Below are positions 1 through 44,007 of a stretch of DNA of 44,007 nt, one piece after another (within the stretch, counting starts at the first letter, position 1; the number at the start of each line of letters is the position of its first letter). Source of the DNA: a phage. The position numbers and the translations under genes were made by a program. The notes beneath the pieces were generated by a model. That model did no database searches. It had not been told where the DNA came from and saw only the letters and a program-made list of their open reading frames with translations. Where the stretch lies: the sequence record PX907401.1; one strand, 5' to 3'.

Positions 1-70
1 ATTACGGCATCGTTGCCGTGTCCAATGCCTTTTTTCGACAGGCGGGCTTTCCGCATATAAACATTGCGTA
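1..70. repeat. Terminal direct repeat, identical to 43938-44007 (circular closure overlap or terminal redundancy)
   Basis: 70/70 identity between the two window ends, read directly from the sequence. Confidence 0.9.
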
Positions 71-168
71 GGGCAATACCGTATTTCTTCGCAATATCTT
101 TAACCGTAGTCCCTGCCTGAATTTCTGCGATCAATTGCTCATCGGTAATTTTAGTTTGCGGGTGCATA
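1..168 (-). CDS. N-terminal segment (HTH-like) of the wrap-around metallophosphoesterase gene; continues at 42962-44007 on the circular map
   Basis: ATG at 168 in frame with the M at 43993 (= position 56); translation MHPQTKITDEQLIAEIQAGTTVKDIAKKYGIALRNVYMRKARL...; AGGA about 10 nt upstream. Confidence 0.5.
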
Positions 169-188
169 TTTAATTAATTCCTGATTAG

Positions 189-214
189 TGGACCGTGGAC
201 AATATACCACGGTC
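189..214. promoter_or_regulatory. Perfect 9-bp inverted repeat GGACCGTGG-N8-CCACGGTCC (candidate operator or hairpin) upstream of the phosphoesterase gene
   Basis: Palindrome arms read directly; spacer acaatata. Confidence 0.3.
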
Positions 215-296
215 CGTATGGCGGCGGGCGATATCAATTCGCAAATATCTTTACGTGCCATCTTGATTACTCCTCCAGTTGATTGGTTGCGAGTCA

Positions 297-326
297 AGCA
301 ATAAAAAGCCCGGAATTAACCGGGCT
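297..326 (-). terminator. Rho-independent terminator closing the minus-strand lysis operon
   Basis: Minus-strand hairpin AGCCCGG-TTAATT-CCGGGCT followed by TTTTATTGCT, 8 nt after the stop of ORF 334-507. Confidence 0.6.
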
Positions 327-333
327 TGATTGT

Positions 334-507
334 TTACGTCACTGGGTCAGATTCCTCCTGCGGTGGTGGTGGTGGGCTTGGCAGCTTCGCATCGAAGACC
401 CCGGCGTGGTTGATAGAGTCCGCGATGATAGCGCGTGCGCCTGGGTCTTCGGTTTTAGCCAGTGCGGCAAGCGCGTCCGCATTATGATCAAGAATGCTTT
501 TTAACAT
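334..507 (-). CDS. Small hypothetical protein (57 aa), not in the ORF track
   Basis: ATG at 507 preceded by GAGG at about 8 nt; MLKSILDHNADALAALAKTEDPGARAIIADSINHAGVFDAKLPSPPPPQEESDPVT; lies between endolysin and terminator. Confidence 0.35.
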   Translation of the reverse strand: MLKSILDHNADALAALAKTEDPGARAIIADSINHAGVFDAKLPSPPPPPQEESDPVT

Positions 508-523
508 ACTGTGTTACCTCGTA

Positions 524-1015
524 TTATGCTGCGTTACGTCCGATCTTCTCGGCAACGTCCCACTGCTTACCATCGAATAGTGCCTGCCTGCCGATTGCAC
601 GACGGACAAGCCCCTTGAGCACTACCCCACCTTGCTTGCGGAATTGTGGCAGTGTTGCTCGCACCTTCGCCCAGTCACCCAGGCGGATCGCATCGTCGAA
701 GTCACCGGCGACGTCGTCCGGCATGATCGGACCAGGACCGGCATTGATAACCAGGTCCACCAGCGCGTCGAATTGCGCCTGGTTAATGCTCGGATGTGCG
801 TATTTGTTCACCCGGTCCTCAGCATACGCCACATCGCGCTTAAGTAGCTCCAGCGCTTCCGCGCGGGTAATGCTTCGAGGCGGGTTAGTGCCGGTGTGAC
901 CATAACCCCAGGTGTACAGGCCGCGGGCCTGCTCTTTCTTGGTCGCGAAATACGGCACCGGGCTGAACGCCTCCCATGCTGCCGTAAATCGGAGACCGTT
1001 ATCACTGAATCGCAT
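524..1015 (-). CDS. Endolysin, phage lysozyme (glycoside hydrolase family 24-like)
   Basis: 163 aa; GLYTWGYGHTG motif typical of T4/lambda-type lysozymes; directly downstream of two holin-like genes. Confidence 0.8.
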   Translation of the reverse strand: MRFSDNGLRFTAAWEAFSPVPYFATKKEQARGLYTWGYGHTGTNPPRSITRAEALELLKRDVAYAEDRVNKYAHPSINQAQFDALVDLVINAGPGPIMPDDVAGDFDDAIRLGDWAKVRATLPQFRKQGGVVLKGLVRRAIGRQALFDGKQWDVAEKIGRNAA

Positions 1016-1247
1016 GTTTTACCCCATTCAAAACAGCATTACGCAGTGTGCGCAATGCAAACAGCCATATTAACGCGGTCCAGGTGGTATCAGATACGTC
1101 TCCTGTTTGCAACAATCCGATAATACAGACCATTGCCGTTAACAGATACAGCACCCGACCGAAAATGCCATCCTGTACGGACGGCGCATACACGTTAAAC
1201 AGGGACGAAGCCCCGATGATAACAAACAACAGGACGGAGATAATCAT
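1002..1247 (-). CDS. Small membrane protein, second holin or antiholin candidate
   Basis: 81 aa, two or three hydrophobic helices (LLFVIIGASSLF, VLYLLTAMVCIIGLL, ALIWLFAL); overlaps neighbours by a few codons. Confidence 0.55.
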   Translation of the reverse strand: MIISVLLFVIIGASSLFNVYAPSVQDGIFGRVLYLLTAMVCIIGLLQTGDVSDTTWTALIWLFALRTLRNAVLNGVKHAIQ

Positions 1248-1534
1248 TTTGCACCCCCCGGAAGTCGGAACGACGCAATAGTCTCCCTGATCCGGTCGGC
1301 GATTGGCATCCAGAAGATCGCAGTTACGAAGCCCAAACCGGCGACAGTGCGCTCACCCGACAAACCAGCCCACTCAGCGATAGCCGGTGCGCCAAATATG
1401 GCACACAGGAAGCCAACTACAACATACAAAACGAAGTTTAGCGGCCCCTTCGTAGCATCGCCATGAATGCGTGCGCCTACGAAGCCACCCGCCAGACATG
1501 CCAGGGCGAATAGCCACTCGTTTAGCTTATTCAT
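1244..1534 (-). CDS. Holin-like protein (three predicted TM segments)
   Basis: 96 aa; hydrophobic stretches WLFALACLAGGFVGA, FVLYVVVGFLCAIFGAPAIA, GLGFVTAIFWMPIA; adjacent to endolysin. Confidence 0.6.
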   Translation of the reverse strand: MNKLNEWLFALACLAGGFVGARIHGDATKGPLNFVLYVVVGFLCAIFGAPAIAEWAGLSGERTVAGLGFVTAIFWMPIADRIRETIASFRLPGGAK

Positions 1535-1586
1535 AAAAAAGTCCCAGTAAGTTTTAGCTCACTGGGACTATATCACGCTTGCATAA

Positions 1587-1874
1587 TTAATCGAAAACGG
1601 ACCACTTGCCGACGCCTTTCCACTCCCACCCTTCCGATCGGACGGCCTCGAACATCCTGCCCCCTATCATATCCCGATACCATAGCAACCATATCCGAAG
1701 CCTGGTCGGGTGCTCCGTGATTCCACGGCGCTTGTATATCTGGAACGTCATGCGGGTAATGCTGGCGGCCTCCACCGCGGGCCAAATCAGGAACACCCAT
1801 ACCAACAGCGCCAGCACCGTGGCAAAGAGTGTCGCGCACCCCAATCCAAACCAATATATCAAATCGTGTAGCAT
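1587..1874 (-). CDS. Hypothetical membrane protein
   Basis: 95 aa with N-terminal hydrophobic helices; preferred over the overlapping 1573-1959 frame, whose translation is R/G-rich and unprotein-like. Confidence 0.45.
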   Translation of the reverse strand: MLHDLIYWFGLGCATLFATVLALLVWVFLIWPAVEAASITRMTFQIYKRRGITEHPTRLRIWLLWYRDMIGGRMFEAVRSEGWEWKGVGKWSVFD

Positions 1875-1995
1875 CGTATTGCCCCCTCTGGTTTGCCAAT
1901 ATGGCGCGCCCAGGCACGCGCCACGAAGTAATTGCGAAACACCCGACCGCCAATCTCAAAGCGGTTATGCATTAGCACATCACGAATCACGGCGC

Positions 1996-2538
1996 TCATT
2001 TCAGAATGACCCCGCGCGGATCGGTAGACTTCATGCTGCCGTCGGGGTAGACCAGAAGAACACCAATCCCAAATCGTTTGGCATCGTTGCCAGCCTGTGC
2101 TCTGGCGTTGTCGATATGCTGGCGCACCTTGTTCTCGTCGTATTTGGTATAGGCTGGCTGCGACTTGCGGAACTCAACTCGATCATGAGGCTGGCGGTTG
2201 CGCAGGCAGTATTTGCGACCCACGCGCTCGTAGTGGATTAGCCCGAAGTACGTCATACTCCTAATCATGTTGCCCGATACGCCACCCATGCGTGTCTGTA
2301 TACGAAGGTTATTAAATCCCGCACACTCCACGACCCACAATTGCCCATCGCGAATATCCCGCGGCACATCTCCGCTCGCGATATCATGTGTGAGTACGTC
2401 AAAGTTTGCCGGTAGGTTGGCCGTATCTGCCAGGCACTCAAGGCCGCTGTGTACATGGCGCAAGCGCACGCATGTAGCAAGGGTCTGGGTCGGCCTCATG
2501 AGGTAGCCATCGGCTTTACGGCGGAATAGTAATTTCAT
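1996..2538 (-). CDS. Hypothetical protein (180 aa)
   Basis: ORF with GAGGAG 8 nt upstream of the ATG at 2538. Confidence 0.6.
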   Translation of the reverse strand: MKLLFRRKADGYLMRPTQTLATCVRLRHVHSGLECLADTANLPANFDVLTHDIASGDVPRDIRDGQLWVVECAGFNNLRIQTRMGGVSGNMIRSMTYFGLIHYERVGRKYCLRNRQPHDRVEFRKSQPAYTKYDENKVRQHIDNARAQAGNDAKRFGIGVLLVYPDGSMKSTDPRGVILK

Positions 2539-2645
2539 AGTTCAGTCTCCTCGATAGTCTTCGTGTCGCCATCGCACACCGTAGCGATGCCGTTTTGTTC
2601 GGCACATATGCAGGTAGATATACTCCTGCGAGAATCCGCCTATCA

Positions 2646-2915
2646 TCATCTGCTCAGTCTCCAGTGTTTGCCTACCCGCTCAATGGCGGGCTTCCGGCGT
2701 AATGTAATACGGATCCCCATTGGTTGCAAGGAAGTCCGCACCCTGAAATCGTGTTGTGCTGCGAACTGGTGCAGGTAGCGAGTCTGCGTCAACGGCTTAA
2801 CGTCATCGCGATAACACCAGAATACAGAATCCCCCGCATTCGCATTCTCAGCCCATATTCGTATGCAATGCAGGGGGATATGCCACGAAAGCTGTTTTGC
2901 TCGTCTACGGCCCAT
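2646..2915 (-). CDS. Hypothetical protein (89 aa)
   Basis: ORF packed 10 nt after the upstream gene; no recognisable motif. Confidence 0.4.
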   Translation of the reverse strand: MGRRRAKQLSWHIPLHCIRIWAENANAGDSVFWCYRDDVKPLTQTRYLHQFAAQHDFRVRTSLQPMGIRITLRRKPAIERVGKHWRLSR

Positions 2916-2924
2916 TTTGGCCCC

Positions 2925-3251
2925 TTATTTCGCAAGCTGGGCGAATAGTTCGCGCTGGGCTTTAATCCGGGCGACGTTTGTCACTGCCGTCTCGCCGATA
3001 CCGAAGCGATACGCCAGGCGCTCACGGGCAAATGCGAGCGCGTAGTCCTGGATAGCGTTTGCGAGTGGCTGGATCTCCGCCATCGTGTCGAATCGGTCCT
3101 CCAGCATACAGGCGATGGCCTGCTGCGTGACGCGGACAACGGACCACGCTGCCGATAGTCTTTCGACCGCTTCCGCTCCTTCACTGGCGAACTCCGCCGC
3201 TTCTTGCGCCGCCGCCATAGCCATTGCGTAATTCCAGATTAATGCTCTCAT
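2925..3251 (-). CDS. Hypothetical alpha-helical protein (108 aa), first gene of the minus-strand operon
   Basis: ATG at 3251 with GAGGA upstream; promoter-like element just upstream. Confidence 0.55.
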   Translation of the reverse strand: MRALIWNYAMAMAAAQEAAEFASEGAEAVERLSAAWSVVRVTQQAIACMLEDRFDTMAEIQPLANAIQDYALAFARERLAYRFGIGETAVTNVARIKAQRELFAQLAK

Positions 3252-3279
3252 CGTTCAGTCCTCATGTTGGTGTGCGACC

Positions 3280-3308
3280 AATATAGCCGGGTGCTGGGCT
3301 GAATGCAA
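3280..3308 (-). promoter_or_regulatory. Sigma70-like promoter on the minus strand (-35 TTGCAT, 17-bp spacer, -10 TATATT) carrying the ATTGGTTGCAT motif
   Basis: Minus-strand reading ATTGGTTGCATtcagcccagcacccggcTATATT; about 25 nt upstream of the ATG at 3251. Confidence 0.5.
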
Positions 3309-3449
3309 CCAATATTAATCACGCGCATGAAAAAGTTGATCGCTATCAGCTGTGACTGCATTTTTCACTACGCATAATGCATTGGTTGCCGAGTTCATCC
3401 GCGACCGCACTTCGCATCATGCTGCCGTGTATTTTGCGATCCACGGATT

Positions 3450-3623
3450 TTATTCAGTCTCAGACGAGGGGGGCCGTTGACCCCCGTCTAGTCTGAAAGA
3501 CTGGGGTTTGTCCCGCCTGTCCCGCTCCTCTGGAAGCCGCGCCATCCGGGGCGGGACGGGGGTGCTGTCCCGCTTTGTCCCGCCCCTTGTTTGTCCCGCT
3601 TTCTGTCCCGCTTACTTTATGCA
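3450..3623. repeat. Dispersed repeat element, copy A (about 174 bp; second copy at 31279-31452)
   Basis: Near-identical 5' 75 bp and 3' 48 bp shared with copy B; contains six direct TGTCCCGC heptamers plus one inverted, and hairpin-capable segments. Confidence 0.85.
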
Positions 3624-3696
3624 GTTTTATTGCATAACTATTCATTACAGCTACACGACACGGCAACCAATACGACCAGTTAAAAACGCCCAAAAT

Positions 3697-3836
3697 GGCA
3701 ACCAATGCGCGCAAAATTTAACCTTTTAGCGATATGGGAATTCCCATATCGGCAACCAATGCGCGCAAAATTTAACCTTTTAGCGATATGGGAATTCCCA
3801 TATTGGCAACCAATGCGCGCAAAATTTAATCTTTTA
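3697..3836. repeat. Tandem direct repeat, 54-bp unit x about 2.6, each unit with a perfect 18-bp palindrome ATATGGGAATTCCCATAT and a GCAACCAAT motif
   Basis: Units at 3697-3750, 3751-3804 and partial 3805-3836; palindromes at 3732-3749 and 3786-3803; overlaps the primase stop codon (3826-3828). Confidence 0.9.
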
Positions 3837-6090
3837 AATCATCATCGGTCGCTGAAAGCGTGATGGGTATGTTCGTTTTGATGACGATATTAGACGACCC
3901 ATAGATGGCCCCGGTGTGTGGGTCTGTGTAAAACCCAAGCACGCCGCGCTCGACCATATCGTCTATTGCCTTCGTCGATGTGCCACCTTTTGCCAATCCC
4001 GCCTGGCGGACGATTGCCGATTTACTGAATCCGGTATGGTCCGGGTTATCTTCCATCAGTTTTTCCAGTGCCGCATAAAGCACTTTCTCTTTTTCGTTGC
4101 GCGGTCCGGCGGCATTCTCTTCCTTAACTGCGGCTTTGCCAGCGGCCTTTGCTTGCTCAATGGCGAACGGTGCCAGGGCGACCGGTACGAGATAAAGAGT
4201 CTCGTCGCGTGGCGTGGATGCAATTGGCTTGACGTCCCAACCGGCAACCACGTCGCCGAAGTCAGGCCCGGTGCTGGTGGACTGGTGTGATTCGAACGCT
4301 TCGGACTTGCGGAGATCCACCTTAACCTTGCACTTGAGCAGGACGAAGCCGCGCGGCGCTTGCTTGATGCCGTTACGTGCCTTTTCGTGATACAGGTTCA
4401 ATTGGCCCGGCTGATTGTCGTCCGGTTGCTCCAGGAAGAACGCAGAATCGACAGCGCCATGCAGCGCGCCGGACCCACGGGGAGATCTGCTGCCGTTTGC
4501 ACCCTTCGCCGGGTGGTGGATGACGCCCGCACTGCCGCCTGTATTTTCCGCAATGGCCTTCAGCGCTTTGACCACTTCACCCATATCGCTGGCGTTGTTC
4601 TCGTCGAACGGTTTTGCATTGGCGGACCGCAGCGCAACAGTCTGGTTGAGTGAGTCGAACGCCACCAGGCCAACCGGTTCGCCGTTAGCGGTGCGGTTGA
4701 TGAAGCTGATAACTTCGCGCAAGCCGGACTTGTTGGTGATATCCCAGCCGCGTGACTGCAGATCGATAATGTGCAGCTTGTCGAGGTCGTGCTCATATTT
4801 AATCTGCAATGCTTCTTTGCGCTGGTTAGAGGCTTCACCACCTTCCGCATCGAAATAGAAGCAATGAGACTGGACGACCTTCGCACCGCCGAACGGAATA
4901 CCGGCGGCAACCGCGCCCATCTGCCCCAGCACATAGAAAGACTTACCAATGTTCGACTCGCCCGCCATATACCAGGTCGATTTGAAGTTAATCAACCCCT
5001 CGATAATCGGGTCGTGCTTACTGAACAGCGCAACCGGCTCGTTATCCAGATCCGCATCAGTACACACGCCGTACTCGTCGCCGTCTCCGACCGCATCAAC
5101 GATATGTTCATAGCACGATTCCACTTCCTCATCGTCCAGTCCCGGAAGGATGGCGGCGATTTGCTTACGTGACATGTTGTGCGGCTCGACGTTCAGGTGG
5201 TCCGGGATCCCGATAAGACGTAGCGCCAGGTGCTGGTGTCTGTTCAGTTCCGAGCAACACTCGTTGCCGGTGTGCATACACTTGAAACGGATCTCGCCAT
5301 CCTTAACCATGATAGCGGTTGACCCTTCGCCACTATGCAGATGTTCGTTCGGGCATGGCACTTCATAACCCCGACCGGACGACAGCGGTTCGAATCCTGC
5401 CTGGAAGCACCAGTCCAGAATGCCGTCCGCCACGCCGTCATCGCCCTGGGTTAGTTCGCGGCGTACTTTCTCTTTTTCCACTCCCAGCTTATCAGCCAGG
5501 CGAAGCAGACGACGGACGCGGGCACGCTTGCCGTAGTGGCACTTAATAACGGACTGCTGGTGTGGCAGGTACATCAGGCGGTTTGTATCTTTCGTGCAAT
5601 CGTCGAAGTCCACATCTGACAGACCCAGTTGGTGTAATAGTGCATACTGGACGCGGCCCAGGTCTTCAGCCGGTACAGGCTTGTCAGTGAGCACCAGGAA
5701 ACGGGCGCAACGCGTGCCGCCCTTCAGCGGGTGGCGGTCGCCGGTGGTGGTGTGAAATACGTGTTCCAGACCCGAGTCGATGAACGCCTTACGGCAGCGG
5801 CGCAGGGTGCGGGTGTCGGTGCGGTCAATATCAAAGAACAGGATCGAGCGGTCCACCGCACTGGTCTTACGACGCAATCCGTCACTGGTATACGCCACGA
5901 TGCCATCGGCCTTACGCTTGCGGCGCGCATACTCGGCTTTATCTTCCGTCTTGTTGATATGCACCGAGGAGATTTCTTTCGCATCTTTGATAAATTCGAA
6001 AAACTCATCGGTCGTCATCTGGAAGTTTTCCGCCCTGGCTTTTTCGCCTTTTTTAGCGGGTTTTGTTACAGCGAATTTAATCAAGCTCAT
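3826..6090 (-). CDS. Bifunctional DNA primase/helicase (primase-like N-terminal domain, P-loop ATPase C-terminal domain)
   Basis: 754 aa; FFDIDRTD acidic motif in the N-terminal domain; Walker A GESNIGKS and Walker B-like VAFDSL in the C-terminal domain. Confidence 0.8.
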   Translation of the reverse strand: MSLIKFAVTKPAKKGEKARAENFQMTTDEFFEFIKDAKEISSVHINKTEDKAEYARRKRKADGIVAYTSDGLRRKTSAVDRSILFFDIDRTDTRTLRRCRKAFIDSGLEHVFHTTTGDRHPLKGGTRCARFLVLTDKPVPAEDLGRVQYALLHQLGLSDVDFDDCTKDTNRLMYLPHQQSVIKCHYGKRARVRRLLRLADKLGVEKEKVRRELTQGDDGVADGILDWCFQAGFEPLSSGRGYEVPCPNEHLHSGEGSTAIMVKDGEIRFKCMHTGNECCSELNRHQHLALRLIGIPDHLNVEPHNMSRKQIAAILPGLDDEEVESCYEHIVDAVGDGDEYGVCTDADLDNEPVALFSKHDPIIEGLINFKSTWYMAGESNIGKSFYVLGQMGAVAAGIPFGGAKVVQSHCFYFDAEGGEASNQRKEALQIKYEHDLDKLHIIDLQSRGWDITNKSGLREVISFINRTANGEPVGLVAFDSLNQTVALRSANAKPFDENNASDMGEVVKALKAIAENTGGSAGVIHHPAKGANGSRSPRGSGALHGAVDSAFFLEQPDDNQPGQLNLYHEKARNGIKQAPRGFVLLKCKVKVDLRKSEAFESHQSTSTGPDFGDVVAGWDVKPIASTPRDETLYLVPVALAPFAIEQAKAAGKAAVKEENAAGPRNEKEKVLYAALEKLMEDNPDHTGFSKSAIVRQAGLAKGGTSTKAIDDMVERGVLGFYTDPHTGAIYGSSNIVIKTNIPITLSATDDDLKD

Positions 6091-6100
6091 TGTCGTGGCC

Positions 6101-6430
6101 TTACTTAGAAGTTTTATTATTGCGTACCCAGGAGCGCACTGTGCTCTGATTAATTCCGGTCAACTCGGCAATCATCGCCCAAGATTTGCCCTCGGCGCGC
6201 AAACGGATAACCTGCTTTTTGTATTCTTCCATTTCTTCATTGTGTTTTTGCAGCTTGCTTGCTGCTGTACCGTTGAGCAATTCCAGCCTGGAGCGTAATT
6301 CTTTTTCGACACTGCGCAGTCGTTCGATTTCAAATAACACCACCCCCACGGCATCGGTATAAGCCCATGACCGGCTTGTCTCACTGCAAACAGTCTTCGT
6401 TAACATTTCGATTGCGTCGTTTACATTCAT
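6101..6430 (-). CDS. Small DNA-binding protein with C-terminal helix-turn-helix (putative transcriptional regulator)
   Basis: 109 aa; coiled-coil-like N-terminus; C-terminal KSWAMIAELTGINQSTVRSWVRN resembles an HTH; GAGGG 8 nt upstream of the ATG. Confidence 0.6.
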   Translation of the reverse strand: MNVNDAIEMLTKTVCSETSRSWAYTDAVGVVLFEIERLRSVEKELRSRLELLNGTAASKLQKHNEEMEEYKKQVIRLRAEGKSWAMIAELTGINQSTVRSWVRNNKTSK

Positions 6431-6560
6431 TGCTCTGCCCTCAGTTGGTTAATGACCAACGAAACTACACCCAAAACTGCACGGTGTCAAATCCTTTTGA
6501 TATTGAAACGGGCGCGCACGCGTGTAATAATAATTCTCGTCTCATTGTCTCTTATTGGTT

Positions 6561-6593
6561 AGCGCCGTCGCATTTTGCCTCGGCGCTTTTTTT
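6561..6593 (+). terminator. Terminator-like hairpin plus T-run immediately upstream of the early promoter
   Basis: AGCGCCG-loop-CGGCGCT followed by TTTTTTTG. Confidence 0.4.
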
Positions 6594-6604
6594 GAAATTA
6601 GTTG

Positions 6605-6634
6605 TTGACACCCATCCTGCAACCAATCTATCAT
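6605..6634 (+). promoter_or_regulatory. Early promoter, sigma70-like (-35 TTGACA, 18-bp spacer, -10 TATCAT)
   Basis: Perfect TTGACA at 6605-6610; GCAACCAAT motif lies within the spacer; about 60 nt upstream of the first plus-strand gene; a second perfect TTGACA on the minus strand at 6485-6490 faces the HTH gene. Confidence 0.55.
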
Positions 6635-6694
6635 TCACTCCGTAGACAGGGCATACCGCCCTGACACCTAAACTTAACCAATCGGAGATACACC

Positions 6695-7126
6695 ATGTTT
6701 GAACAAATCGTAAACCTGATTACTCGCGGCGTAGTAGCGCTGGAAACCATCGCTAAGTATTATGAAACCGTTGGCGCTGCCGTTGGTAAGCAGGAAGACA
6801 AGAAGCCGTCTAAGGCCAAAAAAGAAGTCGTAGAAGATGACGACGATGAAGAAGCCGAAGACGAAAAACCGGCTAAAGCTAAAAAAGCACCGGCGAAAGG
6901 CAAAGGGAAGAAAGATGCCGATCCGCTGGCAGAGATGCGCGACGAGATCAAGCAGTACGCCGCGATTATCGCCGGTGGCGATGACGACGATGCTAACGAC
7001 GAATTTGACGACCTGCTGGAAGCGTTCGAGATCAAATCAATCGCTAAGCTGGAAGACGACGACGTCGAAGACTTCCACAAAGATTTAAAAGAAATCGTCG
7101 AGACTTATTTCGAACTGGAAGACTAA
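6695..7126 (+). CDS. Highly acidic early protein (143 aa) with lysine-rich insert; DNA-mimic or anti-restriction candidate
   Basis: GGAGA RBS 6 nt upstream; runs of D/E (EDDDDEEAEDE, GGDDDDANDEFDD, EDDDVEDF) flanking KAKKAPAKGKGKK. Confidence 0.75.
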   Translation: MFEQIVNLITRGVVALETIAKYYETVGAAVGKQEDKKPSKAKKEVVEDDDDEEAEDEKPAKAKKAPAKGKGKKDADPLAEMRDEIKQYAAIIAGGDDDDANDEFDDLLEAFEIKSIAKLEDDDVEDFHKDLKEIVETYFELED

Positions 7127-7130
7127 TATC

Positions 7131-7256
7131 ATGGACTATGAAATGAGAATCATGCTCGATTTCATAGCAGAAAATTGGGCGGCATTCACCGCCTTCTGCG
7201 AAGAAAGAGGCGACGACCCGGACGAGGTTTATAAACAACTCGGCGGTGAAGATTAA
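7131..7256 (+). CDS. Small hypothetical protein (41 aa), not in the ORF track
   Basis: ATG at 7131, MDYEMRIMLDFIAENWAAFTAFCEERGDDPDEVYKQLGGED; followed by a terminator. Confidence 0.35.
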   Translation: MDYEMRIMLDFIAENWAAFTAFCEERGDDPDEVYKQLGGED

Positions 7257-7264
7257 TATTATCC

Positions 7265-7291
7265 GGCCCGCATATTAGCGGGCCTCTTTTT
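7265..7291 (+). terminator. Rho-independent terminator
   Basis: GGCCCGC-ATATTA-GCGGGCC followed by TCTTTTT. Confidence 0.65.
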
Positions 7292-7304
7292 AGAGGACGA
7301 GACA

Positions 7305-7556
7305 ATGGCACGATTCACGCTAATCGAGGCGGTGGATTCCCGCGACCAGCGCCCGTACTATTGGCTATTCGAACGCATCGGCAGCTTTCAATCCCGCGTT
7401 GCCGTAATAGATAAACGCCGTAACACGCCCGCGCAAATTAAGCGCACCACCTTTACTAACCCCGACTTTTATATTTGGGCGGACTCCAATCTGGAATATG
7501 TTCGCTTTGCGGTTGCATCCGAAGCAAGAACGATTGACCGCTGGGAGACGAAATAA
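7305..7556 (+). CDS. Hypothetical protein (83 aa)
   Basis: ORF with purine-rich stretch upstream. Confidence 0.55.
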   Translation: MARFTLIEAVDSRDQRPYYWLFERIGSFQSRVAVIDKRRNTPAQIKRTTFTNPDFYIWADSNLEYVRFAVASEARTIDRWETK

Positions 7557-7745
7557 ATGGCTATATTCTTTGTTTTATTTCGTTGCCGTATCACCGGCGA
7601 CGAGCAACCGGAAATTGTTATGAATCAAAACTGGAATTGCTGCTGGATGCAAGCCCGAGGACTGGCGGCTACCAAGAACAATGCCGCTAAGCGGGCCAAT
7701 GTTGAACACGATTATTACATTGCTCAGTTTACAAGGGTGGAATAA
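7557..7745 (+). CDS. Hypothetical protein (62 aa)
   Basis: Start overlaps the upstream stop (TAAATGG); tightly packed operon. Confidence 0.4.
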   Translation: MAIFFVLFRCRITGDEQPEIVMNQNWNCCWMQARGLAATKNNAAKRANVEHDYYIAQFTRVE

Positions 7746-9175
7746 TGGCGATTAAACCAAAACGTAAGACGCAATCCGGTAGCAATACCGAACACTCATT
7801 ACTCGGGCCGTCCGGTGCTAAAAAATGGATGGGTTGCCCTGCCGCTCTGGTGGTAGAAAAAGATATCCCAAACGAATCCGGGCAAGCCGCGATTAACGGT
7901 ACGAGTATGCACACCGTATCGGAGGTGGTGCTAAACCGCATTATCGCCGGTGAGAAGCTGATAACCGCGAAGACGCATAAAGGGTGCTACGTCGAGAACG
8001 AAGGCAAGGGGCCAGTAAAGGCACACCCTAAAGCACCGAAAGGCGGCGTACTGGTCAACGACGACATGGTGAAACAGTGCGACGCGTACATCGACCACTG
8101 GCGACCGCTCCTCGAAGTGGCGGAGTTTGTCCAGCTTGAGATGCGCGCCGATCTCACCCGCGTCCTACACTCTGGCTTCGAGATCGACGGCAACCGGGTT
8201 AAGACGTTCGGCACTGCGGATATGGTCATGGTCATGAAGAAGACCGACGGCACGTACATGCTGATTGTTGGCGACCTGAAGACGGGGCGGCATAAGGTCG
8301 AGGCGAAAGAAAACAAACAGCTTATGCTGTATGCGCTCGGCCTGCTGCGCAAGCTGAAAACTATGTACGACATTACGACCGTGCGCCTGGTTATCTTCCA
8401 GCCGTATTGCGGCGGGGCGTCGGAGTGGGATATTTCAGTGGAAGCCCTGGAGATATTCGCGAAGTTTGCGTCCAAGCGTGCAATCGCCGCCCTGGAAGCG
8501 TACGCACGCGGCAAAAAGGGACTCACCCGCGCCGACTTCAGACCGAGCGTTGATGCGTGCCAGTGGTGCAGATTTGCGGACCAGTGCAGCGTCCGGGCGA
8601 AGGCCGCAATCGACACGATGACACCGCCAACGGCAACCGACGAAGACCTGGGCGACGACGTGAGCGTGGCTACCGAGGAAGAATGCGCCAATCACGACCG
8701 CAATATGGCCCGCGAAGCCCGGAAGGCGGCCCGACGTGCGAAGCGTGGTAAGAAAGAAGCGGCCCCCGGCGCTATGAGCGCGGCGGAACTGCGCAAGGCT
8801 TATGAAGGCCTTGATGCGATGCGCCAGCACATCAAGGCTATCGAGTCCGCGGTATTCAAGGCCGTAATGGCTGGTGATGGCGAATCGCTGGGCCTCAAGA
8901 TGGTTGCCGGTAAGGAAGGAATCCGCAAGTGGGCGGACGAGAGCGAAGTGATTGAAATCTTCACGAAGGCCCGGATCAAGCGCGATGTGATGTACAAAGA
9001 AACATTACTCAGTCCTACGGATGCCGAGAAGGTACTGAAGGACGAGAAGCCGAAAGTGTGGGCCAAATTGTGTGATAAAATAACGCGCGCACCGGCCAAA
9101 CCGGTATTAGCACCCATTGACGACCCGCGCCCTGCGTGGTCTGAAGCTACTGACGAGGACTTAAGCAATGAATAA
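7745..9175 (+). CDS. PD-(D/E)XK-family exonuclease (Cas4/DUF2800-like) with C-terminal Cys cluster
   Basis: 476 aa; N-terminal HSLLGPSGAKKWMGCP; core VGDLKTGRHKVEAKENKQLMLYALGL (D..K and Q..Y motifs); CQWCRFADQC cysteine cluster. Confidence 0.8.
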   Translation: MAIKPKRKTQSGSNTEHSLLGPSGAKKWMGCPAALVVEKDIPNESGQAAINGTSMHTVSEVVLNRIIAGEKLITAKTHKGCYVENEGKGPVKAHPKAPKGGVLVNDDMVKQCDAYIDHWRPLLEVAEFVQLEMRADLTRVLHSGFEIDGNRVKTFGTADMVMVMKKTDGTYMLIVGDLKTGRHKVEAKENKQLMLYALGLLRKLKTMYDITTVRLVIFQPYCGGASEWDISVEALEIFAKFASKRAIAALEAYARGKKGLTRADFRPSVDACQWCRFADQCSVRAKAAIDTMTPPTATDEDLGDDVSVATEEECANHDRNMAREARKAARRAKRGKKEAAPGAMSAAELRKAYEGLDAMRQHIKAIESAVFKAVMAGDGESLGLKMVAGKEGIRKWADESEVIEIFTKARIKRDVMYKETLLSPTDAEKVLKDEKPKVWAKLCDKITRAPAKPVLAPIDDPRPAWSEATDEDLSNE

Positions 9176-9410
9176 AGTATTCGCAATCTTATTGATGTTT
9201 TTGCTCGGCGCGCTGGGCTTTATCCTGCATTGTGTGCAAGGCGTGTTAATGGTCGCCTGGATGATTCGACATCCTACCCGCTGGCTGGATGACGGCTATA
9301 ACGAAGCTGCCGTCGATTGGGTGGAAAAGAACATCAACCGCCCGCCGTTAAGCTGGATCGAGAACGCGACCAACTACGTTACCAGAAATCTTTTTAATGA
9401 AAATGCTTGA
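9168..9410 (+). CDS. Small membrane protein (80 aa)
   Basis: N-terminal hydrophobic segment FAILLMFLLGALGFILHCVQGVLMVAWMI. Confidence 0.5.
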   Translation: MNKVFAILLMFLLGALGFILHCVQGVLMVAWMIRHPTRWLDDGYNEAAVDWVEKNINRPPLSWIENATNYVTRNLFNENA

Positions 9411-9500
9411 CCGCTTAGGCGCAACCAAGTAGATTATCAACCAAGCCGGACGGGGTGGCTCACAATAACCCCGATACATGTGAAAATGAGGAATTGGAAA

Positions 9501-10223
9501 ATGACTAAAGTCAACCTGAAAAATGTGCGCGTATGTTTCCTGAAAATTTGGGAACGTGATACCCCTAAACAGGATGGACAAAAACCGGCATACCGCGCCG
9601 TGATTCTTCTTGATAAAGAAGATCCGCAGGTGGACAAAGTGGAAGCGGCAGCACGCGCAGTGCTCACCGACAAGCTGAAATCCGAGAAGAATGCCGATAA
9701 GTGGATGGACCGCCACTACGCCCAGGATTCTAAGGAATGTGCAGTTCGCGACGGCGACGAGCGCGACGAAGTGACCGAAGAATTCGAAGGCATGTTGTAC
9801 ATCAACGCCAAGTCGTTCAAACAGCCTATCATTCAAACGTCACTCGGCGAGAAGCAGACTGAACAGGGTCTGACCATCGACGGCGACGAGATTGAAGGCC
9901 AGGAGATCTACTCCGGTTGTTATTGCAACGTGTCCCTTGATATTTGGGCGTGGAACAATACCAACGGCAAGGGTCTCGGGGCGGGCTTGCTGGGCCTGCG
10001 ATTCCGTGAAGACGGCGAAGCCTTCGGCGGTGGCGGGTCTTCTTGCTCCGATGAAGACCTGGACAACGACGACGAAGACGAAGCACCGCGCAAGGCTAAG
10101 AAGTCAAAACGTCGTGATGACGATGAGGAAGATGAGAAACCTCGCAAACGTCGTAAGCCACGCGATGACGAAGATGAGGACGACGACGAAGACGAAGCAC
10201 CACGTAAACGTCGCCGCCGTTAA
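9501..10223 (+). CDS. Putative ssDNA-binding protein (DUF2815-like) with repetitive mixed-charge C-terminal tail
   Basis: GAGGA 8 nt upstream of the ATG at 9501 (ORF frame opens at GTG 9480); N-terminus MTKVNLKNVRVCF...; tail DEDEAPRKAKKSKRRDDDEEDEKPRKRRKPRDDEDEDDDEDEAPRKRRRR; sits between exonuclease and polymerase. Confidence 0.6.
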   Translation: MTKVNLKNVRVCFLKIWERDTPKQDGQKPAYRAVILLDKEDPQVDKVEAAARAVLTDKLKSEKNADKWMDRHYAQDSKECAVRDGDERDEVTEEFEGMLYINAKSFKQPIIQTSLGEKQTEQGLTIDGDEIEGQEIYSGCYCNVSLDIWAWNNTNGKGLGAGLLGLRFREDGEAFGGGGSSCSDEDLDNDDEDEAPRKAKKSKRRDDDEEDEKPRKRRKPRDDEDEDDDEDEAPRKRRRR

Positions 10224-10242
10224 GGGCAAAGCCCACTATTCA

Positions 10243-10265
10243 AGCCCGCTTAATGCGGGCTTTTT
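10243..10265 (+). terminator. Rho-independent terminator
   Basis: AGCCCGC-TTAAT-GCGGGCT followed by TTTT. Confidence 0.7.
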
Positions 10266-10281
10266 AATAGGACAATGAAAA

Positions 10282-10452
10282 ATGCGTATTAAAGCCAGCG
10301 AAGTAAAAGTCGGAATGCAAGTATGGTCCAAGCTACTGGGGGAATATTTCACAGTTGCCGAGATTCGCAACAACGGCGAAGAAATCGCCCTGTCCGACGG
10401 CATCTTCTCCATGATCGGCAGCAATGACGCCGTAGTGAGGATAAAGCAATGA
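10282..10452 (+). CDS. Small hypothetical protein (56 aa), translationally coupled to the polymerase (ATGA overlap)
   Basis: MRIKASEVKVGMQVWSKLLGEYFTVAEIRNNGEEIALSDGIFSMIGSNDAVVRIKQ; its stop overlaps the polymerase ATG at 10449. Confidence 0.5.
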   Translation: MRIKASEVKVGMQVWSKLLGEYFTVAEIRNNGEEIALSDGIFSMIGSNDAVVRIKQ

Positions 10453-13400
10453 AAGACTTCGAACGCCTGTTTCTCGACACCGAGACATTTAGCGGGGTGG
10501 ACCTGAAGAAAGTTGGGGCGTACGCCTACGCAGAGCACCCAACCACCGAGATTATGATTTGCACATACGCCATCGACGAGGGCCGCGTGCAGACATGGGA
10601 TTGCACTGAATCCCCCACAATGCCGCGTGAACTGCGCAAAGCGATCCGCCATGTATCCCGCAAGAAAGCAAAAATCGTGATGGCTAACGGCCTCCTGTTT
10701 GACCGCCTGGTTATTCGCGAGAAGTGGGGTATTGACCTGCCGGTAAGCCAGATCGAAGACACCATGATTATGGCCTTTCGCCACGCGCTGCCGGGTAGCC
10801 TCGATATGCAGTGCCAGGTGCTGGGCGTTGACGCAGAGCACGCGAAGGATAAGGCAGGCAAGGCGCTGATTAAACGATTCTGTAAGCCTACCCCTAAGAC
10901 CTACAAAATACGCCGCTACACTCGCGAGACTCACCCGGAAGAATGGGCCAAATTTCTGCGCTATGCCGCGCTGGATATTATCGCAATGCGTGAAGTCTAC
11001 TGGCGCATACCGGACTGGGGTAATACTCCGAAGGAAGATGAAATCCTACTTATCGACCAGTTGATCAACGACCGCGGCTTCTATGTGGACGTTGACCTGG
11101 CGAACGCCGCGATCAAAGCGGTGCAGGCGCATAAGGAAGAATTGAAGGAAGAAGCCTGGGAGCGATTTGGCGGTAAGCTGACCGGCAATGACTTCCTGCC
11201 AATCCTGCGTGATATCGCCCCGGCGTTCACGATCCACAACGCGCAGAAATCCACACTTAACGACCTACTGGAAGACCCGGACTTCCCGGACGAGGGCAAA
11301 GCGCTTATCGAAATGCGCCTCGGTGCGTCATCAACGGCATCTACTAAATACAATCCGCTTGTCAATGGCCTGTCCGCCGATGGTCGCCGCCGTGGTTGTC
11401 TTCAGTATGGTGGGGCAAAGCGCACGCTACGCTGGGCCGGTAAAGGCTTTCAACCTCAAAACCTGGCGCGTGGCGAGTACAGCGACGACCACGAAGGGAA
11501 GATTAAACGCCGCGAGGGTGAAAGCGACGTCTCGTTTTGGGTCCGGTCGCACATGCTCACCAACGGCATCAACTCCCTGTTACGCGGGACCGCACACTGG
11601 GCGTATGACATATCGAAGCTAACGGCCTCGACCGTTCGCGGGTGCATTATTCCGGCGAAGGGCAAGAAGTTTGTCGTAGCGGACTACTCCAACGTGGAAG
11701 GGCGTGGACTTGCCTGGATCGCTGGCGAGAAAACAGCGTTAATGGTCTTTAAGGCCGGTCGCGATATCTATTGCGAGACTGCCGGTAAGATGTTCGGCCT
11801 GGACCCGGACTACATTAAAGCCAACCGCAAGGACTTACGCCAGATCGGTAAGGCTTGCTTGCACCGCCATACCCAAGTATTGACCAATGGCGGGTTCAAG
11901 GATATTATGGCCGTAACATCAACGGATAAAGTATGGAACGGCGAAAAATGGGTGAGTACAAAAGGCGCGCACCTTATGGGGTGGAAACCAGTGATAGACG
12001 TGGACGGGGTCTTGATGACAGAAGACCACAAAATCTTGACGCATTCATGGAAGGAGGCAAGGCAACTCGTTTCAGACAGGTGCACGATGGCCCGCGCCCT
12101 GGCGAGAGGTATGGACGCCTGGTTATCCTGCGCGAATTACCAAAACGACAGGGGCACAGACAACTGCTGGCTCAATGTGATTGCGGAGCGATGCCAGGAC
12201 GCGTCGGGTATGACAACGTCCGAAGGGGTAAAACATCCCAATGCAACCTCTGCGCAATTGAAGCGACAAAGCGGTATCGTAAACAGTATTTTTGCTACGA
12301 TGACGCAATGCCAGACGATGCGCACAGAACGCGGCTGCTCAACCGGCTGTCCGCGGCAATATCACGAACGACAAACCCCCGCGCCAAAGGGTATAAAAAC
12401 TATGGCGGTCGTGGGATTGCCGTATGTGACGAATGGAAAAGAGATAAAAGGTCGTTTCTTCGCTACGTTCAAACGCTGGACGGCTGGGATAATCCAGACT
12501 TCGAAATGGACCGGGTCGATACAGACGGCAACTATGAGCCTGGAAACCTTCGGTTTGTCAGCCGTTCGGAAAACTGCCGTAACCGGCGCAGCGTGCCCGA
12601 GCTTCAGCGAAAGTGCGATGAAGCCCTTACCCGCATTGCTGAACTGGAACGGGAAGTTAACCTATTGCGAGCCGGTTTACGACCTGATTGATGTGGAAGA
12701 CGGAAACCGGTTCCTTATTGCGTCTAAGTCTGGTTTTCTGGTGGCGCATAACTGCGAGCTAGGCTTGGGCTATGGTGGCGGCGTGGCAGCGTTCTTGCAG
12801 TTCGCTAAAAACCTGGGCCTCGACCTGTACACTATGGCGGACGTGATGAAAGGCACGTTCCCGGATCACATTTGGGCGGCGGCGAAACGCGGCTATGAGT
12901 ACGCCCGCATTAACGAAGCGAAACGCCCACCGAAGCCTGGCAAGAAGGACGAGCGACCGACTTACATACTGCCGAAAAACGTATGGCTGACGTGCGACGC
13001 GATCAAACGTATGTGGCGAGAGGCCCACCCGAAGACGGTTGCCTTTTGGGCCGAGCTTGAGGACGCGGTGTTGTGTGCAATCCGCAATCCGGGCAAAGCA
13101 TACTGGGCTGGCGCGAACGTTCGCCCGGATGGCAAGAAAGCGCTCAAGATTGTTCGCACGAAGGCGAAGCACGACCCAACCTTCGACGAGGAGCGCGACG
13201 ACCCGGACGCTGCGGGGTGGTGGTTGAAAATTGAGTTGCCGTCGGGGCGCATCATGAGCTACCCCGGCATCGCGCTGTCTGTCACGACAGAGATTGACGA
13301 GGACACCGGCAAGAAGCGCACCAGCACACGCATTAAATATCAGGGCGAGAATCAGACGACGCGCCAGTGGGGGTTCCAGTACACCTACGGCGGCAAACTG

Positions 13401-13637
13401 ACGGAGAACATCGTACAGGCGTTGTGCCGTGATATTCTCGCATGGTCCATGCCGGGCGTCGAAGCCGCGGGGTATGAAATAGTCCTGTCAGTACACGATG
13501 AACTGATCACCGAAGTGCCCGACACAGACGACTACACGACAGAGGAGCTTTGCGCGCTGATGTGCGACCTGCCTGTTTGGGCGAAAGGCTTCCCACTTGC
13601 CGCCGAAGGTGATTGTATGTATCGCTACCGCAAGTAG
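10449..13637 (+). CDS. Family-A (Pol I-like) DNA polymerase with 3'-5' exonuclease domain, interrupted in motif B by an intein
   Basis: 1062-codon uninterrupted ORF; Exo I LFLDTETFS; motif A VVADYSNVEGRG; motif B RQIGKA / CELGLGYGG split by a 299-codon insert; motif C VHDE. Confidence 0.9.
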   Translation: MKDFERLFLDTETFSGVDLKKVGAYAYAEHPTTEIMICTYAIDEGRVQTWDCTESPTMPRELRKAIRHVSRKKAKIVMANGLLFDRLVIREKWGIDLPVSQIEDTMIMAFRHALPGSLDMQCQVLGVDAEHAKDKAGKALIKRFCKPTPKTYKIRRYTRETHPEEWAKFLRYAALDIIAMREVYWRIPDWGNTPKEDEILLIDQLINDRGFYVDVDLANAAIKAVQAHKEELKEEAWERFGGKLTGNDFLPILRDIAPAFTIHNAQKSTLNDLLEDPDFPDEGKALIEMRLGASSTASTKYNPLVNGLSADGRRRGCLQYGGAKRTLRWAGKGFQPQNLARGEYSDDHEGKIKRREGESDVSFWVRSHMLTNGINSLLRGTAHWAYDISKLTASTVRGCIIPAKGKKFVVADYSNVEGRGLAWIAGEKTALMVFKAGRDIYCETAGKMFGLDPDYIKANRKDLRQIGKACLHRHTQVLTNGGFKDIMAVTSTDKVWNGEKWVSTKGAHLMGWKPVIDVDGVLMTEDHKILTHSWKEARQLVSDRCTMARALARGMDAWLSCANYQNDRGTDNCWLNVIAERCQDASGMTTSEGVKHPNATSAQLKRQSGIVNSIFATMTQCQTMRTERGCSTGCPRQYHERQTPAPKGIKTMAVVGLPYVTNGKEIKGRFFATFKRWTAGIIQTSKWTGSIQTATMSLETFGLSAVRKTAVTGAACPSFSESAMKPLPALLNWNGKLTYCEPVYDLIDVEDGNRFLIASKSGFLVAHNCELGLGYGGGVAAFLQFAKNLGLDLYTMADVMKGTFPDHIWAAAKRGYEYARINEAKRPPKPGKKDERPTYILPKNVWLTCDAIKRMWREAHPKTVAFWAELEDAVLCAIRNPGKAYWAGANVRPDGKKALKIVRTKAKHDPTFDEERDDPDAAGWWLKIELPSGRIMSYPGIALSVTTEIDEDTGKKRTSTRIKYQGENQTTRQWGFQYTYGGKLTENIVQALCRDILAWSMPGVEAAGYEIVLSVHDELITEVPDTDDYTTEELCALMCDLPVWAKGFPLAAEGDCMYRYRK
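11856..12752 (+). other. Intein (protein-splicing element) within DNA polymerase motif B
   Basis: Starts with Cys (CLHRHTQVLTNGGFKDI), TxxH-like block (EDHKILTHSW), ends VYDLIDVEDGNRFLIASKSGFLVAHN followed by +1 Cys; flanks reconstitute the RxxxKxxxFGxxYG motif. Confidence 0.75.
11933..12691 (+). CDS. HNH-type (HNH_3/AP2-like) homing-endonuclease-like ORF in the -1 frame, entirely inside the intein
   Basis: 252-codon ORF; GERYGRLVIL...CDCG...QCNLC (Zn-ribbon-like) and GYKNYGGRGIAVCDEW...DRVDTDGNYEPGNLRFVSRSENCRNRR; the overlapping polymerase frame is also open throughout. Confidence 0.55.
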   Translation: MERRKMGEYKRRAPYGVETSDRRGRGLDDRRPQNLDAFMEGGKATRFRQVHDGPRPGERYGRLVILRELPKRQGHRQLLAQCDCGAMPGRVGYDNVRRGKTSQCNLCAIEATKRYRKQYFCYDDAMPDDAHRTRLLNRLSAAISRTTNPRAKGYKNYGGRGIAVCDEWKRDKRSFLRYVQTLDGWDNPDFEMDRVDTDGNYEPGNLRFVSRSENCRNRRSVPELQRKCDEALTRIAELEREVNLLRAGLRPD

Positions 13638-13668
13638 CGGAAATGTTGCGTTTAACGGAAATAAGATT

Positions 13669-13947
13669 ATGACACCCGAAGGCAAGATACAAAGTCACCT
13701 GATGAAGCTGGTTAAAGCCGTTGGGGGATTCTGCCGAAAACTGGCATGGGAGGGGCGCGCAGGTGCGCCCGACCTGATTATTATCATCAACGGCAAAATA
13801 GTGTTCGTCGAAGTGAAGCGCCAAGGCGGAAAACCGAAGCCGCACCAGGTACGAGAACATGAGCGAATGGCCCGCCGTGGTGCTGACGTTCGCGTCATCG
13901 ACAACATAGCCGACTGTGATTTATTGGTTGCTGAATTGGTCGCTTAA
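13669..13947 (+). CDS. VRR-NUC domain nuclease (PD-(D/E)XK fold)
   Basis: 92 aa from the ATG at 13669 (GGAA about 9 nt upstream); GAPDLIIIINGKIVFVEVKRQGGKPKPHQ motif. Confidence 0.7.
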   Translation: MTPEGKIQSHLMKLVKAVGGFCRKLAWEGRAGAPDLIIIINGKIVFVEVKRQGGKPKPHQVREHERMARRGADVRVIDNIADCDLLVAELVA

Positions 13948-13987
13948 CAGTATAGTGAGCAGGTTAGCTCTACCGAGGATTTTAGAA

Positions 13988-14161
13988 ATGATTGAGGAAA
14001 AACGTTGCAGTAATTGCGGTTGCGTCAAGCCGCTATCCCAGTTCCACAAATACACCGGTAAGACCGCGCGAAGCCCGGACGGGTATCGGGCCGAGTGCAA
14101 ATCGTGCCGCAATAAAAAAGAGCGCGAACGGCAGCGCCGCTACCGCGCAGAGCAAAAATAA
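13988..14161 (+). CDS. Small Zn-ribbon protein (CxxC...CxxC)
   Basis: 57 aa from the ATG at 13988 (GAGGA 8 nt upstream); CSNCGC...ECKSCRNKKERERQRR. Confidence 0.55.
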   Translation: MIEEKRCSNCGCVKPLSQFHKYTGKTARSPDGYRAECKSCRNKKERERQRRYRAEQK

Positions 14162-14168
14162 TTAATAC

Positions 14169-14191
14169 GGCGGGCTTGTCCCGCCATTTTT
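14169..14191 (+). terminator. Rho-independent terminator
   Basis: GGCGGG-CTTGT-CCCGCC followed by ATTTTTG; the stem contains the TGTCCCGC heptamer also found in the dispersed repeats. Confidence 0.55.
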
Positions 14192-14198
14192 GGGAGAC

Positions 14199-14423
14199 AT
14201 GACGATGAAAGAACATTACCGACTCACCAAGCTGGGCGAATGTAAACCGGGCGATCGCGTATGGTTTATCGCGGGCATGAATGATCCGCTGCCGTTGACG
14301 GTGTGCTGGCAAAAATTTAAGAGCTTCCGGGCTACCGGTGTGCACATCGGACACGCCACCAACTACGACGCTACAAAAAGGAACTGGAACAGTGAAACCG
14401 AAGTCTGGAAAAAGGCGGAATAA
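14199..14423 (+). CDS. Hypothetical protein (about 74 aa)
   Basis: ORF with GGGAGA upstream; start could be ATG 14199 or 14205. Confidence 0.5.
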   Translation: MTMKEHYRLTKLGECKPGDRVWFIAGMNDPLPLTVCWQKFKSFRATGVHIGHATNYDATKRNWNSETEVWKKAE

Positions 14424-14427
14424 AGAA

Positions 14428-15852
14428 ATGGCACGATTCCGACGCCGCGAATATCAGAAGTTGATAACCGCGTTCATCCTCAAGCATAAGCGATGCAATA
14501 TATGGGCGACAATGGGGTCGGGTAAAACCGGCGCGACCATGTGGGCGCTGAATAAAATGTTCCAGACCGGCATCCTGTCCAACCAGGAGGACCGCGTACT
14601 GGTGCTAGCCCCGCTGCGCGTTGCGTCCGGTACATGGCCCCCGGAACAGGAGAAATGGCGCTTCCCAGCCTTGCTGGTGGTAGACGGCACTGGGTCAGAG
14701 AAGGACCGCATCGCGGCGCTTGAGAGCGACGCTAACGTGGTTTGTGTTAACTACGATGTGGTTGAGTGGCTGGTCGACTATTACGGCGATGCGTGGCCCT
14801 TTACGGTCGTTGTTGCCGATGAATCCACTAAGCTGAAAGGCTATCGTAGCAAGCAGGGGAGCAAGCGCGCCCGCGCACTGGCAGCGATTGCACATAAACA
14901 CGTCAAGCGCTGGATTAACCTGACCGGCACACCAGCGCCAAACGGGCTGAAAGACTTATGGGGCCAGACGTGGTTTGTCGACGGTGGCGAACGACTCGGC
15001 AGTAGCTATAAGGCATTTACCGACCGCTGGTTCATTAGCAAGCCTGTTAAGCCTGGCAGCTTCACTATGCAGCACGCTCCGCTAAAGAACTCCGAGAAAG
15101 AAATACAACAACGCCTGTCTGACGTATCACTAACCGTTGACGCGGCTGAATACTTCGGGTGCGACAAGCCAATCTATACGCCGGTTGTTGTGGATCTACC
15201 GAAGAAAGCCCGCAAGATTTACGACCAGTTTGAAAGCGAGCTATTTGCCGAACTGGAAAGCGGAACAGTGGAAGCGGCTAACGCTGCGTCGAAGACCATC
15301 AAGTGCCTTCAGCTTGCTTCCGGCGCTGTGTATAAGGTGGACGAAGACGGCGAACGGACCGACGAGTGGGTGAAGATTCACGACGCCAAACTGGACGCGC
15401 TGGAAAGTATCGTGGAGGAGTTGAACGGCGCGCCGTTGCTCGTTGCGTATCAGTATAAGCATGACCTGGCACGTCTTAAGAAGAAATTTCCGCACGGCGT
15501 CGCGTTGGGTAAGGGTAAGCAGGGCAATAAGGATATGGAAGCGTGGAACAGGGGCGAGATCCCCATCATGTTTGCACACCCGGCATCGGCAGGCCACGGC
15601 CTTAACTTGCAGGACGGCGGACATCACCTGGCAATCTTCTCCGATACCTGGAACTTTGAGCATTTTTCGCAGATCGTTGAACGTATCGGGCCGGTTCGCC
15701 AGATGCAGGCCGGACACCCTCGACCGGTATTCGTCTACATTATCCAGGCGCGCGGGACACTGGACGAATTGGTCGCCGAGCGTCGCGACAGTAAGCGAGA
15801 TATACAGGACGACTTGATGGAATACATGAAAGCTAAAAAGGCGCGCAAATGA
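14428..15852 (+). CDS. SNF2-like superfamily-2 helicase/ATPase
   Basis: ATG 14428 (MARFRRREYQKL); Walker A MGSGKTGA; DExx VVADESTKLK; NLTGTPAPNGLKDLW (SNF2-type motif III). Confidence 0.8.
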   Translation: MARFRRREYQKLITAFILKHKRCNIWATMGSGKTGATMWALNKMFQTGILSNQEDRVLVLAPLRVASGTWPPEQEKWRFPALLVVDGTGSEKDRIAALESDANVVCVNYDVVEWLVDYYGDAWPFTVVVADESTKLKGYRSKQGSKRARALAAIAHKHVKRWINLTGTPAPNGLKDLWGQTWFVDGGERLGSSYKAFTDRWFISKPVKPGSFTMQHAPLKNSEKEIQQRLSDVSLTVDAAEYFGCDKPIYTPVVVDLPKKARKIYDQFESELFAELESGTVEAANAASKTIKCLQLASGAVYKVDEDGERTDEWVKIHDAKLDALESIVEELNGAPLLVAYQYKHDLARLKKKFPHGVALGKGKQGNKDMEAWNRGEIPIMFAHPASAGHGLNLQDGGHHLAIFSDTWNFEHFSQIVERIGPVRQMQAGHPRPVFVYIIQARGTLDELVAERRDSKRDIQDDLMEYMKAKKARK

Positions 15853-16544
15853 TAATCTGGTCATTGTTTGACGGCAGCGGCTTGATGATTGAGCGTGCTG
15901 CCGAGATGGGGCATAAGTGCTACTGTTTTAACTACTCCGAAGCCGATCACGGGTCGTACCTCGACTACCGGATTTATGGCCGCGGGATCCGGTATCGCAA
16001 TGAGTTTATCGATCTGGACTTCGTGGACCGCGCGATGAATGGCGATTTCGGTACGCCGGATATCATATACGCTTTCCCGCCGTGTACGGATCTAGCAGTG
16101 AGCGGCGCGCCTGCTTTCCCGCGCAAGCGTGCAAAAGACCCCGCCTTTCAGCTTAAGGCCGTGCGCACCGCGAAGATCGCCGCTTACCTGGGTGATTTCT
16201 TTGAAGTGCCATATATGATTGAGAATCCGCGCAGTGTGCTTTCCACCCAGTGGCGCAAGCCTGATCACTCGTTCGACCCGTGGGAGTATGGGGGATATCT
16301 GCCGGAGGATGACGTACACCCGCTCTTCCCGGAATACATCAACGCCCGCGATTCATATCCGAAGCTGACCTGCTTATGGACCGGCAACGGCTTCCGTATG
16401 CCAGAGAAGAAACCCGTTTTCGTTGAAAAAGGGTACTCGAAGCAGTATAGCCGCCTCGGTGGTAAATCCGCTCGTACAAAATTAATCCGCTCACTAACTC
16501 CACGCGGCTTCGCGATAGCGGTTAACGAGGAAAATTTAAAATGA
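15849..16544 (+). CDS. Putative DNA cytosine-C5 methyltransferase (compact, 231 aa)
   Basis: Motif I-like SLFDGSG, motif IV-like FPPCTDLAVSG, motif VI-like ENPRS; ATGA overlap with the upstream helicase. Confidence 0.55.
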   Translation: MIIWSLFDGSGLMIERAAEMGHKCYCFNYSEADHGSYLDYRIYGRGIRYRNEFIDLDFVDRAMNGDFGTPDIIYAFPPCTDLAVSGAPAFPRKRAKDPAFQLKAVRTAKIAAYLGDFFEVPYMIENPRSVLSTQWRKPDHSFDPWEYGGYLPEDDVHPLFPEYINARDSYPKLTCLWTGNGFRMPEKKPVFVEKGYSKQYSRLGGKSARTKLIRSLTPRGFAIAVNEENLK

Positions 16545-16864
16545 ACGCTACATACGAAACCTTAGACTTTTCGGTTGCAATGACTAACCAGTTATTCTCC
16601 TACGACAGCAAAACCGGCGTCATTCGTCTGAAGTCCACCGGCTGCAAAATTGGCAACATCAATACTGCCGATGGTGGCACACGTATCGAATGCAACGGCA
16701 AAACTCTATCGGGGGCGCGCGTGGCGTGGATTATTGAGACTGGCAATACAATCCCTCCAGGCTATGCCGTAGTGTGCCGTCAGCGCACACCAGGCCACTA
16801 CGGCAACCGAATCAGCAATCTGTATCTGGTAGACGTAGCGCGCGACCCAAATTTTTATGCGTAA
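16541..16864 (+). CDS. Small HNH_3/AP2-family-like protein, possibly catalytically degenerate
   Basis: 107 aa; YDSKTGVIRLKSTG...GGTRIECNGKTLSGARVAWIIETG resembles the N-terminal region of phage HNH endonucleases; no clear HNH catalytic motif. Confidence 0.4.
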   Translation: MNATYETLDFSVAMTNQLFSYDSKTGVIRLKSTGCKIGNINTADGGTRIECNGKTLSGARVAWIIETGNTIPPGYAVVCRQRTPGHYGNRISNLYLVDVARDPNFYA

Positions 16865-16898
16865 ATTGGTTGCATAAGCATATTGGTTGCATTATATT
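16865..16898 (+). promoter_or_regulatory. Promoter with tandem ATTGGTTGCAT motifs (-35 TTGCAT, 17-bp spacer, -10 TATATT)
   Basis: ATTGGTTGCATaagcatATTGGTTGCATTATATT read directly. Confidence 0.5.
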
Positions 16899-16944
16899 GA
16901 GGGTGTCCGGTTGGACGCCCTTTTTAATACCTGGAGACAACACG

Positions 16945-17409
16945 ATGAAAATTTTACAAGAAGAAAAAGCATACTGGGCCGCGCAATGCCTCGAAGCCCG
17001 CGAACAGGCCGAACGTGCGAACGCGTTGGCAGACACTAACCAGGCGCTATATGAAGGCGAGGAGAAGGCGCGCAAGGAATTAGTGGAGCGCTTCGAACTG
17101 CTGTATGAGTTGATGGGTATTATGCAGCGCACCGGGTACACAACCACCGTCGCGCTAAACCGCATCACTGCCGATGGTTTGCGTGAGCATTGCAAACTAG
17201 CGGAAGAGTACGTGCGCCCCAAAGGTCGCCAGTCTAAGATCGACCGGAAAGACCTGGTGCTTATGGCGTGGCGCAACCCCACAAACGGCAACTTCTACCC
17301 GGACGCGCGCCCTTTAGGTGTGTCGGAGACGCAGCGATTGCAGCGAATCCTGAAAAAAGGTGACAAGATTGCCCTGTATGCGATAGACCCCGACCATGCA
17401 GAAGAGTGA
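16945..17409 (+). CDS. Hypothetical protein (154 aa)
   Basis: ATG at 16945 with GGAGA RBS; the track ORF starts earlier at 16774 without an RBS. Confidence 0.55.
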   Translation: MKILQEEKAYWAAQCLEAREQAERANALADTNQALYEGEEKARKELVERFELLYELMGIMQRTGYTTTVALNRITADGLREHCKLAEEYVRPKGRQSKIDRKDLVLMAWRNPTNGNFYPDARPLGVSETQRLQRILKKGDKIALYAIDPDHAEE

Positions 17410-17881
17410 GCAAAAAGATAGCTGGCGCACGCCGCTAGCTTTATTTAAACCGCTGCGCCGTAAGTTCCGATTCCGTTACGATATGGCGGCAAGCGACGCC
17501 AATCATCTGCTACCGCGTTACTTCACGGCAGAGCACAGCGCGCTTGATGTGGACTGGGCAGAGTTGAAAGGGTGGAAGTGGTGCAATCCGCCGTATTCCG
17601 ATCCGCTGCCGTGGGTTGAGTGCGCTGCGCACGGACGACGGACTGTCATGCTGCTGAATCAGGACACGTCGACGAAGTGGGCGAAGTTGGCCCGGAAGAC
17701 TGCAAACCTGATAATTCTTCTGGACTGGCGGGTGAGATTTATACACGCCGTCACCGGCGAAGTCGGGCCGAGCAATAACAAGTGCCAGCAATTGATAATC
17801 TTTGACGAAGCGCCACCCATCGGCAGCGCAAAAATTGAAATAATGAGCGAAGGAGAACTCCTTGAATATCTTAATCGTTGA
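17396..17881 (+). CDS. Phage-type DNA N6-adenine methyltransferase (Dam-like)
   Basis: 161 aa; WRTPLALFKPL N-terminal motif and NPPYS catalytic motif. Confidence 0.75.
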   Translation: MQKSEQKDSWRTPLALFKPLRRKFRFRYDMAASDANHLLPRYFTAEHSALDVDWAELKGWKWCNPPYSDPLPWVECAAHGRRTVMLLNQDTSTKWAKLARKTANLIILLDWRVRFIHAVTGEVGPSNNKCQQLIIFDEAPPIGSAKIEIMSEGELLEYLNR

Positions 17882-18086
17882 CCGCGACCCAGCGGTCGTA
17901 GACCAAATGCAAAGAGACTATAACATCAACCCACGCCGCGATTGTGTGCGTCGCGTGTCACGGCCTGAATACCTTCTGGGCCTGGATCTTACCGGCTGGC
18001 TTGTCATAACCAAGCGTTGCCATTTCGTGTGCAACTCCTTCACCGCGCGCAGCGCCCGATACACCCTTATTGAGAGCTTAAAATGA
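17862..18086 (+). CDS. Hypothetical protein (74 aa)
   Basis: ORF overlapping both neighbours by a few codons. Confidence 0.4.
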   Translation: MNILIVDRDPAVVDQMQRDYNINPRRDCVRRVSRPEYLLGLDLTGWLVITKRCHFVCNSFTARSARYTLIESLK

Positions 18087-18553
18087 AACTACTGATTTGT
18101 GATCTTGATGGCGTTATTAATGGTTCGAGTGATGCACGCGCCGACCTGGTGCCGGGTATAAAAACCAAATCAACATTTTGGGCAAAGTGGCACAAAGCGC
18201 ATGCACGCGAAGACCTGAACATGGATATGCTGCCGCTGTTGCGCATGTACAAAGAGCAAGGCTTCGAGATCGCGTATCTGACAAACCGGCAGCGCGAATG
18301 TTGGGACACGACCGCCGAACAACTGGAGGTCTTCCCCGCAGGCCGGTTGTTTATGCGCCACATGCTGGACGACACCCCGCCGCCAGAGTTTAAGGCGTGC
18401 GCCGTGTTCAAAATGGTCTGCTATGCGGACGTATCGGAACTGGTCGTCATTGAAGACTGTCCGAAGAACATCGCGGCAATTCGTCGGGCGTGCAGCGATC
18501 TGGTCCCGAAAATTTATGCGATAAACGTTGAAAAATTCACTTGCAACCAATAG
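18083..18553 (+). CDS. HAD-superfamily phosphatase-like protein
   Basis: 156 aa; N-terminal LICDLDGVI (HAD motif I DxDG). Confidence 0.55.
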   Translation: MKLLICDLDGVINGSSDARADLVPGIKTKSTFWAKWHKAHAREDLNMDMLPLLRMYKEQGFEIAYLTNRQRECWDTTAEQLEVFPAGRLFMRHMLDDTPPPEFKACAVFKMVCYADVSELVVIEDCPKNIAAIRRACSDLVPKIYAINVEKFTCNQ

Positions 18554-18570
18554 GTTGGTTGCACTATAGT
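18541..18570 (+). promoter_or_regulatory. Promoter (-35 TTGCAA, 18-bp spacer, -10 TATAGT) with inverted GCAACCAAT / TTGGTTGC motifs
   Basis: TTGCAACCAATAGGTTGGTTGCACTATAGT read directly; overlaps the 3' end of the upstream gene. Confidence 0.45.
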
Positions 18571-18615
18571 TAACGCGTCGGGGCAATATGGCCCCACGCT
18601 AAAAAGGACCACATA

Positions 18616-19170
18616 ATGAAAGCATACGAATACTGCAAAAACGCCGCCACCACTATGGAACAGCGCGGGAAAGAAAATGGCTATGACAACGCGAAAGAAG
18701 AACGCAGCGCGAAACAGATCGCTGCCGTGTTTAACGCGCTTACCGGGCGCGACCTTACCGAGCAAGAAGCCTGGACATTCCTGATCTGCCTGAAGCTGGT
18801 GCGCCAGCACCGTAAGCACCAGGAAGATAACATCGTGGATCTGGTGGCGTATGCCGCCCTGCTGGGCGAGTCTTACATGACCGTGCATGATGAGATTCAG
18901 ATCGACACAACGGCAGCACAATTCGAAAGCCTAAAAGATCTGTCCGGGCGTCTTGACGGCGAGATTAATGCGTATAACAGTGCAATGCGCGTTACCGGGG
19001 ATATGGTGGCCTCGTTCGGGAAGACCGTTAAAGCTGCCAATTTCGGCATTGCTGCCCAAGAAGTCCAGCCTATGGTCGTGCTCACCGGCGAAGACGGGTC
19101 TAAAATCCTCATGACGCCGGAAGACTTCCGCAACATGGAAAAAACACTGGTACGTAGCGCGCTGAAATAA
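18616..19170 (+). CDS. Hypothetical protein (184 aa)
   Basis: AAGGA RBS upstream of the ATG. Confidence 0.55.
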   Translation: MKAYEYCKNAATTMEQRGKENGYDNAKEERSAKQIAAVFNALTGRDLTEQEAWTFLICLKLVRQHRKHQEDNIVDLVAYAALLGESYMTVHDEIQIDTTAAQFESLKDLSGRLDGEINAYNSAMRVTGDMVASFGKTVKAANFGIAAQEVQPMVVLTGEDGSKILMTPEDFRNMEKTLVRSALK

Positions 19171-19212
19171 AACTAATCGCGGGCTTCGGCCCGCGGCAAT
19201 GAGGACCACACA

Positions 19213-19788
19213 ATGTACGGCGAATATGAAATATCCGGTAAACAATTCCACCTGGCGGCAATGATAGCAAGCATCGAGTTTGATCAGTGGCGCTTAAAGT
19301 CTGACGCGTGCAAGCAAAGCCGACTGGTCGGTGTGCTGGGCGAAATGTTTGCAGGCATGTACCTTGAAGGGCAGGCGGGCGGGCGTAGTTGCATCCCGCA
19401 AGGTTTGCTTATGCGTACCGGCCTGTTTAGCGCCAATACCATTGACCGCGGCGATATTATCATGGTCGGCAAGCGCAAGGTAAAGTCCGGCCACGACTTC
19501 CGCGAGCATGTGGTCGATGCCGTATGGACCTACGAAGTTAAGGCCACCAGCGGCATCCGTCGCGGACTGGTAGAGGCGCGTTGCGCTCGCGAGTATCTTA
19601 CCCGTCGCGTTGCCGGTGTTATCCTGGTGGGTGTGTCGTTAGGGCCACAAAGCGCGCACGGCGTTATTGAAGATATCGCGGAGCCGTACGTGATTGTTAA
19701 TGACTGGCCCTTAGTGGAAGTTGAGGGCAAGGAATACTACGAAAGCCCACTGGTGCGGCGCAAAATGGACTGGGAAAACTCAAACTAA
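19213..19788 (+). CDS. Hypothetical protein (191 aa), last gene of the plus-strand block
   Basis: ORF followed by a bidirectional terminator. Confidence 0.55.
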   Translation: MYGEYEISGKQFHLAAMIASIEFDQWRLKSDACKQSRLVGVLGEMFAGMYLEGQAGGRSCIPQGLLMRTGLFSANTIDRGDIIMVGKRKVKSGHDFREHVVDAVWTYEVKATSGIRRGLVEARCAREYLTRRVAGVILVGVSLGPQSAHGVIEDIAEPYVIVNDWPLVEVEGKEYYESPLVRRKMDWENSN

Positions 19789-19815
19789 AAAAAAGGGCCG
19801 TATGGCCCTTCTCTT
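19787..19815. terminator. Bidirectional rho-independent terminator between converging transcription units
   Basis: AAAAAAAA-GGGCCGTATGGCCC-TTCTCTT; the hairpin is flanked by an A-run on one side and a T-rich run on the other. Confidence 0.7.
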
Positions 19816-19937
19816 ATCTCTTATATTAGCTGCCATCCGTGCTCGGGGGCATTACCGTAGATAGCGTTTCGTCTTCCATGATTTCGCTAGGGTCCCCGAT
19901 CGCCCTCCAACTACCATCCTCTTTAATCGCGTAATAT

Positions 19938-21059
19938 TCACCGGTCATATTTATACCCCGCAACATCTATGAAAAAACCACCATCATCTTGCGGAGCGGA
20001 GGTATACTTGTACGCAACAAGGCCGCCACCAGCAATAGAAGGAGGTAGATCTATTAAAAACCTACAGTAATAAGGCTGAACGTTAGTTACGTATTCAAAA
20101 CCAACGGATGTGACGTTGGCGGATGCAAGTGTGGTTGTAGTGTTAGTCACTACCAATTTAACACTAGTAAATGCTGCCAAAGGTACAAACTTTTCATAAT
20201 TTACAGGTGCATCAGTAGTGGCGGTCCCTTTATTTAGTACGCGCCCTATTCCACCCCATGCAAATAAATGAATACACTCGCCGTCAATCAATCTGCAAAT
20301 CGCAACCTCGGATCCTCCAGTGAAATAAAACATCCCAATGAAGCGTCGACTTGTGTCGTCTTTTTTAGTGCTGGCCTTGTATCCGTATTTGACATTTTCG
20401 GTTGTTGATACTTCGATACCCAACGATCCGTTATCATTGTAGGCGTAAATATAATACTTCGTTGCCGCTGTTAAGCCACTGTGCGCGATAGTCTTCGGCG
20501 TCTCCAGGCGCAATATCTTATCTTCAGATGGAAGATAGCATTCCCCGGGATACACTTTTATATTTGTACTTGTCACGTCAACATTAAGGCCTGCAATGTG
20601 CTCGTCCATTCTGGTGTTAAGGGCAACCCAGCGCATTTCAACTGGGGCTACTTTCTTCAGCAAGGACGACAAATAACCCCACGACATACCCTGCATTACT
20701 TGACCGTTCGGCAGCGTTACCGAGATTTCTTCTTCGTTACCGAAGATTGCGCGCCAGTTGTTTTCATCTGCGATCATCAAGCGCAACGCTTTCTGCGCCT
20801 GGACGGTTACGCCCATCGTTGCCAGCGACATGGTGTCGCGCTTAACGCCATCCCACGCGAGGTCGGTTGCCGTGGGGCCGTCGAACGGCAGCACCAGCGT
20901 AAGCGCGGTGTCGCTTTCGACTGACGCGATAGCAACAGTGTAAGGGACTTGCCCTACTACCAGCGTTAAGAAGTCGCCAGCTTTAAACGCGGTGAACGTC
21001 GTGCCTACCCCGGCAACCGCCTTGCTGTTATTCGTTACGGATAGTGTACCCGCTGCCAT
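19938..21059 (-). CDS. Putative tail fiber / receptor-binding protein
   Basis: 373 aa from the ATG at 21059 (GAGGA 7 nt upstream; the track ORF starts at TTG 21086); last gene of the tail module; divergent from a Cor-like lipoprotein gene. Confidence 0.5.
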   Translation of the reverse strand: MAAGTLSVTNNSKAVAGVGTTFTAFKAGDFLTLVVGQVPYTVAIASVESDTALTLVLPFDGPTATDLAWDGVKRDTMSLATMGVTVQAQKALRLMIADENNWRAIFGNEEEISVTLPNGQVMQGMSWGYLSSLLKKVAPVEMRWVALNTRMDEHIAGLNVDVTSTNIKVYPGECYLPSEDKILRLETPKTIAHSGLTAATKYYIYAYNDNGSLGIEVSTTENVKYGYKASTKKDDTSRRFIGMFYFTGGSEVAICRLIDGECIHLFAWGGIGRVLNKGTATTDAPVNYEKFVPLAAFTSVKLVVTNTTTTLASANVTSVGFEYVTNVQPYYCRFLIDLPPSIAGGGLVAYKYTSAPQDDGGFFIDVAGYKYDR

Positions 21060-21139
21060 AGCTGAATCCTCATAAATTGGTTGCAATCCTGGTTGAGCGG
21101 TGTAATACTAAAACTCAACCAAATACAGGAGATGATACC

Positions 21140-21361
21140 ATGAAAACTTTACTTTTAGCCTGTGTAGTTGCGGTGCTGGTCGGATGCTCCGCGATGCCTG
21201 GCAAGATCTGCGAAGCGACATACCACACTGGCGGCATGGATTATGCGGTCCCTGTGTATGGTGTTGCGGACTTCTCCGGGCATAAAATGCTAAGGGCGGG
21301 TTATCCGTTTAGCTTCCGGTACGTGTCTGTAGACCATTTCAAAAACACCACCTGCGAATAA
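21140..21361 (+). CDS. Small lipoprotein (73 aa), candidate Cor/Llp-like superinfection-exclusion protein
   Basis: Signal peptide with lipobox MKTLLLACVVAVLVGC; AGGAG RBS 9 nt upstream; own promoter-like motif and terminator; embedded opposite to the tail genes. Confidence 0.6.
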   Translation: MKTLLLACVVAVLVGCSAMPGKICEATYHTGGMDYAVPVYGVADFSGHKMLRAGYPFSFRYVSVDHFKNTTCE

Positions 21362-21383
21362 TCCCCGAAAGGGGATTTTCTTC
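21361..21383 (+). terminator. Rho-independent terminator after the lipoprotein gene
   Basis: ATCCCC-GAAA-GGGGAT followed by TTTCTT. Confidence 0.65.
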
Positions 21384-22056
21384 AGTCGTAGTTGGCAGTG
21401 TTAATCGCCATGATTGCGTTGCCGTTATTCGTATACCCCACCACACCCCCCGTGGCGTTCCCAGCCGACGCTGCGGATATACGCGTTCGTGACCCATCAA
21501 ATCTGGCCCCCGTGTACGCCGTTATCGATATTACCTGCGGCTGGCCCTGCACAAAAAACCGGATCAGCGTAGACCCCAATATGCCCGGAGCGACGGCGTA
21601 GCTGCCGTTTAGCGTCTGGTCAATGTTAATCCCCCCGTTAGCGCCTGGCGATCCGACGGTAACTAAATCGCTTAGTACCCTGCTCTCGTTCGTCAGCACT
21701 AGCCTCCCCGTCTTATCCCAAATAGCGAAGCCCCACCGCGGAAGGGTCTGCGGGAATATGGCAAAGATGTATGCCGTCAACGTGAATCCTTGCCCAAATG
21801 GATTGCTGGCGCTCACCTTCACCACATTACCAACGCGAGAAGACCCTACGACGGTCGGCCGGGCGGTGTGCGTAGTTTTCACAAACGCTATTGCAGGGTA
21901 GTCACCTCCCAAATCAATATCGGCAGCCGCCATTTGCATCGTGCCGTTAGTCCAGGACCCGACATCCACCCGCCGGAATAGACAAAACGGCGTCGATTCT
22001 GGCGTGATAAACGGGTTGCCGTTTGGTAAGTCAATCAACGCGCCGTAATTAGCCAT
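21382..22056 (-). CDS. Hypothetical tail-associated protein (224 aa)
   Basis: ORF between the J-like gene and the fiber gene; Gly/Asn/Thr-rich. Confidence 0.5.
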   Translation of the reverse strand: MANYGALIDLPNGNPFITPESTPFCLFRRVDVGSWTNGTMQMAAADIDLGGDYPAIAFVKTTHTARPTVVGSSRVGNVVKVSASNPFGQGFTLTAYIFAIFPQTLPRWGFAIWDKTGRLVLTNESRVLSDLVTVGSPGANGGINIDQTLNGSYAVAPGILGSTLIRFFVQGQPQVISITAYTGARFDGSRTRISAASAGNATGGVVGYTNNGNAIMAINTANYD

Positions 22057-22358
22057 TATGCTCGCTCCACAAAAACAATAACGTCACATTCAGATGCGGA
22101 GTAAACCCCGCCACCTACCGCACTTGCCGCGGAAACCGTGATAGTGTTCCCGCTGGCGGTTATTCTGCGTCCTGGCCCGACCGCGCCTTCATCCAGTGCG
22201 ACCACGTATCCGACCTTCATCCCCGCCGGTACAGGGAATGACCATGCGCCTGATTTTTGTCCTTCCGCAAGATGAATCCTTCCGATCACGCTTACCGGTT
22301 TAATGCCGTAGTTGTTTGGGCGTCCTTGCGCGTCCCACGTTGCTATACCGAATGCCAT
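22056..22358 (-). CDS. Hypothetical protein (100 aa)
   Basis: ORF directly downstream of the J-like gene. Confidence 0.45.
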   Translation of the reverse strand: MAFGIATWDAQGRPNNYGIKPVSVIGRIHLAEGQKSGAWSFPVPAGMKVGYVVALDEGAVGPGRRITASGNTITVSAASAVGGGVYSASECDVIVFVERA

Positions 22359-22394
22359 AAATAACCTCGTTAAAAAGGGGCCGAAGCCCCTATA

Positions 22395-25300
22395 CTACCA
22401 GCGACCAGTAAGCTCGCCAATTTGCACGCGTAAAACACCGTTCTCGTCTTTAACGCTGTAGTTTGTGTTGGTCTGCTTTGTACCACCACCGCTTCCAGTC
22501 CCCAGGTTGATAAACGTTCCATCTTTCCCCAAGCGCCAGCCTCGCGTGCTGCCGTCGTAGTTATTCGACTGCAGCGTGTCTGTGATCTGCGCAAAGTTAA
22601 TGGACGCATTCTTGATGCGTGCGGTGTCAATGTACACCTGCCCGCCGTCAACAATAAACGCGGACGAAAGCGACCCATTCGACGGGTGCATGATGTAGAA
22701 CTGGTCTGCCTTGAACGCGATGCGTGATTTAACCGCGCCCCCTTCCACCACAACTGAAAGCTGCATACCGGCGTCATAGTAAGTCCCTTTATACGTCACG
22801 CCAGCCTTAAGGCTGTAAGTCGCGCTACCACCAGCGTGGTTAAACGAAGACGTCATCTTCTGCTCGATAGCTGCGGACTGCTGACCGAACTGCGCCGCGA
22901 CCTGGGTCTTATACTCCGCCAGTGCGCCCGCTACGTCTGCCGTTGCCGTTTGTACCTGCTGGATGGCGGCTTCCTGTTCCCCGAACTTAGCGGCAACAGT
23001 TTGCTGATACTGGGCGAATGCTTGCTCGTGAGTGCTTTGCGCTGTCTGCAACGTGTGGATTGCCGCTTCCGCATCGTCAAGGCGAGTGCCGATCAACGTT
23101 TCCAGTTGCGAGACTGCCTTGTGGGCGTCTGCCGCCACGTTATATGCGACCTTGATTTCTGCGTAAATCCCTTTGTACTCAGCACGGGCGTTAAACAACT
23201 GCTGTGCGTCAGTGAGCATCGCCTCGTAAATACCCTGCGGGATCGTGTCGATTGCGTCCTGGAAGTGTTTACCATCCTCGGAAGTCAAGAACTCGTCATC
23301 AAGCCCCTTCATGTATTCGTCGACTTTGTCACTCACCTGGCCTTCAAACGGATCTGACCAGTCCGACAGGTTTCCGATTTTATCCGCTACACGGGCGCGC
23401 AACTGCTGGTAGATGCCGAACTCCAGCGACGTTTGCGCATACTCCGCCCCCGGATATGGGACGTTGGTTAGGAACTTCCATTCCGTTTCACCAGTCTTAC
23501 GCACTTCAAGCTCGGTGTACGAAATATCCGTCGCGGCGTTGTTGTGGTTCCACTTCCACAAAATTTGGTGTAAGCCAGAAATTGCGTTGGTGATGATTGG
23601 CGCGTTAAGCCCGCCGAGACGACCATCCACCGGCGTGATAGCTGACGACACCCACGGGGACGAAATCTCGCCCATACCGATCGCGCGGACGCGTGCCTGG
23701 TAGTTACCGGAGAACACGTTAGGGATGTGCGCGCCGTTCGATGCAGTGCGTGGGATGTTCACCCAGTCGTTACCCCACTGGATCGCCATATTCTGCAGGC
23801 TAGTACGCCTCCACTGGATTTCATACACCACGGCATCTTTCACCGGCGGGAAAACAATATCCACGTTGGTGATTAGCTGGCCTTGCGATGAAATCTGCGA
23901 CGGAGTTATAGTCACGGATTCCGGCCCCTTCATTACACCGTCCGGCACTTGCGTAAAGATGCCCGGGTCTAGGCGCGCGCCATTATCAACGGCATCATAT
24001 TTGCTATCGTTGTATTCAATCCCGCGCACCGAGAAAGTGCTGGTAGAGTCATCATATTCTAGGTCGGTTATGCGGAACTTCTGCAACTGGATATCATCGC
24101 CATCAACGCAAAACGGTTGATCGGGAATCGGGTCGGCGTTCAGTGCAGTTTTCAGCGTAACCTTGTTGCCGTTGACGCTGGCAATCTCACGAGTCTCCAC
24201 ATTCCCGCTATCGGTGCGCACCAGGAATTTGTCACCAGGGCGGAACGTGATTTCGCTGTCTGTGTTCAGCACAGTCCGCGTGCCTGGATCTGACAACAGG
24301 CGACCGCCGCGGATCTCGAATCCGCCAGAAATATTAGTATCTGCGATCGCGACTACGCTACCGGGAATAAAGAATAACCCCTCCATGCCAACCTTAAAAC
24401 TAACTTGCTGGTCAAGCTGGTTTGAGATTAGCGCCCAGTGCCCCCGGCGTTGTGCTTCTGATTCACGCGTACATCCGATCGCCGTAATATCAAGGCGGTT
24501 GATTTTATGGCGGCGCACCAGTTCGACACGCTGGCCCGTTGCGATGGCGTCTTCGTAATGGTTCTTCGGGTTGCCGTATGCTACCGCGAACGTGGAATAG
24601 CGAGTTTTCTGGCTACCCGATGCGTAGTCGAATCGGCCATCAATAACCGAGGCGTTGGTGATAGTGTGCGATACCGCTGCGACCGGCTGGTCGCTTACGA
24701 TATTCAACATCTGGTTGCCCCACCATGTCATACCCGCAAAGATAGCTGCTAAATCCTTAAGCACGGTCCAGGCGTCTGTCTGCGACTGGATGTACATATC
24801 ATTCTTAAAGCGGATTTCCTGTCCGCCGTTGCCGTCGCTGACCAGTTGATCGCAGCGCTTCGCAATCTGGTAGAGCGCATACCGGTTTAACATTTGCGGT
24901 TTGATACGCCGACCGAGGCCGAAGCGCTCAGTAATACAAATATCGTACCAGTGCCACGCGGGGTTATCCGTCCATGCGCGTTTAAACGTGCCGTCCCAGT
25001 CACCGGAATAGGTATGATTAATCGGGTCGTAGTTGTTAGGTATTAGAACTTTGCGGCCTTTGCACTTGATGGACACGCGCGGGATGTTCTGGAACGCTTT
25101 AGCGTCGAACTCCACGAACAACAGCGCAGTTAGCGGGTAGCGAAGACGGGCGTCGATAATCTCAGTAATAGATTGCACCCGGATATCGTTAACCACTTTT
25201 GCCGATGTGGAGTCTGCCGTTATGCGGTGCACCTCCACGCGCCAGCCTGTGTTAACGTTCGGCGGTAGCTCGATGCGGTGATCGCGCTCGTATAGAGACA

Positions 25301-25814
25301 TTGTTTTACCAACGGCGGCGAAGGTAAACTCACGCGGGTCGGCATTATCCGTATACACAACGATCTTATAGTCGATGCGCCCACCCACCAGGTCGCCATT
25401 ATCTTCGCTAGTGTACAGGGCAGGAATGCCGATGCGAACACGCACGGCGTCAAGACTGGTGTCGGTGATCTGGCGCACCCACGGCGTACCGTTTTCCAGT
25501 TTTACACCGACGGATTGCTCACTTTCCACCGCTGAAAATCCGTGGATCACATCCTGGTGCTGTGTGCCGGGGCGGAACTCCACGCGCGCTCCGGGGAAGT
25601 TTTCGGACAGGTCTGCGTTCTGGATCGGTGTTCCGTCCAGATATACGCGCTGCCGTAATTCGCTGGCGCTCGTAATGCCTTCGAATTCCCCTTCCCCCAG
25701 CGCAAGCAAGATGCGGATTTTAGCCAGCGAATGCAGGCTATCTGGCGTCTCCTGTGGGGTGTGCTGTTTGCCTCCGCCGCCTTTATGGCCTGTGACGTCG
25801 TATACAATCGTCAT
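22395..25814 (-). CDS. Central tail fiber / host specificity protein (lambda J-like)
   Basis: 1139 aa; position after the I-like gene; N-terminal region typical of J-family proteins. Confidence 0.8.
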   Translation of the reverse strand: MTIVYDVTGHKGGGGKQHTPQETPDSLHSLAKIRILLALGEGEFEGITSASELRQRVYLDGTPIQNADLSENFPGARVEFRPGTQHQDVIHGFSAVESEQSVGVKLENGTPWVRQITDTSLDAVRVRIGIPALYTSEDNGDLVGGRIDYKIVVYTDNADPREFTFAAVGKTMSLYERDHRIELPPNVNTGWRVEVHRITADSTSAKVVNDIRVQSITEIIDARLRYPLTALLFVEFDAKAFQNIPRVSIKCKGRKVLIPNNYDPINHTYSGDWDGTFKRAWTDNPAWHWYDICITERFGLGRRIKPQMLNRYALYQIAKRCDQLVSDGNGGQEIRFKNDMYIQSQTDAWTVLKDLAAIFAGMTWWGNQMLNIVSDQPVAAVSHTITNASVIDGRFDYASGSQKTRYSTFAVAYGNPKNHYEDAIATGQRVELVRRHKINRLDITAIGCTRESEAQRRGHWALISNQLDQQVSFKVGMEGLFFIPGSVVAIADTNISGGFEIRGGRLLSDPGTRTVLNTDSEITFRPGDKFLVRTDSGNVETREIASVNGNKVTLKTALNADPIPDQPFCVDGDDIQLQKFRITDLEYDDSTSTFSVRGIEYNDSKYDAVDNGARLDPGIFTQVPDGVMKGPESVTITPSQISSQGQLITNVDIVFPPVKDAVVYEIQWRRTSLQNMAIQWGNDWVNIPRTASNGAHIPNVFSGNYQARVRAIGMGEISSPWVSSAITPVDGRLGGLNAPIITNAISGLHQILWKWNHNNAATDISYTELEVRKTGETEWKFLTNVPYPGAEYAQTSLEFGIYQQLRARVADKIGNLSDWSDPFEGQVSDKVDEYMKGLDDEFLTSEDGKHFQDAIDTIPQGIYEAMLTDAQQLFNARAEYKGIYAEIKVAYNVAADAHKAVSQLETLIGTRLDDAEAAIHTLQTAQSTHEQAFAQYQQTVAAKFGEQEAAIQQVQTATADVAGALAEYKTQVAAQFGQQSAAIEQKMTSSFNHAGGSATYSLKAGVTYKGTYYDAGMQLSVVVEGGAVKSRIAFKADQFYIMHPSNGSLSSAFIVDGGQVYIDTARIKNASINFAQITDTLQSNNYDGSTRGWRLGKDGTFINLGTGSGGGTKQTNTNYSVKDENGVLRVQIGELTGRW

Positions 25815-26428
25815 TCGTTCAAGTCCTCGGTTACGATTCCGGCTGAAATAATAGCGCCGCCGATCTCACGCTCGCCCCATAATACACCAAGTGCCGTACC
25901 TTGTGCGGTCGTGTTTACCGGTCCGCCGAACGCATACGACGCTTTGTTATCCACGTCCTGCCGGGTCTGCAATCCTTTCGGCTGTGGGGACAGCAATTGC
26001 ATAGCACCGCCCAGCGCAAGCGACATGCCGAACGAAAATGTAGCCGTACCGATAGCGGCAGCGGTTGCAGCCGAAGCCCCGAAAGCGGCAGTAGCAAGTC
26101 CGCCAGTATAGAACGACGCCACTACAATCGCGACACCCGCCAGCAATTGGCCCAATCCTCTTTTTGCGCCAGTCATAACCGGCGCGATGGTAACGACGCG
26201 GTCGCCGTGGAACTCGCCTAGCTCATCGTAGCCGGTCATGGTGTGATTGCCCTTGCGCACTTTGAACATCATGTTGTCCAGGTGGGCCGACATTAGAAAG
26301 TCCTGTAAGCCGGGTAACTTCACACACAGGCCGGTGATGCCTTCGCCTGGTGTGAAACAGTCCAGCTTATGCACTTTACCAAAACGACGTCCTAAGACGC
26401 CGTACAATTTAAATGTGGTCATTGCCAT
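25811..26428 (-). CDS. Tail assembly protein (lambda I-like)
   Basis: 205 aa; conserved position between the K-like and J-like genes; Gly/Ala-rich C-terminal half. Confidence 0.7.
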   Translation of the reverse strand: MAMTTFKLYGVLGRRFGKVHKLDCFTPGEGITGLCVKLPGLQDFLMSAHLDNMMFKVRKGNHTMTGYDELGEFHGDRVVTIAPVMTGAKRGLGQLLAGVAIVVASFYTGGLATAAFGASAATAAAIGTATFSFGMSLALGGAMQLLSPQPKGLQTRQDVDNKASYAFGGPVNTTAQGTALGVLWGEREIGGAIISAGIVTEDLNE

Positions 26429-27159
26429 TCTGTGATATTCCCCGGTAGGTCTTTATGACGTACCCATTTAACCACATTGTCGCGGAAAAATCCTGCCCGG
26501 AAGGGGACGACGCTAGACAGGCTGCCGTAGATATGGTGAAGTAGTTGGTTGCCTGGGAGGAAGATTCCAGCGTGGTTTGGCACTGGTGCGCTGATCTGCA
26601 TGATGACCATCGCCCCCGGCGTATTCTCCTCACACTCCCGGAAGCCCGCGCCATACCAATTGTCCATATACAGGTTTTCGCCTGTCTCCCACCAGTTGTA
26701 CGGTACACGGAAGTCTGGCAGGTTTACGCCCTGCTTTTTATGCCAGTCCATAACGAGGCCGTAACAGTCCGTAATTCCGAGAACAAATCGGCGACCCACC
26801 AGCGGCGGGTCTTCCGGGTCGATCTCGATAAAGTCGCCATACTCATTAGTAATTGTCCAGACGACGCCGCTGCCGTTGCATCCGTTAACGTCGCCCAATG
26901 ACGGGGTTAGCTCGCGCTGACCTGGGTGCGAGTGGACTACGCGCACGACGTCGCCCATATCCTCGGCATCCATCCAGGCCATATCGCTAATTGTAAACGC
27001 GTCTTTGCGCGAGCGCACGCCGGTCGGGTCTTCGAAGACGTTCAGGCACGGGACGAATACTTGCTTACGACCCACCATGACAACCAGGCCGCAGGCTTCT
27101 TCCGGCAGACATGCCGCAACGTGTGCGGCGATATCGCTTTTAACCTTTTTTGTTAGCAT
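26419..27159 (-). CDS. Tail tip assembly protein (lambda K-like; MPN/JAB plus NlpC/P60 domains)
   Basis: 246 aa; EACGLV...HSHP (JAB/MPN-like) and DCYGLV...H (NlpC/P60-like Cys-His). Confidence 0.8.
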   Translation of the reverse strand: MLTKKVKSDIAAHVAACLPEEACGLVVMVGRKQVFVPCLNVFEDPTGVRSRKDAFTISDMAWMDAEDMGDVVRVVHSHPGQRELTPSLGDVNGCNGSGVVWTITNEYGDFIEIDPEDPPLVGRRFVLGITDCYGLVMDWHKKQGVNLPDFRVPYNWWETGENLYMDNWYGAGFRECEENTPGAMVIMQISAPVPNHAGIFLPGNQLLHHIYGSLSSVVPFRAGFFRDNVVKWVRHKDLPGNITEWQ

Positions 27160-27161
27160 GG

Positions 27162-27950
27162 CTACCCCTTAATTAATTTGGACCCAGGAAAACCGCCGAA
27201 GTCCAACACTGCGGCTTTGGGGTCCGCAAGACCTTGACCAAAACGAAGATAGCAGTCCGACAAGCATCCGCCGCATCGGTCCATATTCATCGAGATGACT
27301 TCGTTTCCGCGCTCGTCGTAGTATTTTATGCCAGGCTTCGCAAGGTTCCACGTGCAGCCGTCCCCGCTGGCGTACTTCCCATTTAACGCCCATTCGCACA
27401 TGTTCATGATCTGGCGGCGGGGAACTACTTGCCCCTCCATATCCGCAGGTGAGGATAGCGCAAAGGTGATCTGCTTGCCCGGATTGCGACCGACCTGTGA
27501 GTCGATGTAATACTCCTGGACACGTTTTTGCGTCGGGTCTGGATCCGGCCCATCGTCCAGGAACTTCGCGAACGTATCAATGATCTCAACCTTCGCGCCC
27601 AGTAGCTGGTCGTGATTCAGCGACAACCGGGTGATGATTCCGCCAATATCAACGATGGTCAGCTGTGGTTCTGCTGCCGTTGATGTGGAGAAGTTGAGGC
27701 CGGACAAATCGAAGGGCCAGAATTCGAATTCCTGCCCGCCGAAGAAGATGGATTTAGGTTTTAGCTTGTCCTCGTCACCACCCGCCGCGGCAATATCCTC
27801 GGCAGTGTGCGGAATAAAGCAATAGTGAAAATAGTGATGACCCGCGCCGATAGCGCCGTCTCCCGGCTCCACGTCCTGCGCATCAATGTGAATCAGGCGA
27901 ACGCGTCCAGATGGGACAAAGCGCGTCGCCTCTCGGTATAGTTTATTCAT
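27162..27950 (-). CDS. Minor tail protein (lambda L-like)
   Basis: 262 aa; C-terminal cysteine cluster DRCGGCLSDC typical of L-family tail tip proteins. Confidence 0.75.
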   Translation of the reverse strand: MNKLYREATRFVPSGRVRLIHIDAQDVEPGDGAIGAGHHYFHYCFIPHTAEDIAAAGGDEDKLKPKSIFFGGQEFEFWPFDLSGLNFSTSTAAEPQLTIVDIGGIITRLSLNHDQLLGAKVEIIDTFAKFLDDGPDPDPTQKRVQEYYIDSQVGRNPGKQITFALSSPADMEGQVVPRRQIMNMCEWALNGKYASGDGCTWNLAKPGIKYYDERGNEVISMNMDRCGGCLSDCYLRFGQGLADPKAAVLDFGGFPGSKLIKG

Positions 27951-28585
27951 CTTACGAATCCAATAGCTGTTTTAAGGGTGGCGGACACCGTTGCCGTGTT
28001 ATGCCCGTTGTCGGTGTACGACAAGCTCGAACGCTCGACCACGAATAAACCTGTTTCGCCATCCGGCGCGGTGACGACAAACGGCTTGACGAAGTGCCCG
28101 CGAAGGAAGTTGTAAACCAGTTTGGGGTTGCACCACTTGTCAGTAGTCAGCCCGATGAATTGCACGGGGAACTGTTTCGTTTCGGCGTTCGGGCCGTCCG
28201 CGATGTTCTGACCGTAACCGTTACCGAATTGCAATTCCTCGGACCGGAAAGCCAACTGCACGTCTCCGCCGCCTTGCAATTGCATGTGCCAGTAATAAGG
28301 CCATTCGTTTGACCGCGGGTCGTGCGCTTCGATTAGCTCATAAGCCGCACCGGCTTTTGTCGGTCCTGCCCAGTTATCAGCCAGGGTGATGACGGTGTTA
28401 GAGTTGAATGCCGCAATTTTTCCGGTGTAGTCGTTGCCGTCGATGCGGGTAAATACGCGGACCTTCCCGATCTCGCTCAGGAACGCCGTTCCCGCGCCCG
28501 TGACGGTCTTACTTCCCTTAGTTAGTGTGATTGTACCTTGTGCCATAAAAAAGCCCCCACGTTGTAGTGAGGGCCATTTTATCAT
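27947..28585 (-). CDS. Minor tail protein (lambda M-like position)
   Basis: ATGA overlap with the tape-measure stop; alternative internal start at 28546 (MAQGTITL). Confidence 0.5.
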   Translation of the reverse strand: MIKWPSLQRGGFFMAQGTITLTKGSKTVTGAGTAFLSEIGKVRVFTRIDGNDYTGKIAAFNSNTVITLADNWAGPTKAGAAYELIEAHDPRSNEWPYYWHMQLQGGGDVQLAFRSEELQFGNGYGQNIADGPNAETKQFPVQFIGLTTDKWCNPKLVYNFLRGHFVKPFVVTAPDGETGLFVVERSSLSYTDNGHNTATVSATLKTAIGFVR

Positions 28586-31215
28586 CGTTTGTAAAGTACA
28601 CCACCCGGTTTCGTCGCCTTCACGATCTCGGCCTTGACCGACTCAGTGATTTGCTTTCCGAACGCCTGCGCGGTGCGCGGGTCTGGTCCGCTAACACTGG
28701 TATCCGTCTTACCGGTCCCCATGTTAACGTTGGTCGTTACAATCATTCCCCCTACACCACCGGCAGCGGCAACTCCCAGTTTGCCGTCCGGGCCGCGCTT
28801 CAGTGGCATGATGGCTTCGGGGCCTGCCTCCCCCATCAATCCTGCGCCCTTAGCGAACGCCTGGACGCCATAACTGAAAAAGGTTGGCTGGCTTACCACT
28901 TGCCCCGAATAGGCTGCGAGATTGCCTCCTGCGTACGCTCCGCCGTCCGCATTCTTAGTGAGGCCGGAGAAGATAGCGCCGAACAATCCGTTTTTGCCGC
29001 CGAAAGCGCTAACGATGGACTTGAACGCCTGCGATGTAGCCAGCTTGATTAATTCGCTCAGGATGGACTTTACCATTTCCTTTGCGTTCAGCTTGCCAGT
29101 CTCGAAAAACTCGTCCATCGTGTCCTGCATAGCGCCGAACGTGAATTTTGTGAGTGACGACATCTGCATATAGCCGTTACCCATTTCATCAACACTATCG
29201 CGAAGCCCGCGACTAAATCCATCCCATAATGAGGCGTTAGCACCGGTCTGTGCTTCCTGCACTTCCCGCAGCGTAGACACCGCCTTGTCGATAGCGGTAT
29301 CACTAGCGCCGACACGCTGCAAGCGGTCTATTAGCTGCAATTCTTCGCGCAGGTTAGCCGCTTCGCGCGTAGACAGTGCGTAGCCCGCAGCGGTGGCCTT
29401 TAGCTCGGCGTTCTGATTCTTGAGGAACGCGTCGACCTGGGACTGGGCTTTGATCTGCTTCTCTTTCGCATCCAGTAATTTGGCTTCTTCGACAATCTGC
29501 TCGCGCACTTCCTTCACGCGCCCAAACTCCGCCATCTGCTGCTTTTCCGCTGCCGTTAGTACCCTTTCTTTGCTTGCAGCGATTAACTGCTCATTATCCG
29601 CGATCAGCTTGTTTAGTGCCGCTTGCGCGCGTTGCGTGCGGGTCTGCGTCGATGCGTTGGCTTCGATCTGCTTTCCAGACTCACGAAGCTGGGCTAATTC
29701 GCTTCGCGCGACTTCCAGCATTTTCAGCCCGGCATCGACTCGAACTGCCGCCGCTTTTTTTGGTGCGGGGTCTTTGTAACGCTCGTTGACCTGCTTCACC
29801 GCCTCAGCAAGCTCTTTCTCGTCAATCACGCCGCGCTTATTCAGCAAATTTAGGCGGGCGATCTCGTCTGCTCGCCGCTTCGCGTTGGTTGCGTACTCCT
29901 TCTCAAACGCGGCGCGGTCGCGGGCGGTGCGGTTTGCCTCTTCGTTCGCCTTTGCTGCTTCGTCAGCGGCACTTGCGTTGTCTCGCTCTGCACGGTTGCG
30001 CAGGGTGAGCGACGCCACTACTTTTTCCTGGGCTACCAGTTCGCTGTAAAGCATGTTAATACGCGCTTTCTGCGCTTCGGTCATCACCCCACCGGCAGCG
30101 TTTACCGCTTTCATCTCGGCATAGTAAGCCGTGGTCAGTCGCTGCAATGATTCACGCGCTTTCATCTCTGACTCATTCGAGGACTGCGCGCGCCCGACAT
30201 CCAGGATGGCATCCCACATAGATTTAGCTGCCGATGTAACGACGTTCATCGACCGCTCAAGCGTACCCATGTTGGACTTGATCTCATTGGTCATAGTGGT
30301 AAACGACGCTGCGGCTGTTTTGTTAGCCAGCGCCACCGCTTCGGTTTCGCGACCAGCCGTCACTAGTGACTGCACCTGCTGGATCTGCGCTTCGTTTACG
30401 ACGTGATACTTATCCGCCAGCGCACGCAGTCCGCCAACGGGGTCGGTTGACAGCTTCGCCACCGCCGCCACCACATCCTCGATCGGCTGGCTGGACACCT
30501 TCGCAAAGTCATTAACTACCTTAGCCAATGCGCCGAAGTCACCACCCGCTTTCACACCCGCCGCCGCCAGCGCCTGGATTGTGTCACGCGTCTTGCGGAA
30601 TGATCCGCCCATTCGCTCGGCGTTCTCGGATAACACCAGGATCTGGTTTGCAGTGAGGCCGGAAATGTTGCCGGAAAGCGCCAGCGTCTTGTTAAGCGCG
30701 GCGACCTGGTTCTCTGCGCGGGACGTAATTGCCACGCCCACGCCTAACGTTGCCGTTACGGCGGCAAGGCCGATCCCTACTGGGCCGAGGAATCCCGCAA
30801 CATAACGCAGCGTGTTACCCAGTCCGCCGAACGCCCCAGTTAACTGCGGTAACTGCTGAAGCATAACGCGGTGTACTGGCATCCCCATCTCAAGCGTAAC
30901 TGCGATATCCTGTAACTGGAATGCGGCGTTACGCGAGGCAAAGCCCAGGTTTTTGGTCGACATGCCTAACCTGTTGGCGAGTCGTTCCTGTTTCGTCATG
31001 CCATCGGCGGCGCGCTGCGATTCGTTTGCCAGCTTTTCCATTCCGCCCGCGGCGTCACTCGTCACCTTTTTGGATTTGCCGAGGGTGTCGTTTAATTTCT
31101 TAACCTTGTTTTCTGTGTTCTCGGATTTCTGTGCGAAGGAGTCCAGCACAGTATTTGCCGTTCTGATTTGTGCAACATCAGCCTTCAGCGTGATGCCTGC
31201 TGCTTGATCTGCCAT
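28582..31215 (-). CDS. Tail tape measure protein
   Basis: 877 aa, largely alpha-helical with coiled-coil character; hydrophobic Gly-rich C-terminal region; follows the G/GT chaperone. Confidence 0.85.
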   Translation of the reverse strand: MADQAAGITLKADVAQIRTANTVLDSFAQKSENTENKVKKLNDTLGKSKKVTSDAAGGMEKLANESQRAADGMTKQERLANRLGMSTKNLGFASRNAAFQLQDIAVTLEMGMPVHRVMLQQLPQLTGAFGGLGNTLRYVAGFLGPVGIGLAAVTATLGVGVAITSRAENQVAALNKTLALSGNISGLTANQILVLSENAERMGGSFRKTRDTIQALAAAGVKAGGDFGALAKVVNDFAKVSSQPIEDVVAAVAKLSTDPVGGLRALADKYHVVNEAQIQQVQSLVTAGRETEAVALANKTAAASFTTMTNEIKSNMGTLERSMNVVTSAAKSMWDAILDVGRAQSSNESEMKARESLQRLTTAYYAEMKAVNAAGGVMTEAQKARINMLYSELVAQEKVVASLTLRNRAERDNASAADEAAKANEEANRTARDRAAFEKEYATNAKRRADEIARLNLLNKRGVIDEKELAEAVKQVNERYKDPAPKKAAAVRVDAGLKMLEVARSELAQLRESGKQIEANASTQTRTQRAQAALNKLIADNEQLIAASKERVLTAAEKQQMAEFGRVKEVREQIVEEAKLLDAKEKQIKAQSQVDAFLKNQNAELKATAAGYALSTREAANLREELQLIDRLQRVGASDTAIDKAVSTLREVQEAQTGANASLWDGFSRGLRDSVDEMGNGYMQMSSLTKFTFGAMQDTMDEFFETGKLNAKEMVKSILSELIKLATSQAFKSIVSAFGGKNGLFGAIFSGLTKNADGGAYAGGNLAAYSGQVVSQPTFFSYGVQAFAKGAGLMGEAGPEAIMPLKRGPDGKLGVAAAGGVGGMIVTTNVNMGTGKTDTSVSGPDPRTAQAFGKQITESVKAEIVKATKPGGVLYKR

Positions 31216-31278
31216 TGTGCAGTCCCCTTTTTTATGCAGTTGCCGACTGTCATTGTATCAGCGAATTTCAAACAAACC

Positions 31279-31452
31279 TTATTCAGTCTCAGACGAGGGG
31301 GGCCGTTGACCCCCGTCTAGTCTGAAAGACTGGGCTTTGTCCCGCTTGTCCCGATCGGCTGAAAACCGCGGCAGCACTGGCGGGGATGGGGTGCTGTCCC
31401 GCTTTGTCCCGCCCCCTGTTTGTCCCGCTTTCTGTCCCGTTTGGTTTATGCA
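31279..31452. repeat. Dispersed repeat element, copy B (see 3450-3623)
   Basis: Same orientation as copy A; lies in the intergenic gap between the GT stop (31512) and the tape-measure start (31215). Confidence 0.85.
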
Positions 31453-31511
31453 CGAAATTCGAATAGGTATGCACATTTCATGGGTGGGACAAAACGGGAC
31501 GTCCCGCTTCA

Positions 31512-32203
31512 TTATGCGGGGTTCTGCTGCGCCATCTCATCAAGCGCTATTCGTTCCATTAGCTTGATATCTTTAAACGCGCGCTGTTCGTTTTCGATAC
31601 CGTGCATCTTAAATAACCACTCCAGCACGCCGTAGTCGATGCCGTATGCGCCACCAAATCCGGTGCGCCATTGCGTGGAGCAATCTGTGAAGACTGCGAC
31701 TACCTTCGCGTTGTCGGGCCACAGCGCAACAGGTGGACAAACATCTTCGGGGGCCGCGCCCCATAAACTTGCGGCTAAATCTTCGGAGGGTGGCGGCGGG
31801 CCATAAAAGCGTCGCGCCGCCTCAATTAGTTTTTTTCACGCAACCCCATCAGTTCGAGATAGTACGACGTGTGGAACACACCGAACGCGCGTGGATAGTT
31901 GACCACCAGGCGGCGGACGTTCTCCGCGTTAAATTCGTCCGGCAGATTCCAGCCTTCTGCGACGTGCATGATGGCCTCGACCATAACGTTAAAGCCGTCC
32001 GGGTCATTGTCGTCATATTCCGACAGCTTGCGTTCGGTGTCCTGCATGGTCTGCGAAAACTCGTCGATCGGGCGGTGGCGTACGGTAAACGTCATCTTGC
32101 CTGGTTCGATCTCACCAGGGCGCGGGATCTCAATCGGCAGCTTAAAGGTTGGCTTAGGGTCAAGTGTGAAGAGTGGTGCTTTAGCCATTGTAGTATTCTC
32201 CAA
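31512..32203 (-). CDS. Tail assembly chaperone GT-like fusion made by programmed -1 ribosomal frameshift
   Basis: Hand translation of the -1 frame after the slip gives a stop-free 105-codon extension (LIEAARRFYGPPPP...EMAQQNPA) ending at 31512. Confidence 0.65.
31826..32203 (-). CDS. Tail assembly chaperone (lambda G-like)
   Basis: 125 aa between the major tail and tape-measure genes; ends ...MGLREKN with slippery heptamer A AAA AAC just before the stop. Confidence 0.75.
   Translation of the reverse strand: MENTTMAKAPLFTLDPKPTFKLPIEIPRPGEIEPGKMTFTVRHRPIDEFSQTMQDTERKLSEYDDNDPDGFNVMVEAIMHVAEGWNLPDEFNAENVRRLVVNYPRAFGVFHTSYYLELMGLREKN
31829..31835 (-). other. Slippery heptamer A AAA AAC for -1 frameshifting (G to GT)
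   Basis: mRNA reads CGU GAA AAA AAC UAA; X XXY YYZ aligned to the zero frame. Confidence 0.65.
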
Positions 32204-32257
32204 TAAAAAAGGGGCCGTGCTGGCCCCATATTATCACTCGCTATTTAAGCGACCAAA

Positions 32258-32983
32258 TCAAGACAATGCCTCGACCAGATCCTTACGGTAGATAACCATA
32301 TCAGACTGCATGGTCAGAGTGGATTGTACCGTTTCCACGTTGTTTACTTCAGCGGACGGAATCTTCTGGAAAGATACCTTAGCTGGGTAAATACGAATCT
32401 CACCTTTGCCGCTTGCTGCAGCTGGGTTAGTGAACTTAATCACAGTGGTTTTCTGTGTGTCGTCCAGGTCTTCCAGGATTGGGCGGATCGGGTCTTCTTC
32501 GTCGTGGGTGAAGGTGTAAGTCTGTACCAACGGGTTTTTCGTGGTGTTCAGACTGATCGCGGTATTCACCTGTAACGGCTGGAAGGTAGTCGTCTGCTGG
32601 TCGCCACCAGACACGGCAACGTTAGTAATGTAAGGGAAGTCGATAAAGCCCGACACCTTCACCACTTCGCCCGGAGTGCCTACGCTGAAAGCGCCGGTCG
32701 GGTATTTTGTGACGTCTTTGGTGTCGAAGCGCGCCAGCGTAACGTCGTTGATGTCCACTTTACCCACGATGAATGCGCGGTTAAGCGCTCGGACCCACGG
32801 GGTTTTAGTGAACATAACAACGTCGCCAACAACCAGACCATGCGAAGCCGCGCAGGTAATTACGCAACCTTGCGTAAGGTCGGAGATCGACGCGGCGGCG
32901 TTGGTAGCTGCCGTAACCGCGATGCCGCTGCCTAATACGGACCCGATCTGGACGCTGGACCCGTTGGGAAGTTGATAACCCAT
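32258..32983 (-). CDS. Major tail protein
   Basis: 241 aa; located directly upstream of the G/GT chaperone pair. Confidence 0.7.
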   Translation of the reverse strand: MGYQLPNGSSVQIGSVLGSGIAVTAATNAAASISDLTQGCVITCAASHGLVVGDVVMFTKTPWVRALNRAFIVGKVDINDVTLARFDTKDVTKYPTGAFSVGTPGEVVKVSGFIDFPYITNVAVSGGDQQTTTFQPLQVNTAISLNTTKNPLVQTYTFTHDEEDPIRPILEDLDDTQKTTVIKFTNPAAASGKGEIRIYPAKVSFQKIPSAEVNNVETVQSTLTMQSDMVIYRKDLVEALS

Positions 32984-33043
32984 AATAAAGCTCCTGTTTA
33001 GATATACGGTTTAATGATACAGCACGCGCAGAATTGCGCCAAA

Positions 33044-33466
33044 TCAGGCGCAACAGGTGTAGGGTACTGTAACCACGATGCGGGCGCGATCAACATCCTC
33101 AATCACCGAACTGGTGTATGGCGCGTCTTGAAGCTGGAACGCAGCGCCGGTAAGCCTTACGGCCTGCCACTTGTCAGACGTCGCGATGGCGTCCGCCAGT
33201 TCGCTCGCATACTGTGTGCCAGTGCCCGCAGGAAATACCACGGCGACCTGATACACGCCTGCATAGATCCGGCCCTTCTGCTGGAAGCCAACAAACTGGG
33301 TCGGGGCCGGAAGCAGATATGGTTCCAGGTAGACACCGCTGCCGTTTGCGTGGTCGCCGCTCACGTTCTCCCAGTTAACCTTTATCGGGCGCGTGCTAGT
33401 GCTCAGGCTTACCGATAACTCTTCTACTACGCTGTTAAGCGCCTTGCGGATTAGAGTATTGCTCAT
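33044..33466 (-). CDS. Tail terminator-like protein (lambda U position)
   Basis: 140 aa; gene order. Confidence 0.45.
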   Translation of the reverse strand: MSNTLIRKALNSVVEELSVSLSTSTRPIKVNWENVSGDHANGSGVYLEPYLLPAPTQFVGFQQKGRIYAGVYQVAVVFPAGTGTQYASELADAIATSDKWQAVRLTGAAFQLQDAPYTSSVIEDVDRARIVVTVPYTCCA

Positions 33467-34059
33467 TATTTCACCTTCGAATTGATTTCTGCCGCTACGA
33501 CGCGAACAATCCCCGCGGGCGCTTGTTTACTCCAGCCATACTCTAGGCGCTGCGCGTATGGCACGTTGTTAGTAAACCAGATCGACCCGTATTCACTCGA
33601 ATCGTAATGTGCCAGCACTTCACGCCCAGCGGCTAATGTTGCCGTTCCGGCCTTGTCCACGCGGTCAATAGCGCCCACAGCCGGGCGGTCGAACGTCACT
33701 TGCCAGTTCCCCCGGAAGCGCCCCCCGGTGTAATTCTTCGCGGCCCAGCCGCGCTGGCGGAACGTGACGTTGCCGTTTTTAGTTTTGAATGACACCAGCA
33801 CACTGGCGTGCTTCTTCTGACCGCGCTTCAGTTTGCCGCCATTCTTGCGACGCTGTGCGGCGTTCACCTTGTTTGCGTGCTGGCGGGCGAGCGCGTAAGC
33901 CCTGTTAATTTTCCATCGGCGCGGGTCGCCCACTGGTGAGATCTCGATCAGGCGTCCGAGTATTTGCATACCGTACGCCCGCACCGCCTTGTCGTTGTTC
34001 TCCTTCGTCTTATCCACCCACGTAGCAATAGTGGCGGCGAACGAGTAGACTTCAGCCAC
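33466..34059 (-). CDS. Tail completion / neck protein (HK97 gp10-like position)
   Basis: 197 aa; gene order. Confidence 0.45.
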   Translation of the reverse strand: MAEVYSFAATIATWVDKTKENNDKAVRAYGMQILGRLIEISPVGDPRRWKINRAYALARQHANKVNAAQRRKNGGKLKRGQKKHASVLVSFKTKNGNVTFRQRGWAAKNYTGGRFRGNWQVTFDRPAVGAIDRVDKAGTATLAAGREVLAHYDSSEYGSIWFTNNVPYAQRLEYGWSKQAPAGIVRVVAAEINSKVK

Positions 34060-34060
34060 G

Positions 34061-34423
34061 TTAGCCCCTTAGCTGTAGTTGAAACAGCATGGTCTGGCCC
34101 GCCGGTTGCAGGGGGTTGGGATTGATAACCCGGTAGTCTGTATTGTTCAGGCTAACCAAATCCCCGACCTTTACCTGCTTGACGGCCTGACACAAAAACT
34201 TCACATCACCGGCAACGATACGCGTCCCGTCGATCTCGCTCGGCTTGTACTCCTCTCGAAGACCGATGACGTCGAACGACGTTGGCGGGATTATCACTTC
34301 GTCGCCGTCTACGCGGTCAACCGACCCCGGACGCGTCACCGTAGCCATCATGCCGAATTTTTTAATCAGCGGATTCACTTTCCGCTTTAATCCTGCGTAA
34401 TTAAAGCCCGCCATCTTCTTCAC
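34061..34423 (-). CDS. Head-tail joining protein
   Basis: 120 aa; GTG start at 34423; gene order. Confidence 0.45.
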   Translation of the reverse strand: MKKMAGFNYAGLKRKVNPLIKKFGMMATVTRPGSVDRVDGDEVIIPPTSFDVIGLREEYKPSEIDGTRIVAGDVKFLCQAVKQVKVGDLVSLNNTDYRVINPNPLQPAGQTMLFQLQLRG

Positions 34424-34518
34424 TCTCCTGTGCCTGTGGTACTGGTTCTGGCTCCGGTTGTTCTGGTTGCCGTTTAGCGTTGGCGGCGATAATCGCCGCG
34501 AGTGATGCAGGATTCATA

Positions 34519-35019
34519 TTACCCCCTGAATACGTCGAAATTGCCTGCGGCGTTGCCGCCAGAATCAACCCAGTGCCCTAACAAGCCATCCCACCACGGG
34601 AACGACACCCCGCTACCAATCGACGCCGGGTCATATTCCATCGTGATCGGGCCGACCGTTTCGCGAATAGTCTCTTTACCATCGCCGACAGGAGAAATAT
34701 CGATCTCGTCGGCCACTAACAACGCCAGCCGGTAAACAGCTTGCTCAACGGCAACGGGGATTGATGCAAAGTCTACGATTTGCCCGACAGGCACTACCGC
34801 CACGACTTCAGTGAGCGTGTCCCGCACCGGCTTACCGTCTGACGGGTAATTAATGCGGGGCCATGCGTCGATTCCGGTCTGGTCTGCTTGTTCGCCGATC
34901 CAGTTGATGCCGTTAAGGAAGTCGTTAACGATGGTAAGGTGTCGCGTTGCATCGCCTGGCGTAATTTCAACGCCTCGCGCAGCGGCATAATCGACAAATG
35001 TTTGCGGGTCGCCATACAT
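34519..35019 (-). CDS. Head-tail connector / head completion protein
   Basis: 166 aa from the ATG at 35019 (GGAG 8 nt upstream); the track ORF extends to 35049 through the upstream terminator hairpin. Confidence 0.5.
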   Translation of the reverse strand: MYGDPQTFVDYAAARGVEITPGDATRHLTIVNDFLNGINWIGEQADQTGIDAWPRINYPSDGKPVRDTLTEVVAVVPVGQIVDFASIPVAVEQAVYRLALLVADEIDISPVGDGKETIRETVGPITMEYDPASIGSGVSFPWWDGLLGHWVDSGGNAAGNFDVFRG

Positions 35020-35032
35020 TGTATTCACTCCT

Positions 35033-35058
35033 ATAAAAAAGGCGGGCATAAGCCCGCC
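35033..35058 (-). terminator. Rho-independent terminator after the major capsid gene
   Basis: Minus-strand hairpin GGCGGGC-TTAT-GCCCGCC followed by TTTTTT. Confidence 0.65.
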
Positions 35059-35077
35059 CCTTTGGGATGTGCGCCCG

Positions 35078-36178
35078 TTAAGACGCGGTAGTCGCAGTCA
35101 GCGTAACCAGTACGCCAGCGGTTTCCTTGATGTGACGGGTAGGCACTGCCTGTGCGGCCTGGGTCTTACGACGGCCTTTAGTATCGCCATCACCCACATC
35201 GCCAACGTCCTGCACGGTTGCCGGTGCGTTGTCTACCTGGCCCTGGTCCAGTTCCCAGTTATCGGAAGTGGTGATATCCGACAGCTTGAACGAGCGGACG
35301 CCTTCGATCTGTGTACGAGCGGACGCCTTCAGACGGTAGCCTTTAACAGCCACGTTGAAGTCGAACTCGCCCTGCCACCAGCGTTCGATGTTCTCGTTAC
35401 CGCCTTTCTCCTGCGCCAGCATATCGAGGCCGTTGGTGGTAACGGCAACCGCGCCAGGGACCAGACCCAGCATGTTACCCGTGCCCATAGCATCGGCAGC
35501 GGCATCGGAGATAATGAAACGACGGCCCAGGCCATCACCCATTACCTGAAGATCGCCAATTGCGAATACCTGTTCAGCGGAAGGGAGCGCCTGGTATGCG
35601 ATGAAGTTTGCCCAGGTAACACCGTCCATAAACCAGGACTTAATCAAAGACGCCTGATCGCCGAACTTAGACGCAGCCAGCGGGAAGTCTGCCAGGGTCG
35701 GGAAGGTACGACCACCAACGCCATCAACGCGCGCAGGTTGGATGTATTTTGCCGCTGCGTTGCTTTCGATCGCCGCTTTACTTGCGCCGATACCCGCTTT
35801 CAGGTAATGCAGCATAATCGCTTGAGTGGCCTGCGCCGCAATCTCAGCCGCAACGCTGTTAACGTTGGTTTCGATCTTAGCCATCATAGCCTTCGTGATT
35901 GCTACCGGGCCCACTTTCGCGGATAGGTTAACGGAGTTGGTCAGCATACGCGCCAGCACTTTAGCGGTTGCCGGAGTGCCGACAGGGGCGTAGGCGTTAC
36001 GGTCGGTAACAAGGTTGGCGATCAAGCCTACGGACATTTTTTCTACAACATCCTTCAGCACTTCACCAGTACCGAGAACAACAGCGCCATTGGCGGCAGC
36101 GTTGAATACGTTCAGGTTGTCGGGGATCATTTGCGTAACCGCGGTAACGAGTTTACGCTGGAACACTGTTAAAGACAT
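35078..36178 (-). CDS. Major capsid protein
   Basis: 366 aa; position after scaffold and before the terminator; AAGGA RBS. Confidence 0.8.
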   Translation of the reverse strand: MSLTVFQRKLVTAVTQMIPDNLNVFNAAANGAVVLGTGEVLKDVVEKMSVGLIANLVTDRNAYAPVGTPATAKVLARMLTNSVNLSAKVGPVAITKAMMAKIETNVNSVAAEIAAQATQAIMLHYLKAGIGASKAAIESNAAAKYIQPARVDGVGGRTFPTLADFPLAASKFGDQASLIKSWFMDGVTWANFIAYQALPSAEQVFAIGDLQVMGDGLGRRFIISDAAADAMGTGNMLGLVPGAVAVTTNGLDMLAQEKGGNENIERWWQGEFDFNVAVKGYRLKASARTQIEGVRSFKLSDITTSDNWELDQGQVDNAPATVQDVGDVGDGDTKGRRKTQAAQAVPTRHIKETAGVLVTLTATTAS

Positions 36179-36275
36179 ATCGAAATCCTTTGAGTTGTGA
36201 GCATTCGCCCAGTGGCATTAATGTTACCTTAGTTTTACGCGCTCGCAAAATTGCTCGCTTTCGCGGGCAATCTGC

Positions 36276-36977
36276 TTACTCGTCACCCATTTTAGCGATG
36301 ATTTCACCGGCCTGTTTGGTGAGATCGGTGATACCGAAGCTATGGCCCATCGTAATTTTAGACTTCACATCTTCGACAACCTGCGTCGGTTTGCTAGGCG
36401 CGCCACCGGCTGGCGTGCCAGCCAGGACTGATGCAAAATCGGCGTTATTACGGAACTCTTTTTCAAGCTCTTCCATAGTCAGCGCGGACGGTTTGCCATC
36501 CTGCAAGACACGCACTTTCAAGCTGCCGTCTTCGCCGTCTTCCAGCGTCAGGCGGTCCATTACGTGGCGTTGCATGATGCCCGCATTCTTACCGAATAGC
36601 TTCGATGCCAGGTCTTTGGCAGCGCTGCCGATGGTTAGATCGTGGATCTGCTTGCGGTAGGCTTCGATTTTTCCCGCTGTGTCTGCTTCGTGTTTCGCAA
36701 ACTTATCTTTCCAGGACTTGTCGATCGCTTCGAGGTCGCCATTTTTGCGCGCTGCGGCTTCCTCTTTCTCTTTCGCAAGGCGCTCGGCTTCGGCGCGACG
36801 TTCAGCTTCTGCTTTCTTCTCGCTCACCAGCTTCGCGTTGTTGTCTTTCAGACCCTTGATCTCCGCCTGTACTTCTTCTGCGGTCATGAACGTTGATTTA
36901 TACCCGTCGCCATCGGCAACAAAAAGCGCCTTCATGCCTTCCGGCAACGCGTCATATTCTGCTTTAGTAAGTTTCAT
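36276..36977 (-). CDS. Scaffolding protein
   Basis: 233 aa from the ATG at 36977 (GGGGGA RBS); charged coiled-coil stretch with repeated AEAERRAEAERLAKEKEEAAARK; immediately upstream of the capsid gene. Confidence 0.65.
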   Translation of the reverse strand: MKLTKAEYDALPEGMKALFVADGDGYKSTFMTAEEVQAEIKGLKDNNAKLVSEKKAEAERRAEAERLAKEKEEAAARKNGDLEAIDKSWKDKFAKHEADTAGKIEAYRKQIHDLTIGSAAKDLASKLFGKNAGIMQRHVMDRLTLEDGEDGSLKVRVLQDGKPSALTMEELEKEFRNNADFASVLAGTPAGGAPSKPTQVVEDVKSKITMGHSFGITDLTKQAGEIIAKMGDE

Positions 36978-37066
36978 GCTATCCCCCTGGGATTGTGGCA
37001 AAGCGGGCCACCCGCTTGACTTCACGCCTTAATATTATCAGCGATAAAAATAATCGCAAAATTCGC

Positions 37067-37096
37067 TTGCAATCCGCGTATTGGTTGCACTATATT
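37067..37096 (+). promoter_or_regulatory. Promoter for the clamp-like gene (-35 TTGCAA, 18-bp spacer, -10 TATATT) with tandem ATTGGTTGCAC motifs
   Basis: TTGCAAtccgcgtATTGGTTGCACTATATTGGTTGCAC read directly. Confidence 0.5.
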
Positions 37097-37125
37097 GGTT
37101 GCACACCAACAACGAGGATATGACA

Positions 37126-37638
37126 ATGATTAAAGTTAACTATGCCGATCTTAAAGCCGCTATGATGTGCGCCGCAACTAATGACGTGCGATACTATCTG
37201 AACGGTGTATTTTTCGACGAGAAAGGATTCATCGTAGCCACCGACGGTCATCGCTTGTTCTGCGGGTCCGCGGTTGTTCCCGAAGGTGAAAGTAAAATAG
37301 TAGCAATTAAAGGCCGCTTACCTACTAAATTCGAATACTGCAACATAGACGGCACCTCCGCTGCGTTCTTTGATAGTAAAGACGTATTAATCGGTACCAT
37401 ACCCGTAGAGATCGTAGACGGCCGATTCCCAGACTGGCGTAGAGTTACGTCTTTCGATAGCGCTAAGGTGGAAGCTATAGGGTTTGCCGGGGGCTACCTG
37501 TCCGACGCCTGCAAAATTGCTAAATTGTTCGACCGTAAGTTTGATAGCTTAAAACTGGAATTTCAGGGAGTAGACAAGGCGACACGTGTGCTTTTCAAAG
37601 GTGGTGCATTCCTTGTTATCATGCCGATGCGTTTGTAG
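37126..37638 (+). CDS. Truncated beta sliding-clamp (DnaN) homolog: domain II plus the C-terminal end of domain III only
   Basis: 170 aa from the ATG at 37126 (GAGGA 7 nt upstream); NDVRYYLNG, VATDGHRL, VDGRFPDWRRV and C-terminal VIMPMRL match E. coli DnaN QDVRYYLNG, VATDGHRLA, VDGRFPDYRRV, VVMPMRL (from memory). Confidence 0.7.
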   Translation: MIKVNYADLKAAMMCAATNDVRYYLNGVFFDEKGFIVATDGHRLFCGSAVVPEGESKIVAIKGRLPTKFEYCNIDGTSAAFFDSKDVLIGTIPVEIVDGRFPDWRRVTSFDSAKVEAIGFAGGYLSDACKIAKLFDRKFDSLKLEFQGVDKATRVLFKGGAFLVIMPMRL

Positions 37639-37641
37639 CTA

Positions 37642-37672
37642 ACAAAAAAGGGGGGCCATCACGGCCCTCGAA
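37642..37672. terminator. Bidirectional terminator between the clamp-like gene and the spanin genes
   Basis: Hairpin GGGCC-ATCAC-GGCCC; minus strand followed by CCCTTTTTTGTT. Confidence 0.5.
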
Positions 37673-37889
37673 TTATTTTCTGCAACTCCAGCACTTGCGC
37701 CCTTAGCTTAGCCCCGCATTCCATATTTTTAACATCAACCAGCAAGTCTTCGTCTGGATCTGCCGAGGCATTCTCAAAGGTGCAAGGAGGTCTATAGACC
37801 GACTCGGTTAGCGGCATCAATGGCGCTTTGCTTGATCCGCACGCGCTCAGCATCAAAACTGCAATCAGGACGGTTAGGACGCGTAACAT
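37659..37889 (-). CDS. Outer-membrane spanin (Rz1-like lipoprotein)
   Basis: 76 aa; lipobox MLRVLTVLIAVLMLSAC; Pro-rich mature part with Cys residues; GAGG RBS; overlaps the 3' end of the Rz-like gene in another frame. Confidence 0.6.
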   Translation of the reverse strand: MLRVLTVLIAVLMLSACGSSKAPLMPLTESVYRPPCTFENASADPDEDLLVDVKNMECGAKLRAQVLELQKIIRGP

Positions 37890-38100
37890 ATTTTACAACC
37901 TCTTTCGTGATGGTCCTGTATTCCACATCGCGGGCCTGTTCTGCCTGCACGGCCCCCTCGACAACCTTAGTTTGCTGCCGTTGGGCTTTCGCTTGCGCTT
38001 CTTGCGCCGCTCTCGTCTCAACGCCAGTGCGGTAGGAATCACCCTGCCAGAATCCAACCGCCAGGCCAATTACCAGCCCAATCGCTGCATACTTAATCAC
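37792..38100 (-). CDS. Inner-membrane spanin (Rz-like)
   Basis: No ATG; likely GTG start at 38100 (track ORF begins TTG 38130); N-terminal TM AAIGLVIGLAVGFW then coiled-coil RAAQEAQAKAQRQQ. Confidence 0.55.
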   Translation of the reverse strand: MIKYAAIGLVIGLAVGFWQGDSYRTGVETRAAQEAQAKAQRQQTKVVEGAVQAEQARDVEYRTITKEVVKYVTRPNRPDCSFDAERVRIKQSAIDAANRVGL

Positions 38101-39196
38101 GCCATAACCCCCGGTTTTTAAGCTGCGCAATAGTCATTAGTTCGCCCGTATCGGTGAACATCTTCGGCACTTTCACGCCTCGCATAATCTGGTCGGCGCG
38201 CTGCACTCCATATAATTCCTCCAGAATATGGCGCGGCTGGCGCTGCACCCATGAGAAGAAATCAGTCTGCGCGTCGACCTGCTCACTCAGCAATCTGCCC
38301 GCTTCAGCCTTCAGTGCCGGACGCTTACCACTGGGCCAATCTTCCATGCCCTTAACTTTCCACGTCTCCGTCGAACGGCAGCAATAATGCAGCTTGCCCG
38401 GACCAGCGCCATATTGTGATCCCGCCACCACTTTCCCGCCGCGTTTTCCTTTGGTGTCGGGAGTGACGTCAACAGGATAAAACAGGCGATCGCGTAGCTG
38501 GCACATAGGGGAAGTATGCGTGTCCAATGTAGCCAACCATTGGCGACCTTCGAGAATATCGTCATTAGCTTTTACCATTAATTCGCGGGCGGTTGCCGCA
38601 TAGTGGTTGACCGCGGACTTAACAACGCTTGAGATTGCTTGCGCACTACGACCGCCTAGCGCGCGCCTCACGTCCGCAATAATTTCCATAGTCGGCTTGC
38701 CCTGAATGAATCCAGCGCGCACCTGATTCCCGATCTGCGTCCGGGTCCACTCCGAAAGTGAATCGGGCCACTGTATCATGGTGTTACCCTGGAACGGGTT
38801 TTTCATTGCAGTCGCTGCAATCTGCGCGCCGGTAACAACGCCAACTACTTCAACAGCGGGTACGGCGACAGCGGGCTGGATCGCTGCCGTTAATGTGTCG
38901 GCGAGATAATCAGCCTCGGTGTCGGCGAACTCCTGAAGGCTTTCAGCCAGCGCCTTAAACTCGGCGCGCAGTTCCGTTTTGACGGTCTTGTCTAGTTGCG
39001 TTAATAGAGTGGTAAGTGCCTTGTTGTTCATGGACTTTTTGCCATCAAGTAACTCGGTCAGCTTACCAAGTAAAGTGGGCCGGAACTTCTCCCACATAGC
39101 CAGCACCCTCCGCGCCTGATCATTGCTCAGGCGCTGGGTGAAGATGTGACGGCGAATCATTCGATCCGCCAAATGTTGATTAATTGTCTTCGCCAT
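38093..39196 (-). CDS. Head morphogenesis protein (Mu F-like minor capsid protein)
   Basis: 367 aa; LATLDTHTSPMCQLRDRLFY motif typical of Mu-F/SPP1 gp7-like proteins; directly downstream of the portal gene. Confidence 0.75.
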   Translation of the reverse strand: MAKTINQHLADRMIRRHIFTQRLSNDQARRVLAMWEKFRPTLLGKLTELLDGKKSMNNKALTTLLTQLDKTVKTELRAEFKALAESLQEFADTEADYLADTLTAAIQPAVAVPAVEVVGVVTGAQIAATAMKNPFQGNTMIQWPDSLSEWTRTQIGNQVRAGFIQGKPTMEIIADVRRALGGRSAQAISSVVKSAVNHYAATARELMVKANDDILEGRQWLATLDTHTSPMCQLRDRLFYPVDVTPDTKGKRGGKVVAGSQYGAGPGKLHYCCRSTETWKVKGMEDWPSGKRPALKAEAGRLLSEQVDAQTDFFSWVQRQPRHILEELYGVQRADQIMRGVKVPKMFTDTGELMTIAQLKNRGLWRD

Positions 39197-40700
39197 TGTC
39201 CGCTACCTTGTCCGGGTCTTCTTCGGTAGATTCTACCGCATCAGGGGACATTTGAGGCAATGGATTCTGATTTCGCAATTCGTCTTCCACCTGCTCGACG
39301 GTTTGCGAGTCGTCGATGACGCCCTGCGCCATCATCCACTTGATGAAATCCGCTAGGCGGACCGTGCCAGTCTGCACACCCGACATCATCGCGGTCATAA
39401 GCTGCGCATCAACCGTGATTTCAGTGTAGAACTTGTTCAGCGTCACACGCTGGTCGGCGGTGTCGCCCGTGAATAGCTGGACGATTTGCAGCGCACGGTT
39501 GAAAGCCTTCTCAACGTTACCGGCAATAAGCGACAGGATACTGTTATCAGTCTGCGCATCGTAGGCCGCCTCGGTTGCCGTCTTAGGTGCGGTCCCCTTC
39601 TCGACCAGGGCCGCGCCCAGTTTAGCCATTTGCAATTCGCGTCGCTCACACAGTGCAACAGACAAGTTGCGCTCCTCGGCCTGAATCAGTTTAGCGTCCA
39701 TGTTCTGACCCAGGATGACGCCCTTAGTCGCGCCGAGAGCAATGCCGCCCTTTAGGTTTTTGTCCGCCCATGATTGCGTCAAGCCCGTCGCAACCAGGGT
39801 AGGTTGACCAACGATGTGCGCAATCTCGGCGACGTCCGCTTCGGCGTTGTAGTGCTTAATGTTGATGGATGCGATATCAGCCAGCGGGGCGGCGTCAGGC
39901 GTCGCGTTGTTATCCACCGCCCCACACCAGCAAAACGGAAGTTGAGTCAGTGCATTACCGTCGGCATCCACCAGCGGCACAAGGTCGGTGCGGGTAAATC
40001 CACGCGGCAAGTCCATTTGCACCTCGGACGTGTCGGCGTTGTAGTACCAGCGGCGGGCGTGTGCTGCACCGTTAATCATGCGAAGCTCGGTCCAGATTGT
40101 TACTTCGTGGTTTGCGAAGTCGTCCGGGTCTTCAGTGCTGATTTCGTCCGTTTCCTTCAGCACAATCAGCGTATCGACGCCGTGGGTCTGCCGCCAGTTG
40201 ATGATCTGTTCTGCCGAGTACAGGCGGATAAGCGGGCGGTGTGACGCCATCTCGGCTGCGGTCTGCGGCACTACATTACCCCGTTCATCAAAATGCGCCT
40301 GGCGGTCGTAGTCGACCATAAAGCCTGCACGGCCTGATTGCAGAACTTCAGACATAGCACCGCGCAGGAGTTGCGGAAGCGGCATTCCGCTGCCGTCTAC
40401 GTCGTCAATCAGGTCAGCCATCGCCCCGGAAAGGTCGAGACTTACCGGTTTAGCAAAGGCAACGCCTAACAGCGCGTTAAGTGTGCGGGCGGTGGCGTTC
40501 AGGAATACAGCGCGTTGCTTGTACGCCTTATACCGCGCCCGTGATTTCGGGTCCGTATTGTCGCCACTGGCGGGATGAGGCAGGTACAAGGGGCCGCACG
40601 CCTTCACGGCGCGCTCCCCTGCTACGCAATCACGGATCATTTTCCACTCTGGCGCGATGCGCGCATATAGAGGGTGCTGGTTATCAACGTTAACGGTCAT
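39180..40700 (-). CDS. Portal protein
   Basis: 506 aa; immediately downstream of terL; acidic C-terminus. Confidence 0.75.
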   Translation of the reverse strand: MTVNVDNQHPLYARIAPEWKMIRDCVAGERAVKACGPLYLPHPASGDNTDPKSRARYKAYKQRAVFLNATARTLNALLGVAFAKPVSLDLSGAMADLIDDVDGSGMPLPQLLRGAMSEVLQSGRAGFMVDYDRQAHFDERGNVVPQTAAEMASHRPLIRLYSAEQIINWRQTHGVDTLIVLKETDEISTEDPDDFANHEVTIWTELRMINGAAHARRWYYNADTSEVQMDLPRGFTRTDLVPLVDADGNALTQLPFCWCGAVDNNATPDAAPLADIASINIKHYNAEADVAEIAHIVGQPTLVATGLTQSWADKNLKGGIALGATKGVILGQNMDAKLIQAEERNLSVALCERRELQMAKLGAALVEKGTAPKTATEAAYDAQTDNSILSLIAGNVEKAFNRALQIVQLFTGDTADQRVTLNKFYTEITVDAQLMTAMMSGVQTGTVRLADFIKWMMAQGVIDDSQTVEQVEDELRNQNPLPQMSPDAVESTEEDPDKVADNGEDN

Positions 40701-40710
40701 GGTCGTTTCC

Positions 40711-42096
40711 TTAGTAGAAGTCTACAGTTGGAACAACGGCGATCGGACGAATCACTGGGAACAGGTGCGCAATTGGATAGCCCGCGGCATCGTTCATGTG
40801 GTCCACACCGGCGGTTTTATCCGGCTCGCCTTTCTTCAGGTCGTAAACCTGCTGTTCCAGACATTTCGCTAGTGTAGGGCATTTATCCAGGTTGACAAAA
40901 TACTGGCGCACGCCCTTCGAGTTGCACATCATCGTATTCATCGCGATCAATCGGTCTTTCACAGGTGGGTTAACACTGTCGTATTCTACCTCGAAGCCTG
41001 CGTCTTCCAGTTGCGCTATATCGGACGACGATGCGTTGACAGTCTTGCGAGACTTGCCGCTGCTATCCGGGTAAACGACTACCCGACCGGCAGCACAATG
41101 ATCGGGGTAGCGCTCCTCGATCGCCTCAATCATAGCCGGGGTATCAAACAGGTCTACGAATTCATCCACTGCGTGAATCTCGTCGCGGAACTCCTTGTTT
41201 TCGGTGATGCGCTGCCGTCTGACGTACACGACCGCCGCCATCTTCGTGACGTTAAAGTCCATACCGATAATCAGCGTGTCGTCCGGTTGCACTTCTTCGG
41301 TGCTGGCGTTCTCCTCGCGGTTGAACATCTTGTACACCGCGCCCGACGTAAGGTTGACAAACAAGCCGTTCAAGTACGCATCAATCAGGTTAGCCGGGTA
41401 CTGACTGCGCAGCGTGTCGATAAAGTCCGCCGGTAAATGGTGGTTGTCCGTGGTCTTCGCCCGGATCAAGCGTTTCTGGTTGTCTTTCTCCACCTCGAAA
41501 ATTTGGTACATCGCCCGGTAGCCTTCAGGCGTTGACACGATGACGAACTGGCGGACGAAGCCAGCACGCAGACGACCGAGCAATTTGTGATATGCCGCCA
41601 GCGCGACGTCTTGTTTCGTGGTGTCGAACTCGTCGGCAACAATCCACGCGGCGTTGATACCGATCAGGCGGGTATAGTTCTCCATTGACTCACAGATAAC
41701 GCGAGTCCATTTGCCTTTCACCAGCACGTTGTAAATCTTGTCCTGCTTATTGAACTTCCACCGGAAGCCAGCCTCGTCGAATGCCTTCTCCAGTTCCGGA
41801 TACATGATTTTAACCAGGAGTGGAATAGTCGGTTCGGTCACGATGCCGTCATAACCAGGGTTAAGTGTCAGAAGCTGGATGACCTTACGTGCGGCAACCC
41901 ATGACTTGCCACCGCCGAAGCCGGAACACAGGCCGAGGATTTTAGTCTTCGTGTCGCGCAGTAGTTCAACCTGGTGCGGCAAGCAATCTGGCTGGTAAAG
42001 ACGCACAGCCTGCGCAACGCGGGTCGGGCGTGGCGGTCGGTTACGCTTTGCGATCGCTCGTTCAAGGGCGCGGTGTTCTGCCGCATAGTTACGCAT
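40711..42096 (-). CDS. terL: Terminase large subunit
   Basis: 461 aa; Walker A GLCSGFGGGKS, Walker B WIVADEFD, C-terminal nuclease-like acidic motifs. Confidence 0.85.
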   Translation of the reverse strand: MRNYAAEHRALERAIAKRNRPPRPTRVAQAVRLYQPDCLPHQVELLRDTKTKILGLCSGFGGGKSWVAARKVIQLLTLNPGYDGIVTEPTIPLLVKIMYPELEKAFDEAGFRWKFNKQDKIYNVLVKGKWTRVICESMENYTRLIGINAAWIVADEFDTTKQDVALAAYHKLLGRLRAGFVRQFVIVSTPEGYRAMYQIFEVEKDNQKRLIRAKTTDNHHLPADFIDTLRSQYPANLIDAYLNGLFVNLTSGAVYKMFNREENASTEEVQPDDTLIIGMDFNVTKMAAVVYVRRQRITENKEFRDEIHAVDEFVDLFDTPAMIEAIEERYPDHCAAGRVVVYPDSSGKSRKTVNASSSDIAQLEDAGFEVEYDSVNPPVKDRLIAMNTMMCNSKGVRQYFVNLDKCPTLAKCLEQQVYDLKKGEPDKTAGVDHMNDAAGYPIAHLFPVIRPIAVVPTVDFY

Positions 42097-42668
42097 TATT
42101 CACCCTGGCCTTTGCCGGTAGGCTCCACAACGACGTCGCCGTTATCATCTTCGTCGTCATCCAGCGGCACATCGTCGCGGACGCCGTGGTTTGCTTTAAG
42201 CAGGAATGTAGCGAAGCCCGCAGCGATGGTTACGCCGCCAGCTTCCATCAGGAATGTTTTCTGTAGCTCCATAGCGTCAGCCATAGCCTCGGCGAACTCC
42301 TCATGTGCGCGCGCCCAGCGATACAGGCAAGCTACGCCCACGCCGATTTCCGCGGCAAATCGACCGAAGGTTGGCATTTTGTTGCGGGGGATTACTTGCG
42401 CAGCGCCTTTATCGGAGTAGTTTACCTGCCAGGCGTCGGCGTCGGCAAAATAGCGGCGAAGCTGGTCGCAGTAAACGGATCGGTAGTCAGTAGGTCGTCC
42501 ACATTTGCCGCCTTTACGGCGCTTTCCGTACTTGATTTCAGGTCCGAGATTGGTATGCTCGGTTTGCTCGCCTGGTTTACGGCGCGGGGTTACCGCTACT
42601 CGTCCGTCCAGTTTGGCGCGTCGGCCCTTAACTTTGATTTCTGCCATGATATAAGCCCTTTTGTGCAT
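42096..42668 (-). CDS. terS: Terminase small subunit
   Basis: 190 aa; HTH-like FGRFAAEIGVGVACLYRWA; acidic C-terminus; stop overlaps the terL start. Confidence 0.65.
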   Translation of the reverse strand: MHKRAYIMAEIKVKGRRAKLDGRVAVTPRRKPGEQTEHTNLGPEIKYGKRRKGGKCGRPTDYRSVYCDQLRRYFADADAWQVNYSDKGAAQVIPRNKMPTFGRFAAEIGVGVACLYRWARAHEEFAEAMADAMELQKTFLMEAGGVTIAAGFATFLLKANHGVRDDVPLDDDEDDNGDVVVEPTGKGQGE

Positions 42669-42716
42669 ATGCGCCGACCATCGGCAACATAAGAGACGGC
42701 CCAGCCATCTAAGGGG

Positions 42717-42725
42717 ATTATAACA
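42717..42725 (-). promoter_or_regulatory. Candidate extended -10 element (TGTTATAAT) upstream of terS
   Basis: Minus strand reads tgcctGTTATAATcccc about 45 nt upstream of the terS ATG; no good -35. Confidence 0.3.
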
Positions 42726-42730
42726 GGCAC

Positions 42731-42756
42731 AAAAAAGCCCACCAAATCGGCGGGCT
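42731..42756 (-). terminator. Rho-independent terminator between the phosphoesterase operon and terS
   Basis: Minus-strand hairpin AGCCCGCC-GATTT-GGTGGGCT (one G-U pair) followed by TTTTTT. Confidence 0.55.
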
Positions 42757-42763
42757 GTGCGGT

Positions 42764-42871
42764 TTAAACGGCGCGCCCGTAGTATCGGGTTAACATGCTT
42801 TCTACTTCGCTTATTGCGCCTTCTGTGTAGCGTATTTGCGACAGTATCTCGATCCGCTCACTAATAGACAT
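42764..42871 (-). CDS. Possible small ORF (35 aa from ATG; frame open for 60 codons)
   Basis: MSISERIEILSQIRYTEGAISEVESMLTRYYGRAV; no clear RBS. Confidence 0.25.
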   Translation of the reverse strand: MSISERIEILSQIRYTEGAISEVESMLTRYYGRAV

Positions 42872-42961
42872 GCCGATTGCCGCTGCCGTTCGTTCGAATC
42901 GGCGCAATCCTTCCAGTTGTTTGCGTAGTTCTTTCAGGCGTGCTCATGAATACTTGTCTGA

Positions 42962-44007
42962 TCATTTCAACATTTCCGGGCTAATGGTTAAGCGCGCTAC
43001 TTCGCCGTAGTTGGCGCTATAGGTGATGACGTTTGCGCTGCGACCTGACATCCAACCGCCACGACTGGCGTAGGCGTCTTTCGCTGCGAGCGTCCTGTGC
43101 TGTTCAACAATCATGTTGCGGGATTCAACAATCTTCTGGTGGTGCAAATGGCCTACGTGCGCGTAGCTGTATTCGCTCGACCCGAAAGCCTGTCTGAATT
43201 TAGCGATCATAACCTGCTCGATAACATCGAATCGCGCTTTGTGCCCGTGGTGGAAAAATAGTGTGGTCTTACCGTGCTGCACCATTTTGTAGACGTCCGG
43301 GGACGTATCCACATCGACGCGCGGCTCGTTCTCGTACAGCGTGTTGAACATCTCAGCAAGCCAAATCATGCCCGACTCGTCATGATTCCCCTGGACGATT
43401 AGCAGTTTGACTTTGTGGTGTTTTTGCAGCGCCAGTTCGACGACGTTGCGCACCATGCGAATCATGTAGCGGACCAACTTCTGGTATCGGGTGTCGGCGT
43501 CCAGTATGTGACCACTTGCCGGAGTGACAGCATCGAGGCTATCAAAGTGGGCCATATCACCGAGGATATTAATTACGGCAGTGCCTGCGTCCGGGGCGCG
43601 GGCGAAGGCTTCGACAAACCAGCGGTAAAACAGGTCTTCGGCAATCGCCATATCCCAGTCTTCGCCAGTCTCCTCGCCCCAGGCCAACATGCCCAGGTGG
43701 AAGTCTGACACAGTGTACAGGTTGAGTAGGTCGAGCGCCTGGATCGGGACTGGCGGGGCGCTTACTGGTGCTGCCGGTGTGATTTCGCTGTTCATGCCCT
43801 CGACAACAGCGCGCATGGCTTCAAGCTGGCGCTCCTTGTCCTGCTCAGTGATAACCCACGACATGACCTCTTCGCCATTTCCGCGCACCAGGGCCGATAC
43901 GCGCTTAACCCCAAACCCATCGGCAACGCGCTTGCGTATTACGGCATCGTTGCCGTGTCCAATGCCTTTTTTCGACAGGCGGGCTTTCCGCATATAAACA
44001 TTGCGTA
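42962..44007 (-). CDS. Calcineurin-like metallophosphoesterase, truncated by the window edge (N-terminal HTH segment is at 1-168)
   Basis: Motifs SDFHLG, GDMAHFD, GNHDE, GHLHH read in the translation; the ORF runs into the terminal repeat. Confidence 0.75.
   Translation of the reverse strand, partial: RNVYMRKARLSKKGIGHGNDAVIRKRVADGFGVKRVSALVRGNGEEVMSWVITEQDKERQLEAMRAVVEGMNSEITPAAPVSAPPVPIQALDLLNLYTVSDFHLGMLAWGEETGEDWDMAIAEDLFYRWFVEAFARAPDAGTAVINILGDMAHFDSLDAVTPASGHILDADTRYQKLVRYMIRMVRNVVELALQKHHKVKLLIVQGNHDESGMIWLAEMFNTLYENEPRVDVDTSPDVYKMVQHGKTTLFFHHGHKARFDVIEQVMIAKFRQAFGSSEYSYAHVGHLHHQKIVESRNMIVEQHRTLAAKDAYASRGGWMSGRSANVITYSANYGEVARLTISPEMLK
43938..44007. repeat. Terminal direct repeat, identical to 1-70
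   Basis: Same 70-nt string as the window start. Confidence 0.9.

Follow-up and report, generated by a model that had tools for sequence, protein, structure and literature searches.

The window analysed here, that is, the whole stretch of 44,007 nucleotides in record PX907401.1, is the genome of an E. coli phage of the genus Dhillonvirus (HK578/SO-1 group). Its first 70 nucleotides recur at its end (1-70 = 43938-44007), a terminal duplication that marks the window as a circularly closed genome of 43,937 bp and nothing more. An earlier note on this DNA had claimed that a 174-nt element occurs twice in direct orientation, and both copies were recovered by MAFFT alignment and by a repeat finder, which agree on a gap-free direct repeat. 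By direct count the copies differ at 19 of 174 positions (89.1% identity); with the terminal duplication set aside, no dispersed repeat in the window is longer. The genes around the copies are those named in the same note. Copy 1 lies downstream of a primase gene: the helicase-primase gene ends with its stop codon on one side, and the minus-strand gene that comes next (2925-3251) is on the other. Copy 2 occupies a 295-nt gap that separates the frameshifted G/T tail chaperone, with its stop codon at 31511-31513, from the point where the tape-measure protein (TMP) gene (28582-31215, minus) starts. The copies have the same orientation, are 16.1 kb apart on the 43.9-kb circle, and are both located at boundaries within a single run of co-oriented genes.

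Read on the minus strand, each copy shows an AT-rich box, followed by four direct GCGGGACA iterons and one in inverted orientation; next come a locus-specific core, two further iterons and a long, three-part hairpin, so that six direct and one inverted iterons are present per copy (Table 1). Iteron number and spacing (9, 48, 10, 16, 12) are identical between the copies. The octamer TGTCCCGC occurs 13 times in the window against 1.9 expected, a count reached in none of 100 shuffles, and thus the repeat is not due to chance; ten of the 13 occurrences are inside the two copies. An additional iteron cluster just past the stop codon of the chaperone gene T is expanded in phage HK578. These iteron arrays and the conserved hairpin, which are the decisive features of the element, had been omitted from the earlier description of its anatomy. 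That description, in which conserved 5' (about 75 bp) and 3' parts enclose a divergent core of about 35-38 bp, holds as far as the segments are concerned (97.3% identity between copies at nucleotides 1-75, 66.7% at 76-114 and 93.3% at 115-174), but the core is not simply substituted: it is kept separately at each locus across phages, with an identity of 0.83 among helicase-primase-proximal copies and of 0.585 between these and the TMP-proximal copies.

The AT-rich patch at copy 1 is a candidate DNA-unwinding region, as judged from its composition. The AT fraction beside copy 1 reaches 0.77 over 30 nt, in the top 1% of the genome (99th percentile, 0.70), and beside copy 2 it is only 0.67-0.70. 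The GAATAGTTATGCA box within this patch is kept in every element-bearing lineage. A DnaA box at TTATGCA(C) was considered and dropped, since conservation covers only TTATGCA and the CACA part is variable. The hairpin module reads CAGTCTTTCAGACT-AGACGGGGG-TCAACGG-CCCCCCTCGTCT-GAGACTG in the sense direction, and can be folded either as one long hairpin of three segments or as separate small hairpins. Folded as DNA it yields -13.4 kcal/mol (z -3.5, 0 of 200 shuffles), equally well on both strands, and the same design with a different sequence is found in six other lineages.

Table 1. Coordinates of the two element copies, their parts and the neighbouring features in the window.
Feature	Position	Strand	Remarks
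Helicase-primase gene, 754 aa	3826..6090	minus	AEP primase-polymerase, Zn-binding Cys/His cluster, RepA-like AAA_25 helicase, C-terminal winged helix
Small HTH protein gp47, 109 aa	6101..6430	minus	First gene of operon; Pfam HTH_23 / Sigma70_r4_2
Element copy 1	3450..3623	minus (sense strand)	Adjoins helicase-primase gene; = SO-1 'region B'
Hairpin module, copy 1	3455..3503	minus	Flanked by TGAATAA box 3450-3456
Two direct iterons beside hairpin, copy 1	3509-3516, 3518-3525	minus	TGTCCCGC on + strand, GCGGGACA in sense
GC-rich locus-specific core, copy 1	3526..3565	minus	Includes inverted iteron GCGGGAC at 3551-3557
Four direct iterons, copy 1	3566, 3576, 3592, 3604 (block 3566..3611)	minus	
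AT-rich patch, copy 1 side	3612..3650	minus	GAATAGTTATGCA box 3631-3643; inverted repeat TTATGCA/TGCATAA
Candidate extended -10 promoter TGATACAAT	31252..31260	minus	About 35 nt upstream of TMP start, downstream of copy 2
Element copy 2	31279..31452	minus	Between T chaperone and TMP genes; = SO-1 'region A'
Hairpin module, copy 2	31284..31332	minus	Sequence identical to copy 1 module
Iterons, copy 2	31338, 31347, 31395, 31405, 31421, 31433 (block 31338..31440)	minus	Flank locus-specific core
Extra iteron cluster just past T stop codon	31486..31507	minus	Spacer-free palindrome GCGGGAC/GTCCCG and GTCCC

Several other assignments of the element were rejected. Open reading frames cover it at 3460-3714 and 31279-31512 and are annotated as 'hypothetical protein' in several records; analysis of the frames across 31 copies showed none that is open in all, the best being open in 12, and single-nucleotide indels occur at no fewer than five places among the copies. 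The 77-aa ORF had no PHROG match. No Rfam 15 family matched the whole window at the gathering score, and with permissive settings the copy-1 region (3250-3900) produced matches at chance level only. An intrinsic terminator was also discarded, as the hairpin is followed by GAGACTGAATAA and by no T-run; a terminator scan of both strands found none in 2900-4000 and a single one in 31000-31900, at 31005-31017, outside the element. A promoter scan found nothing overlapping either copy.

The protein encoded next to copy 1 combines several replication domains. Its helicase part matches Pfam AAA_25 (E 2e-19) and the protein belongs to phrog_3228; conserved DxD/H and Cys/His motifs are present, and the AlphaFold2 model of the N-terminus (pLDDT 84.6) has the S-2L PrimPol (6zp9) as its best match, with E 2e-5. 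No match was obtained with phmmer against PDB sequences, and a profile search returned RepA (1g8y) marginally, with E 0.069. The C-terminal region, residues about 660-740, was modelled with pLDDT 76-89 and gave winged-helix matches of the MarR, histone H1 and Rio2 types, all with E > 0.001, which counts against the origin reading discussed below. Among the listed fold matches of this C-terminus the P4 origin-binding domain did not figure, and in these models neither fold match is significant for a specific origin-binding family. On the basis of its domains and position, the 754-aa helicase-primase is proposed as the iteron-binding initiator. The small HTH protein gp47 may be an alternative iteron binder, or else a repressor of the operon. 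By tblastn, no homologue of gp47 was found in distant element-bearing lineages, where other HTH types occur, and gp47 is thus not a conserved partner of the element; a small HTH gene precedes the helicase-primase gene in every lineage, and the protein families differ.

Related phages were searched as the earlier note had advised, and both copies are present in 159 of 159 Dhillonvirus records. That note had also raised the objection that the element might be a common host-derived sequence; a search of 5,426 E. coli genomes and of 72,556 plasmids gave no match. In distant relatives, whose proteins are 37-48% identical, the helicase-primase gene has the same architecture directly on its 3' side, with a different iteron in each, and this placement behind a gene for an AEP primase, AAA_25 helicase and winged helix extends to at least seven lineages. 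Seven iterons correspond to seven protein lineages, namely GCGGGACA, TCCGACA, GGGATAA, GGGGATGA, GGGGGAGA, TTGCGAGT and TCGCCCCG; such lineage-specific iterons under a constant architecture are the mark left by a sequence-specific protein that co-evolves with the DNA it binds. The same iteron is retained where helicase-primases are 68-83% identical, alongside a conserved GFSKSAI..KGGT(S/N)T segment, and the start of a putative recognition helix is conserved among lineages that share an iteron and different in the others. A second site with the lineage-matched iteron lies in the T/TMP gap of four lineages besides Dhillonvirus, and the matching of both loci requires a shared trans-acting factor. 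In a sister lineage, direct inspection of the T-TMP junction revealed a diverged second copy that exact-pattern scans miss; such scans suggested a single copy in the L024/L025 lineages as well.

The association is not without exceptions. St162 is devoid of a second copy, so that the second site is not universally required, and the element was absent 3' of the full-length homologous helicase-primase in K1H, Jersey, SonjaBuckley and L020-23, where this protein therefore does not require it. In lineages L338 and L342 the helicase-primase-proximal region resembles the TMP-proximal element at the motif level only; like the absence behind those full-length helicase-primases, this is a point against the origin reading. 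Outside these lineages, CGGGACA arrays were found inside O-like initiator genes (phrog_345, E 1e-21) beside DnaB in unrelated phages. Three distant AAA_25 proteins (728-771 aa) on unrelated viral contigs also have such arrays directly on their 3' side. In one case (L315) the array 3' of the AAA_25 gene is followed by a convergent gene, which leaves no downstream operon that the array could serve from upstream.

The earlier note had listed four candidate roles without ranking them (paired regulatory sites, secondary replication origins, a structured RNA, or recombination substrates), and it is the replication origin that is favoured here. It appears probable, with considerable room for doubt, that the two copies are a pair of initiator-binding origin elements, like oriL/oriR of SPP1 or ori/crr of P4; most likely copy 1 would be the origin beside the helicase-primase gene, and copy 2 a second origin-like site in the tail-gene cluster. 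This is suggested by an anatomy of the iteron-origin type, comprising an AT-rich box, 8-bp direct repeats, an inverted repeat, a GC-rich core and a strong hairpin, by the position directly 3' of a replicative helicase-primase gene, and by the lineage-specific iteron that the T/TMP-gap locus shares with the first locus, also beyond Dhillonvirus. The combination of a PrimPol fold, AAA_25 and a winged helix in the adjacent protein, the CGGGACA arrays at initiator genes elsewhere, the non-coding nature of the element together with its lack of an Rfam match, and the two-origin precedent of SPP1 all point in the same direction. GC skew lends the origin reading no support: it tracks only the direction of transcription, shows no signal at copy 1 or 2 and is uninformative about origins. 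The fixed T-TMP position, which has no obvious replication logic, counts against it.

We infer that binding, unwinding and priming could follow one another at copy 1. The 754-aa initiator would bind the GCGGGACA iterons, most likely via its C-terminal winged helix, and the helicase would then be loaded at the adjacent AT-rich box. Upon unwinding, the conserved inverted-repeat module might be extruded as a hairpin and serve as a priming or assembly signal for the primase domain, comparable to the ssi stem-loops of RSF1010 or the stem-loop origin of pRN1. Copy 2 would bind the same protein, and could be a second origin, a crr-like enhancer pairing with copy 1 or, as has been proposed for oriR of SPP1, a protein-bound roadblock at which stalled forks lead to recombination-dependent synthesis of concatemers. 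A wider proposal, which we put forward tentatively and hold to be possible rather than probable, is that of an undescribed two-site replication system extending across Dhillonvirus, the eiAU-like Edwardsiella phages and several uncultured lineages, with a fused AEP-primase/SF4-helicase/winged-helix initiator, an iteron-plus-hairpin origin and an obligatory partner site. In such a system the initiator would recognise lineage-specific iterons both at a composite origin 3' of its own gene and at the partner site, long kept in the T-TMP gap. As a programmed fork barrier or as a pairing site, the partner site might set the time at which the phage switches to making concatemers, and might couple replication to late tail-gene expression.

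The main rival to the origin reading is the regulatory role, in the form of a transcriptional control module, which is unlikely but retains an appreciable chance of being correct. In that case a phage transcription factor, such as the small HTH protein of the helicase-primase operon, would bind upstream, at the iterons, and switch on or insulate promoters downstream of each copy (for the long late operon, and as a booster for TMP and the distal tail), and the hairpin would be a transcription barrier or an RNA-processing site for upstream read-through. Both copies stand at operon boundaries and are followed by promoter-like sequences, which tells against the origin reading and means that a transcriptional role fits too: sigma-70-like promoters of the TTGACA/TTGCAA-N17-TATTAT type come after the helicase-primase-proximal element in relatives, and the extended -10 TGATACAAT after copy 2 is conserved in all aligned TMP-proximal copies. 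That the helicase-primase gene is constantly preceded by a gene for a small HTH protein suits this role as well, yet the families of that protein change with the lineage and gp47 lacks detectable homologues in distant element-bearing ones. Annotators have called terminators inside the region; however, no hairpin with a T-run exists there and the terminator scan found none in the element. The iteron is also present within O-like initiator genes and on the 3' side of an AAA_25 gene with a convergent neighbour, and transcriptional control would leave unexplained why the element is constantly attached to the 3' end of primase-helicase genes.

A structured RNA, in which the element acts within long minus-strand transcripts, either as an RNase III-type processing or stability hairpin with repeated protein-binding motifs or as a sponge for a host RNA-binding factor, has been weakened and is now highly improbable. 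Compensatory changes have preserved the hairpin from lineage to lineage, both loci carry it in one orientation on the strand that is transcribed, and the sense strand is G-rich; but the hairpin folds as well on either strand, and no Rfam family matches. Moreover, the iterons occur in both orientations and in spacer-free palindromes (CGGGACGTCCCG), which cannot form hairpins but suit dimeric proteins that bind double-stranded DNA, and identical arrays lie within the coding sequence of initiator genes. The iterons differ between lineages while the architecture stays constant, and a CsrA sponge, suggested by GGA in the iterons, was rejected because the TCCGACA iteron of one lineage is devoid of the GGA core that it needs. 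It is also highly improbable that the copies are only recombination hot spots or a selfish duplicated sequence, with no role in replication or expression, persisting via module exchange between co-infecting phages or spreading by gene conversion. The copies do exchange sequence: shared segments are as similar across loci (0.89-0.92, helicase-primase-proximal against TMP-proximal) as between proximal copies (0.90), copy pairs within a genome are more alike than pairs between genomes (0.916 vs 0.893, permutation p = 0.003), and hairpin-loop variants swap between the two loci. Recombination is thus true as a side effect. As a sole explanation it is opposed by the risk of lethal deletions between direct repeats 16 kb apart, both of which are nevertheless kept throughout the Dhillonvirus records, by the retention of both sites in distant lineages with iterons changed in concert, by an internal architecture that is conserved where the sequence is not, and by cores that remain locus-specific.

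The repeat pair as such is known, being already marked in the GenBank record of Sodalis phage SO-1 (NC_013600), where the same two loci are annotated as 'region A' and 'region B' (repeat_region 11214-11597 and 40178-40657) and, by annotation only, as direct, inverted and palindromic repeats that are mutually similar. The searched literature contained no published account of the element for Dhillonvirus, HK578, SO-1 or eiAU, no iteron definition, comparative analysis or experiment on regions A and B of SO-1, and no description of a replication origin for Dhillonviruses or their relatives. Dhillonviruses are among the commonest E. coli siphophage isolates and are included in the BASEL reference collection. 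If the origin reading is true, it would provide a mapped origin for these phages, a defined code of initiator-DNA recognition with seven natural iteron/winged-helix pairs, and a Gram-negative, genetically tractable counterpart to the question posed by oriL/oriR of SPP1, namely why a second origin is located in late genes. In practice, the 174-nt direct repeats give rise to breaks in assemblies and to spurious annotation as 'hypothetical protein' or 'terminator', and are sites to be avoided or exploited in the engineering of these phages.

Among known systems, SPP1 is a 44-kb lytic siphovirus with two origins of similar organisation, oriL and oriR, about 13 kb apart on the circular map; both consist of repeats in direct orientation plus an AT-rich region, one lying among early replication genes and the other, intergenic, interrupting late structural genes (PMC6316719, PMC3485210). 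One phage initiator binds both origins, and the second has been proposed to stall forks and bring about the theta-to-sigma switch with the help of phage recombination proteins (PMC6316719, PMC3485210). The likeness to the present case lies in two similar sites, one in the replication region and one interrupting late genes. The differences are that oriL is inside gene 38 whereas the element is intergenic here, that SPP1 uses a separate gp38 initiator, loader and DnaB-type helicase together with the host primase instead of a fused AEP-primase/RepA-like helicase, and that the conserved long hairpin belongs to the element here; homology between the two at the sequence level is not to be expected.

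Phage P4 differs in its iteron, TGTTCACC, which is unlike GCGGGACA, and in its alpha protein, which has a DnaG/Toprim-type primase and an SF3 helicase in place of the AEP fold and AAA_25 (RepA-like) found here. In P4 the same iterons reportedly recur several kb away at crr, which is said to adjoin the alpha gene and to be required for replication; we know of no such hairpin module in P4. Alpha is a single primase-helicase whose C-terminal winged helix binds octamer repeats at the origin (PMC4234260, PMC2777425). Both P4 alpha and ORF904 of pRN1 share the layout of primase, helicase and winged helix with the present protein, the primase or helicase families being different.

At oriV of RSF1010, iterons are bound by the initiator, RepA helicase unwinds the DNA, and the AEP-like primase RepB' primes at exposed stem-loops (PMC4234260). 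RepA belongs to the same Pfam family (AAA_25), and iteron arrays beside a conserved hairpin and an AT-rich patch are a further likeness; RSF1010 differs in having three separate proteins, two oppositely oriented ssi hairpins, 20-bp iterons and one origin per replicon. In the archaeal plasmid pRN1, a stem-loop directly downstream of orf904 is the only essential non-coding region, and the operon encodes a small DNA-binding protein and a replication protein with prim/pol, helicase and winged-helix parts, an arrangement similar to that in phage BIP-1 (PMC4234260). The helicase of pRN1 is of the SF3 type and its origin is a single copy without iterons; what it has in common with the Dhillonvirus locus is a gene for a small DNA-binding protein and a replication gene, with a stem-loop on the 3' side.

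The 174-bp direct repeat that an earlier note had read from the sequence was found as described: copy 1 and copy 2 align over 174 nt without gaps and with 19 mismatches (89.1% identity), at 97.3% identity over positions 1-75, 66.7% over 76-114 and 93.3% over 115-174. Gene coordinates also agree with the siting it proposed, in minus-strand gaps beyond the primase gene and between the chaperone and tape-measure protein (TMP) genes, every gene flanking either copy being carried by the minus strand. Copy 1 comes after the stop codon of a gene for a 754-aa helicase-primase, and copy 2 takes up the greater part of the 295 nt that separate the frameshifted G/T tail chaperone's stop codon from the TMP start. 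Since the first 70 nt are repeated exactly at the end, the window is a circularly closed genome of 43,937 bp, the duplication having arisen where the assembly of a circular or circularly permuted genome overlaps itself; the two copies are in direct orientation, and the distances between them around the circle are 27.8 and 16.1 kb. The G and T chaperone frames overlap in the manner typical of a -1 programmed frameshift; although several records annotate T as a gene by itself, its frame lacks a start codon.

Coordinates of the features described, in the window unless a relative's sequence is named
Feature	Position	Strand
Terminal duplication	1-70 = 43938-44007	
Copy 1	3450-3623	minus
Copy 2	31279-31452	minus
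Helicase-primase gene	3826-6090	minus
Small HTH protein	6101-6430	
Chaperone stop codon	31511-31513	minus
TMP start	31215	minus
G and T frame overlap	31790-31840	
GAATAG(T/G)TATGCA box by copy 1	3631-3643	minus
GAATAG(T/G)TATGCA box by copy 2	31461-31473	plus
54-bp unit, three in tandem	3689-3850	
GCAACCAA sites	3305-3813, 16866-16890, 18543-18562, 37081-37102, 8 others	
Paired inverted GCAACCAA with CTATA	18532-18568, 37058-37094	
IHF-consensus core sites in relatives	L025:5380-5400, L337:2350-2375, L339:1350-1370, L340:1380-1400	
Record or contig starts at T|TMP element	L341 (eiAU-183, KF772233) 1-221; L328 1-96	
Reverse-strand genes, sister lineage	L335:1670-2050, L336:1353-2101	reverse

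Read on the coding (minus) strand, each copy comprises, in this order: an AT-rich patch, which in copy 1 contains a GAATAGTTATGCA box and in copy 2, on the opposite strand, the variant GAATAGGTATGCA; four direct repeats of the octamer GCGGGACA and one in inverted orientation; a GC-rich core (~39 nt); a further two direct octamers; an inverted-repeat module (CAGTCT-TTC-AGACT / AGACGGGGG-loop-CCCCCCTCGTCT / G-AGACTG); and TGAATAA. The window contains 13 of these octamers, read here as iterons, where 1.9 would be expected; 10 of the 13 are inside the two copies, which agree in iteron number and spacing (9, 48, 10, 16 and 12 nt). The AT fraction is 0.77 over the 30 nt next to copy 1 (genome 99th percentile, 0.70) and 0.67-0.70 in the patch next to copy 2. 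For the inverted-repeat module the preferred fold is a single long hairpin of three segments, with three small hairpins nearly as good. In the window the GAATAG(T/G)TATGCA box is on different strands at the two copies, whereas HK578 has it in one orientation at both, a difference that points to a small inversion between TGCAT repeats on either side. In K1H- and Jersey-type phages, where a GTGAATAGT box is placed between the -35 and -10 of a promoter next to a Cro-like gene, the box may be the operator of a conserved regulator.

The element was matched in 159 phage records, essentially all Dhillonvirus (the HK578, SO-1, JL1 and BASEL Bas14-18 group), with at least two matched places in every one; where a third is listed, it corresponds to an additional cluster of iterons within the T-TMP gap, HK578 being an example. 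No match occurred in the 5,426 complete E. coli genomes and 72,556 plasmids searched, so the element is not host-derived, which the earlier note had named as a refuting case. A protein-coding reading was ruled out: no frame stays open throughout a set of 31 copies from 16 genomes (the best is open in 12/31), single-nucleotide indels are polymorphic at at least five places among them, and a 77-aa ORF across copy 2 had no PHROG match. Scans detected neither a stem-plus-T-run terminator nor a sigma-70 promoter within the element, and GC skew was uninformative on an origin role. The GenBank record of Sodalis phage SO-1 marks both loci as mutually similar repeat regions, 'region A' and 'region B', of 'possible' function, so the bare observation of the two repeats is not new; a literature search (Dhillonvirus, HK578, SO-1, eiAU) found no published analysis of the element.

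Across 15 genomes that have the two copies, iterons and hairpin stems show almost no variation and the hairpin loop is freely variable (TCAACGG, TCAGCGG, GTCTGGCA, GTATTGT), its variants being shuffled between the two loci and among phages. The core is no free spacer and is conserved separately at each locus, with identities of 0.83 among helicase-primase-proximal copies, 0.88 among TMP-proximal copies and 0.585 between loci. Outside the core, proximal copies are as close to TMP copies (0.89-0.92) as to other phages' proximal copies (0.90), and same-genome copies are slightly more alike than those of different genomes (0.916 vs 0.893, permutation p = 0.003); the flanks have therefore been homogenised between loci while the cores were kept apart.

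Other repeats surround copy 1. Between it and the helicase-primase stop codon lies a tandem 54-bp unit, present in 0 to 3 copies among Dhillonviruses, each containing GGCAACCAATGCGCGC together with the palindromic ATATGGGAATTCCCATAT. Another motif in excess is GCAACCAA, which forms the core of GGCAACCAAT / TTGCAACCAAT; the window has 20 copies of it against 2.05 expected, seven of them flanking copy 1. Where copies are paired in inverted orientation and CTATA follows, they look like promoter/operator sites. Arrays of this motif also lie near the elements of two relatives (L028, L307).

A search with the helicase-primase protein identified many relatives, at 37-48% identity, with the same architecture directly 3' of this gene: one or two GAATAGTTATGCA boxes, then 3-4 iterons in direct and one in inverted orientation, a core of ~40 nt, a further 2-3 iterons, a long hairpin (X-X'/G-run-loop-C-run/X-X') and TTATTCA. 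By these comparisons the element is older than the genus and more widely distributed. The iteron differs from lineage to lineage, being TCCGACA in L024, L300 and L302, GGGATAA in L025, GGGGATGA in L029, GGGGGAGA in the cultured Salmonella phage St162, TTGCGAGT in L308 and TCGCCCCG in L028 (Edwardsiella phage eiAU type); GCGGGACA or ACGGGACA is kept at 68-83% protein identity. The hairpins differ in sequence, and all fold far above shuffled controls (z -2.6 to -4.9). Among other relatives, K1H, Jersey, SonjaBuckley and L020-23 have no element at the 3' position, which is taken instead by a terminator and an HTH gene in convergent orientation. Exact or one-mismatch matches to the IHF consensus WATCAANNNNTTR, such as AATCAATAGCTTA, lie between the iteron arrays in several non-Dhillonvirus cores; Dhillonvirus cores have none.

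Exact-pattern scans had suggested a second copy in Dhillonvirus proper only, a view overturned by T-TMP junctions retrieved directly. In the sister lineage a second copy is present in diverged form, with 77% identity over 212 nt to the lineage's own proximal copy, and T|TMP-gap elements with full architecture and lineage-matched iterons occur in L337 (GGGATAA/GGGATC), L339 (AAGGGAGA), L340 (CTCGCAA/TTGCGAG, the iteron of the L308 proximal copy) and Edwardsiella phage eiAU-183 (TCGCCCCG; 88% identity over 52 nt to the L028 proximal copy). St162 has the proximal copy only. The two-locus arrangement thus predates the divergence of these lineages, and the joint change of iterons at both loci requires a shared trans-acting, sequence-specific factor. 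Some deposited records and metagenomic contigs start inside or just after a T|TMP element, which fits assemblers breaking at a two-copy repeat. In the sister lineage, one or two reverse-strand genes upstream of the element, encoding 123-126 aa without a Pfam match, look like morons inserted at the junction.

The best candidate for this factor would be the 754-aa protein, in which Pfam identifies AAA_25 alone (residues 357-531) and which PHROGs classifies as a replicative helicase-primase. The AlphaFold model of residues 1-350 (pLDDT 84.6) best matches the AEP domain of cyanophage S-2L PrimPol (E 2e-5, probability 1.00), then Prim-PolC and LigD polymerase domains; in the alignment D87/D89 and a Cys/His cluster are invariant and H120 nearly so. 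The C-terminal model is confident at residues ~660-740 only (pLDDT 76-89), a helix-helix-helix-wing unit matching winged-helix proteins (MarR family, histone H1/H5, Rio2 N-terminal domain) with probability up to 0.99 and every E-value > 0.001. The stretch around the beginning of its putative recognition helix reads GFSKSAI..KGGT(S/N)T in the three GCGGGACA-sharing lineages and differs in all other-iteron lineages. A small HTH protein encoded just upstream of the helicase-primase is an alternative binder; such genes belong to different families in different lineages, this one has no detectable homologue in distant element-bearing lineages, and its likelier role, judging from pRN1 ORF56, is as repressor of the operon.

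A scan of viral contigs for the iteron pair CGGGACARAAAGCGGGACA found arrays of the window's heptamer in unrelated contigs, which ties this iteron to replication independently. In L309, L316 and L318 they lie within the coding sequence of small proteins adjoining a DnaB helicase gene and matching 'replication initiation O-like' and DnaD-like families (phrog_345, E 1e-21); an array inside an O-like initiator gene is the classic lambda O/ori arrangement. In L312 and L315 they lie directly 3' of AAA_25 proteins of 728-752 aa, 25-27% identical to the window's helicase domain, and a third array, in L319, is ~2 kb from a 771-aa homologue.

Among the four roles that the earlier note had listed without choosing, replication origins are favoured: the copies are probably a pair of origin elements of iteron-plus-hairpin type whose initiator is a fused primase-helicase-winged-helix protein. 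A transcriptional module is the chief rival, since both copies lie at boundaries within a long co-oriented gene run, promoter-like sequences follow the element (sigma-70-type in relatives) and a conserved extended -10 (TGATACAAT) precedes the tape-measure gene. This leaves unexplained both the attachment to primase-helicase genes and the iterons inside initiator genes, and the L315 array, being followed by a convergent gene, is not an upstream activating site for a downstream operon. The structured RNA is disfavoured by iterons in both orientations, spacer-free palindromes, equal folding of both strands and the lack of any Rfam match to the element. The conserved architecture, and the fact that direct repeats have been kept for so long despite their risk, speak against a role in recombination alone or as a selfish sequence.

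As replication origins, the elements would have their iteron arrays bound by the initiator, the AT-rich box would then melt, and the inverted-repeat module might extrude as a primase or helicase assembly signal. Copy 2, presumably bound by the same protein, could be a second origin, a crr-like partner of copy 1, or, in the way proposed for SPP1 oriR, a fork barrier passing replication to phage recombination proteins. Annotations in the Dhillonvirus records examined include an exonuclease and a Gp2.5-like protein for binding and annealing single-stranded DNA, joined in the SO-1 record by a RusA-like resolvase.

P4 alpha and pRN1 ORF904 share the overall primase-helicase-winged helix layout of the 754-aa protein, although the P4 primase is Toprim and both helicases are SF3. 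In P4 the origin repeats are bound by the winged helix, pRN1 has as its origin a stem-loop immediately 3' of the replication gene, and RSF1010 combines iterons, the RepA helicase and ssi stem-loops recognised by its own primase (PMC4234260, PMC2777425). The closest precedent for the two-site arrangement is the 44-kb siphovirus SPP1, which has two origins of similar organisation ~13 kb apart; the second, oriR, is in intergenic DNA interrupting the late genes and is proposed to act as a fork barrier (PMC6316719, PMC3485210). The kind is already known, from iteron origins and from two-site systems such as SPP1 oriL/oriR and P4 ori/crr; not described before are the composite architecture, the type of protein and the conserved partner site in the T-TMP gap.

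Follow-up and report, generated by a model that had tools for sequence, protein, structure and literature searches.

Satellite phage P4 has a two-part origin of replication, ori/crr, bound by its primase-helicase, the alpha protein. BstA, an abortive-infection protein encoded by prophages, stops the replication of phage DNA, and every bstA locus carries "aba", a DNA-based anti-BstA element that silences the locus's own BstA (Owen et al. 2021, PMC8585504). The aba element is effective on replicating or high-copy DNA and confers immunity when put into phage P22; it has been mapped for BTP1 only, where it occupies 63 bp at the gene's start, is non-palindromic and has terminal CCCGCC direct repeats, the elements of the E. 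coli and Klebsiella homologues being unmapped (PMC8585504). It has been described as homologue-specific (cognate) and as not seen in virulent phages, and the mechanism by which it silences BstA was posed as an open question (PMC8585504).

The 44,007-nucleotide stretch of phage DNA analysed here in full (the window) is a Dhillonvirus, an HK578/SO-1-like coliphage, with an array of 54-bp tandem repeats at the end of its helicase-primase gene. The 1-kb stretch around the array is matched at 80-95% identity by 159 phage records, nearly all of them from Escherichia phages of the genus Dhillonvirus, with the types HK578, SO-1 and slur05 among them, and the proteins of slur05 map onto the window as a complete, circularly permuted genome. 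The exonuclease gene is divided between the two ends of the window (3-167 and 42965-44005) with overlapping matches, indicating a circularly permuted or terminally redundant whole-genome assembly. The DNA polymerase ORF (10449-13637) is continuous, 1062 amino acids long and about 300 amino acids longer than that of slur05; its in-frame insert (11948-12651), which has neither an Rfam intron match nor a Pfam match, is possibly an intein, and SO-1 is annotated at this gene with an intron and an HNH endonuclease.

The tandem array and the control region around it

Tandem Repeats Finder, the check proposed in the earlier note, places the array at 3697-3836 with a period of 54, 2.6 copies, 97% matches, no indels and a score of 266, and a second repeat search returned three 54-nt copies spaced 54/54, bearing out the roughly 2.6 contiguous copies that the note had described. 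Each full unit consists of a GGCAACCAAT box, GCGCGCAAAATTTAACCTTTTAG and one palindrome. The 18-bp palindrome ATATGGGAATTCCCATAT occurs exactly twice in the window (3732-3749 and 3786-3803), with no further site there at up to three mismatches (0.03 expected from shuffles). These are the perfect palindromes already reported, of which the first extends to a perfect 22-bp dyad, CGATATGGGAATTCCCATATCG (3730-3751), identical to an element in BstA-family genes; in the second (CGATATGGGAATTCCCATATTG, 3784-3805) the 18 bp at 3786-3803 are perfect and one outer pair is unsymmetrical. They lie 54 bp apart, about 5.1 helical turns, as had been noticed, and neither they nor the array as a whole have a strand. 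The three GGCAACCAAT boxes of the array (3698-3706, 3752-3760 and 3806-3814) are on the plus strand, the minus strand reading ATTGGTTGCC, and GCAACCAAT, the motif said to accompany each unit, is present in all three (3698, 3752 and 3806).

The replicative helicase-primase gene (3826-6090, minus strand) encodes 754 amino acids with a Pfam AAA_25 domain, a match to phrog_3228 (E = 0) and 98% identity to the slur05 protein. Its last codons and its stop codon (3826-3828) lie in the last partial unit, confirming the overlap that had been claimed, and the array units repeat the final codons of the gene. The next minus-strand gene is at 2925-3251, which leaves 574 bp (3252-3825) non-coding. Directly upstream of the primase gene is a gene for a 109-amino-acid helix-turn-helix protein (6101-6430, minus strand) resembling sigma-70 region 4 or HTH_23; its database labels are "transposase" or "nuclease inhibitor gamma". 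A 52-amino-acid ORF runs across the array on the plus strand (3705-3863) with an 18-amino-acid peptide repeated, because 54 is divisible by 3; it matches no family and is probably spurious. A sequencing or cloning artefact is ruled out for the palindromic element, which is in frame in conserved ORFs elsewhere and which dozens of independent phage genomes have at this locus.

Between the array and gene 2925-3251 is a set of features that are more origin-like than the array itself. A G+C-rich hairpin, CAGTCTCAGACGAGGGGGG...CCCCCGTCTAGTCTGAAAGACTG (3455-3504, no strand), whose counterpart in phage CS16 is annotated "terminator", stands at the edge of a cluster of seven TGTCCCGC repeats (3509-3611), six direct and one inverted (3551-3558), which are likely origin repeats (iterons). 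An A+T-rich stretch with a small inverted repeat, ATGCAGTTTTATTGCAT (3612-3652, no strand), separates these repeats from the boxes, of which the nearest, a plus-strand GGCAACCAAT box at 3663-3671, is conserved in all relatives and precedes the array by 35 bp; with an inverted, minus-strand box at 3381-3389 it brackets the TGTCCCGC block, the inverted arms being 12-14 nt long. The hairpin and TGTCCCGC block (about 185 bp) are duplicated almost exactly between tail genes at 31279-31450 (region A, no strand), where boxes and palindromes are absent. Both copies are conserved in Sodalis phage SO-1, whose record (NC_013600) annotates them as repeat regions A and B; as in the window, there is a block in the non-coding region downstream of the helicase-primase gene, and the depositors flagged direct, inverted and palindromic repeats resembling the second region, but SO-1 has no copy of the 54-bp palindrome unit.

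Region B is likely the origin of replication, with TGTCCCGC as its repeats. The 54-bp array has the anatomy of iterons, being made of direct repeats beside an A+T-rich region and an initiator gene, but neither the number nor the sequence of its units is conserved among close relatives, which have 0, 1, 2 or 5 of them, and the TGTCCCGC repeats fit the description of iterons better. The possible origin of the earlier note is supported in so far as the array lies in a non-coding region of origin-like anatomy, and not for the array itself, the conserved origin-type repeats being the other motif, TGTCCCGC. With a fused primase-helicase gene adjoining short direct repeats (region B) and a second cluster kilobases away (region A), the two regions resemble a bipartite origin such as P4 ori/crr, a likeness that concerns the TGTCCCGC block and not the 54-bp units. 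A PDB sequence search with the primase gave no match, either to P4 alpha or to any solved structure, and the AlphaFold single-sequence model of its C-terminal domain (pLDDT 37) was too poor for comparison with P4 alpha. GC skew, which tracks the direction of transcription, was uninformative as an origin marker, and a literature search on Dhillonvirus origins and promoters and on the SO-1 regions A and B found nothing relevant.

The GCAACCAAT motif has 16 exact copies in the window and 29 at up to one mismatch, against 12 expected, and its copies are nearly all intergenic though the genome is mostly coding. Instead of being specific to the array, it is a genome-wide box in promoter position, found outside the array at 282, 2719, 3305, 3381, 3663, 6619, 13923, 16865, 16882, 18543, 21076, 37080 and 37094. 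Read toward the downstream gene it is ATTGGTTGCA, which puts TTGCAx 16-18 nt upstream of a TATAnT hexamer (pairs at 3305/3274, 6619, 13923/13935, 16865/16882, 18543/18554, 21076 and 37080/37094). At the putative promoter of gene 2925-3251 (3280-3313, minus strand), predicted from its sequence, the TTGCAT comes from the box ATTGGTTGCAT and is separated from TATATT by a spacer of 17 nt. As a -35 element TTGCAx is poor, making an activator or sigma-like factor plausible; GCAACCAAT may therefore mark a phage-specific class of promoters dependent on such a factor, and the 109-amino-acid helix-turn-helix protein is a candidate for binding it. A GCAACCAAT box and a terminator-like hairpin precede a possible small gene of 36 amino acids (151-261, minus strand) with AGGAG before its start, in a gap of about 240 bp that is unannotated in slur05. 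The box subclass ATTGGTTGCC, found around the TGTCCCGC repeats and in the array, has no -10 element 16-18 nt downstream. A consensus scan of 2800-4000 found neither a sigma-70-like promoter nor a terminator, so the array dyads neither overlap nor flank a predicted promoter and the regulated promoter cluster that had been proposed falls away. The palindromes also lack the form of intrinsic terminators: CGCUAAAAGG comes next after the hairpin on the minus strand, and there is no U-tract.

These surroundings suit an explanation, in line with the earlier note, in which the units are origin-accessory or operator sites, where a dimeric protein of phage or host tunes the firing of the origin or shields it from primase read-through. 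The array adjoins the block of hairpin, TGTCCCGC repeats and A+T-rich DNA, which has inverted GGCAACCAAT boxes on its flanks and a second copy at 31.3 kb; a dimeric binder would suit both the symmetry of the dyad and a spacing of about five turns; and the palindrome and its flanks, where present, are usually 100% conserved over 34 nt. Such a role is nevertheless unlikely, since the palindrome is absent from about half of the close relatives and from region A, the numbers of units are interspersed on the tree of these phages, no dedicated phage protein has been identified and no promoter is predicted there, and the identity of the dyad to an element of unrelated prophages and of other phyla is left unexplained.

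Copy number of the unit among Dhillonviruses

The base state shared by relatives in IMG/VR and GenBank is one GGCAACCAATGCGCGCAAAATTTAATCTTT overlapping the primase stop codon. No palindrome unit is present in L005, L007, L008, L010, L011, L012, L015, HK578, SSL-2009a, JL1, YD-2008.s, SO-1 or EK99P-1; one is present in bob, slur05, L004, L009, L014 and most close relatives; two are present in the window and in PNS1; and Teewinot has 5.1 units of 53 bp, of which four of five are hybrids with a truncated right arm, the truncated units retaining only a 12-bp core. In bob and slur05 there are mutations in the palindrome arms. The record spans of about 492 (no copy), 547 (one copy) and 601 (the window, two copies) recur as the same three classes in the spread of 60 GenBank matches from which they were read. 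Of the 159 records, about 75 have the palindrome together with its flanks. A neighbour-joining tree built from the 800 bp of primase gene next to the array intersperses the unit states and does not pair the two genomes with two copies as sisters, which indicates recurrent gains and losses, as expected from unequal exchange between direct repeats of about 30 bp. The palindrome unit is a dispensable element of unstable copy number. The variation among relatives that the earlier note had proposed to look for is therefore real, and the absence or degeneracy in close relatives that the note had named as counting against its reading applies to an essential iteron or operator: the unit is missing from about half of them and degenerate or truncated in others. 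Phage bob (L001) has another tandem duplication, of 78 bp, in the C-terminal part of its helicase-primase gene (4636-4790), about 150 bp from the stop codon and annotated as a repeat region.

A history of this kind could also belong to functionless, unstable DNA, a palindrome fragment captured once, whose later gains and losses, through slippage or through unequal recombination between 30-bp direct repeats, would have been neutral for fitness. The range of 0 to 5 copies with independent gains and losses, the hybrid and truncated units of Teewinot, the arm mutations of bob and slur05, and the duplication of the last primase codons in the units, as in a simple local duplication, are all consistent with it. 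What makes it improbable is that the palindrome is intact in most of the roughly 75 carriers although the surrounding DNA is about 92% identical, that the captured 22-mer is no random sequence but the most constrained DNA element of a defence-gene family, and that many lineages of prophages have independently retained orphan copies.

The palindrome in prophages and in BstA-family genes

Beyond the Dhillonviruses, ATATGGGNNNNCCCATAT in viral contigs gives at least 61 matches with the central AATT, which is expected in 1 of 256, and most of these also have the outer C and G; they lie in about 14 unrelated contexts. Local alignment of the phage unit with the prophage contexts shows 22-26 nt in common, the palindrome alone, and any wider homology between them is excluded. 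One class of contexts consists of orphan non-coding copies in E. coli lambdoid prophages. Some of these are 50-85 nt upstream of hok/sok loci identified by Rfam sok matches (L025 2437-2678, L046 4766-5022 and L027 9665-9880, terminator-family copies included), and the hok/sok-side region is present in 3933 of 5426 complete E. coli genomes, in 667 of them with at least 80% coverage. In the other lambdoid family the layout is TACCATACAAGCG, the palindrome, CGAC..., and then an intrinsic terminator, with the hairpin after stop codons and about 10 nt before the canonical terminator GGCCTCTTCGGAGGCCTTTTT. No Rfam family was found in the window or overlapping the palindrome in the prophage loci, and a literature search on the palindrome sequence and on KilA-N palindromes found nothing relevant. 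A lead to a Roi-type site of phage HK022, reportedly in work by Clerget and Boccard in 1996, was rejected, the palindrome being absent from HK022 between 25 and 40.7 kb and the Roi protein not being of the KilA-N type considered below.

Hairpins near transcript ends raise the possibility of an RNA element, elsewhere 3' stem-loops being known to protect transcripts or to aid termination; here the primase mRNA would have at its 3' end a stable hairpin formed by the palindrome (a stem of 7-9 bp with a 4-nt loop), giving exonuclease protection or a contribution to termination. The array comes immediately after the primase stop codon, the lambdoid copies come after stop codons before the terminator or just upstream of hok/sok, variation is concentrated in the four central "loop" bases, and the 161-nt region folds better than shuffles (z = -3.56). 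Since the element is transcribed in every context, a role in RNA keeps some probability, but it is distinctly unlikely: there is no U-tract and the terminator scan was negative, no Rfam match was obtained, the arms are conserved in sequence and not in pairing alone (an unbiased lambdoid family has one-sided changes and no compensatory ones), the truncated units of Teewinot keep only the 12-bp core, and exact conservation inside coding regions across phyla is hard to reconcile with a generic hairpin.

The second class of contexts is coding. Here the palindrome encodes D-M-G-I-P-I-S at codons 59-65, within the KilA-N domain of a 257-amino-acid prophage protein that matches Pfam KilA-N (4e-27) and, through its C-terminal half, PADLOC BstA (3e-21), the same half being 31.7% identical to BstA of Salmonella phage BTP1; judged from these similarities the protein belongs to the BstA family. 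This particular BstA-like gene was found in 137 of 5426 complete E. coli genomes. When homologues were gathered by protein similarity, which leaves codon choice unbiased (80 loci, 28 of them unique, down to about 59% amino acid identity), the arm codons proved invariant among the 28 unique sequences (GAT in 27 of 27, CCC in 28 of 28, ATA in 27 of 27 and TCG in 25 of 25), while other Pro, Ile and Ser columns use 3-6 codons each. Codons within the motif have a mean entropy of 0.23 bits, those outside it 1.14 bits; synonymous variation is restricted to the central 4 nt (GGA/GGG, ATT/ATC), and the codon before the motif almost always ends in C, extending the symmetry to 22 bp. The rare codon choices are exactly those needed for the symmetry of the sequence. 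When 58 unique loci were compared from -200 to +800, the palindrome had the lowest entropy of all 21-nt windows, and conservation was lacking in the upstream DNA. The element in BstA-family genes is constrained at the DNA level, not at the protein level.

Some departures from the common sequence preserve its symmetry. One divergent homologue with E-T-G-I-P-A-S has a symmetric double change to CGGGAATTCCCG, and distant KilA-N genes with other residues have a dyad at the same position: a Planktothrix phage has CGATATCGGGAAGACGATATCG there and a Synechococcus phage has GCCGGAATCCCGGC. A scan for the 22-mer CGATATGGGRATYCCCATATCG in one genome per bacterial species found at least 80 loci against about 0.2 expected by chance, at local G+C contents of 0.29-0.65, in cyanobacteria, Bacteroidota, Bacillota, Proteobacteria, Spirochaetes, Chloroflexota, Verrucomicrobia and others. 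At least 35 of these, among the matches listed, are in KilA-N ORFs, and nine of ten KilA-N proteins chosen from different lineages match PADLOC BstA (1e-16 to 4e-22). The remaining loci are in short-ORF or non-coding contexts, which indicates that orphan copies exist in other phyla too; the orphan non-coding copies also group into separate families, for example in Saprospiraceae, Xenorhabdus and Enterobacter. That a coding region should contain one identical 22-nt sequence in different phyla, at G+C contents of 29% to 65%, needs explaining whatever the function of the phage copies.

Comparison with aba and other known systems

The identity of the phage palindrome to an element of BstA-family and prophage DNA points to a factor from outside the phage. 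The earlier note had proposed a site for a dimeric DNA-binding protein, and the palindrome does have the form of such a site. No KilA-N homologue is encoded in the window (among 582 fragments from six-frame translation the best E was 2.3, and the hhalign probability was 0.1), which means that any binder of KilA-N type must come from host prophages, and since the palindrome is identical to one in BstA-type genes it may be a stolen immunity or decoy site. Among the explanations considered, an aba-like binding or decoy array beside the origin accounts for most of the evidence, and from the sequence comparisons it is the reading to be preferred, though held at somewhat less than an even chance. 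The array would then be neither the phage's own origin repeats nor an operator, but a cluster of accessory 54-bp modules, prone to recombination, at the edge of region B, the probable origin, that is nearer to the primase gene. Each module would join one origin-type GGCAACCAAT box to an orphan 22-bp dyad, CGATATGGG-N4-CCCATATCG, to which a dimeric KilA-N/BstA-type protein from a resident prophage would bind; on the replicating phage genome the dyads would act like aba, titrating or switching off the replication-blocking protein, and unequal crossing-over between direct repeats of about 30 bp, GGCAACCAATGCGCGCAAAATTTAA, would shift the dose among 0, 1, 2 or 5 units.

The resemblance to aba is partial. 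Like aba, the element in its BstA-gene copies is a short DNA element embedded in a bstA coding region, lies within genes whose products are of that family, and is under nucleotide-level constraint (the 0.23 against 1.14 bits given above); the phage copies are set beside the probable origin and amplified in tandem, and aba is an element that acts on replicating or multicopy DNA. Unlike aba, the copies in the window are outside any bstA locus, there being no KilA-N or BstA homologue in any frame. The aba of BTP1 is 63 bp at the gene start, non-palindromic and without similarity to the palindrome, whereas the dyad here is 22 bp at codons 59-65, and at loci of the L103 type the gene start and upstream DNA are unconserved. 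The one mapped aba being unrelated and not palindromic is thus evidence against the aba-like reading. So is invariance across phyla, which is a misfit to a cognate, homologue-specific aba, and the selection exerted by a gene found in only 137 of 5426 E. coli genomes would be slight for an element that about half of the Dhillonviruses keep. The truncated arms in Teewinot and the arm mutations in bob and slur05 imply that selection on the full dyad in the phage is not strict.

A more specific and more doubtful version, tentatively drawn from the same comparisons, is that CGATATGGG-N4-CCCATATCG is the aba site of a pan-bacterial BstA subfamily, a self-immunity dyad that would be recognised by the KilA-N domain encoded by the dyad's own DNA, and that virulent Dhillonviruses and many lambdoid prophages have pirated it as orphans, the tandem copies beside the origin here serving for escape from BstA. 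If so, nature would provide an instance of the "exploitation" which, in the view of the authors of the BstA study, cognate specificity prevents. If the aba-like reading is right, a simple and universal DNA ligand would have been mapped for a large BstA subfamily, and a virulent phage would be using a non-coding DNA decoy, not a protein, as its anti-defence device. The natural variants with 0, 1, 2 and 5 units would make the idea directly testable. For annotation the gain is that the Dhillonvirus control region comprises three different repeat systems: origin-type repeats (TGTCCCGC), GCAACCAAT boxes and a palindrome module that is optional.

With plasmid and phage iterons and the operators of dimeric repressors, the array has in common that its sites are tandem, phased and dyad-symmetric in a non-coding control region; it differs from them in that iterons and operators are conserved and required, whereas the 54-bp units are missing from many near-identical genomes and overlap no predicted promoter. 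The array thus relates to known kinds, to unstable tandem arrays of binding sites and to DNA elements of the aba type, and what is unexpected in it is the identity of its palindrome to a dyad found in BstA genes across phyla.

Follow-up and report, generated by a model that had tools for sequence, protein, structure and literature searches.

How are the two gene blocks that diverge from a 264-bp gap (positions 6431-6694) in the genome of a virulent Dhillonvirus controlled, and does the gap hold more than a pair of back-to-back promoters? The window analysed here is the whole 44,007-nt stretch of sequence record PX907401.1, a nearly complete Dhillonvirus (HK578/EP23-like) genome whose host is E. 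coli; 155 Dhillonvirus records match it, and phage Zumzum supplied the gene map. These phages of E. coli are common; they are represented in the BASEL collection, are used for studies of defence systems and are candidates for phage therapy. Existing records annotate the gap as empty or as a hypothetical ORF, the 264-bp region has no copy among 5,426 E. coli genomes, and a literature search for Dhillonvirus promoters, small RNAs, transcriptomes (RNA-seq, TSS, Northern), binding and genetics returned nothing relevant. A first-pass annotation had proposed a divergent control region, with an HTH/primase operon leading leftward and an early block leading rightward. This proposal is supported, the rightward genes being those of DNA metabolism, and all of the sequence features on which it drew were located in the gap and are conserved across 47 related loci. 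Sequence comparison indicates that the gap is a real control hub with two divergent arms and three predicted sigma-70-type promoters, which lie within about 190 bp.

The rightward promoter, P_R, consists of TTGACA (6605-6610), an 18-nt spacer and TATCAT (6629-6634) on the plus strand. It scores 11/12, is the best sigma-70 match within the first 20 kb and is conserved in every lineage, which bears out the original call. The TTGACA that had been noted on the minus strand at 6485-6490 is also present and was read from the sequence as part of P_L (TTGACA 6490..6485, 17 nt, TAGTTT 6467..6462; 9/12), whose hexamers are invariant and whose spacer varies in relatives; the equivalent in other lineages is TTGCAC or TTGACA, 17 nt and TGtATATT. 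The P_L -10 is weak, and P_L is absent from a generic promoter scan because this hexamer matches at only three of six positions, below the scan's -10 cut-off. The earlier view that there are only two promoters did not hold, since a third, P2, had been overlooked at 6503-6531 on the plus strand. P2 comprises TTGAAA, 17 nt and AATAAT with an extended -10 TG at 6523-6524 (10/12 plus TG) and is the second-best sigma-70 match in 20 kb; positions 6500-6531 are invariant among close relatives, and in other lineages the slot is filled by TTGCGC-17/18-TATTAT, TAAGAT or TATAAT.

Promoter prediction, which had been suggested as a check on the region, succeeded for P_R as the best match, but the generic scan as a whole was not above chance (three promoters found versus 2.1 expected in the region, and 13 versus 15.4 in 20 kb). 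For this reason, the argument for function rests on conservation. Hexamers of the -35/-10 type at 16-18-nt spacing are present on both strands, and they are more conserved in relatives than their surroundings, being invariant in an alignment of 18 close relatives in which spacers and flanks vary. The three-promoter layout recurs in at least five sequence-divergent lineages. TTGACA itself occurs 10 times in the entire window, counting both strands, and two of these copies fall in the gap. From these features we infer transcription from all three promoters, such that P_L (6490..6462) would transcribe the HTH regulator and primase-helicase genes leftward, P_R (6605-6634) would drive rightward transcription of a first gene, for an acidic protein, and of the genes for DNA metabolism, and the rightward transcript of P2, which lies between them, would stop at a hairpin at 6561-6593.

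The leftward operon opens with the gene for a 109-aa regulator (6101-6430, minus strand), predicted to form a long helix and a C-terminal HTH, and continues with the 754-aa primase-helicase gene (3826-6090, minus strand; Pfam AAA_25), whose homologue is annotated in relatives as a replicative helicase-primase. The HTH stop codon (6103..6101) is followed after 10 nt by the primase-helicase ATG (6090..6088), and the HTH gene precedes the replication gene in all lineages. Residues 65-105 of the 109-aa protein match Pfam HTH_23, HTH_28 and Sigma70_r4_2, and the AlphaFold model places a helix at 26-79 and the HTH at 84-107 (pLDDT 84); a Foldseek search with this model returned only generic HTH matches of 34-44 residues. 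The family is found in Dhillonvirus-like phages only (24 clusters), with residues 47-106 nearly invariant and residues 1-45 hypervariable. In the rightward arm, a small leader hairpin (CAGGGC-auacc-GCCCUG, 6647-6663, plus strand) was read from the sequence near the 5' end of the predicted P_R transcript, at a spot where relatives have a 3-bp hairpin or an insert of ~150 nt. Within 6674-6697 (plus strand), TTAACCAAT is followed by SD GGAG (6684-6687) and by the ATG (6695) of the first rightward gene, which encodes an acidic protein of 143 aa that belongs to PHROG 3127 (function not assigned in PHROG).

What would P2 produce? The promoter stands just upstream of the hairpin and T-run that had been described at 6561-6593, and this structure exists as described. 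On the plus strand, AGCGCCG (6561-6567) pairs with CGGCGCT (6581-6587), an inner 3-bp helix forms within the loop, and a T7 run follows (6587-6593); a generic scan missed the hairpin because its loop limit is 8. Folding and lineage comparison identify the structure as an intrinsic terminator. In addition to the 7-bp GC stem, the inner helix and U7, the ~56-nt unit is stabler than shuffled sequences (-16.7 kcal/mol, z = -3.63), and the stem sequence differs by lineage with its pairing kept (GCGCCG/CGGCGC, TCCCCG/CGGGGA, CCCCAG/CTGGGG, CCCGCAAAA/TTTTGCGGG and GCCTGGCC/GGTCAGGC), which amounts to at least five unrelated stem sequences, each of them self-complementary in the equivalent place. In the 40 loci compared, the T-run measures 7-13 nt. 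The first-pass annotation had suggested that the hairpin, taken by itself, could insulate the early promoter or attenuate transcription; this reading is not supported because the conserved P2 precedes it and the two together form a self-contained transcription unit.

The hairpin most likely ends an unannotated regulatory RNA of ~56 nt that begins at P2. The predicted RNA (6538-6593, plus strand) consists of a 23-nt unstructured 5' tail, the terminator hairpin and U7. The seven further representatives (from lineages B-E and L015) are all predicted to adopt the same fold, and the tail is largely open in all eight representatives by both MFE and centroid structures, with at most short weak helices in those other than the window. 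The unit is taken to be non-coding because the length polymorphism of the T-run is incompatible with coding. With its own promoter, its own terminator and no coding capacity, the predicted unit is built like a small RNA that would act in trans by base pairing. The marks of an attenuator were not found, in that no alternative anti-terminator fold was predicted and no conserved ORF or leader peptide was detected. Rfam 15 gave no match at the gathering threshold over the whole window; the best sub-threshold matches were ncS54 (15-18 bits versus 43) and STnc480 (19-20 bits versus 72), and searches at gathering and permissive thresholds that also covered the long leader of a relative yielded nothing. 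No equivalent RNA was found in distant phages with a homologous primase-helicase (vB_SenTO17, 43% identity; Bas76, 34%). The predicted ~56-nt RNA was found neither in Rfam nor in the literature.

A candidate target lies within the leftward operon. The seed CUCAUUGUC (6541-6549, plus strand), at the 5' end of the predicted small RNA, is the exact reverse complement over 9 nt of GACAAUGAG (6094..6086, minus strand), the proposed target around the primase-helicase start codon. We hypothesize that the single-stranded 5' end of the RNA would pair with positions -4 to +5 of this start codon and block ribosome binding, such that less primase-helicase would be made and the upstream HTH cistron would be unaffected; the control would presumably be repressive. 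The mRNA surroundings of the target are less structured than shuffled controls (z = +2.06). The most conserved part of the transcript is its 5' 9-12 nt, the first complementary nucleotide of the predicted transcript always falls between +1 and +3, and the seed core CATTG is invariant and lies 9-11 nt past the -10 in every lineage. The complementarity between seed and start region is retained throughout the lineages.

Comparison of 16 distinct seed/start-region combinations from 47 loci shows that 140 of 144 core cells pair, and changes on both sides are seen in four pairs of the helix; the -3 pair occurs as A-U, G.U and G-C. The seed/start pair of lineage E (GUUCAUUGCU/AGCAAUGAAC) represents a compensatory change, locus L049 has UCUCAUUGCUU/AAGCAAUGAGA, and the helix of L045 comprises 12 perfect bp. 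The covariation score is 0.159 versus 0.117 +/- 0.015 for shuffled combinations, a value reached by 4 of 500 shuffles, and duplex energies are better than those of shuffles in 7/7 representative sequences (p 0.0005-0.045). Slid registers give only 31-54% pairing, a control that is inflated because the helix was defined from the same sequences. One-sided transitions are of three kinds (mRNA-strand A to G at -3, -1 and +4), all of which give G.U. An uncompensated A-to-C mismatch lies inside the helix in 6 of the 47 loci (the L010 group and L012), and CHD5UKE2 (L044) keeps only 7 bp in register. When G.U is allowed, in-register helices of at least 9 bp occur at 3% of all ATGs. In a genome-wide scan by duplex energy, many chance duplexes rich in G.U outscored the primase start region, so that it did not come out on top; for this reason, the energy ranking is not counted as evidence. 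Altogether, the comparison points with modest strength to a seed that is single-stranded, complementary to the translation start and covarying with it. The covariation draws on few independent lineages, and the 9-bp seed is short.

A second complementary stretch, UCUCUUAUUGGUUA (6548-6561, plus strand), faces the RBS of the acidic gene at 6675-6688. The two form a 14-nt inverted repeat with 86% complementarity, and in the window the duplex has an energy of -15.8 kcal/mol (p about 0.075). This pairing reaches p <= 0.001 only in lineages C and D and is not significant in lineage B and L015, and cognate pairs score only slightly better than non-cognate ones (7.8 versus 6.3); the RBS of the acidic gene is a weak candidate for a secondary target. 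The start region of the gene at 7305 was considered as a third target and rejected: it has 10 bp in register but is not conserved outside lineage A.

Control of the hub would also act on DNA. The first-pass annotation had pointed to clustered ATTGGTT and AACCAA motifs, and the cluster is real (four TTGGTT/AACCAA hexamers in 264 bp versus 0.2 expected; Poisson 6e-5), but the element is actually the 9-mer GCAACCAAT, which is genome-wide rather than only local. Sixteen copies occur across the genome, 12 of them within the 7.1% of the DNA that is non-coding (p = 2e-11), and the motif is kept at orthologous spots in all lineages. One operator-like copy lies inside the P_R spacer (6619-6627, plus strand) and ends 1 nt before the -10; it occupies the same position in every lineage and is tandemly duplicated in four (B, D, E and L049). 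At P_L, the operator-like palindrome TTGGTtaatgACCAA (6445-6459), made up of half-sites of the 9-mer, spans the predicted leftward start, just upstream of the SD of the HTH gene, and is conserved in all lineage-A loci although the neighbouring SD region varies; other lineages carry a full GCAACCAAT in its place, and L044 is without a site at P_L. A promoter-like site at 9407-9435 has GCAACCAAT in the equal slot, ending 0-1 nt before the -10. At 18543 the motif is in the spacer only if the promoter is read manually as TTGAAA-17-TAGGTT, since the promoter scan gives TTGCAA-18-TATAGT and puts the motif over the -35. A repeated specific motif that overlaps core promoter elements, here at P_R, at 9407 and at the P_L start, is consistent with an operator. 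Searching the literature for the motif itself found only primers in unrelated papers, and an IMG/VR pattern scan for tandem operators found no further contig beyond one already compared. Immediately past the end of the primase-helicase gene, copies of the motif make up an iteron-like array of 54 bp.

A phage DNA-binding protein would recognise GCAACCAAT, and the neighbouring HTH protein is the most likely candidate; its recognition half is invariant wherever the motif is invariant. Once accumulated, the binder would shut down P_R together with its own operon at P_L, repression being the direction that we propose. The region may likewise be the hub for the early switch that the first-pass annotation had envisaged. 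As a genus-wide operator-like motif that stands at nearly every regulatory junction, GCAACCAAT is useful for annotating and engineering Dhillonviruses.

Could the RNA evidence be accounted for more simply? One explanation is that only two divergent promoters matter, that the hairpin and T-run only insulate or attenuate P_R by halting rightward transcription that is stray or comes from P2, that the P2 transcript is functionless and that its complementarity is coincidental. The terminator lies 11 nt upstream of the P_R -35 and would therefore keep P2 transcription from occluding P_R, the energy-based search for targets lacks specificity, and in-register helices at ATGs are not rare with G.U allowed. 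However, this explanation does not tell why a strong invariant promoter stands immediately upstream of the terminator, why the extreme 5' end is the best conserved part of the transcript, or why compensatory changes track the primase start in lineages E, L049 and L015/L045; attenuation is further opposed by the tail that stays largely open in the eight representatives and by the failure to predict an anti-terminator fold, and we regard the explanation as unlikely. A different account places the signal in DNA, with the repeated CTCATTGTC (6086-6094 and 6541-6549, same strand) and GCAACCAAT serving as protein sites, for example in replication-origin function or helicase loading, and with the two CTCATTGTC copies co-evolving. 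These copies do form a direct repeat on DNA, and the iteron-like array is compatible with an origin-binding protein, but the first copy coincides exactly with a start codon and the second exactly with the 5' end of a unit made up of promoter and terminator, the identity ends at the predicted transcript start, and the one-sided transitions all allow G.U. Moreover, we know of no protein that needs a site of the CTCATTGTC type, and DNA sites seem a quite improbable cause. That the region instead codes for a small protein is suggested by a 48-aa CDS annotated here in Zumzum, by an ORF annotated in some records and by a mechanical 92-aa ORF in the window (6367-6645). We consider this very improbable, since the ORF frame is not conserved, crossing as it does the T-run of variable length; the ORF is also only 62% identical to the window by tblastn and lacks an SD, and conservation follows the promoter hexamers and the hairpin rather than codons.

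The sign of control by the GCAACCAAT binder may also be questioned, since the protein could switch the hub on, either by activating middle and late transcription or by conferring promoter specificity on it. At several sites that lack a -35, hexamers resembling a -10 directly follow the motif, as in GCAACCAATATAGT at 37095 (minus strand) and GCAACCAATATGCT at 16883 (minus strand); the motif lies upstream of late operons (283, 37081/37095 and 21077), and the HTH is similar both to sigma region 4 and to activator domains of the LuxR type. Yet P_R and 9407 already have good -35/-10 elements with spacers of 17-18 nt that the motif fills, the spacer placement at 18543 holds only under the manual reading, the P_L site is at or just past the start point, and TAnnnT follows only 5 of about 20 sites. 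A motif within a promoter spacer is in the typical position for a repressor. Activation is possible but rather doubtful. The motif was also considered as a -35 or promoter-specificity element in its own right and rejected, as this works at only about 5 of 20 sites.

On balance, we think it probable, from conservation and complementarity, that the replication operon is controlled by an HTH autorepressor together with a small RNA acting in trans and that the gap is the central hub of this virulent Dhillonvirus. The replication operon would then be the meeting point of two negative controls, an arrangement like that of plasmid copy control. A bolder proposal can be offered only tentatively and as a whole: that a virulent siphophage exerts plasmid-like, gene-dosage-sensing copy control over its own replication, through an autorepressor and a constitutive trans-acting RNA that masks the start codon of the primase-helicase gene; that the protein binding GCAACCAAT serves throughout the genus as the global switch from early to late expression; that the second, lineage-specific stretch of the RNA, being directed against the rightward early leader and RBS, would therefore couple both arms of the hub; and that, because the seed and start region covary between lineages, the RNA could be a determinant of incompatibility or interference among co-infecting Dhillonviruses. 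A conserved small RNA directed against the replicative primase-helicase would be a rare case of a virulent phage whose genome replication is riboregulated, a design hitherto tied to plasmids and temperate phages.

Several known systems share parts of this design. In phage phi29, the small DNA-binding protein p4 sets the early/late programme from several sites overlapping promoters in a compact divergent region; these sites are inverted repeats that overlap the -35 or lie upstream of it, and p4 acts jointly with p6. The window is likewise the genome of a virulent phage with divergent promoters packed closely together, but its element is a 9-mer present in single, tandem and inverted copies across the genome; to our knowledge, the phi29 control region has no RNA component. 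Hfq-type host RNAs such as RybB and OmrA/B have their own promoter, a single-stranded seed at the 5' end, a Rho-independent terminator and a duplex of 8-12 bp over the SD or AUG. The predicted RNA resembles them in its promoter, extreme 5' seed, poly-U terminator and short duplex, and differs in being phage-encoded with a phage gene as its main predicted target; no homology to host RNAs was found in 5,426 E. coli genomes, and the best Rfam matches were far below threshold. Among phage RNAs, P22 sar, lambda OOP and P1/P7 c4 are short, end in intrinsic terminators and block ribosome binding on phage mRNA, and c4 acts via short boxes of complementarity whose sequences covary between P1 and P7. 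The predicted RNA is likewise short and terminator-ended, without an Rfam match; sar, OOP and c4 come from temperate phages, where they act on genes for immunity or antirepressors; the first two overlap their targets, and we know of none of the three that targets a replication primase-helicase.

A parallel in design is also offered by plasmids. In pMV158, the small repressor gene copG is co-transcribed with the downstream replication-initiator gene repB and autoregulates the operon, and RNAII, which inhibits repB translation, combines a single-stranded 5' tail of 17 nt with a single hairpin and a 3' end rich in U (PMC4485353, PMC5717011). The predicted RNA of the window has a 23-nt tail that carries the complementarity, one hairpin and U7. 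RNAII and CopA of R1 are cis-antisense RNAs, made from the opposite strand and fully complementary to their targets, whereas the window's RNA (6538-6593, plus strand) does not overlap its target (6086-6094, minus strand) and would rely on a seed of only 9-12 nt; its gene lies 447 nt from the target, upstream of the operon's promoter. The setting also differs, in that the window is a virulent phage genome, the regulated protein would be a primase-helicase and there is no sequence relationship. The likeness to pMV158 copG-repB/RNAII, and to CopB/CopA of R1, lies in the arrangement itself, namely a repressor gene and a replication gene in one operon together with a tiny RNA that would inhibit translation.

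The 1.6 kb around the intergenic region at 6431-6694 is matched at 90-97% identity by 155 phage records, nearly all from the genus Dhillonvirus (HK578, EP23, SSL-2009a, JL1 type) with Escherichia or Shigella hosts. Projection of the annotated phage Zumzum genome onto the window supplied the gene map and identified the window as a nearly complete, circularly permuted Dhillonvirus genome. The permutation is also apparent from one exonuclease gene that runs off the right end (42962-44005) and resumes at the left end (1-258). Left of the region, the minus strand encodes a 109-aa HTH protein (6101-6430), a 754-aa primase-helicase (3826-6090) and, farther left on the Zumzum map, the lysis, packaging and structural proteins. 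To its right, the plus strand encodes a 143-aa acidic protein (6695-7126) as well as exonuclease, ssDNA-binding protein, DNA polymerase, helicase, methylases, ligase and PNK. Because leftward genes lie on one side and rightward genes on the other, 6431-6694 is the sole divergent junction of the two genome arms. Within the rightward arm, a strong intrinsic terminator at 7265-7290 (seven G-C pairs and a T-run; labelled as such in phage PTXU06) follows the first two genes only, a placement that suggests an immediate-early unit, with the exonuclease and polymerase genes reached by read-through or antitermination. The DNA polymerase ORF (10449-13637) encodes 1062 aa in the window versus 763 aa in Zumzum, its match to Zumzum extends over ~900 extra nt, and Pfam recovers only a partial family-A polymerase domain; the longer form may reflect an insertion or fusion.

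Direct reading located every element that the first-pass annotation had named at 6431-6694. The rightward promoter P_R (TTGACA-18-TATCAT, 6605-6634) scores 11/12 and is the top match within 20 kb, and the minus-strand TTGACA of the leftward promoter P_L (6490..6485) is followed 17 nt on by TAGTTT (6467..6462). TTGACA occurs 10 times in the entire window, twice inside this region. TTGGTT/AACCAA hexamers are clustered (four versus 0.2 expected), and the hairpin AGCGCCG/CGGCGCT (6561-6567/6581-6587) precedes a T7 run (6587-6593), with a folding energy of -16.7 kcal/mol (z = -3.6). Since promoter-like matches are in total no commoner than in shuffled sequence, function is argued here from conservation. 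What, then, does the hairpin terminate? An invariant block at 6500-6531 contains a third promoter, P2 (TTGAAA-17-AATAAT with an extended -10 TG, 6503-6531), which scores 10/12, ranks second among matches in 20 kb and is oriented toward the hairpin. No plus-strand gene upstream could use the terminator at 6561-6593, which leaves P2 as its only sensible client. The hairpin is accordingly read as the predicted 3' end of a short transcription unit and not as the stand-alone insulator or attenuator suggested earlier; neither an anti-terminator fold nor a leader ORF is present there. The earlier interpretation holds in part, for the divergent hub, whose layout is kept across the lineages of relatives, and for the motif cluster; it overlooked the third promoter and for that reason misread the hairpin.

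P2 and the terminator bound a predicted RNA of ~56 nt (6538-6593) that folds, in 8/8 representative sequences, into a mostly open 5' tail and a canonical intrinsic terminator. The stem sequence is lineage-specific, and every version is self-complementary (GCGCCG/CGGCGC, TCCCCG/CGGGGA, CCCCAG/CTGGGG, CCTCG/CGGGG, CCCGCAAAA/TTTTGCGGG and GCCTGGCC/GGTCAGGC). Across 40 loci, T-run length ranges between 7 and 13 nt, which rules out the ORFs annotated across it in some records. No Rfam family matched the small RNA, no copy of its region was present in 5,426 E. coli genomes, and the element is absent from more distant phages with a related primase-helicase.

Conservation was assessed in 47 related loci gathered from IMG/VR, metagenomes, Logan/ENA assemblies and GenBank. 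Among close relatives, both P_L hexamers, the block 6500-6531 and the P_R hexamers are invariant, in contrast to the spacers, the SD region and 6532-6539. The HTH gene, which is 59-80% identical overall and has an N-terminus that varies between lineages, distinguished no fewer than five more lineages (B-E and L049) in which the intergenic sequence is mostly different. The order of parts in these lineages is identical: the HTH start and SD; a GCAACCAAT site; a leftward promoter (TTGCAC or TTGACA, 17 nt, TGtATATT); a rightward promoter (TTGCGC-17/18-TATTAT, TAAGAT or TATAAT); a short segment starting ..CTCATTGTC..; a hairpin with T9-13; TTGAC(G/A) with one or two GCAACCAA copies in the spacer before the -10; and a short leader preceding the acidic gene. 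Most relatives also carry a near-invariant insert of ~150 nt in the P_R 5' leader (L001 2345-2532 and 19 other loci) at a point equivalent to ~6646-6665 of the window, which lacks the insert and has a small hairpin instead. The insert has a consensus fold of -42 kcal/mol, one clear covarying stem (CCAGG/CCUGG, CCCGG/CCGGG, CCUGG/CCAGG) and no matching Rfam family; either a structured leader RNA or a small mobile element could account for it.

Conservation within the small RNA transcript is highest at the very 5' end. The window's seed, CUCAUUGUC (6541-6549), matches exactly the reverse complement of GACAAUGAG, a sequence covering positions -4 to +5 relative to the primase-helicase start codon (6094..6086, minus strand), 447 nt away and on the divergent mRNA. 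Tabulation of every locus with both elements gave 16 distinct combinations. The window forms 9 perfect bp, and most of its own lineage A and of lineages C and D have the same seed with a single A-to-G substitution in the mRNA (9 bp including one G.U). Lineage B pairs GCUCAUUGUC with GACAAUGAGC over 10 bp; lineage E (L025) pairs GUUCAUUGCU with AGCAAUGAAC, also over 10 bp, and in three of these pairs both partners differ from those of B. L049 forms 11 bp (UCUCAUUGCUU with AAGCAAUGAGA), and L045 and L015 share UCUCAUUGUCUC and GAGACAAUGAGA and form 12 bp, including one G.U in L015.

Across the 16 combinations, 140/144 cells of the 9-bp core are paired, and with all 12 pairs counted the true register is 80.7% paired versus 31-54% in slid registers, the helix having been defined from the same sequences as were used for these counts. 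Both-sided changes occur in four pairs of the helix, and the -3 pair is seen as A-U, G.U and G-C. The covariation score, which draws on few independent lineages, is 0.159 versus 0.117 ± 0.015 for shuffled data and was reached by 4/500 shuffles. Duplex energy is better than that of dinucleotide shuffles in 7/7 representative sequences (p 0.0005-0.045), and complementarity begins at +1 to +3 of the predicted transcript in all cases, never upstream of it. Structure in the target mRNA segment is lower than in 199/200 shuffles, consistent with a start site that stands open and could be blocked rather than one that needs opening. Energy alone is not specific, as many G.U-rich chance duplexes in a genome-wide scan were stronger; in-register helices of at least 9 bp occur at 3% of all ATGs with G.U allowed and at ~0.4% with at most one G.U. 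In six loci (the L010 group and L012), a mismatch within the helix goes uncompensated. Phage CHD5UKE2, which has a different, 149-aa regulator, forms only 7 bp in register, and a 9-nt complement of its small RNA 5' end lies 8 nt farther upstream.

Does the small RNA have other targets? Its terminator-proximal part shows complementarity to the acidic gene's leader or RBS: 13/14 positions in the window (6548-6561 opposite 6675-6688, one G.U), a perfect 13-mer against leader +1..+13 plus 10 bp over the SD in lineage C, and 12/14 positions in lineage D. Statistical support for this pairing is confined to C and D (p ≤ 0.001); the window gives a borderline value (p about 0.075), B falls short of significance, and cognate pairs have a slight advantage over non-cognate ones, so that the acidic-gene leader is a possible but unproven second target. 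The start region of an 83-aa gene at 7305 (GAGACAAUGG, 7296-7311) is complementary to 6542-6551 in the same register (10 bp with one G.U); it was rejected as a conserved target, since the pairing is found in lineage A and not kept elsewhere.

The clustered ATTGGTT/AACCAA motif noted earlier is real, and in full it is a 9-mer, GCAACCAAT, distributed genome-wide. AACCAAT occurs 19 times in the window versus 5.3 expected, and 12/16 copies of GCAACCAAT fall within the 7.1% that is non-coding (binomial p = 2e-11); of the other four copies, three lie at gene boundaries. One copy (6619-6627) occupies the P_R spacer and ends 1 nt ahead of the -10, a half-site palindrome TTGGTtaatgACCAA (6445-6459) covers the predicted P_L start, and degenerate copies lie at 6554-6563 and 6674-6682. 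The motif is kept at orthologous positions in all lineages, several of which duplicate it in the P_R spacer. The copy at 9421 fills the same spacer slot within TTGACC-17-TAGATT, the palindrome at 18543/18555 (GCAACCAAtaggTTGGTTGC at 18543) allows two promoter readings, and motif pairs flank -10-like hexamers ahead of late operons (37081/37095, 16866/16883, 283). Overall, the further copies (283, 9421/9439, 13924/13936, 16866/16883, 18543/18555, 21077, 37081/37095) are often paired 11-17 bp apart or palindromic and mark almost all other intergenic junctions, including those ahead of packaging, head and tail-fibre genes.

The HTH protein, the sole recognisable DNA-binding protein near the region, is the likeliest candidate to bind GCAACCAAT. 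Its model combines a long helix with a C-terminal tri-helical HTH (pLDDT 84), and its structural matches are generic (LuxR/GerE and transposase-type); the record names "transposase", "resolvase" and "nuclease inhibitor gamma" are unsupported beyond a generic HTH. Across lineages, residues 1-45 are hypervariable and residues 47-106, recognition helix included, are almost invariant, in apparent agreement with an invariant DNA site. Motif placement inside the spacer and at +1 argues for repression; an activator role is also possible, given the sites beside late promoters that lack a -35. Dense repeats also occur at 3565-3836, directly past the primase-helicase stop codon. They comprise 12-nt CTGTCCCGCTTT repeats (3565-3613) and a 54-bp tandem array (3697-3836; 2.6 copies, 97% identical) in which each unit contains GCAACCAAT and an 18-bp perfect palindrome, ATATGGGAATTCCCATAT; a GTCCCGC-repeat block has a second, inverted copy near 31440-31500. 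Motif clusters follow the primase-helicase gene at the equivalent place in all lineages, and 3565-3836 is a candidate replication origin or iteron region.

On balance, we favor a model in which a genus-specific, trans-acting small RNA and an operator system together control the replication operon. Host RNA polymerase would fire all three promoters, with P_L expressing the regulator and primase-helicase, P_R the early DNA-metabolism genes and P2 the small RNA. Rising regulator levels would shut P_R and the regulator's own promoter; as genome copies increase, so would copies of P2, and the small RNA would titrate the primase-helicase start codon. This model is directly testable. Its logic is shared with plasmid copy control. 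The pMV158 genes copG and repB share a transcript, CopG represses its own operon, and RNAII, built from a 5' tail of 17 nt, a single hairpin and a U-rich terminus, blocks repB translation via that tail; in R1, CopB and CopA play equivalent roles (PMC4485353, PMC5717011). pMV158 RNAII and R1 CopA are defined by a cis-antisense arrangement, whereas the phage RNA gene lies 447 nt from its proposed target and matches it by the seed only. The proposed phage circuit would thus be functionally alike without being a family member, and is most likely an unannotated and undescribed variant of a known regulatory design.

Follow-up and report, generated by a model that had tools for sequence, protein, structure and literature searches.

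The window, the whole 44,007-nucleotide stretch of phage DNA analysed here, carries an open reading frame (ORF) on its forward strand that runs from an ATG at 6695 to a TAA ending at 7126 and encodes a product of 143 amino acids, hereafter the acidic protein (Table 1). This region is 92-97% identical to the Dhillonvirus coliphages TH11, Zumzum, JLBYU37, slur05, welsh and EP23, and the window is, judged from its sequence, that of a Dhillonvirus-type E. coli siphophage. Orthologs that are 95-97% identical to the acidic protein are already in databases under the label 'hypothetical protein', and the gene itself is not new. The ORF is a real gene, with more than 100 homologs and with an ortholog in the Dhillonvirus EE09 that was found by mass spectrometry in infected cells.

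A scan for sigma70-like consensus sites placed the rightward site at 6605-6634 at the top of positions 1-40000, bearing out a preliminary description, made from the DNA letters and a list of ORFs, in which the strongest sigma70-like promoter, with a perfect TTGACA, lay directly upstream of the gene. The pattern TTGACA-N16-18-TANNNT occurs at just two sites in the whole 44-kb window, this one and a divergent leftward site (6490-6462) that lies 32 nt upstream of the start, at 6430, of an ORF for an HTH protein. Because the two promoter-like sites point in opposite directions, the acidic gene stands first in the rightward operon, at the divergent control region in the centre of the genome. The -35 hexamer of the rightward site is kept in relatives and the -10 hexamer varies (TATCAT, TATTAT or TAATAT). 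The HTH protein, labelled 'transposase' in relatives, is more likely to be a regulator. Further upstream of the acidic gene, a second rightward promoter-like site and the hairpin that follows it form a cassette (6503-6594) that is almost unchanged in four Dhillonviruses and could possibly produce a transcript of approximately 55-60 nt, ending just before the acidic gene's own promoter. Neither this cassette nor the leader of the acidic gene has a match in Rfam, and a 137-nt leader insertion, which is present in relatives, is not unusual in its structure (z = +0.68).

Downstream, the acidic gene is followed by a 41-aa ORF and by a hairpin that resembles an intrinsic terminator, and the Jerseyvirus Ent1 has an annotated terminator at the position equivalent to this hairpin. 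The leftward unit of Zumzum comprises the HTH gene, a primase-helicase, small genes, and the lysis, packaging, head and tail genes; its rightward unit comprises the acidic gene, small ORFs, a PD-(D/E)XK exonuclease, a Gp2.5-like ssDNA-binding/annealing protein (SSB), PolA, a helicase, methyltransferases, a ligase and PNK.

Table 1. Features of the acidic gene, its control region and its module partners in the window, in order of position
Feature	Position	Strand	Basis or remark
HTH protein, 109 aa	6101-6430	-	Pfam HTH_23, HTH_28, Sigma70_r4_2
Leftward promoter-like site, TTGACA-17-TAGTTT	6462-6490	-	Faces HTH regulator and primase-helicase operon
Upstream promoter-like site, TTGAAA-17-AATAAT with TG	6503-6531	+	Promoter scan, 10/12
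Terminator hairpin and T-run after upstream promoter-like site	6561-6587 (hairpin); 6503-6594 (cassette)	+	-16.7 kcal/mol, z = -2.55
Rightward promoter-like site, TTGACA-18-TATCAT	6605-6634	+	Consensus scan, 11/12; drives acidic gene
Shine-Dalgarno GGAG	6684-6687	+	7 nt before ATG, read from sequence; kept in relatives
Acidic protein gene, PHROG 3127 member	6695-7126	+	143 aa and stop
N-terminal helix, aa 1-26	6695-6772	+	AF2 helix 2-26 or 2-30, pLDDT ~61-68; best conserved family segment
Disordered linker with alternating charge blocks, aa 27-75	6773-6919	+	pLDDT <50; one-copy allele of 81-bp repeat
Acidic C-terminal three-helix bundle, aa 76-143	6920-7123	+	AF2 helices 77-94, 98-110, 121-139, pLDDT 80-92
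41-aa ORF, co-transcribed with acidic gene	7131-7256	+	Net -9, pI 4.05; PHROG 15754, uncharacterised
Intrinsic-terminator-like hairpin, GGCCCGC...GCGGGCC and T-run	7265-7292	+	7 G-C pairs; closes two-gene unit
DUF2800 / PD-(D/E)XK (Cas4-like) exonuclease	7745-9175	+	Annotation of relatives; Pfam DUF2800 on equivalent gene in distant loci
Gp2.5-like / DUF2815 ssDNA-binding protein	9480-10223	+	Zumzum ortholog annotation; C-terminal tail a blocky acid/basic polyampholyte

The product had been described as highly acidic, with long Asp/Glu runs flanking a lysine-rich insert, and the first part of this description is confirmed by its composition. It contains 43 acidic residues (22 Asp, 21 Glu) and 22 basic residues (20 Lys, 2 Arg), which gives a net charge of -21 and a pI of 4.33, and it ranks first among the 65 non-overlapping ORFs of the window in both its Asp and Glu fraction (30.1%) and its charged fraction (45.5%). 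The acidic runs are EDDDDEEAEDE (aa 47-57), DDDDANDEFDD (aa 96-106) and EDDDVED (aa 120-126), and the Lys-rich stretch, KPAKAKKAPAKGKGKK, covers aa 58-73. This stretch exists as described, but not as an insert: it forms one block of a variable, disordered linker in which basic and acidic segments alternate.

An alignment of 105 close homologs, which lie on contigs of approximately 44-45 kb, reveals a tripartite layout: aa 1-31 are near-invariant, aa ~32-75 vary in length, and aa 76-143 are near-invariant and acidic. The N-terminal helix, linker and acidic bundle are conserved down to approximately 25% identity, and distant homologs (24-40% identity) keep the same design. AF2 predictions run with two different alignments, the second more diverse, gave the same picture, in which about aa 26-74 are disordered (pLDDT <50), the N-terminal helix has no confident docking, and the pTM is 0.43-0.44 in both runs. 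The predicted structure is all-helical and has no strands, and so lacks the OB-fold core of Gp2.5-like/DUF2815 ssDNA-binding proteins. Residues R11, A15 and E17 of the N-terminal helix are invariant, and positions 1, 2, 5, 6, 8, 9, 13, 14, 15, 19 and 20 are hydrophobic. Because this pattern spans most faces of the helix, the segment is expected to be buried in an oligomer or against a partner, and its role is probably oligomerisation or partner binding, with oligomerisation suggested solely by the hydrophobic pattern. A beta-clamp-binding motif considered in MFEQIVNLI was rejected by eye because of an unconserved Q, the wrong spacing and a location inside the helix.

The linker consists of a mixed basic block (aa 32-43), the acidic block EVVEDDDDEEAEDE and the basic Lys-rich block, in that order. 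Its charges are segregated beyond chance in the window protein (z = 4.65; 0/500 shuffles reach the observed value) and exceed shuffles in 37 of 45 family members (p <= 0.05; median z = 3.5), and this segregation and the predicted disorder together fit a blocky polyampholyte disordered region. The net charge of the linker is approximately 0 in most members and ranges from -12 to +5, being clearly negative in some. Most relatives possess two copies of an 81-bp (27-aa) tandem repeat in the linker, annotated as a repeat_region in phage welsh, and the window carries a one-copy allele. Homologs are 115-239 aa long, the top values being due to over-extended start calls. Almost no charged linker is present in two alleles on full-length phage contigs, P0089 (122 aa) and P0094 (124 aa), nor in P0098 (115 aa), whose source is a 3.7-kb contig only. 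Given these natural variants without most of the linker, the Asp/Glu run and the Lys block constitute the dispensable part of the acidic protein.

The C-terminal segment (aa 79-143) has a net charge of -19 by charge count, and each of the 33 family members examined has an acidic C-domain (net -4 to -21). Asp or Glu is conserved at positions 96, 98, 99, 102, 106, 121-123, 140 and 142; some of these residues sit at helix N-caps (D96, D98 and D121-123), and so the conserved acidity may be partly structural and not an interface. The C-domain is duplicated in three homologs (P0115, P0116 and P0121). An EF-hand considered in GGDDDDAND was dropped by eye because the spacing does not fit.

The acidic protein matches the profile of PHROG 3127 (E = 1.1e-45, 157 bits), an uncharacterised family, as do all 45 diverse members tested. 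An exhaustive profile search of 1.84 billion representatives yielded 46 representatives at 50% clustering, and tblastn located the family in 251 phage records, including Salmonella Jerseyviruses, Kagunaviruses, phiEap-2 and RP180, in phages of enterobacteria. A Foldseek search of BFVD returned two family members, gp46 of Edwardsiella phage eiAU and the '13.88 kDa late protein' of MB78, and otherwise weak matches to uncharacterised proteins. The MB78 protein (UniProt Q9T1Z8; 30% identity, E = 5.5e-4) is a true homolog, as are the members of PHROG 3127, and no member has an assigned function. MB78 is the source of the 'late protein' label in some annotations, and the experimental basis of that label was not found in the accessible literature. 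The preliminary description had called the gene early, a timing suggested by promoter geometry only, and the name of the MB78 homolog says late. No tested family member exceeded a Pfam or NCBIfam threshold, PDB sequence searches gave no significant match either, and the sub-threshold matches to DUF6669 (E = 0.04), ribosomal protein S20 (E = 0.5) and IglI (E = 0.017) were dropped as driven by composition. Beyond generic three-helix bundles, the acidic protein showed no relation to any solved structure, nor to Ocr, ArdA or Gam.

The genomic neighbourhood of the family is the most informative of the findings. The acidic gene lies directly, or one to three small ORFs, upstream of the DUF2800 exonuclease, its most constant downstream neighbour, followed by PolA, in Dhillonvirus, Jerseyvirus, phiEap-2 and five metagenomic phages. 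In Jerseyvirus Ent1 the homolog, gp41, comes first and is divergent from an HTH gene, and is followed by the terminator, the exonuclease, a DUF2800-associated small ORF, the DUF2815 SSB and PolA; phiEap-2 has the same gene order with an additional HNH gene inserted upstream. The homologs of the five metagenomic phages (24-40% identity) lie directly or one or two small ORFs upstream of DUF2800 and then PolA. In three of these five (L004, L011 and L012) the homolog is located mid-operon after a DEAD-box helicase, the DUF2815 SSB is absent from all three, and one encodes a primase of another type (DUF5906). As the synteny holds mid-operon, with another primase and without the DUF2815 SSB, the constant neighbours of the acidic gene are the DUF2800 nuclease and PolA and not the promoter. 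At the level of gene order, being the first gene is thus a feature of the lineage, and standing next to a nuclease and a polymerase is a feature of the family; the acidic gene is a core gene and not a variable accessory gene. The tripartite family, its reach far beyond Dhillonvirus, its fixed place beside DUF2800 and PolA, and the charged repeat as its variable and dispensable part are newly recognised here.

Two module partners share the charge pattern of the linker. In the window, the tail of the SSB is an extreme case of acid/basic block structure, built from the blocks DEDLDNDDEDE, APRKAKKSKRR, DDDEEDE, KPRKRRKPR, DDEDEDDDEDE and APRKRRRR, and the exonuclease carries acid/basic blocks like those of the SSB tail. 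Both proteins possess an [ST]-[DE]-[DE]-D-L motif, which is also present in Ent1. These blocks are compatible with electrostatic cross-talk inside the module. The acidic protein and the SSB also appear together in infected cells. Proteomics of Dhillonvirus EE09 detected only four phage proteins at 25 min, CDS29, CDS40, CDS56 and CDS61 (PMC10673088). EE09_56 is the ortholog of the acidic gene, with an over-extended start call, and EE09_61 sits at the SSB position. Since CDS56 and CDS61 both belong to this set of four, the acidic protein is evidently produced and, with the SSB, ranks among the phage proteins that are easiest to detect.

With the architecture, conservation, synteny and abundance observed, the acidic protein is tentatively read as a multivalent protein, present in abundance, that serves the phage replication/recombination machinery as an acidic adaptor or regulator, a reading to which a probability of roughly 0.35 is assigned. 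The N-terminal helix would provide multivalency or anchor the protein, and the charge-blocked linker would act as a flexible tether of freely variable length. The acidic bundle would dock on one of the module's own enzymes, at a basic and probably DNA-binding surface; the candidates are, in order, the DUF2800 exonuclease, PolA and the basic end of the SSB tail. In this way the protein might recruit these enzymes to replicating or recombining phage DNA, hold them together there, or restrain them; both the partner and the choice between recruitment and restraint are what we infer, and not what was observed. Several points speak against an adaptor: the synteny could reflect a module inherited as one block, the N-cap location of part of the conserved acidity could make it a structural feature, and the N-terminal helix has no confident placement in the AF2 models. 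The charge blocks are not essential, because P0089, P0094 and P0098 lack nearly the whole charged linker.

A different target for the acidic bundle is a live alternative, although on balance unlikely: as an analogue of Gam or gp5.9, the bundle would mimic DNA and block RecBCD or another host DNA-binding protein, shielding linear phage intermediates. The genes for the RecBCD inhibitors of lambda (gam) and T7 (5.9) each lie just upstream of a phage exonuclease gene. The acidic gene precedes an exonuclease and a Gp2.5-like annealing protein and so parallels this arrangement, which is a positional analogy and not a defining criterion. The strong and consistent acidity of the C-domain, the position first in the operon behind a strong promoter, the occurrence of the family in enterobacterial phages and the lack of any other recognisable RecBCD inhibitor in the annotation of a close relative all point the same way. 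However, there is no Pfam, NCBIfam or PDB sequence match and no fold similarity to Gam, gp5.9 or Abc2, and such a function would leave the conserved, buried-type N-terminal helix and the long linker without explanation. The co-transcribed 41-aa acidic ORF matches gp5.9 in size equally well or better. Published plating data provide a proxy for RecBCD inhibition: P2 Old, believed to act in response to lambda's inhibition of RecBCD, barely affects the Dhillonviruses Bas14-16 (efficiency of plating, EOP, mostly 0.2-1, lowest 0.07), which is weak evidence against a Gam-like role.

The linker is central to another reading, rated as distinctly unlikely, in which the protein is a scaffold of replication foci: basic blocks would bind nucleic acid, acidic blocks and the acidic head would bind basic partners, and the multivalent protein would co-assemble with the similarly charge-blocked SSB tail to form a replication compartment or condensate. 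A weaker version would make it a histone-like architectural DNA-binding protein. In agreement with a scaffold, the blocky polyampholyte character of the linker is kept even where its sequence is not, acid/basic blocks also occur in the SSB and exonuclease of this operon, the protein and the SSB are both abundant in infected cells, and the duplicated C-domains of P0115, P0116 and P0121 raise the valency. The basic blocks often contain K/T-R-G-K/R or KRGRKP motifs, which resemble AT-hooks by eye only. However, with a net charge of -21 in the protein and a linker that is approximately neutral or as negative as -12, DNA binding is not obviously favoured, and natural variants exist with almost no linker. 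Comparison with histone-like, AT-hook and H1-like proteins revealed no conserved net basic DNA-binding region, and the Lys block is absent from natural variants. A more elaborate proposal, with odds lower still, is a scaffold of a replication/recombination compartment, in which oligomers of the N-terminal helix would present acidic heads on charge-blocked tethers and co-assemble, through complementary charge blocks, with the SSB tail and the DUF2800 nuclease, concentrating PolA, nuclease and SSB on phage DNA. If this were true, the variable repeat number of the linker would adjust how the assembly behaves, and the protein would represent a new class of core replication factor in Dhillonvirus, Guernseyvirinae and related siphophages.

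A role in host takeover at the level of transcription is highly improbable: as an acidic mimic in the DNA channel of RNA polymerase, or by titrating H-NS or HU, the protein would suit a phage that, lacking an RNA polymerase, has to redirect that of the host, and it is acidic and promoter-proximal, with a three-helix bundle that we take to be reminiscent of sigma70 region 1.1.

The preliminary description had favoured a DNA mimic or host-takeover factor, and this functional reading is not supported. No related family or fold was found, the all-helical model does not match any known DNA-mimic fold, the gene is a core gene, and the highlighted Asp/Glu and Lys stretches can be deleted. The least probable of the readings considered is an Ocr- or ArdA-like DNA mimic that blocks restriction-modification or BREX. 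The acidic protein resembles T7 Ocr and ArdA in that it is helical and dense in Asp and Glu and is encoded first behind a strong host-type promoter, but it has no sequence or fold similarity to either, and its gene is a core component of a replication module with fixed synteny, which is atypical of anti-restriction genes, and not a variable leading-end gene. Relatives carry methyltransferases and a Lar-like gene instead.

Published plating data for the BASEL phage Bas15 (PaulFeyerabend), which possesses an intact two-repeat ortholog of the acidic gene, give indirect evidence on protection against restriction. By our own count Bas15 has one EcoKI site; the S5 table, which agrees with our counts in its other columns, lists one EcoCFT_I site. 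Its EOP is 0.006-0.014 on the type I system EcoCFT_I, approximately 1e-4 on EcoRI and <1e-6 on EcoRV (both type II), and approximately 1e-5 on the type III system EcoCFT_II. EcoCFT_I therefore restricts this ortholog-carrying phage approximately 100-fold, and protection against type I restriction was not seen in this natural phage. In the account of the BASEL authors, Dhillonviruses are sensitive to restriction of types I and II in comparison with Queuovirinae. From these EOPs and this description, an Ocr-like role is very unlikely; with type I restriction of Bas15 and heavy restriction by types II and III, the outcome comes near the absence of an effect on restriction that the preliminary description had set as its own refutation, and such a role is largely refuted for the systems tested. 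The acidic C-terminal bundle may still act by electrostatic DNA mimicry toward some other target. The anti-Tmn protein of Dhillonvirus was considered and is a different gene, ORF35, with a beta-sheet domain. Surveys of escape mutants of SECphi4, SECphi6 and SECphi18 implicated the SSB, the DNA polymerase and a 56-aa protein, and the acidic gene is absent from them; the text consulted on retron Ec48 contains no statement on Dhillonviruses as triggers, and other papers on phage defence offered nothing on individual genes. The remaining probability belongs to something else beyond these readings. Overall, the acidic protein looks like a core protein of the replication module and not an anti-restriction DNA mimic.

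Several characterised systems share parts of this design. T7 gp5.9 and lambda Gam are likewise acidic and helical, are encoded just upstream of phage exonuclease and annealing genes and are expressed with genes of DNA metabolism, whereas the acidic protein is larger and tripartite, with a hydrophobic N-terminal helix and a long, charge-blocked disordered linker. The acidic C-terminal tails of T7 gp2.5 and gp4 and the linker and tip of E. coli SSB also place an acidic element for basic surfaces of replication enzymes at the end of a disordered tether, and the acidic protein belongs to a module of the gp2.5-like SSB and PolA type, in which it is as abundant as the SSB. Here, however, a separate protein carries the acidic element, in the form of a folded three-helix bundle, with no OB fold and with a linker that is a blocky polyampholyte and not purely acidic, and any binding of the same kind is putative. 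The colicin DNase immunity proteins (Im7 and Im9) and barstar, small acidic helical inhibitors of nucleases, are also among the closest known systems. The bL12 ribosomal stalk combines an N-terminal helical element for oligomerisation or anchoring, a flexible hinge rich in Ala, Lys and Glu, and an acidic globular head in several copies, but it is unrelated in sequence, fold and process and provides an analogy of design only. The acidic protein fits loosely among the phage accessories of DNA metabolism that act electrostatically and matches no characterised family.

Dhillonviruses, Jerseyviruses and Kagunaviruses rank with the most frequently isolated phages of E. coli and Salmonella and are used in therapy and biocontrol. 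Their replication module, with a primase-helicase, the DUF2800 nuclease, the Gp2.5-like SSB and PolA, is widespread, and the acidic protein, 'hypothetical' in every database, seems to be one of its constant, abundant components. If the protein did act in the manner of Gam, it would found a new family of RecBCD inhibitors. Identifying its partner would fill a gap in a common replication system, would show whether the charge-blocked, repeat-variable linker functions, and would end the listing of the gene as an anti-restriction candidate by composition alone. The acidic protein is, by what its family and gene order suggest of its function, a good candidate for a core component that is still missing from the picture of a very common replication module.

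The 44-kb window contains only two perfect TTGACA promoters, and these lie back to back in a single intergenic region, each starting with TTGACACC. The leftward-transcribed gene flanking this region encodes a 109-aa protein that carries the label 'transposase' or 'resolvase' in relatives. A C-terminal helix-turn-helix is the only domain present, and because the gene lies at the divergent promoters, its product more probably regulates this control region than acts as a transposase.

Features of the control region and adjacent operon (window coordinates unless a contig is named)
Feature	Position	Strand	Details
109-aa HTH protein	6101-6430	-	C-terminal helix-turn-helix: HTH_23, HTH_28, Sigma70_r4_2
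TTGACA promoter	6462-6490	-	Perfect TTGACA
Promoter-like site and terminator cassette	6503-6594	+	TTGAAA-17-AATAAT with extended TG, then hairpin and T-run
TTGACA promoter	6605-6634	+	Perfect TTGACA
5' leader insertion site	6641-6694; 3265-3400 in contig L001		Equivalents in contigs L009 and L013
41-aa peptide ORF	7131-7256	+	Next gene after the acidic gene (6695-7126), within one promoter-terminator unit with it
DUF2800 exonuclease	7745-9175	+	
Gp2.5-like SSB	9480-10223	+	

The acidic gene's own promoter is directly preceded by a cassette in which a good terminator hairpin and T-run follow a promoter-like site by ~30 nt, an arrangement that predicts a transcript of ~55-60 nt. The cassette is nearly unchanged across four Dhillonviruses and has no match in Rfam; it may encode a small RNA or act as an insulator of transcription. 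In many Dhillonviruses (welsh, EE09, Bas15), the 5' leader of the acidic gene carries an insertion of ~137 nt, the RNA of which has no unusual structure (z = +0.68), and at the same site the window and Zumzum carry a short hairpin. Because the insertion provides an upstream in-frame ATG, database entries of 207-239 aa (EE09_56, bas15_0048 and Opt212 gp20) probably have over-extended N termini.

The C-terminal three-helix domain of the acidic protein, itself acidic, occurs twice in tandem in metagenomic homologues P0115, P0116 and P0121. A sub-clade, P0148-P0154 (loci L011 and L012), retains this domain and the position upstream of the DUF2800 nuclease and PolA, and exhibits a different N-terminal segment (MSLKLTVEGTTAEELLSNLIAAANAMSAG...) and basic blocks rich in arginine and glycine (GRRGGRK, KGRRSRG).

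Charge-blocked sequence is also found in the SSB, where the C-terminal ~55 aa form three acid/basic block repeats, the last ending in RKRRRR, whereas the tail of T7 gp2.5 is purely acidic; Jerseyvirus SSB has a similar C-terminal end, DDLEDDEDETPRRERRRNR. The SSB tail shares the motif [ST]-[DE]-[DE]-D-L with the exonuclease, which possesses one internal and one C-terminal copy.

The 41-aa peptide, a member of PHROG 15754, is likewise extremely acidic, with a net charge of -9 and a pI of 4.05, and small ORFs occupy the equivalent position in phiEap-2 and metagenomic contig L003. The acidic RecBCD inhibitor T7 gp5.9 is closer in size and charge to this peptide than to the 143-aa acidic protein. 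A scan of both strands of the whole window found no EcoKI site (AAC N6 GTGC), as is also the case for BASEL phage Bas14; selection against type I sites is a possible explanation for its absence from the window.

What the first reader, a model, noticed from the sequence alone, without database searches (positions are those of the whole stretch)
11856..12752. Intein splitting motif B of the family-A DNA polymerase
The polymerase ORF is continuous for 1062 codons, but its motif B (RxxxKxxxFGxxYG) reads RQIGKA, then a 299-codon insert, then CELGLGYGG. The insert begins with Cys (CLHRHTQVLTNGGFKDI), has a TxxH block (EDHKILTHSW) and ends VYDLIDVEDGNRFLIASKSGFLVAHN followed by Cys. These are the hallmarks of a protein-splicing intein at a known active-site hotspot. 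The central ~160 residues of the insert in the polymerase frame look like an unstructured linker, not a LAGLIDADG or HNH domain.
Basis: partly seen in the sequence, partly recalled or inferred. Interest (0 to 1): 0.8.

Follow-up and report, generated by a model that had tools for sequence, protein, structure and literature searches.

The report
Polymerase intein hiding an out-of-frame endonuclease
The phage DNA polymerase gene does carry a protein-splicing intein in its active-site motif B. The intein's apparently meaningless middle is a second gene, read one base out of step, for a homing-endonuclease-like protein, so one stretch of DNA serves two proteins.

Summary
The polymerase ORF (10449..13637) is continuous, and 11856..12752 is an exact 897-bp insert in motif B (RQIGKA|C...HN|CELGLGYGG) that most close relatives lack.

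The intein reading is supported:
- It has Cys1, TxxH, and terminal His-Asn followed by Cys.
- Both ends evolve under strong purifying selection in the polymerase frame.

The -1 frame holds a 247-codon ORF (11948..12691) for an HNH-annotated, zinc-ribbon endonuclease-like protein (phrog_374 E 4.5e-47; AF2 pLDDT 88; dN/dS 0.14). The polymerase frame over the same DNA evolves neutrally (dN/dS 0.9) yet has no stop codon (P about 0.001 per lineage).

The same layout recurs in three clades whose endonucleases are only about 41-56% identical. The only sigma-70-like match in the window (11880..11908) sits at the same intein position in most intein-bearing loci.

The intein alone is already annotated in GenBank; Sodalis phage SO-1 calls it a group I intron, which the evidence rejects. 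Inteins with out-of-frame endonucleases were described in a 2025 preprint, with a different nuclease family. This is therefore a new variant of a recently described kind.

The parts
10449..13637 (+). Family-A DNA polymerase precursor ORF (1062 codons plus stop), continuous through the insert
   Evidence: Pfam DNA_pol_A; phrog_17 and phrog_7766, DNA polymerase.
10449..11855 (+). N-extein, ending in motif B ...RQIGKA
   Evidence: Aligns without gaps to the intein-less polymerases of phages welsh and UDS3lw.
11856..12752 (+). Intein, 299 codons: Cys1 ... His298-Asn299, followed by Cys+1
   Evidence: Exact 897-bp presence/absence polymorphism. The same boundaries are annotated as an intein in phage vB_SenS-Ent3.
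11856..12074 (+). N-terminal splicing region: residues 1-73, block A (CLxxxTxVLT), block B (T55-x-x-H58) and SWKEAxQL
12075..12659 (+). Polymerase-frame 'linker' (residues 74-268): translated and excised with the intein, with no amino-acid constraint except the absence of stop codons
   Evidence: AF2 pLDDT is below 50. Polymerase-frame dN/dS is 0.89. Pairwise identity between clades is 22-35%. There are 0 stops against 3-7 expected.
12660..12752 (+). C-terminal splicing region: residues 269-299, blocks F and G (VYDL...RF.I...G.L..HN)
   Evidence: AF2 gives pLDDT 80-86. Polymerase-frame dN/dS is 0.04. V274, Y275, D276, R285, F286, H298 and N299 are invariant.
11948..12691 (+). Overprinted ORF in the -1 frame, 247 codons plus TGA: an HNH-annotated homing-endonuclease-like protein. 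Its N-terminal ~50 residues overlap the intein's N-terminal splicing region and the start of the linker
   Evidence: phrog_374 'HNH endonuclease' E 4.5e-47. 1734 homologues. AF2 mean pLDDT 87.7. HNH-frame dN/dS is 0.14. The ATG at 11948 is the only start conserved in 9 divergent lineages.
12176..12253 (+). Zinc-ribbon (CxC...CxxC; C77, C79, C99, C102 of the ORF), probably the DNA-binding module
   Evidence: The four Cys are invariant in 120 homologues. The Pfam CapR homology domain matches 27 of 120 relatives. CapR is described as a Zn-finger DNA-binding domain of phage homing endonucleases (PMC10448857).
12500..12583 (+). Predicted beta-beta-alpha nuclease-like motif FEMDRVD...PGNLRFVSRSENCRN (D188, R189, N200, N209 invariant)
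   Evidence: AF2 gives strands at 185-189 and 201-205 and a helix at 206-212. Weak hits to other HNH PHROGs cover residues 190-219.
11880..11908 (+). Sigma-70-like promoter candidate inside the intein's block A codons: TTGACC, 17 nt, TATTAT. It lies 40 nt upstream of the endonuclease ATG
   Evidence: It is the only TTGAC-N18-TATNNT match in the 44-kb window, where 0.23 are expected. It sits at the same intein position in most intein-bearing loci of all three clades. The Leu9 codon is TTG in 11 of 12 lineages, against 13% TTG among extein Leu codons. The third base of codon 16 is always T although the amino acid varies.
12753..13637 (+). C-extein, starting CELGLGYGG (rest of motif B), through motif C to the stop

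Best explanation
The insert is a composite selfish element: a class-1 intein whose internal loop was occupied by a once free-standing homing-endonuclease gene that was never fused in frame.

Ribosomes translating the polymerase mRNA read straight through the 897 bases. The two ends of the 299-residue insert fold together into a Hint domain and splice themselves out, together with a ~195-residue unstructured peptide. This rejoins ...RQIGKA to CELGLGYGG... and restores motif B (inferred from fold, motifs and selection; not shown experimentally).

The same DNA, read in the -1 frame from ATG 11948, makes a separate 247-residue protein. It has a zinc-ribbon DNA-binding module and an HNH-like beta-beta-alpha motif. 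It is probably expressed from its own weak promoter (11880..11908), which is embedded in the intein's block A codons (inferred from conservation).

In mixed infections this protein is expected to cut intein-less polymerase alleles near the motif B codons. Repair from the intein-bearing allele would then copy the whole element in (inferred from the patchy distribution and from the low divergence of the insert).

Selection acts on the polymerase frame at both ends, on the endonuclease frame in the middle, and on both in the ~130-base overlap. Across the middle, the only demand on the polymerase frame is that no stop codon arises.
For: - **Second gene.** PHROG HNH families match down to E 4.5e-47. 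There are 1734 homologues. AF2 mean pLDDT is 87.7, against below 50 for the same DNA read in the polymerase frame.
- **Frame switch of selection.** dN/dS, window versus Ent3: polymerase frame 0.03 / 0.19 / 0.89 / 0.04 along the N end, overlap, centre and C end; endonuclease frame 3.6 / 0.37 / 0.14 over the first three. Variable sites fall on polymerase codon position 3 at the ends and on endonuclease position 3 in the centre (chi-square p 1e-9).
- **Read-through is selected.** There are 0 polymerase-frame stops in every intein-embedded lineage examined. Random synonymous recoding of each endonuclease gives 3-7 stops, with P(0) between below 0.0002 and 0.017, about 0.001 for the window. A free-standing homologue has 19 stops in that frame.
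- **Age and unity.** The same relative frame holds in 16 of the 17 IMG/VR loci (SS3e, with a 1-bp length difference, is the exception), in MR14 and in 4 metagenome contigs. These form three clades whose endonucleases are 41-56% identical. Splicing-domain and endonuclease identities co-vary (rho 0.59).
- **Origin.** Relatives that are true mini-inteins carry only a ~15-residue loop where the endonuclease gene sits (P0007, P0009). Free-standing homologues lie next to polymerase genes.
- **Mobility.** Only 9 of about 150 Dhillonvirus records carry the insert. The insert is 98.4-98.9% identical among them, against 91-96% for the exteins. UDS3lw, which lacks the insert, has the closest N-extein (98.7%) but a 92% C-extein.
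- **Promoter.**
Against: - No experiment is available here for splicing, for expression of the second protein, or for cleavage.
- Pfam and NCBIfam intein models do not match the window's insert.
- The endonuclease is called HNH only by PHROG and GenBank annotation. No Pfam HNH model matches it or its relatives, and neither a PDB sequence profile nor Foldseek finds a solved nuclease. The position of the canonical catalytic His carries an invariant Asp-Arg, so nuclease activity is uncertain.
- The Shine-Dalgarno sequence before ATG 11948 is weak.
- The promoter match is not significant in the window alone: 21 of 100 shuffles give at least one match.
- The low divergence of the insert could partly reflect dual-coding constraint rather than recent transfer.
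- In Jersey-like phages the element appears nearly fixed, so active homing there is not demonstrated.
Confidence: 0.8

Rival explanations
1. [quoted passage not shown] The open polymerase frame would be incidental.
For: The SO-1 record says 'contains type I self-splicing intron' and annotates the -1 ORF as an HNH endonuclease. Phage polymerase genes are known hosts of group I introns with HNH genes (PMC3428280, listed).
Against: - No Rfam group I intron match, even at E up to 10.
- No placement of the boundaries gives both a 5' exon ending in U and an intron ending in G; the junctions are GGCT|TGC...AAC|TGC.
- The 744-bp endonuclease ORF leaves only 92 and 61 bases of the insert outside it, too little for a ribozyme core.
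- The insert length is a multiple of 3 in every lineage (858-897 bp).
- The ends evolve as protein in the polymerase frame (dN/dS 0.03-0.04) and fold as a Hint domain.
- Stop codons are excluded from the polymerase frame.
Confidence: 0.03
2. The intein is real, but the -1 frame protein is not an active homing nuclease. It would be a DNA-binding relic or a domesticated factor, for example a regulator, kept for another reason, and the element now spreads only vertically or by ordinary recombination.
For: An invariant Asp-Arg stands where HNH enzymes have the catalytic His. There is no Pfam HNH match and no match to a solved nuclease. CapR-type zinc-finger domains of homing endonucleases have been domesticated as repressors (PMC8096241, listed, and PMC10448857). 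The element is near fixation in Jersey-like phages.
Against: - The beta-beta-alpha region is the best-conserved part of the protein (D188, R189, N200, N209 invariant in 120 sequences).
- The distribution in Dhillonviruses is patchy, and the insert is 4-6 times less diverged than its flanks.
- Free-standing relatives sit beside polymerase genes, as homing endonucleases typically do.
- The protein is under purifying selection.
Confidence: 0.12
3. The endonuclease is made as a fusion, by a programmed -1 ribosomal frameshift from the polymerase frame, rather than from its own start codon.
For: The two frames run on the same strand and overlap. A 1-bp length difference in phage SS3e yields exactly such a fusion ORF, annotated as an HNH endonuclease (P0004).
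Against: - No X_XXY_YYZ slippery heptamer is conserved in the overlap in any of 10 lineages.
- An in-frame ATG is conserved in all lineages, with a conserved promoter-like motif upstream.
- The Rfam frameshift-element hit is far below threshold (13 bits against 70).
Confidence: 0.03
4. The two-frame layout is a sequencing or assembly artefact, and the endonuclease is really in frame with the intein.
For: One old record (SS3e) differs by a single base and changes frame.
Against: Identical frame relations appear in 163 full-length GenBank matches. They also appear in divergent lineages from independent metagenomes. Two compensating frame changes would be needed.
Confidence: 0.01

Closest known systems
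Non-canonical inteins with a homing endonuclease in a separate reading frame (Gosselin, Arsenault and Gogarten, bioRxiv 10.1101/2025.01.02.630785)
   Same: A complete intein whose endonuclease gene lies between the splicing blocks but is not translated in the intein's frame. The host gene stays open. The proposed origin is also the same: a free-standing endonuclease gene invading an intein.
   Different: Their only same-strand out-of-frame case is an endonuclease VII-like gene in actinobacteriophages; their HNH cases are in frame. Here the nuclease is an HNH-annotated, CapR-type zinc-ribbon protein in phages of Enterobacteria and Pseudomonas. It is conserved in the same relative frame down to ~41-56% identity, with a candidate internal promoter.
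'Intein-containing DNA polymerase precursor' of Jersey-like Salmonella phages, e.g. vB_SenS-Ent3 (GenBank annotation)
   Same: The same element at the same site, 83% identical in DNA, with the same 897-bp boundaries.
   Different: It is annotated as 'encoding splicing domains' only. The -1 frame endonuclease gene is not annotated.
Sodalis phage SO-1 gp38/gp39 (GenBank annotation)
   Same: The same element (98.9% identical); the -1 ORF is annotated as an HNH endonuclease.
   Different: It is interpreted as a group I intron, which the tests here do not support.
ShiLan insertion in actinophage DNA methylases (PMC11855218)
   Same: An out-of-frame HNH gene inside an insert that keeps the host frame open. 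In some lineages here (L021, L022) the endonuclease stop is the TAA formed by the last bases of the insert, as reported for ShiLan's TAAC.
   Different: ShiLan has no detectable splicing domains. Here a Hint domain is present and conserved.
Fractured genes with split inteins and a free-standing endonuclease gene between the halves (Dassa et al. 2009, PMC2677866; listed)
   Same: A free-standing endonuclease gene lodged inside an intein-coding region.
   Different: There the host gene is broken into two ORFs and splicing is in trans. Here the ORF is continuous and splicing would be in cis.

Membership tests
Intein (class 1, Hint superfamily) | In-frame insertion in a conserved site of a host protein, absent from orthologues | tested here: met
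   Exact 897-bp presence/absence at motif B, with gapless extein alignment to intein-less polymerases.
Intein (class 1, Hint superfamily) | Catalytic motifs: Cys/Ser1, block B TxxH, terminal His-Asn, and Cys/Ser/Thr at +1 | tested here: met
   C1, T55, H58, H298, N299 and Cys+1 are invariant across 8 lineages whose splicing ends are down to 42% identical to the window's.
Intein (class 1, Hint superfamily) | Hint fold | tested here: met
Intein (class 1, Hint superfamily) | Match to curated sequence models (Pfam or NCBIfam intein/Hint) | tested here: inconclusive
   No hit for the window's insert. Pfam Vint matches 5 of 8 relatives (best E 8e-4). A PDB profile search hits the Neq polymerase intein at E 0.0015.
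Intein (class 1, Hint superfamily) | Protein splicing activity | not testable with these tools
   Inferred from selection against stops and from an essential polymerase motif being interrupted.
Group I intron | Ribozyme core recognised by a covariance model | tested here: not met
   No Intron_gpI match at E up to 10 in 11500..13100.
Group I intron | 5' exon ends in U and the intron ends in G | tested here: not met
   The junctions are GGCT|TGC...CATAAC|TGC. None of the four possible registers satisfies both rules (the rule is from established knowledge of group I introns).
HNH (His-Me finger) homing endonuclease | Sequence membership in HNH families | tested here: inconclusive
   PHROG families annotated as HNH match (phrog_374 E 4.5e-47; phrog_3377; phrog_2081). 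No Pfam HNH model matches the window ORF or its 119 relatives.
HNH (His-Me finger) homing endonuclease | Beta-beta-alpha-metal motif with catalytic His and Asn/His ligands | tested here: inconclusive
   A predicted beta-beta-alpha lies at residues 185-212, with invariant N200 and N209. Asp188-Arg189 stand where His is expected. No solved nuclease was found by Foldseek or by profile search.
HNH (His-Me finger) homing endonuclease | Site-specific cleavage of the empty allele | not testable with these tools
   Only indirect evidence: the patchy distribution and the low divergence of the insert.
Non-canonical intein with out-of-frame endonuclease (2025 preprint) | Endonuclease ORF between the splicing blocks, on the same strand in a different frame, with the host frame open | tested here: met
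Non-canonical intein with out-of-frame endonuclease (2025 preprint) | Endonuclease VII-like nuclease (IPR004211) | tested here: not met
   No Pfam Endonuclease_7 hit. There is only a weak PHROG endonuclease VII hit (E 0.0015).
Fractured gene / split intein | Host gene split into two ORFs | tested here: not met
   A single 1062-codon ORF. The same holds in the other complete loci.

The most novel reading that the evidence does not exclude
The element may not be a transitional stage on the way to a fused intein-endonuclease. It may instead be an old, stable, three-layer overlapping code:
- intein splicing residues;
- an endonuclease gene overprinted in the -1 frame;
- a promoter written into the block A Leu-Thr codons.

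On this reading it has co-diverged as one unit through several phage groups and two adjacent motif B sites. Fusing the endonuclease to the intein would then not be needed for long-term persistence of a mobile intein.
Probability: 0.45. Interest if true: 0.7.

Novelty: new variant of a known kind. Interest (0 to 1): 0.55.

Why it matters
- It settles a conflict in public annotation. The same element is called an intein without an endonuclease in some records and a group I intron with an HNH gene in another.
- It extends the recently described class of inteins with out-of-frame endonucleases to well-studied coliphage and Salmonella phage groups, where crosses and biochemistry are easy.
- It gives direct support to the 'splicing domain first, endonuclease invades later' view of intein origins. 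Mini-intein relatives, free-standing endonuclease relatives and the composite are all found.
- It suggests the unfused state can be stable for a long time.
- It warns annotators that 'endonuclease-less' inteins with long disordered linkers should be checked in the other frames.

Tried and rejected
- **Sequence models for the intein.** Pfam and NCBIfam scans of the insert and of the -1 ORF found no Hint, intein or HNH family. phrog_93 'endonuclease' matches the polymerase-frame insert at E 1e-129, but it continues well into the C-extein (to polymerase residue 860). It probably reflects ORFs called from an internal Met in close relatives, so it is not evidence for a nuclease in that frame.
- **Homologue searches.** Searches with the polymerase-frame insert and with the mini-intein profile returned only 5 and 6 proteins. 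The AF2 alignment for the intein was therefore shallow (12 sequences), and only the ends are confident.
- **Placing the endonuclease among solved structures.** Foldseek of the endonuclease model against the PDB gave no hit below E 0.3. PDB profile searches with the whole protein hit only zinc-ribbon look-alikes such as Cox5b, and the nuclease-like domain hit nothing relevant. Pfam scans of neighbouring 'HNH' genes, intended as comparators, were uninformative.
- **RNA explanations.** Rfam gave only sub-threshold chance hits.
- **Frameshifting.** The slippery-site scan was negative.
- **Alternative start codons.** ATG 11933 is followed by a stop in Jersey-like phages and is absent in three lineages. 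ATG 12047 is Leu or Val elsewhere. Both were rejected.
- **Literature.** Searches found no paper describing this enterobacterial element as an intein with an out-of-frame endonuclease.
Full report
**Observation**

The window is a Dhillonvirus-like siphophage genome. Its polymerase gene is about 96% identical to those of Sodalis phage SO-1 and Shigella phage EP23.

- The ORF 10449..13637 is 1062 codons long and matches family-A DNA polymerase models on both sides of the insert.
- About 150 Dhillonvirus records match this gene at 90% identity or more, and only 9 of them cover it in full. The listed records without the insert match as two pieces covering 71-72% of the query, i.e. minus 897 bp.
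- The window's exteins align without gaps to the two intein-less polymerases that were fetched, phages welsh and UDS3lw. Their motif B reads ...GKA|CELGLG... uninterrupted.

The ORF list shows a 252-codon ORF (11933..12691) wholly inside the insert, in the -1 frame relative to the polymerase.

- It matches PHROG families annotated as HNH endonuclease (phrog_374 E 4.5e-47, plus phrog_3377 and phrog_2081).
- It has 1734 database homologues.
- Free-standing relatives occur in many phages, some directly beside polymerase genes.

Public records disagree about this element. SO-1 annotates 'type I self-splicing intron' plus HNH gp39. Pubbukkers and many Jersey-like Salmonella phages annotate 'intein-containing DNA polymerase'. 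vB_SenS-Ent3 annotates the same 897 bp as an intein 'encoding splicing domains', with no endonuclease.

**Intein or intron?**

- Rfam finds no group I intron, even at E up to 10.
- No register of the junctions (GGCT|TGC...AAC|TGC) gives both a U-ending exon and a G-ending intron.
- Curated intein sequence models do not match the window's insert. A profile of the two ends from eight lineages hits the Nanoarchaeum polymerase split intein (E 0.0015), a Vint Hint domain and the Spl DnaX mini-intein in the PDB. Pfam Vint matches 5 of 8 relatives.
- AF2 models residues 1-62 and 269-299 confidently (pLDDT 80-94) and residues 63-268 not at all.
- C1, T55, H58, H298 and N299 are invariant in eight lineages whose splicing ends are down to 42% identical to the window's.

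The insert is an intein.

**Two frames, two selective regimes**

Comparing the window with the Jersey-like copy (83% DNA identity, no indels) gives these dN/dS values:

| Insert segment | Polymerase frame | Endonuclease frame |
|---|---|---|
| First 90 bases | 0.03 | 3.6 |
| Overlap, bases 93-225 | 0.19 | 0.37 |
| Centre, bases 225-801 | 0.89 | 0.14 |
| Last 60 bases | 0.04 | not computable (no synonymous differences) |

Variable sites tell the same story. At the ends, 31 of 39 lie on polymerase codon position 3. In the centre, 88 of 151 lie on endonuclease position 3 (p 1e-9).

AF2 of the -1 frame protein, with a 120-sequence alignment, gives mean pLDDT 87.7. The same DNA read in the polymerase frame gives pLDDT around 30.

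**The polymerase frame is kept open on purpose**

- Randomly recoding each endonuclease with synonymous codons, at the local codon usage, puts 3-7 stops in the polymerase frame. A stop-free result occurs in 0-1.7% of trials, about 0.1% for the window.
- Every intein-embedded lineage examined has zero stops.
- A free-standing homologue has 19 stops in that frame.

Read-through in the polymerase frame is therefore required. An intein needs this; an intron does not.

**Depth of the arrangement**

The same layout, with the endonuclease always -1 relative to the polymerase, is found in:

- Pseudomonas phage MR14;
- 16 of the 17 IMG/VR loci. The exception is SS3e (L019), which differs in length by one base and is discussed under side observations;
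- four metagenome contigs.

These form three clades. Between clades the endonuclease cores are 41-56% identical and the splicing domains 41-51% identical. The two measures co-vary (rho 0.59), while the polymerase-frame linker is at background.

Of the 120 best endonuclease homologues, 100 begin MG or MP. Four contigs of those two types were inspected (three MG, one MP) and all four are intein-embedded. The one homologue of another type that was inspected is free-standing.

Relatives of the splicing domain exist as true mini-inteins with a ~15-residue loop at the point where the endonuclease gene sits here. They are inserted elsewhere in polymerase genes (P0007, P0009, P0011). This fits invasion of a mini-intein by a free-standing endonuclease gene.

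**Expression of the second gene (inferred)**

- The only start codon conserved in all lineages is ATG 11948. It is formed by the (Lys/Glu/Ser)-Trp codon pair of the intein (xxA TGG). The upstream ATG 11933 and the downstream ATG 12047 are not conserved.
- No slippery heptamer is conserved, which argues against frameshifting.
- The single TTGAC-N18-TATNNT match in the whole window (0.23 expected) lies at 11880..11908, 40 nt upstream of that ATG. It sits at the same intein position in most intein-bearing loci of all three clades.
- Its -35 box is written in the invariant Leu9-Thr10 codons. Leu9 is TTG in 11 of 12 lineages, although TTG is only 13% of extein Leu codons and the neighbouring Val and Thr codons vary freely. 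The T that opens the -10 box is the third base of a codon whose amino acid varies among D, R, A, P and S.

I read this as an internal promoter, but it is untested.

**Mobility (inferred)**

- Among Dhillonviruses the insert differs by 1.1-1.6%, while the flanking exteins differ by 4-9%.
- The closest N-extein (98.7%) belongs to a phage without the insert, and identity drops to 92% right after the insertion point.
- In the Dhillonviruses compared, intein-bearing and intein-less alleles differ by a cluster of synonymous changes at the junction.

These features are typical of homing with co-conversion, but dual-coding constraint could also lower the insert's divergence.

Whether the protein is an active nuclease is uncertain:

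- The beta-beta-alpha region is its most conserved part.
- An invariant Asp-Arg replaces the canonical His.
- No Pfam HNH model or solved nuclease matches it.
- Its zinc ribbon resembles the CapR-type DNA-binding module of phage homing endonucleases (PMC10448857).

**Comparison with the literature**

[quoted passage not shown] They list HNH only as in-frame.
- The ShiLan insertion is an out-of-frame HNH gene without splicing domains (PMC11855218).
- I found no paper describing the enterobacterial polymerase element in this way.

**Verdict**

The intein is real but already annotated in public records. Its overprinted endonuclease gene is the interesting part. It is a new variant of a kind first described in 2025, here with strong evolutionary evidence and in experimentally tractable phages.

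Noticed in passing
L023:2810-3667, L025:65-931, L029:57-923, and L030 (intein N-terminus cut off by the contig end): In one clade the same intein-plus-endonuclease composite sits four codons further downstream in motif B (GKxxELA|C...HN|CGF(A/Q)G instead of GKx|C...HN|CELGLG). The element has apparently moved between two adjacent sites.
   Followed up: partly
L019 (Salmonella phage SS3e) and protein P0004: A single-base length difference in this record joins the intein's N-terminal part to the endonuclease frame. It gives a 268-residue ORF annotated 'HNH endonuclease' and breaks the polymerase frame. This is either a sequencing error or a natural example of how one indel could fuse the two.
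   Followed up: partly
Proteins P0007, P0009 and P0011: Related splicing domains exist as mini-inteins without any endonuclease gene. They are inserted before the QAxxRD...VHDE region of polymerase genes. P0011 appears to carry two inteins of this family at further sites.
   Followed up: no
L025, L026, L029, L030: All four metagenome contigs that carry the element end within about 65 nt upstream of the intein or inside it. This may be an assembly break caused by coexisting intein-bearing and intein-less alleles.
   Followed up: no
L021 and L022: In these lineages the endonuclease ORF runs to the very end of the insert. Its TAA stop starts at base 876 of the 879-base insert, so it is formed by the last bases of the intein's terminal His and Asn codons. 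The same 'TAAC' ending is reported for the ShiLan insertion.
   Followed up: partly
L001:4756-5358 compared with window ~13640: SO-1 has an extra gene annotated 'putative HNH endonuclease' (gp37) just downstream of the polymerase. It is absent from Pubbukkers, welsh and, judging from the ORF list alone, from the window. This would be a second variable nuclease slot beside the polymerase.
   Followed up: no
window 9480..10223: The ORF upstream of the polymerase corresponds in position to the gene annotated Gp2.5-like ssDNA-binding protein in SO-1. It ends in a long alternating acidic/basic tail (DDEDE...PRKRRK repeats). The gene's length varies among relatives (609-786 bp).
   Followed up: no
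L006:4275-4756 (vB_SenS-Ent3): The Jersey-like phage also has an annotated LAGLIDADG intein in its helicase gene. The window's helicase ORF (14338..15852, 504 codons) was not examined for one.
   Followed up: no
L005:~2990-3495 (Salmonella phage SAP012): A free-standing homologue of the endonuclease starts inside the 3' end of the polymerase gene and is not annotated in the record.
   Followed up: partly
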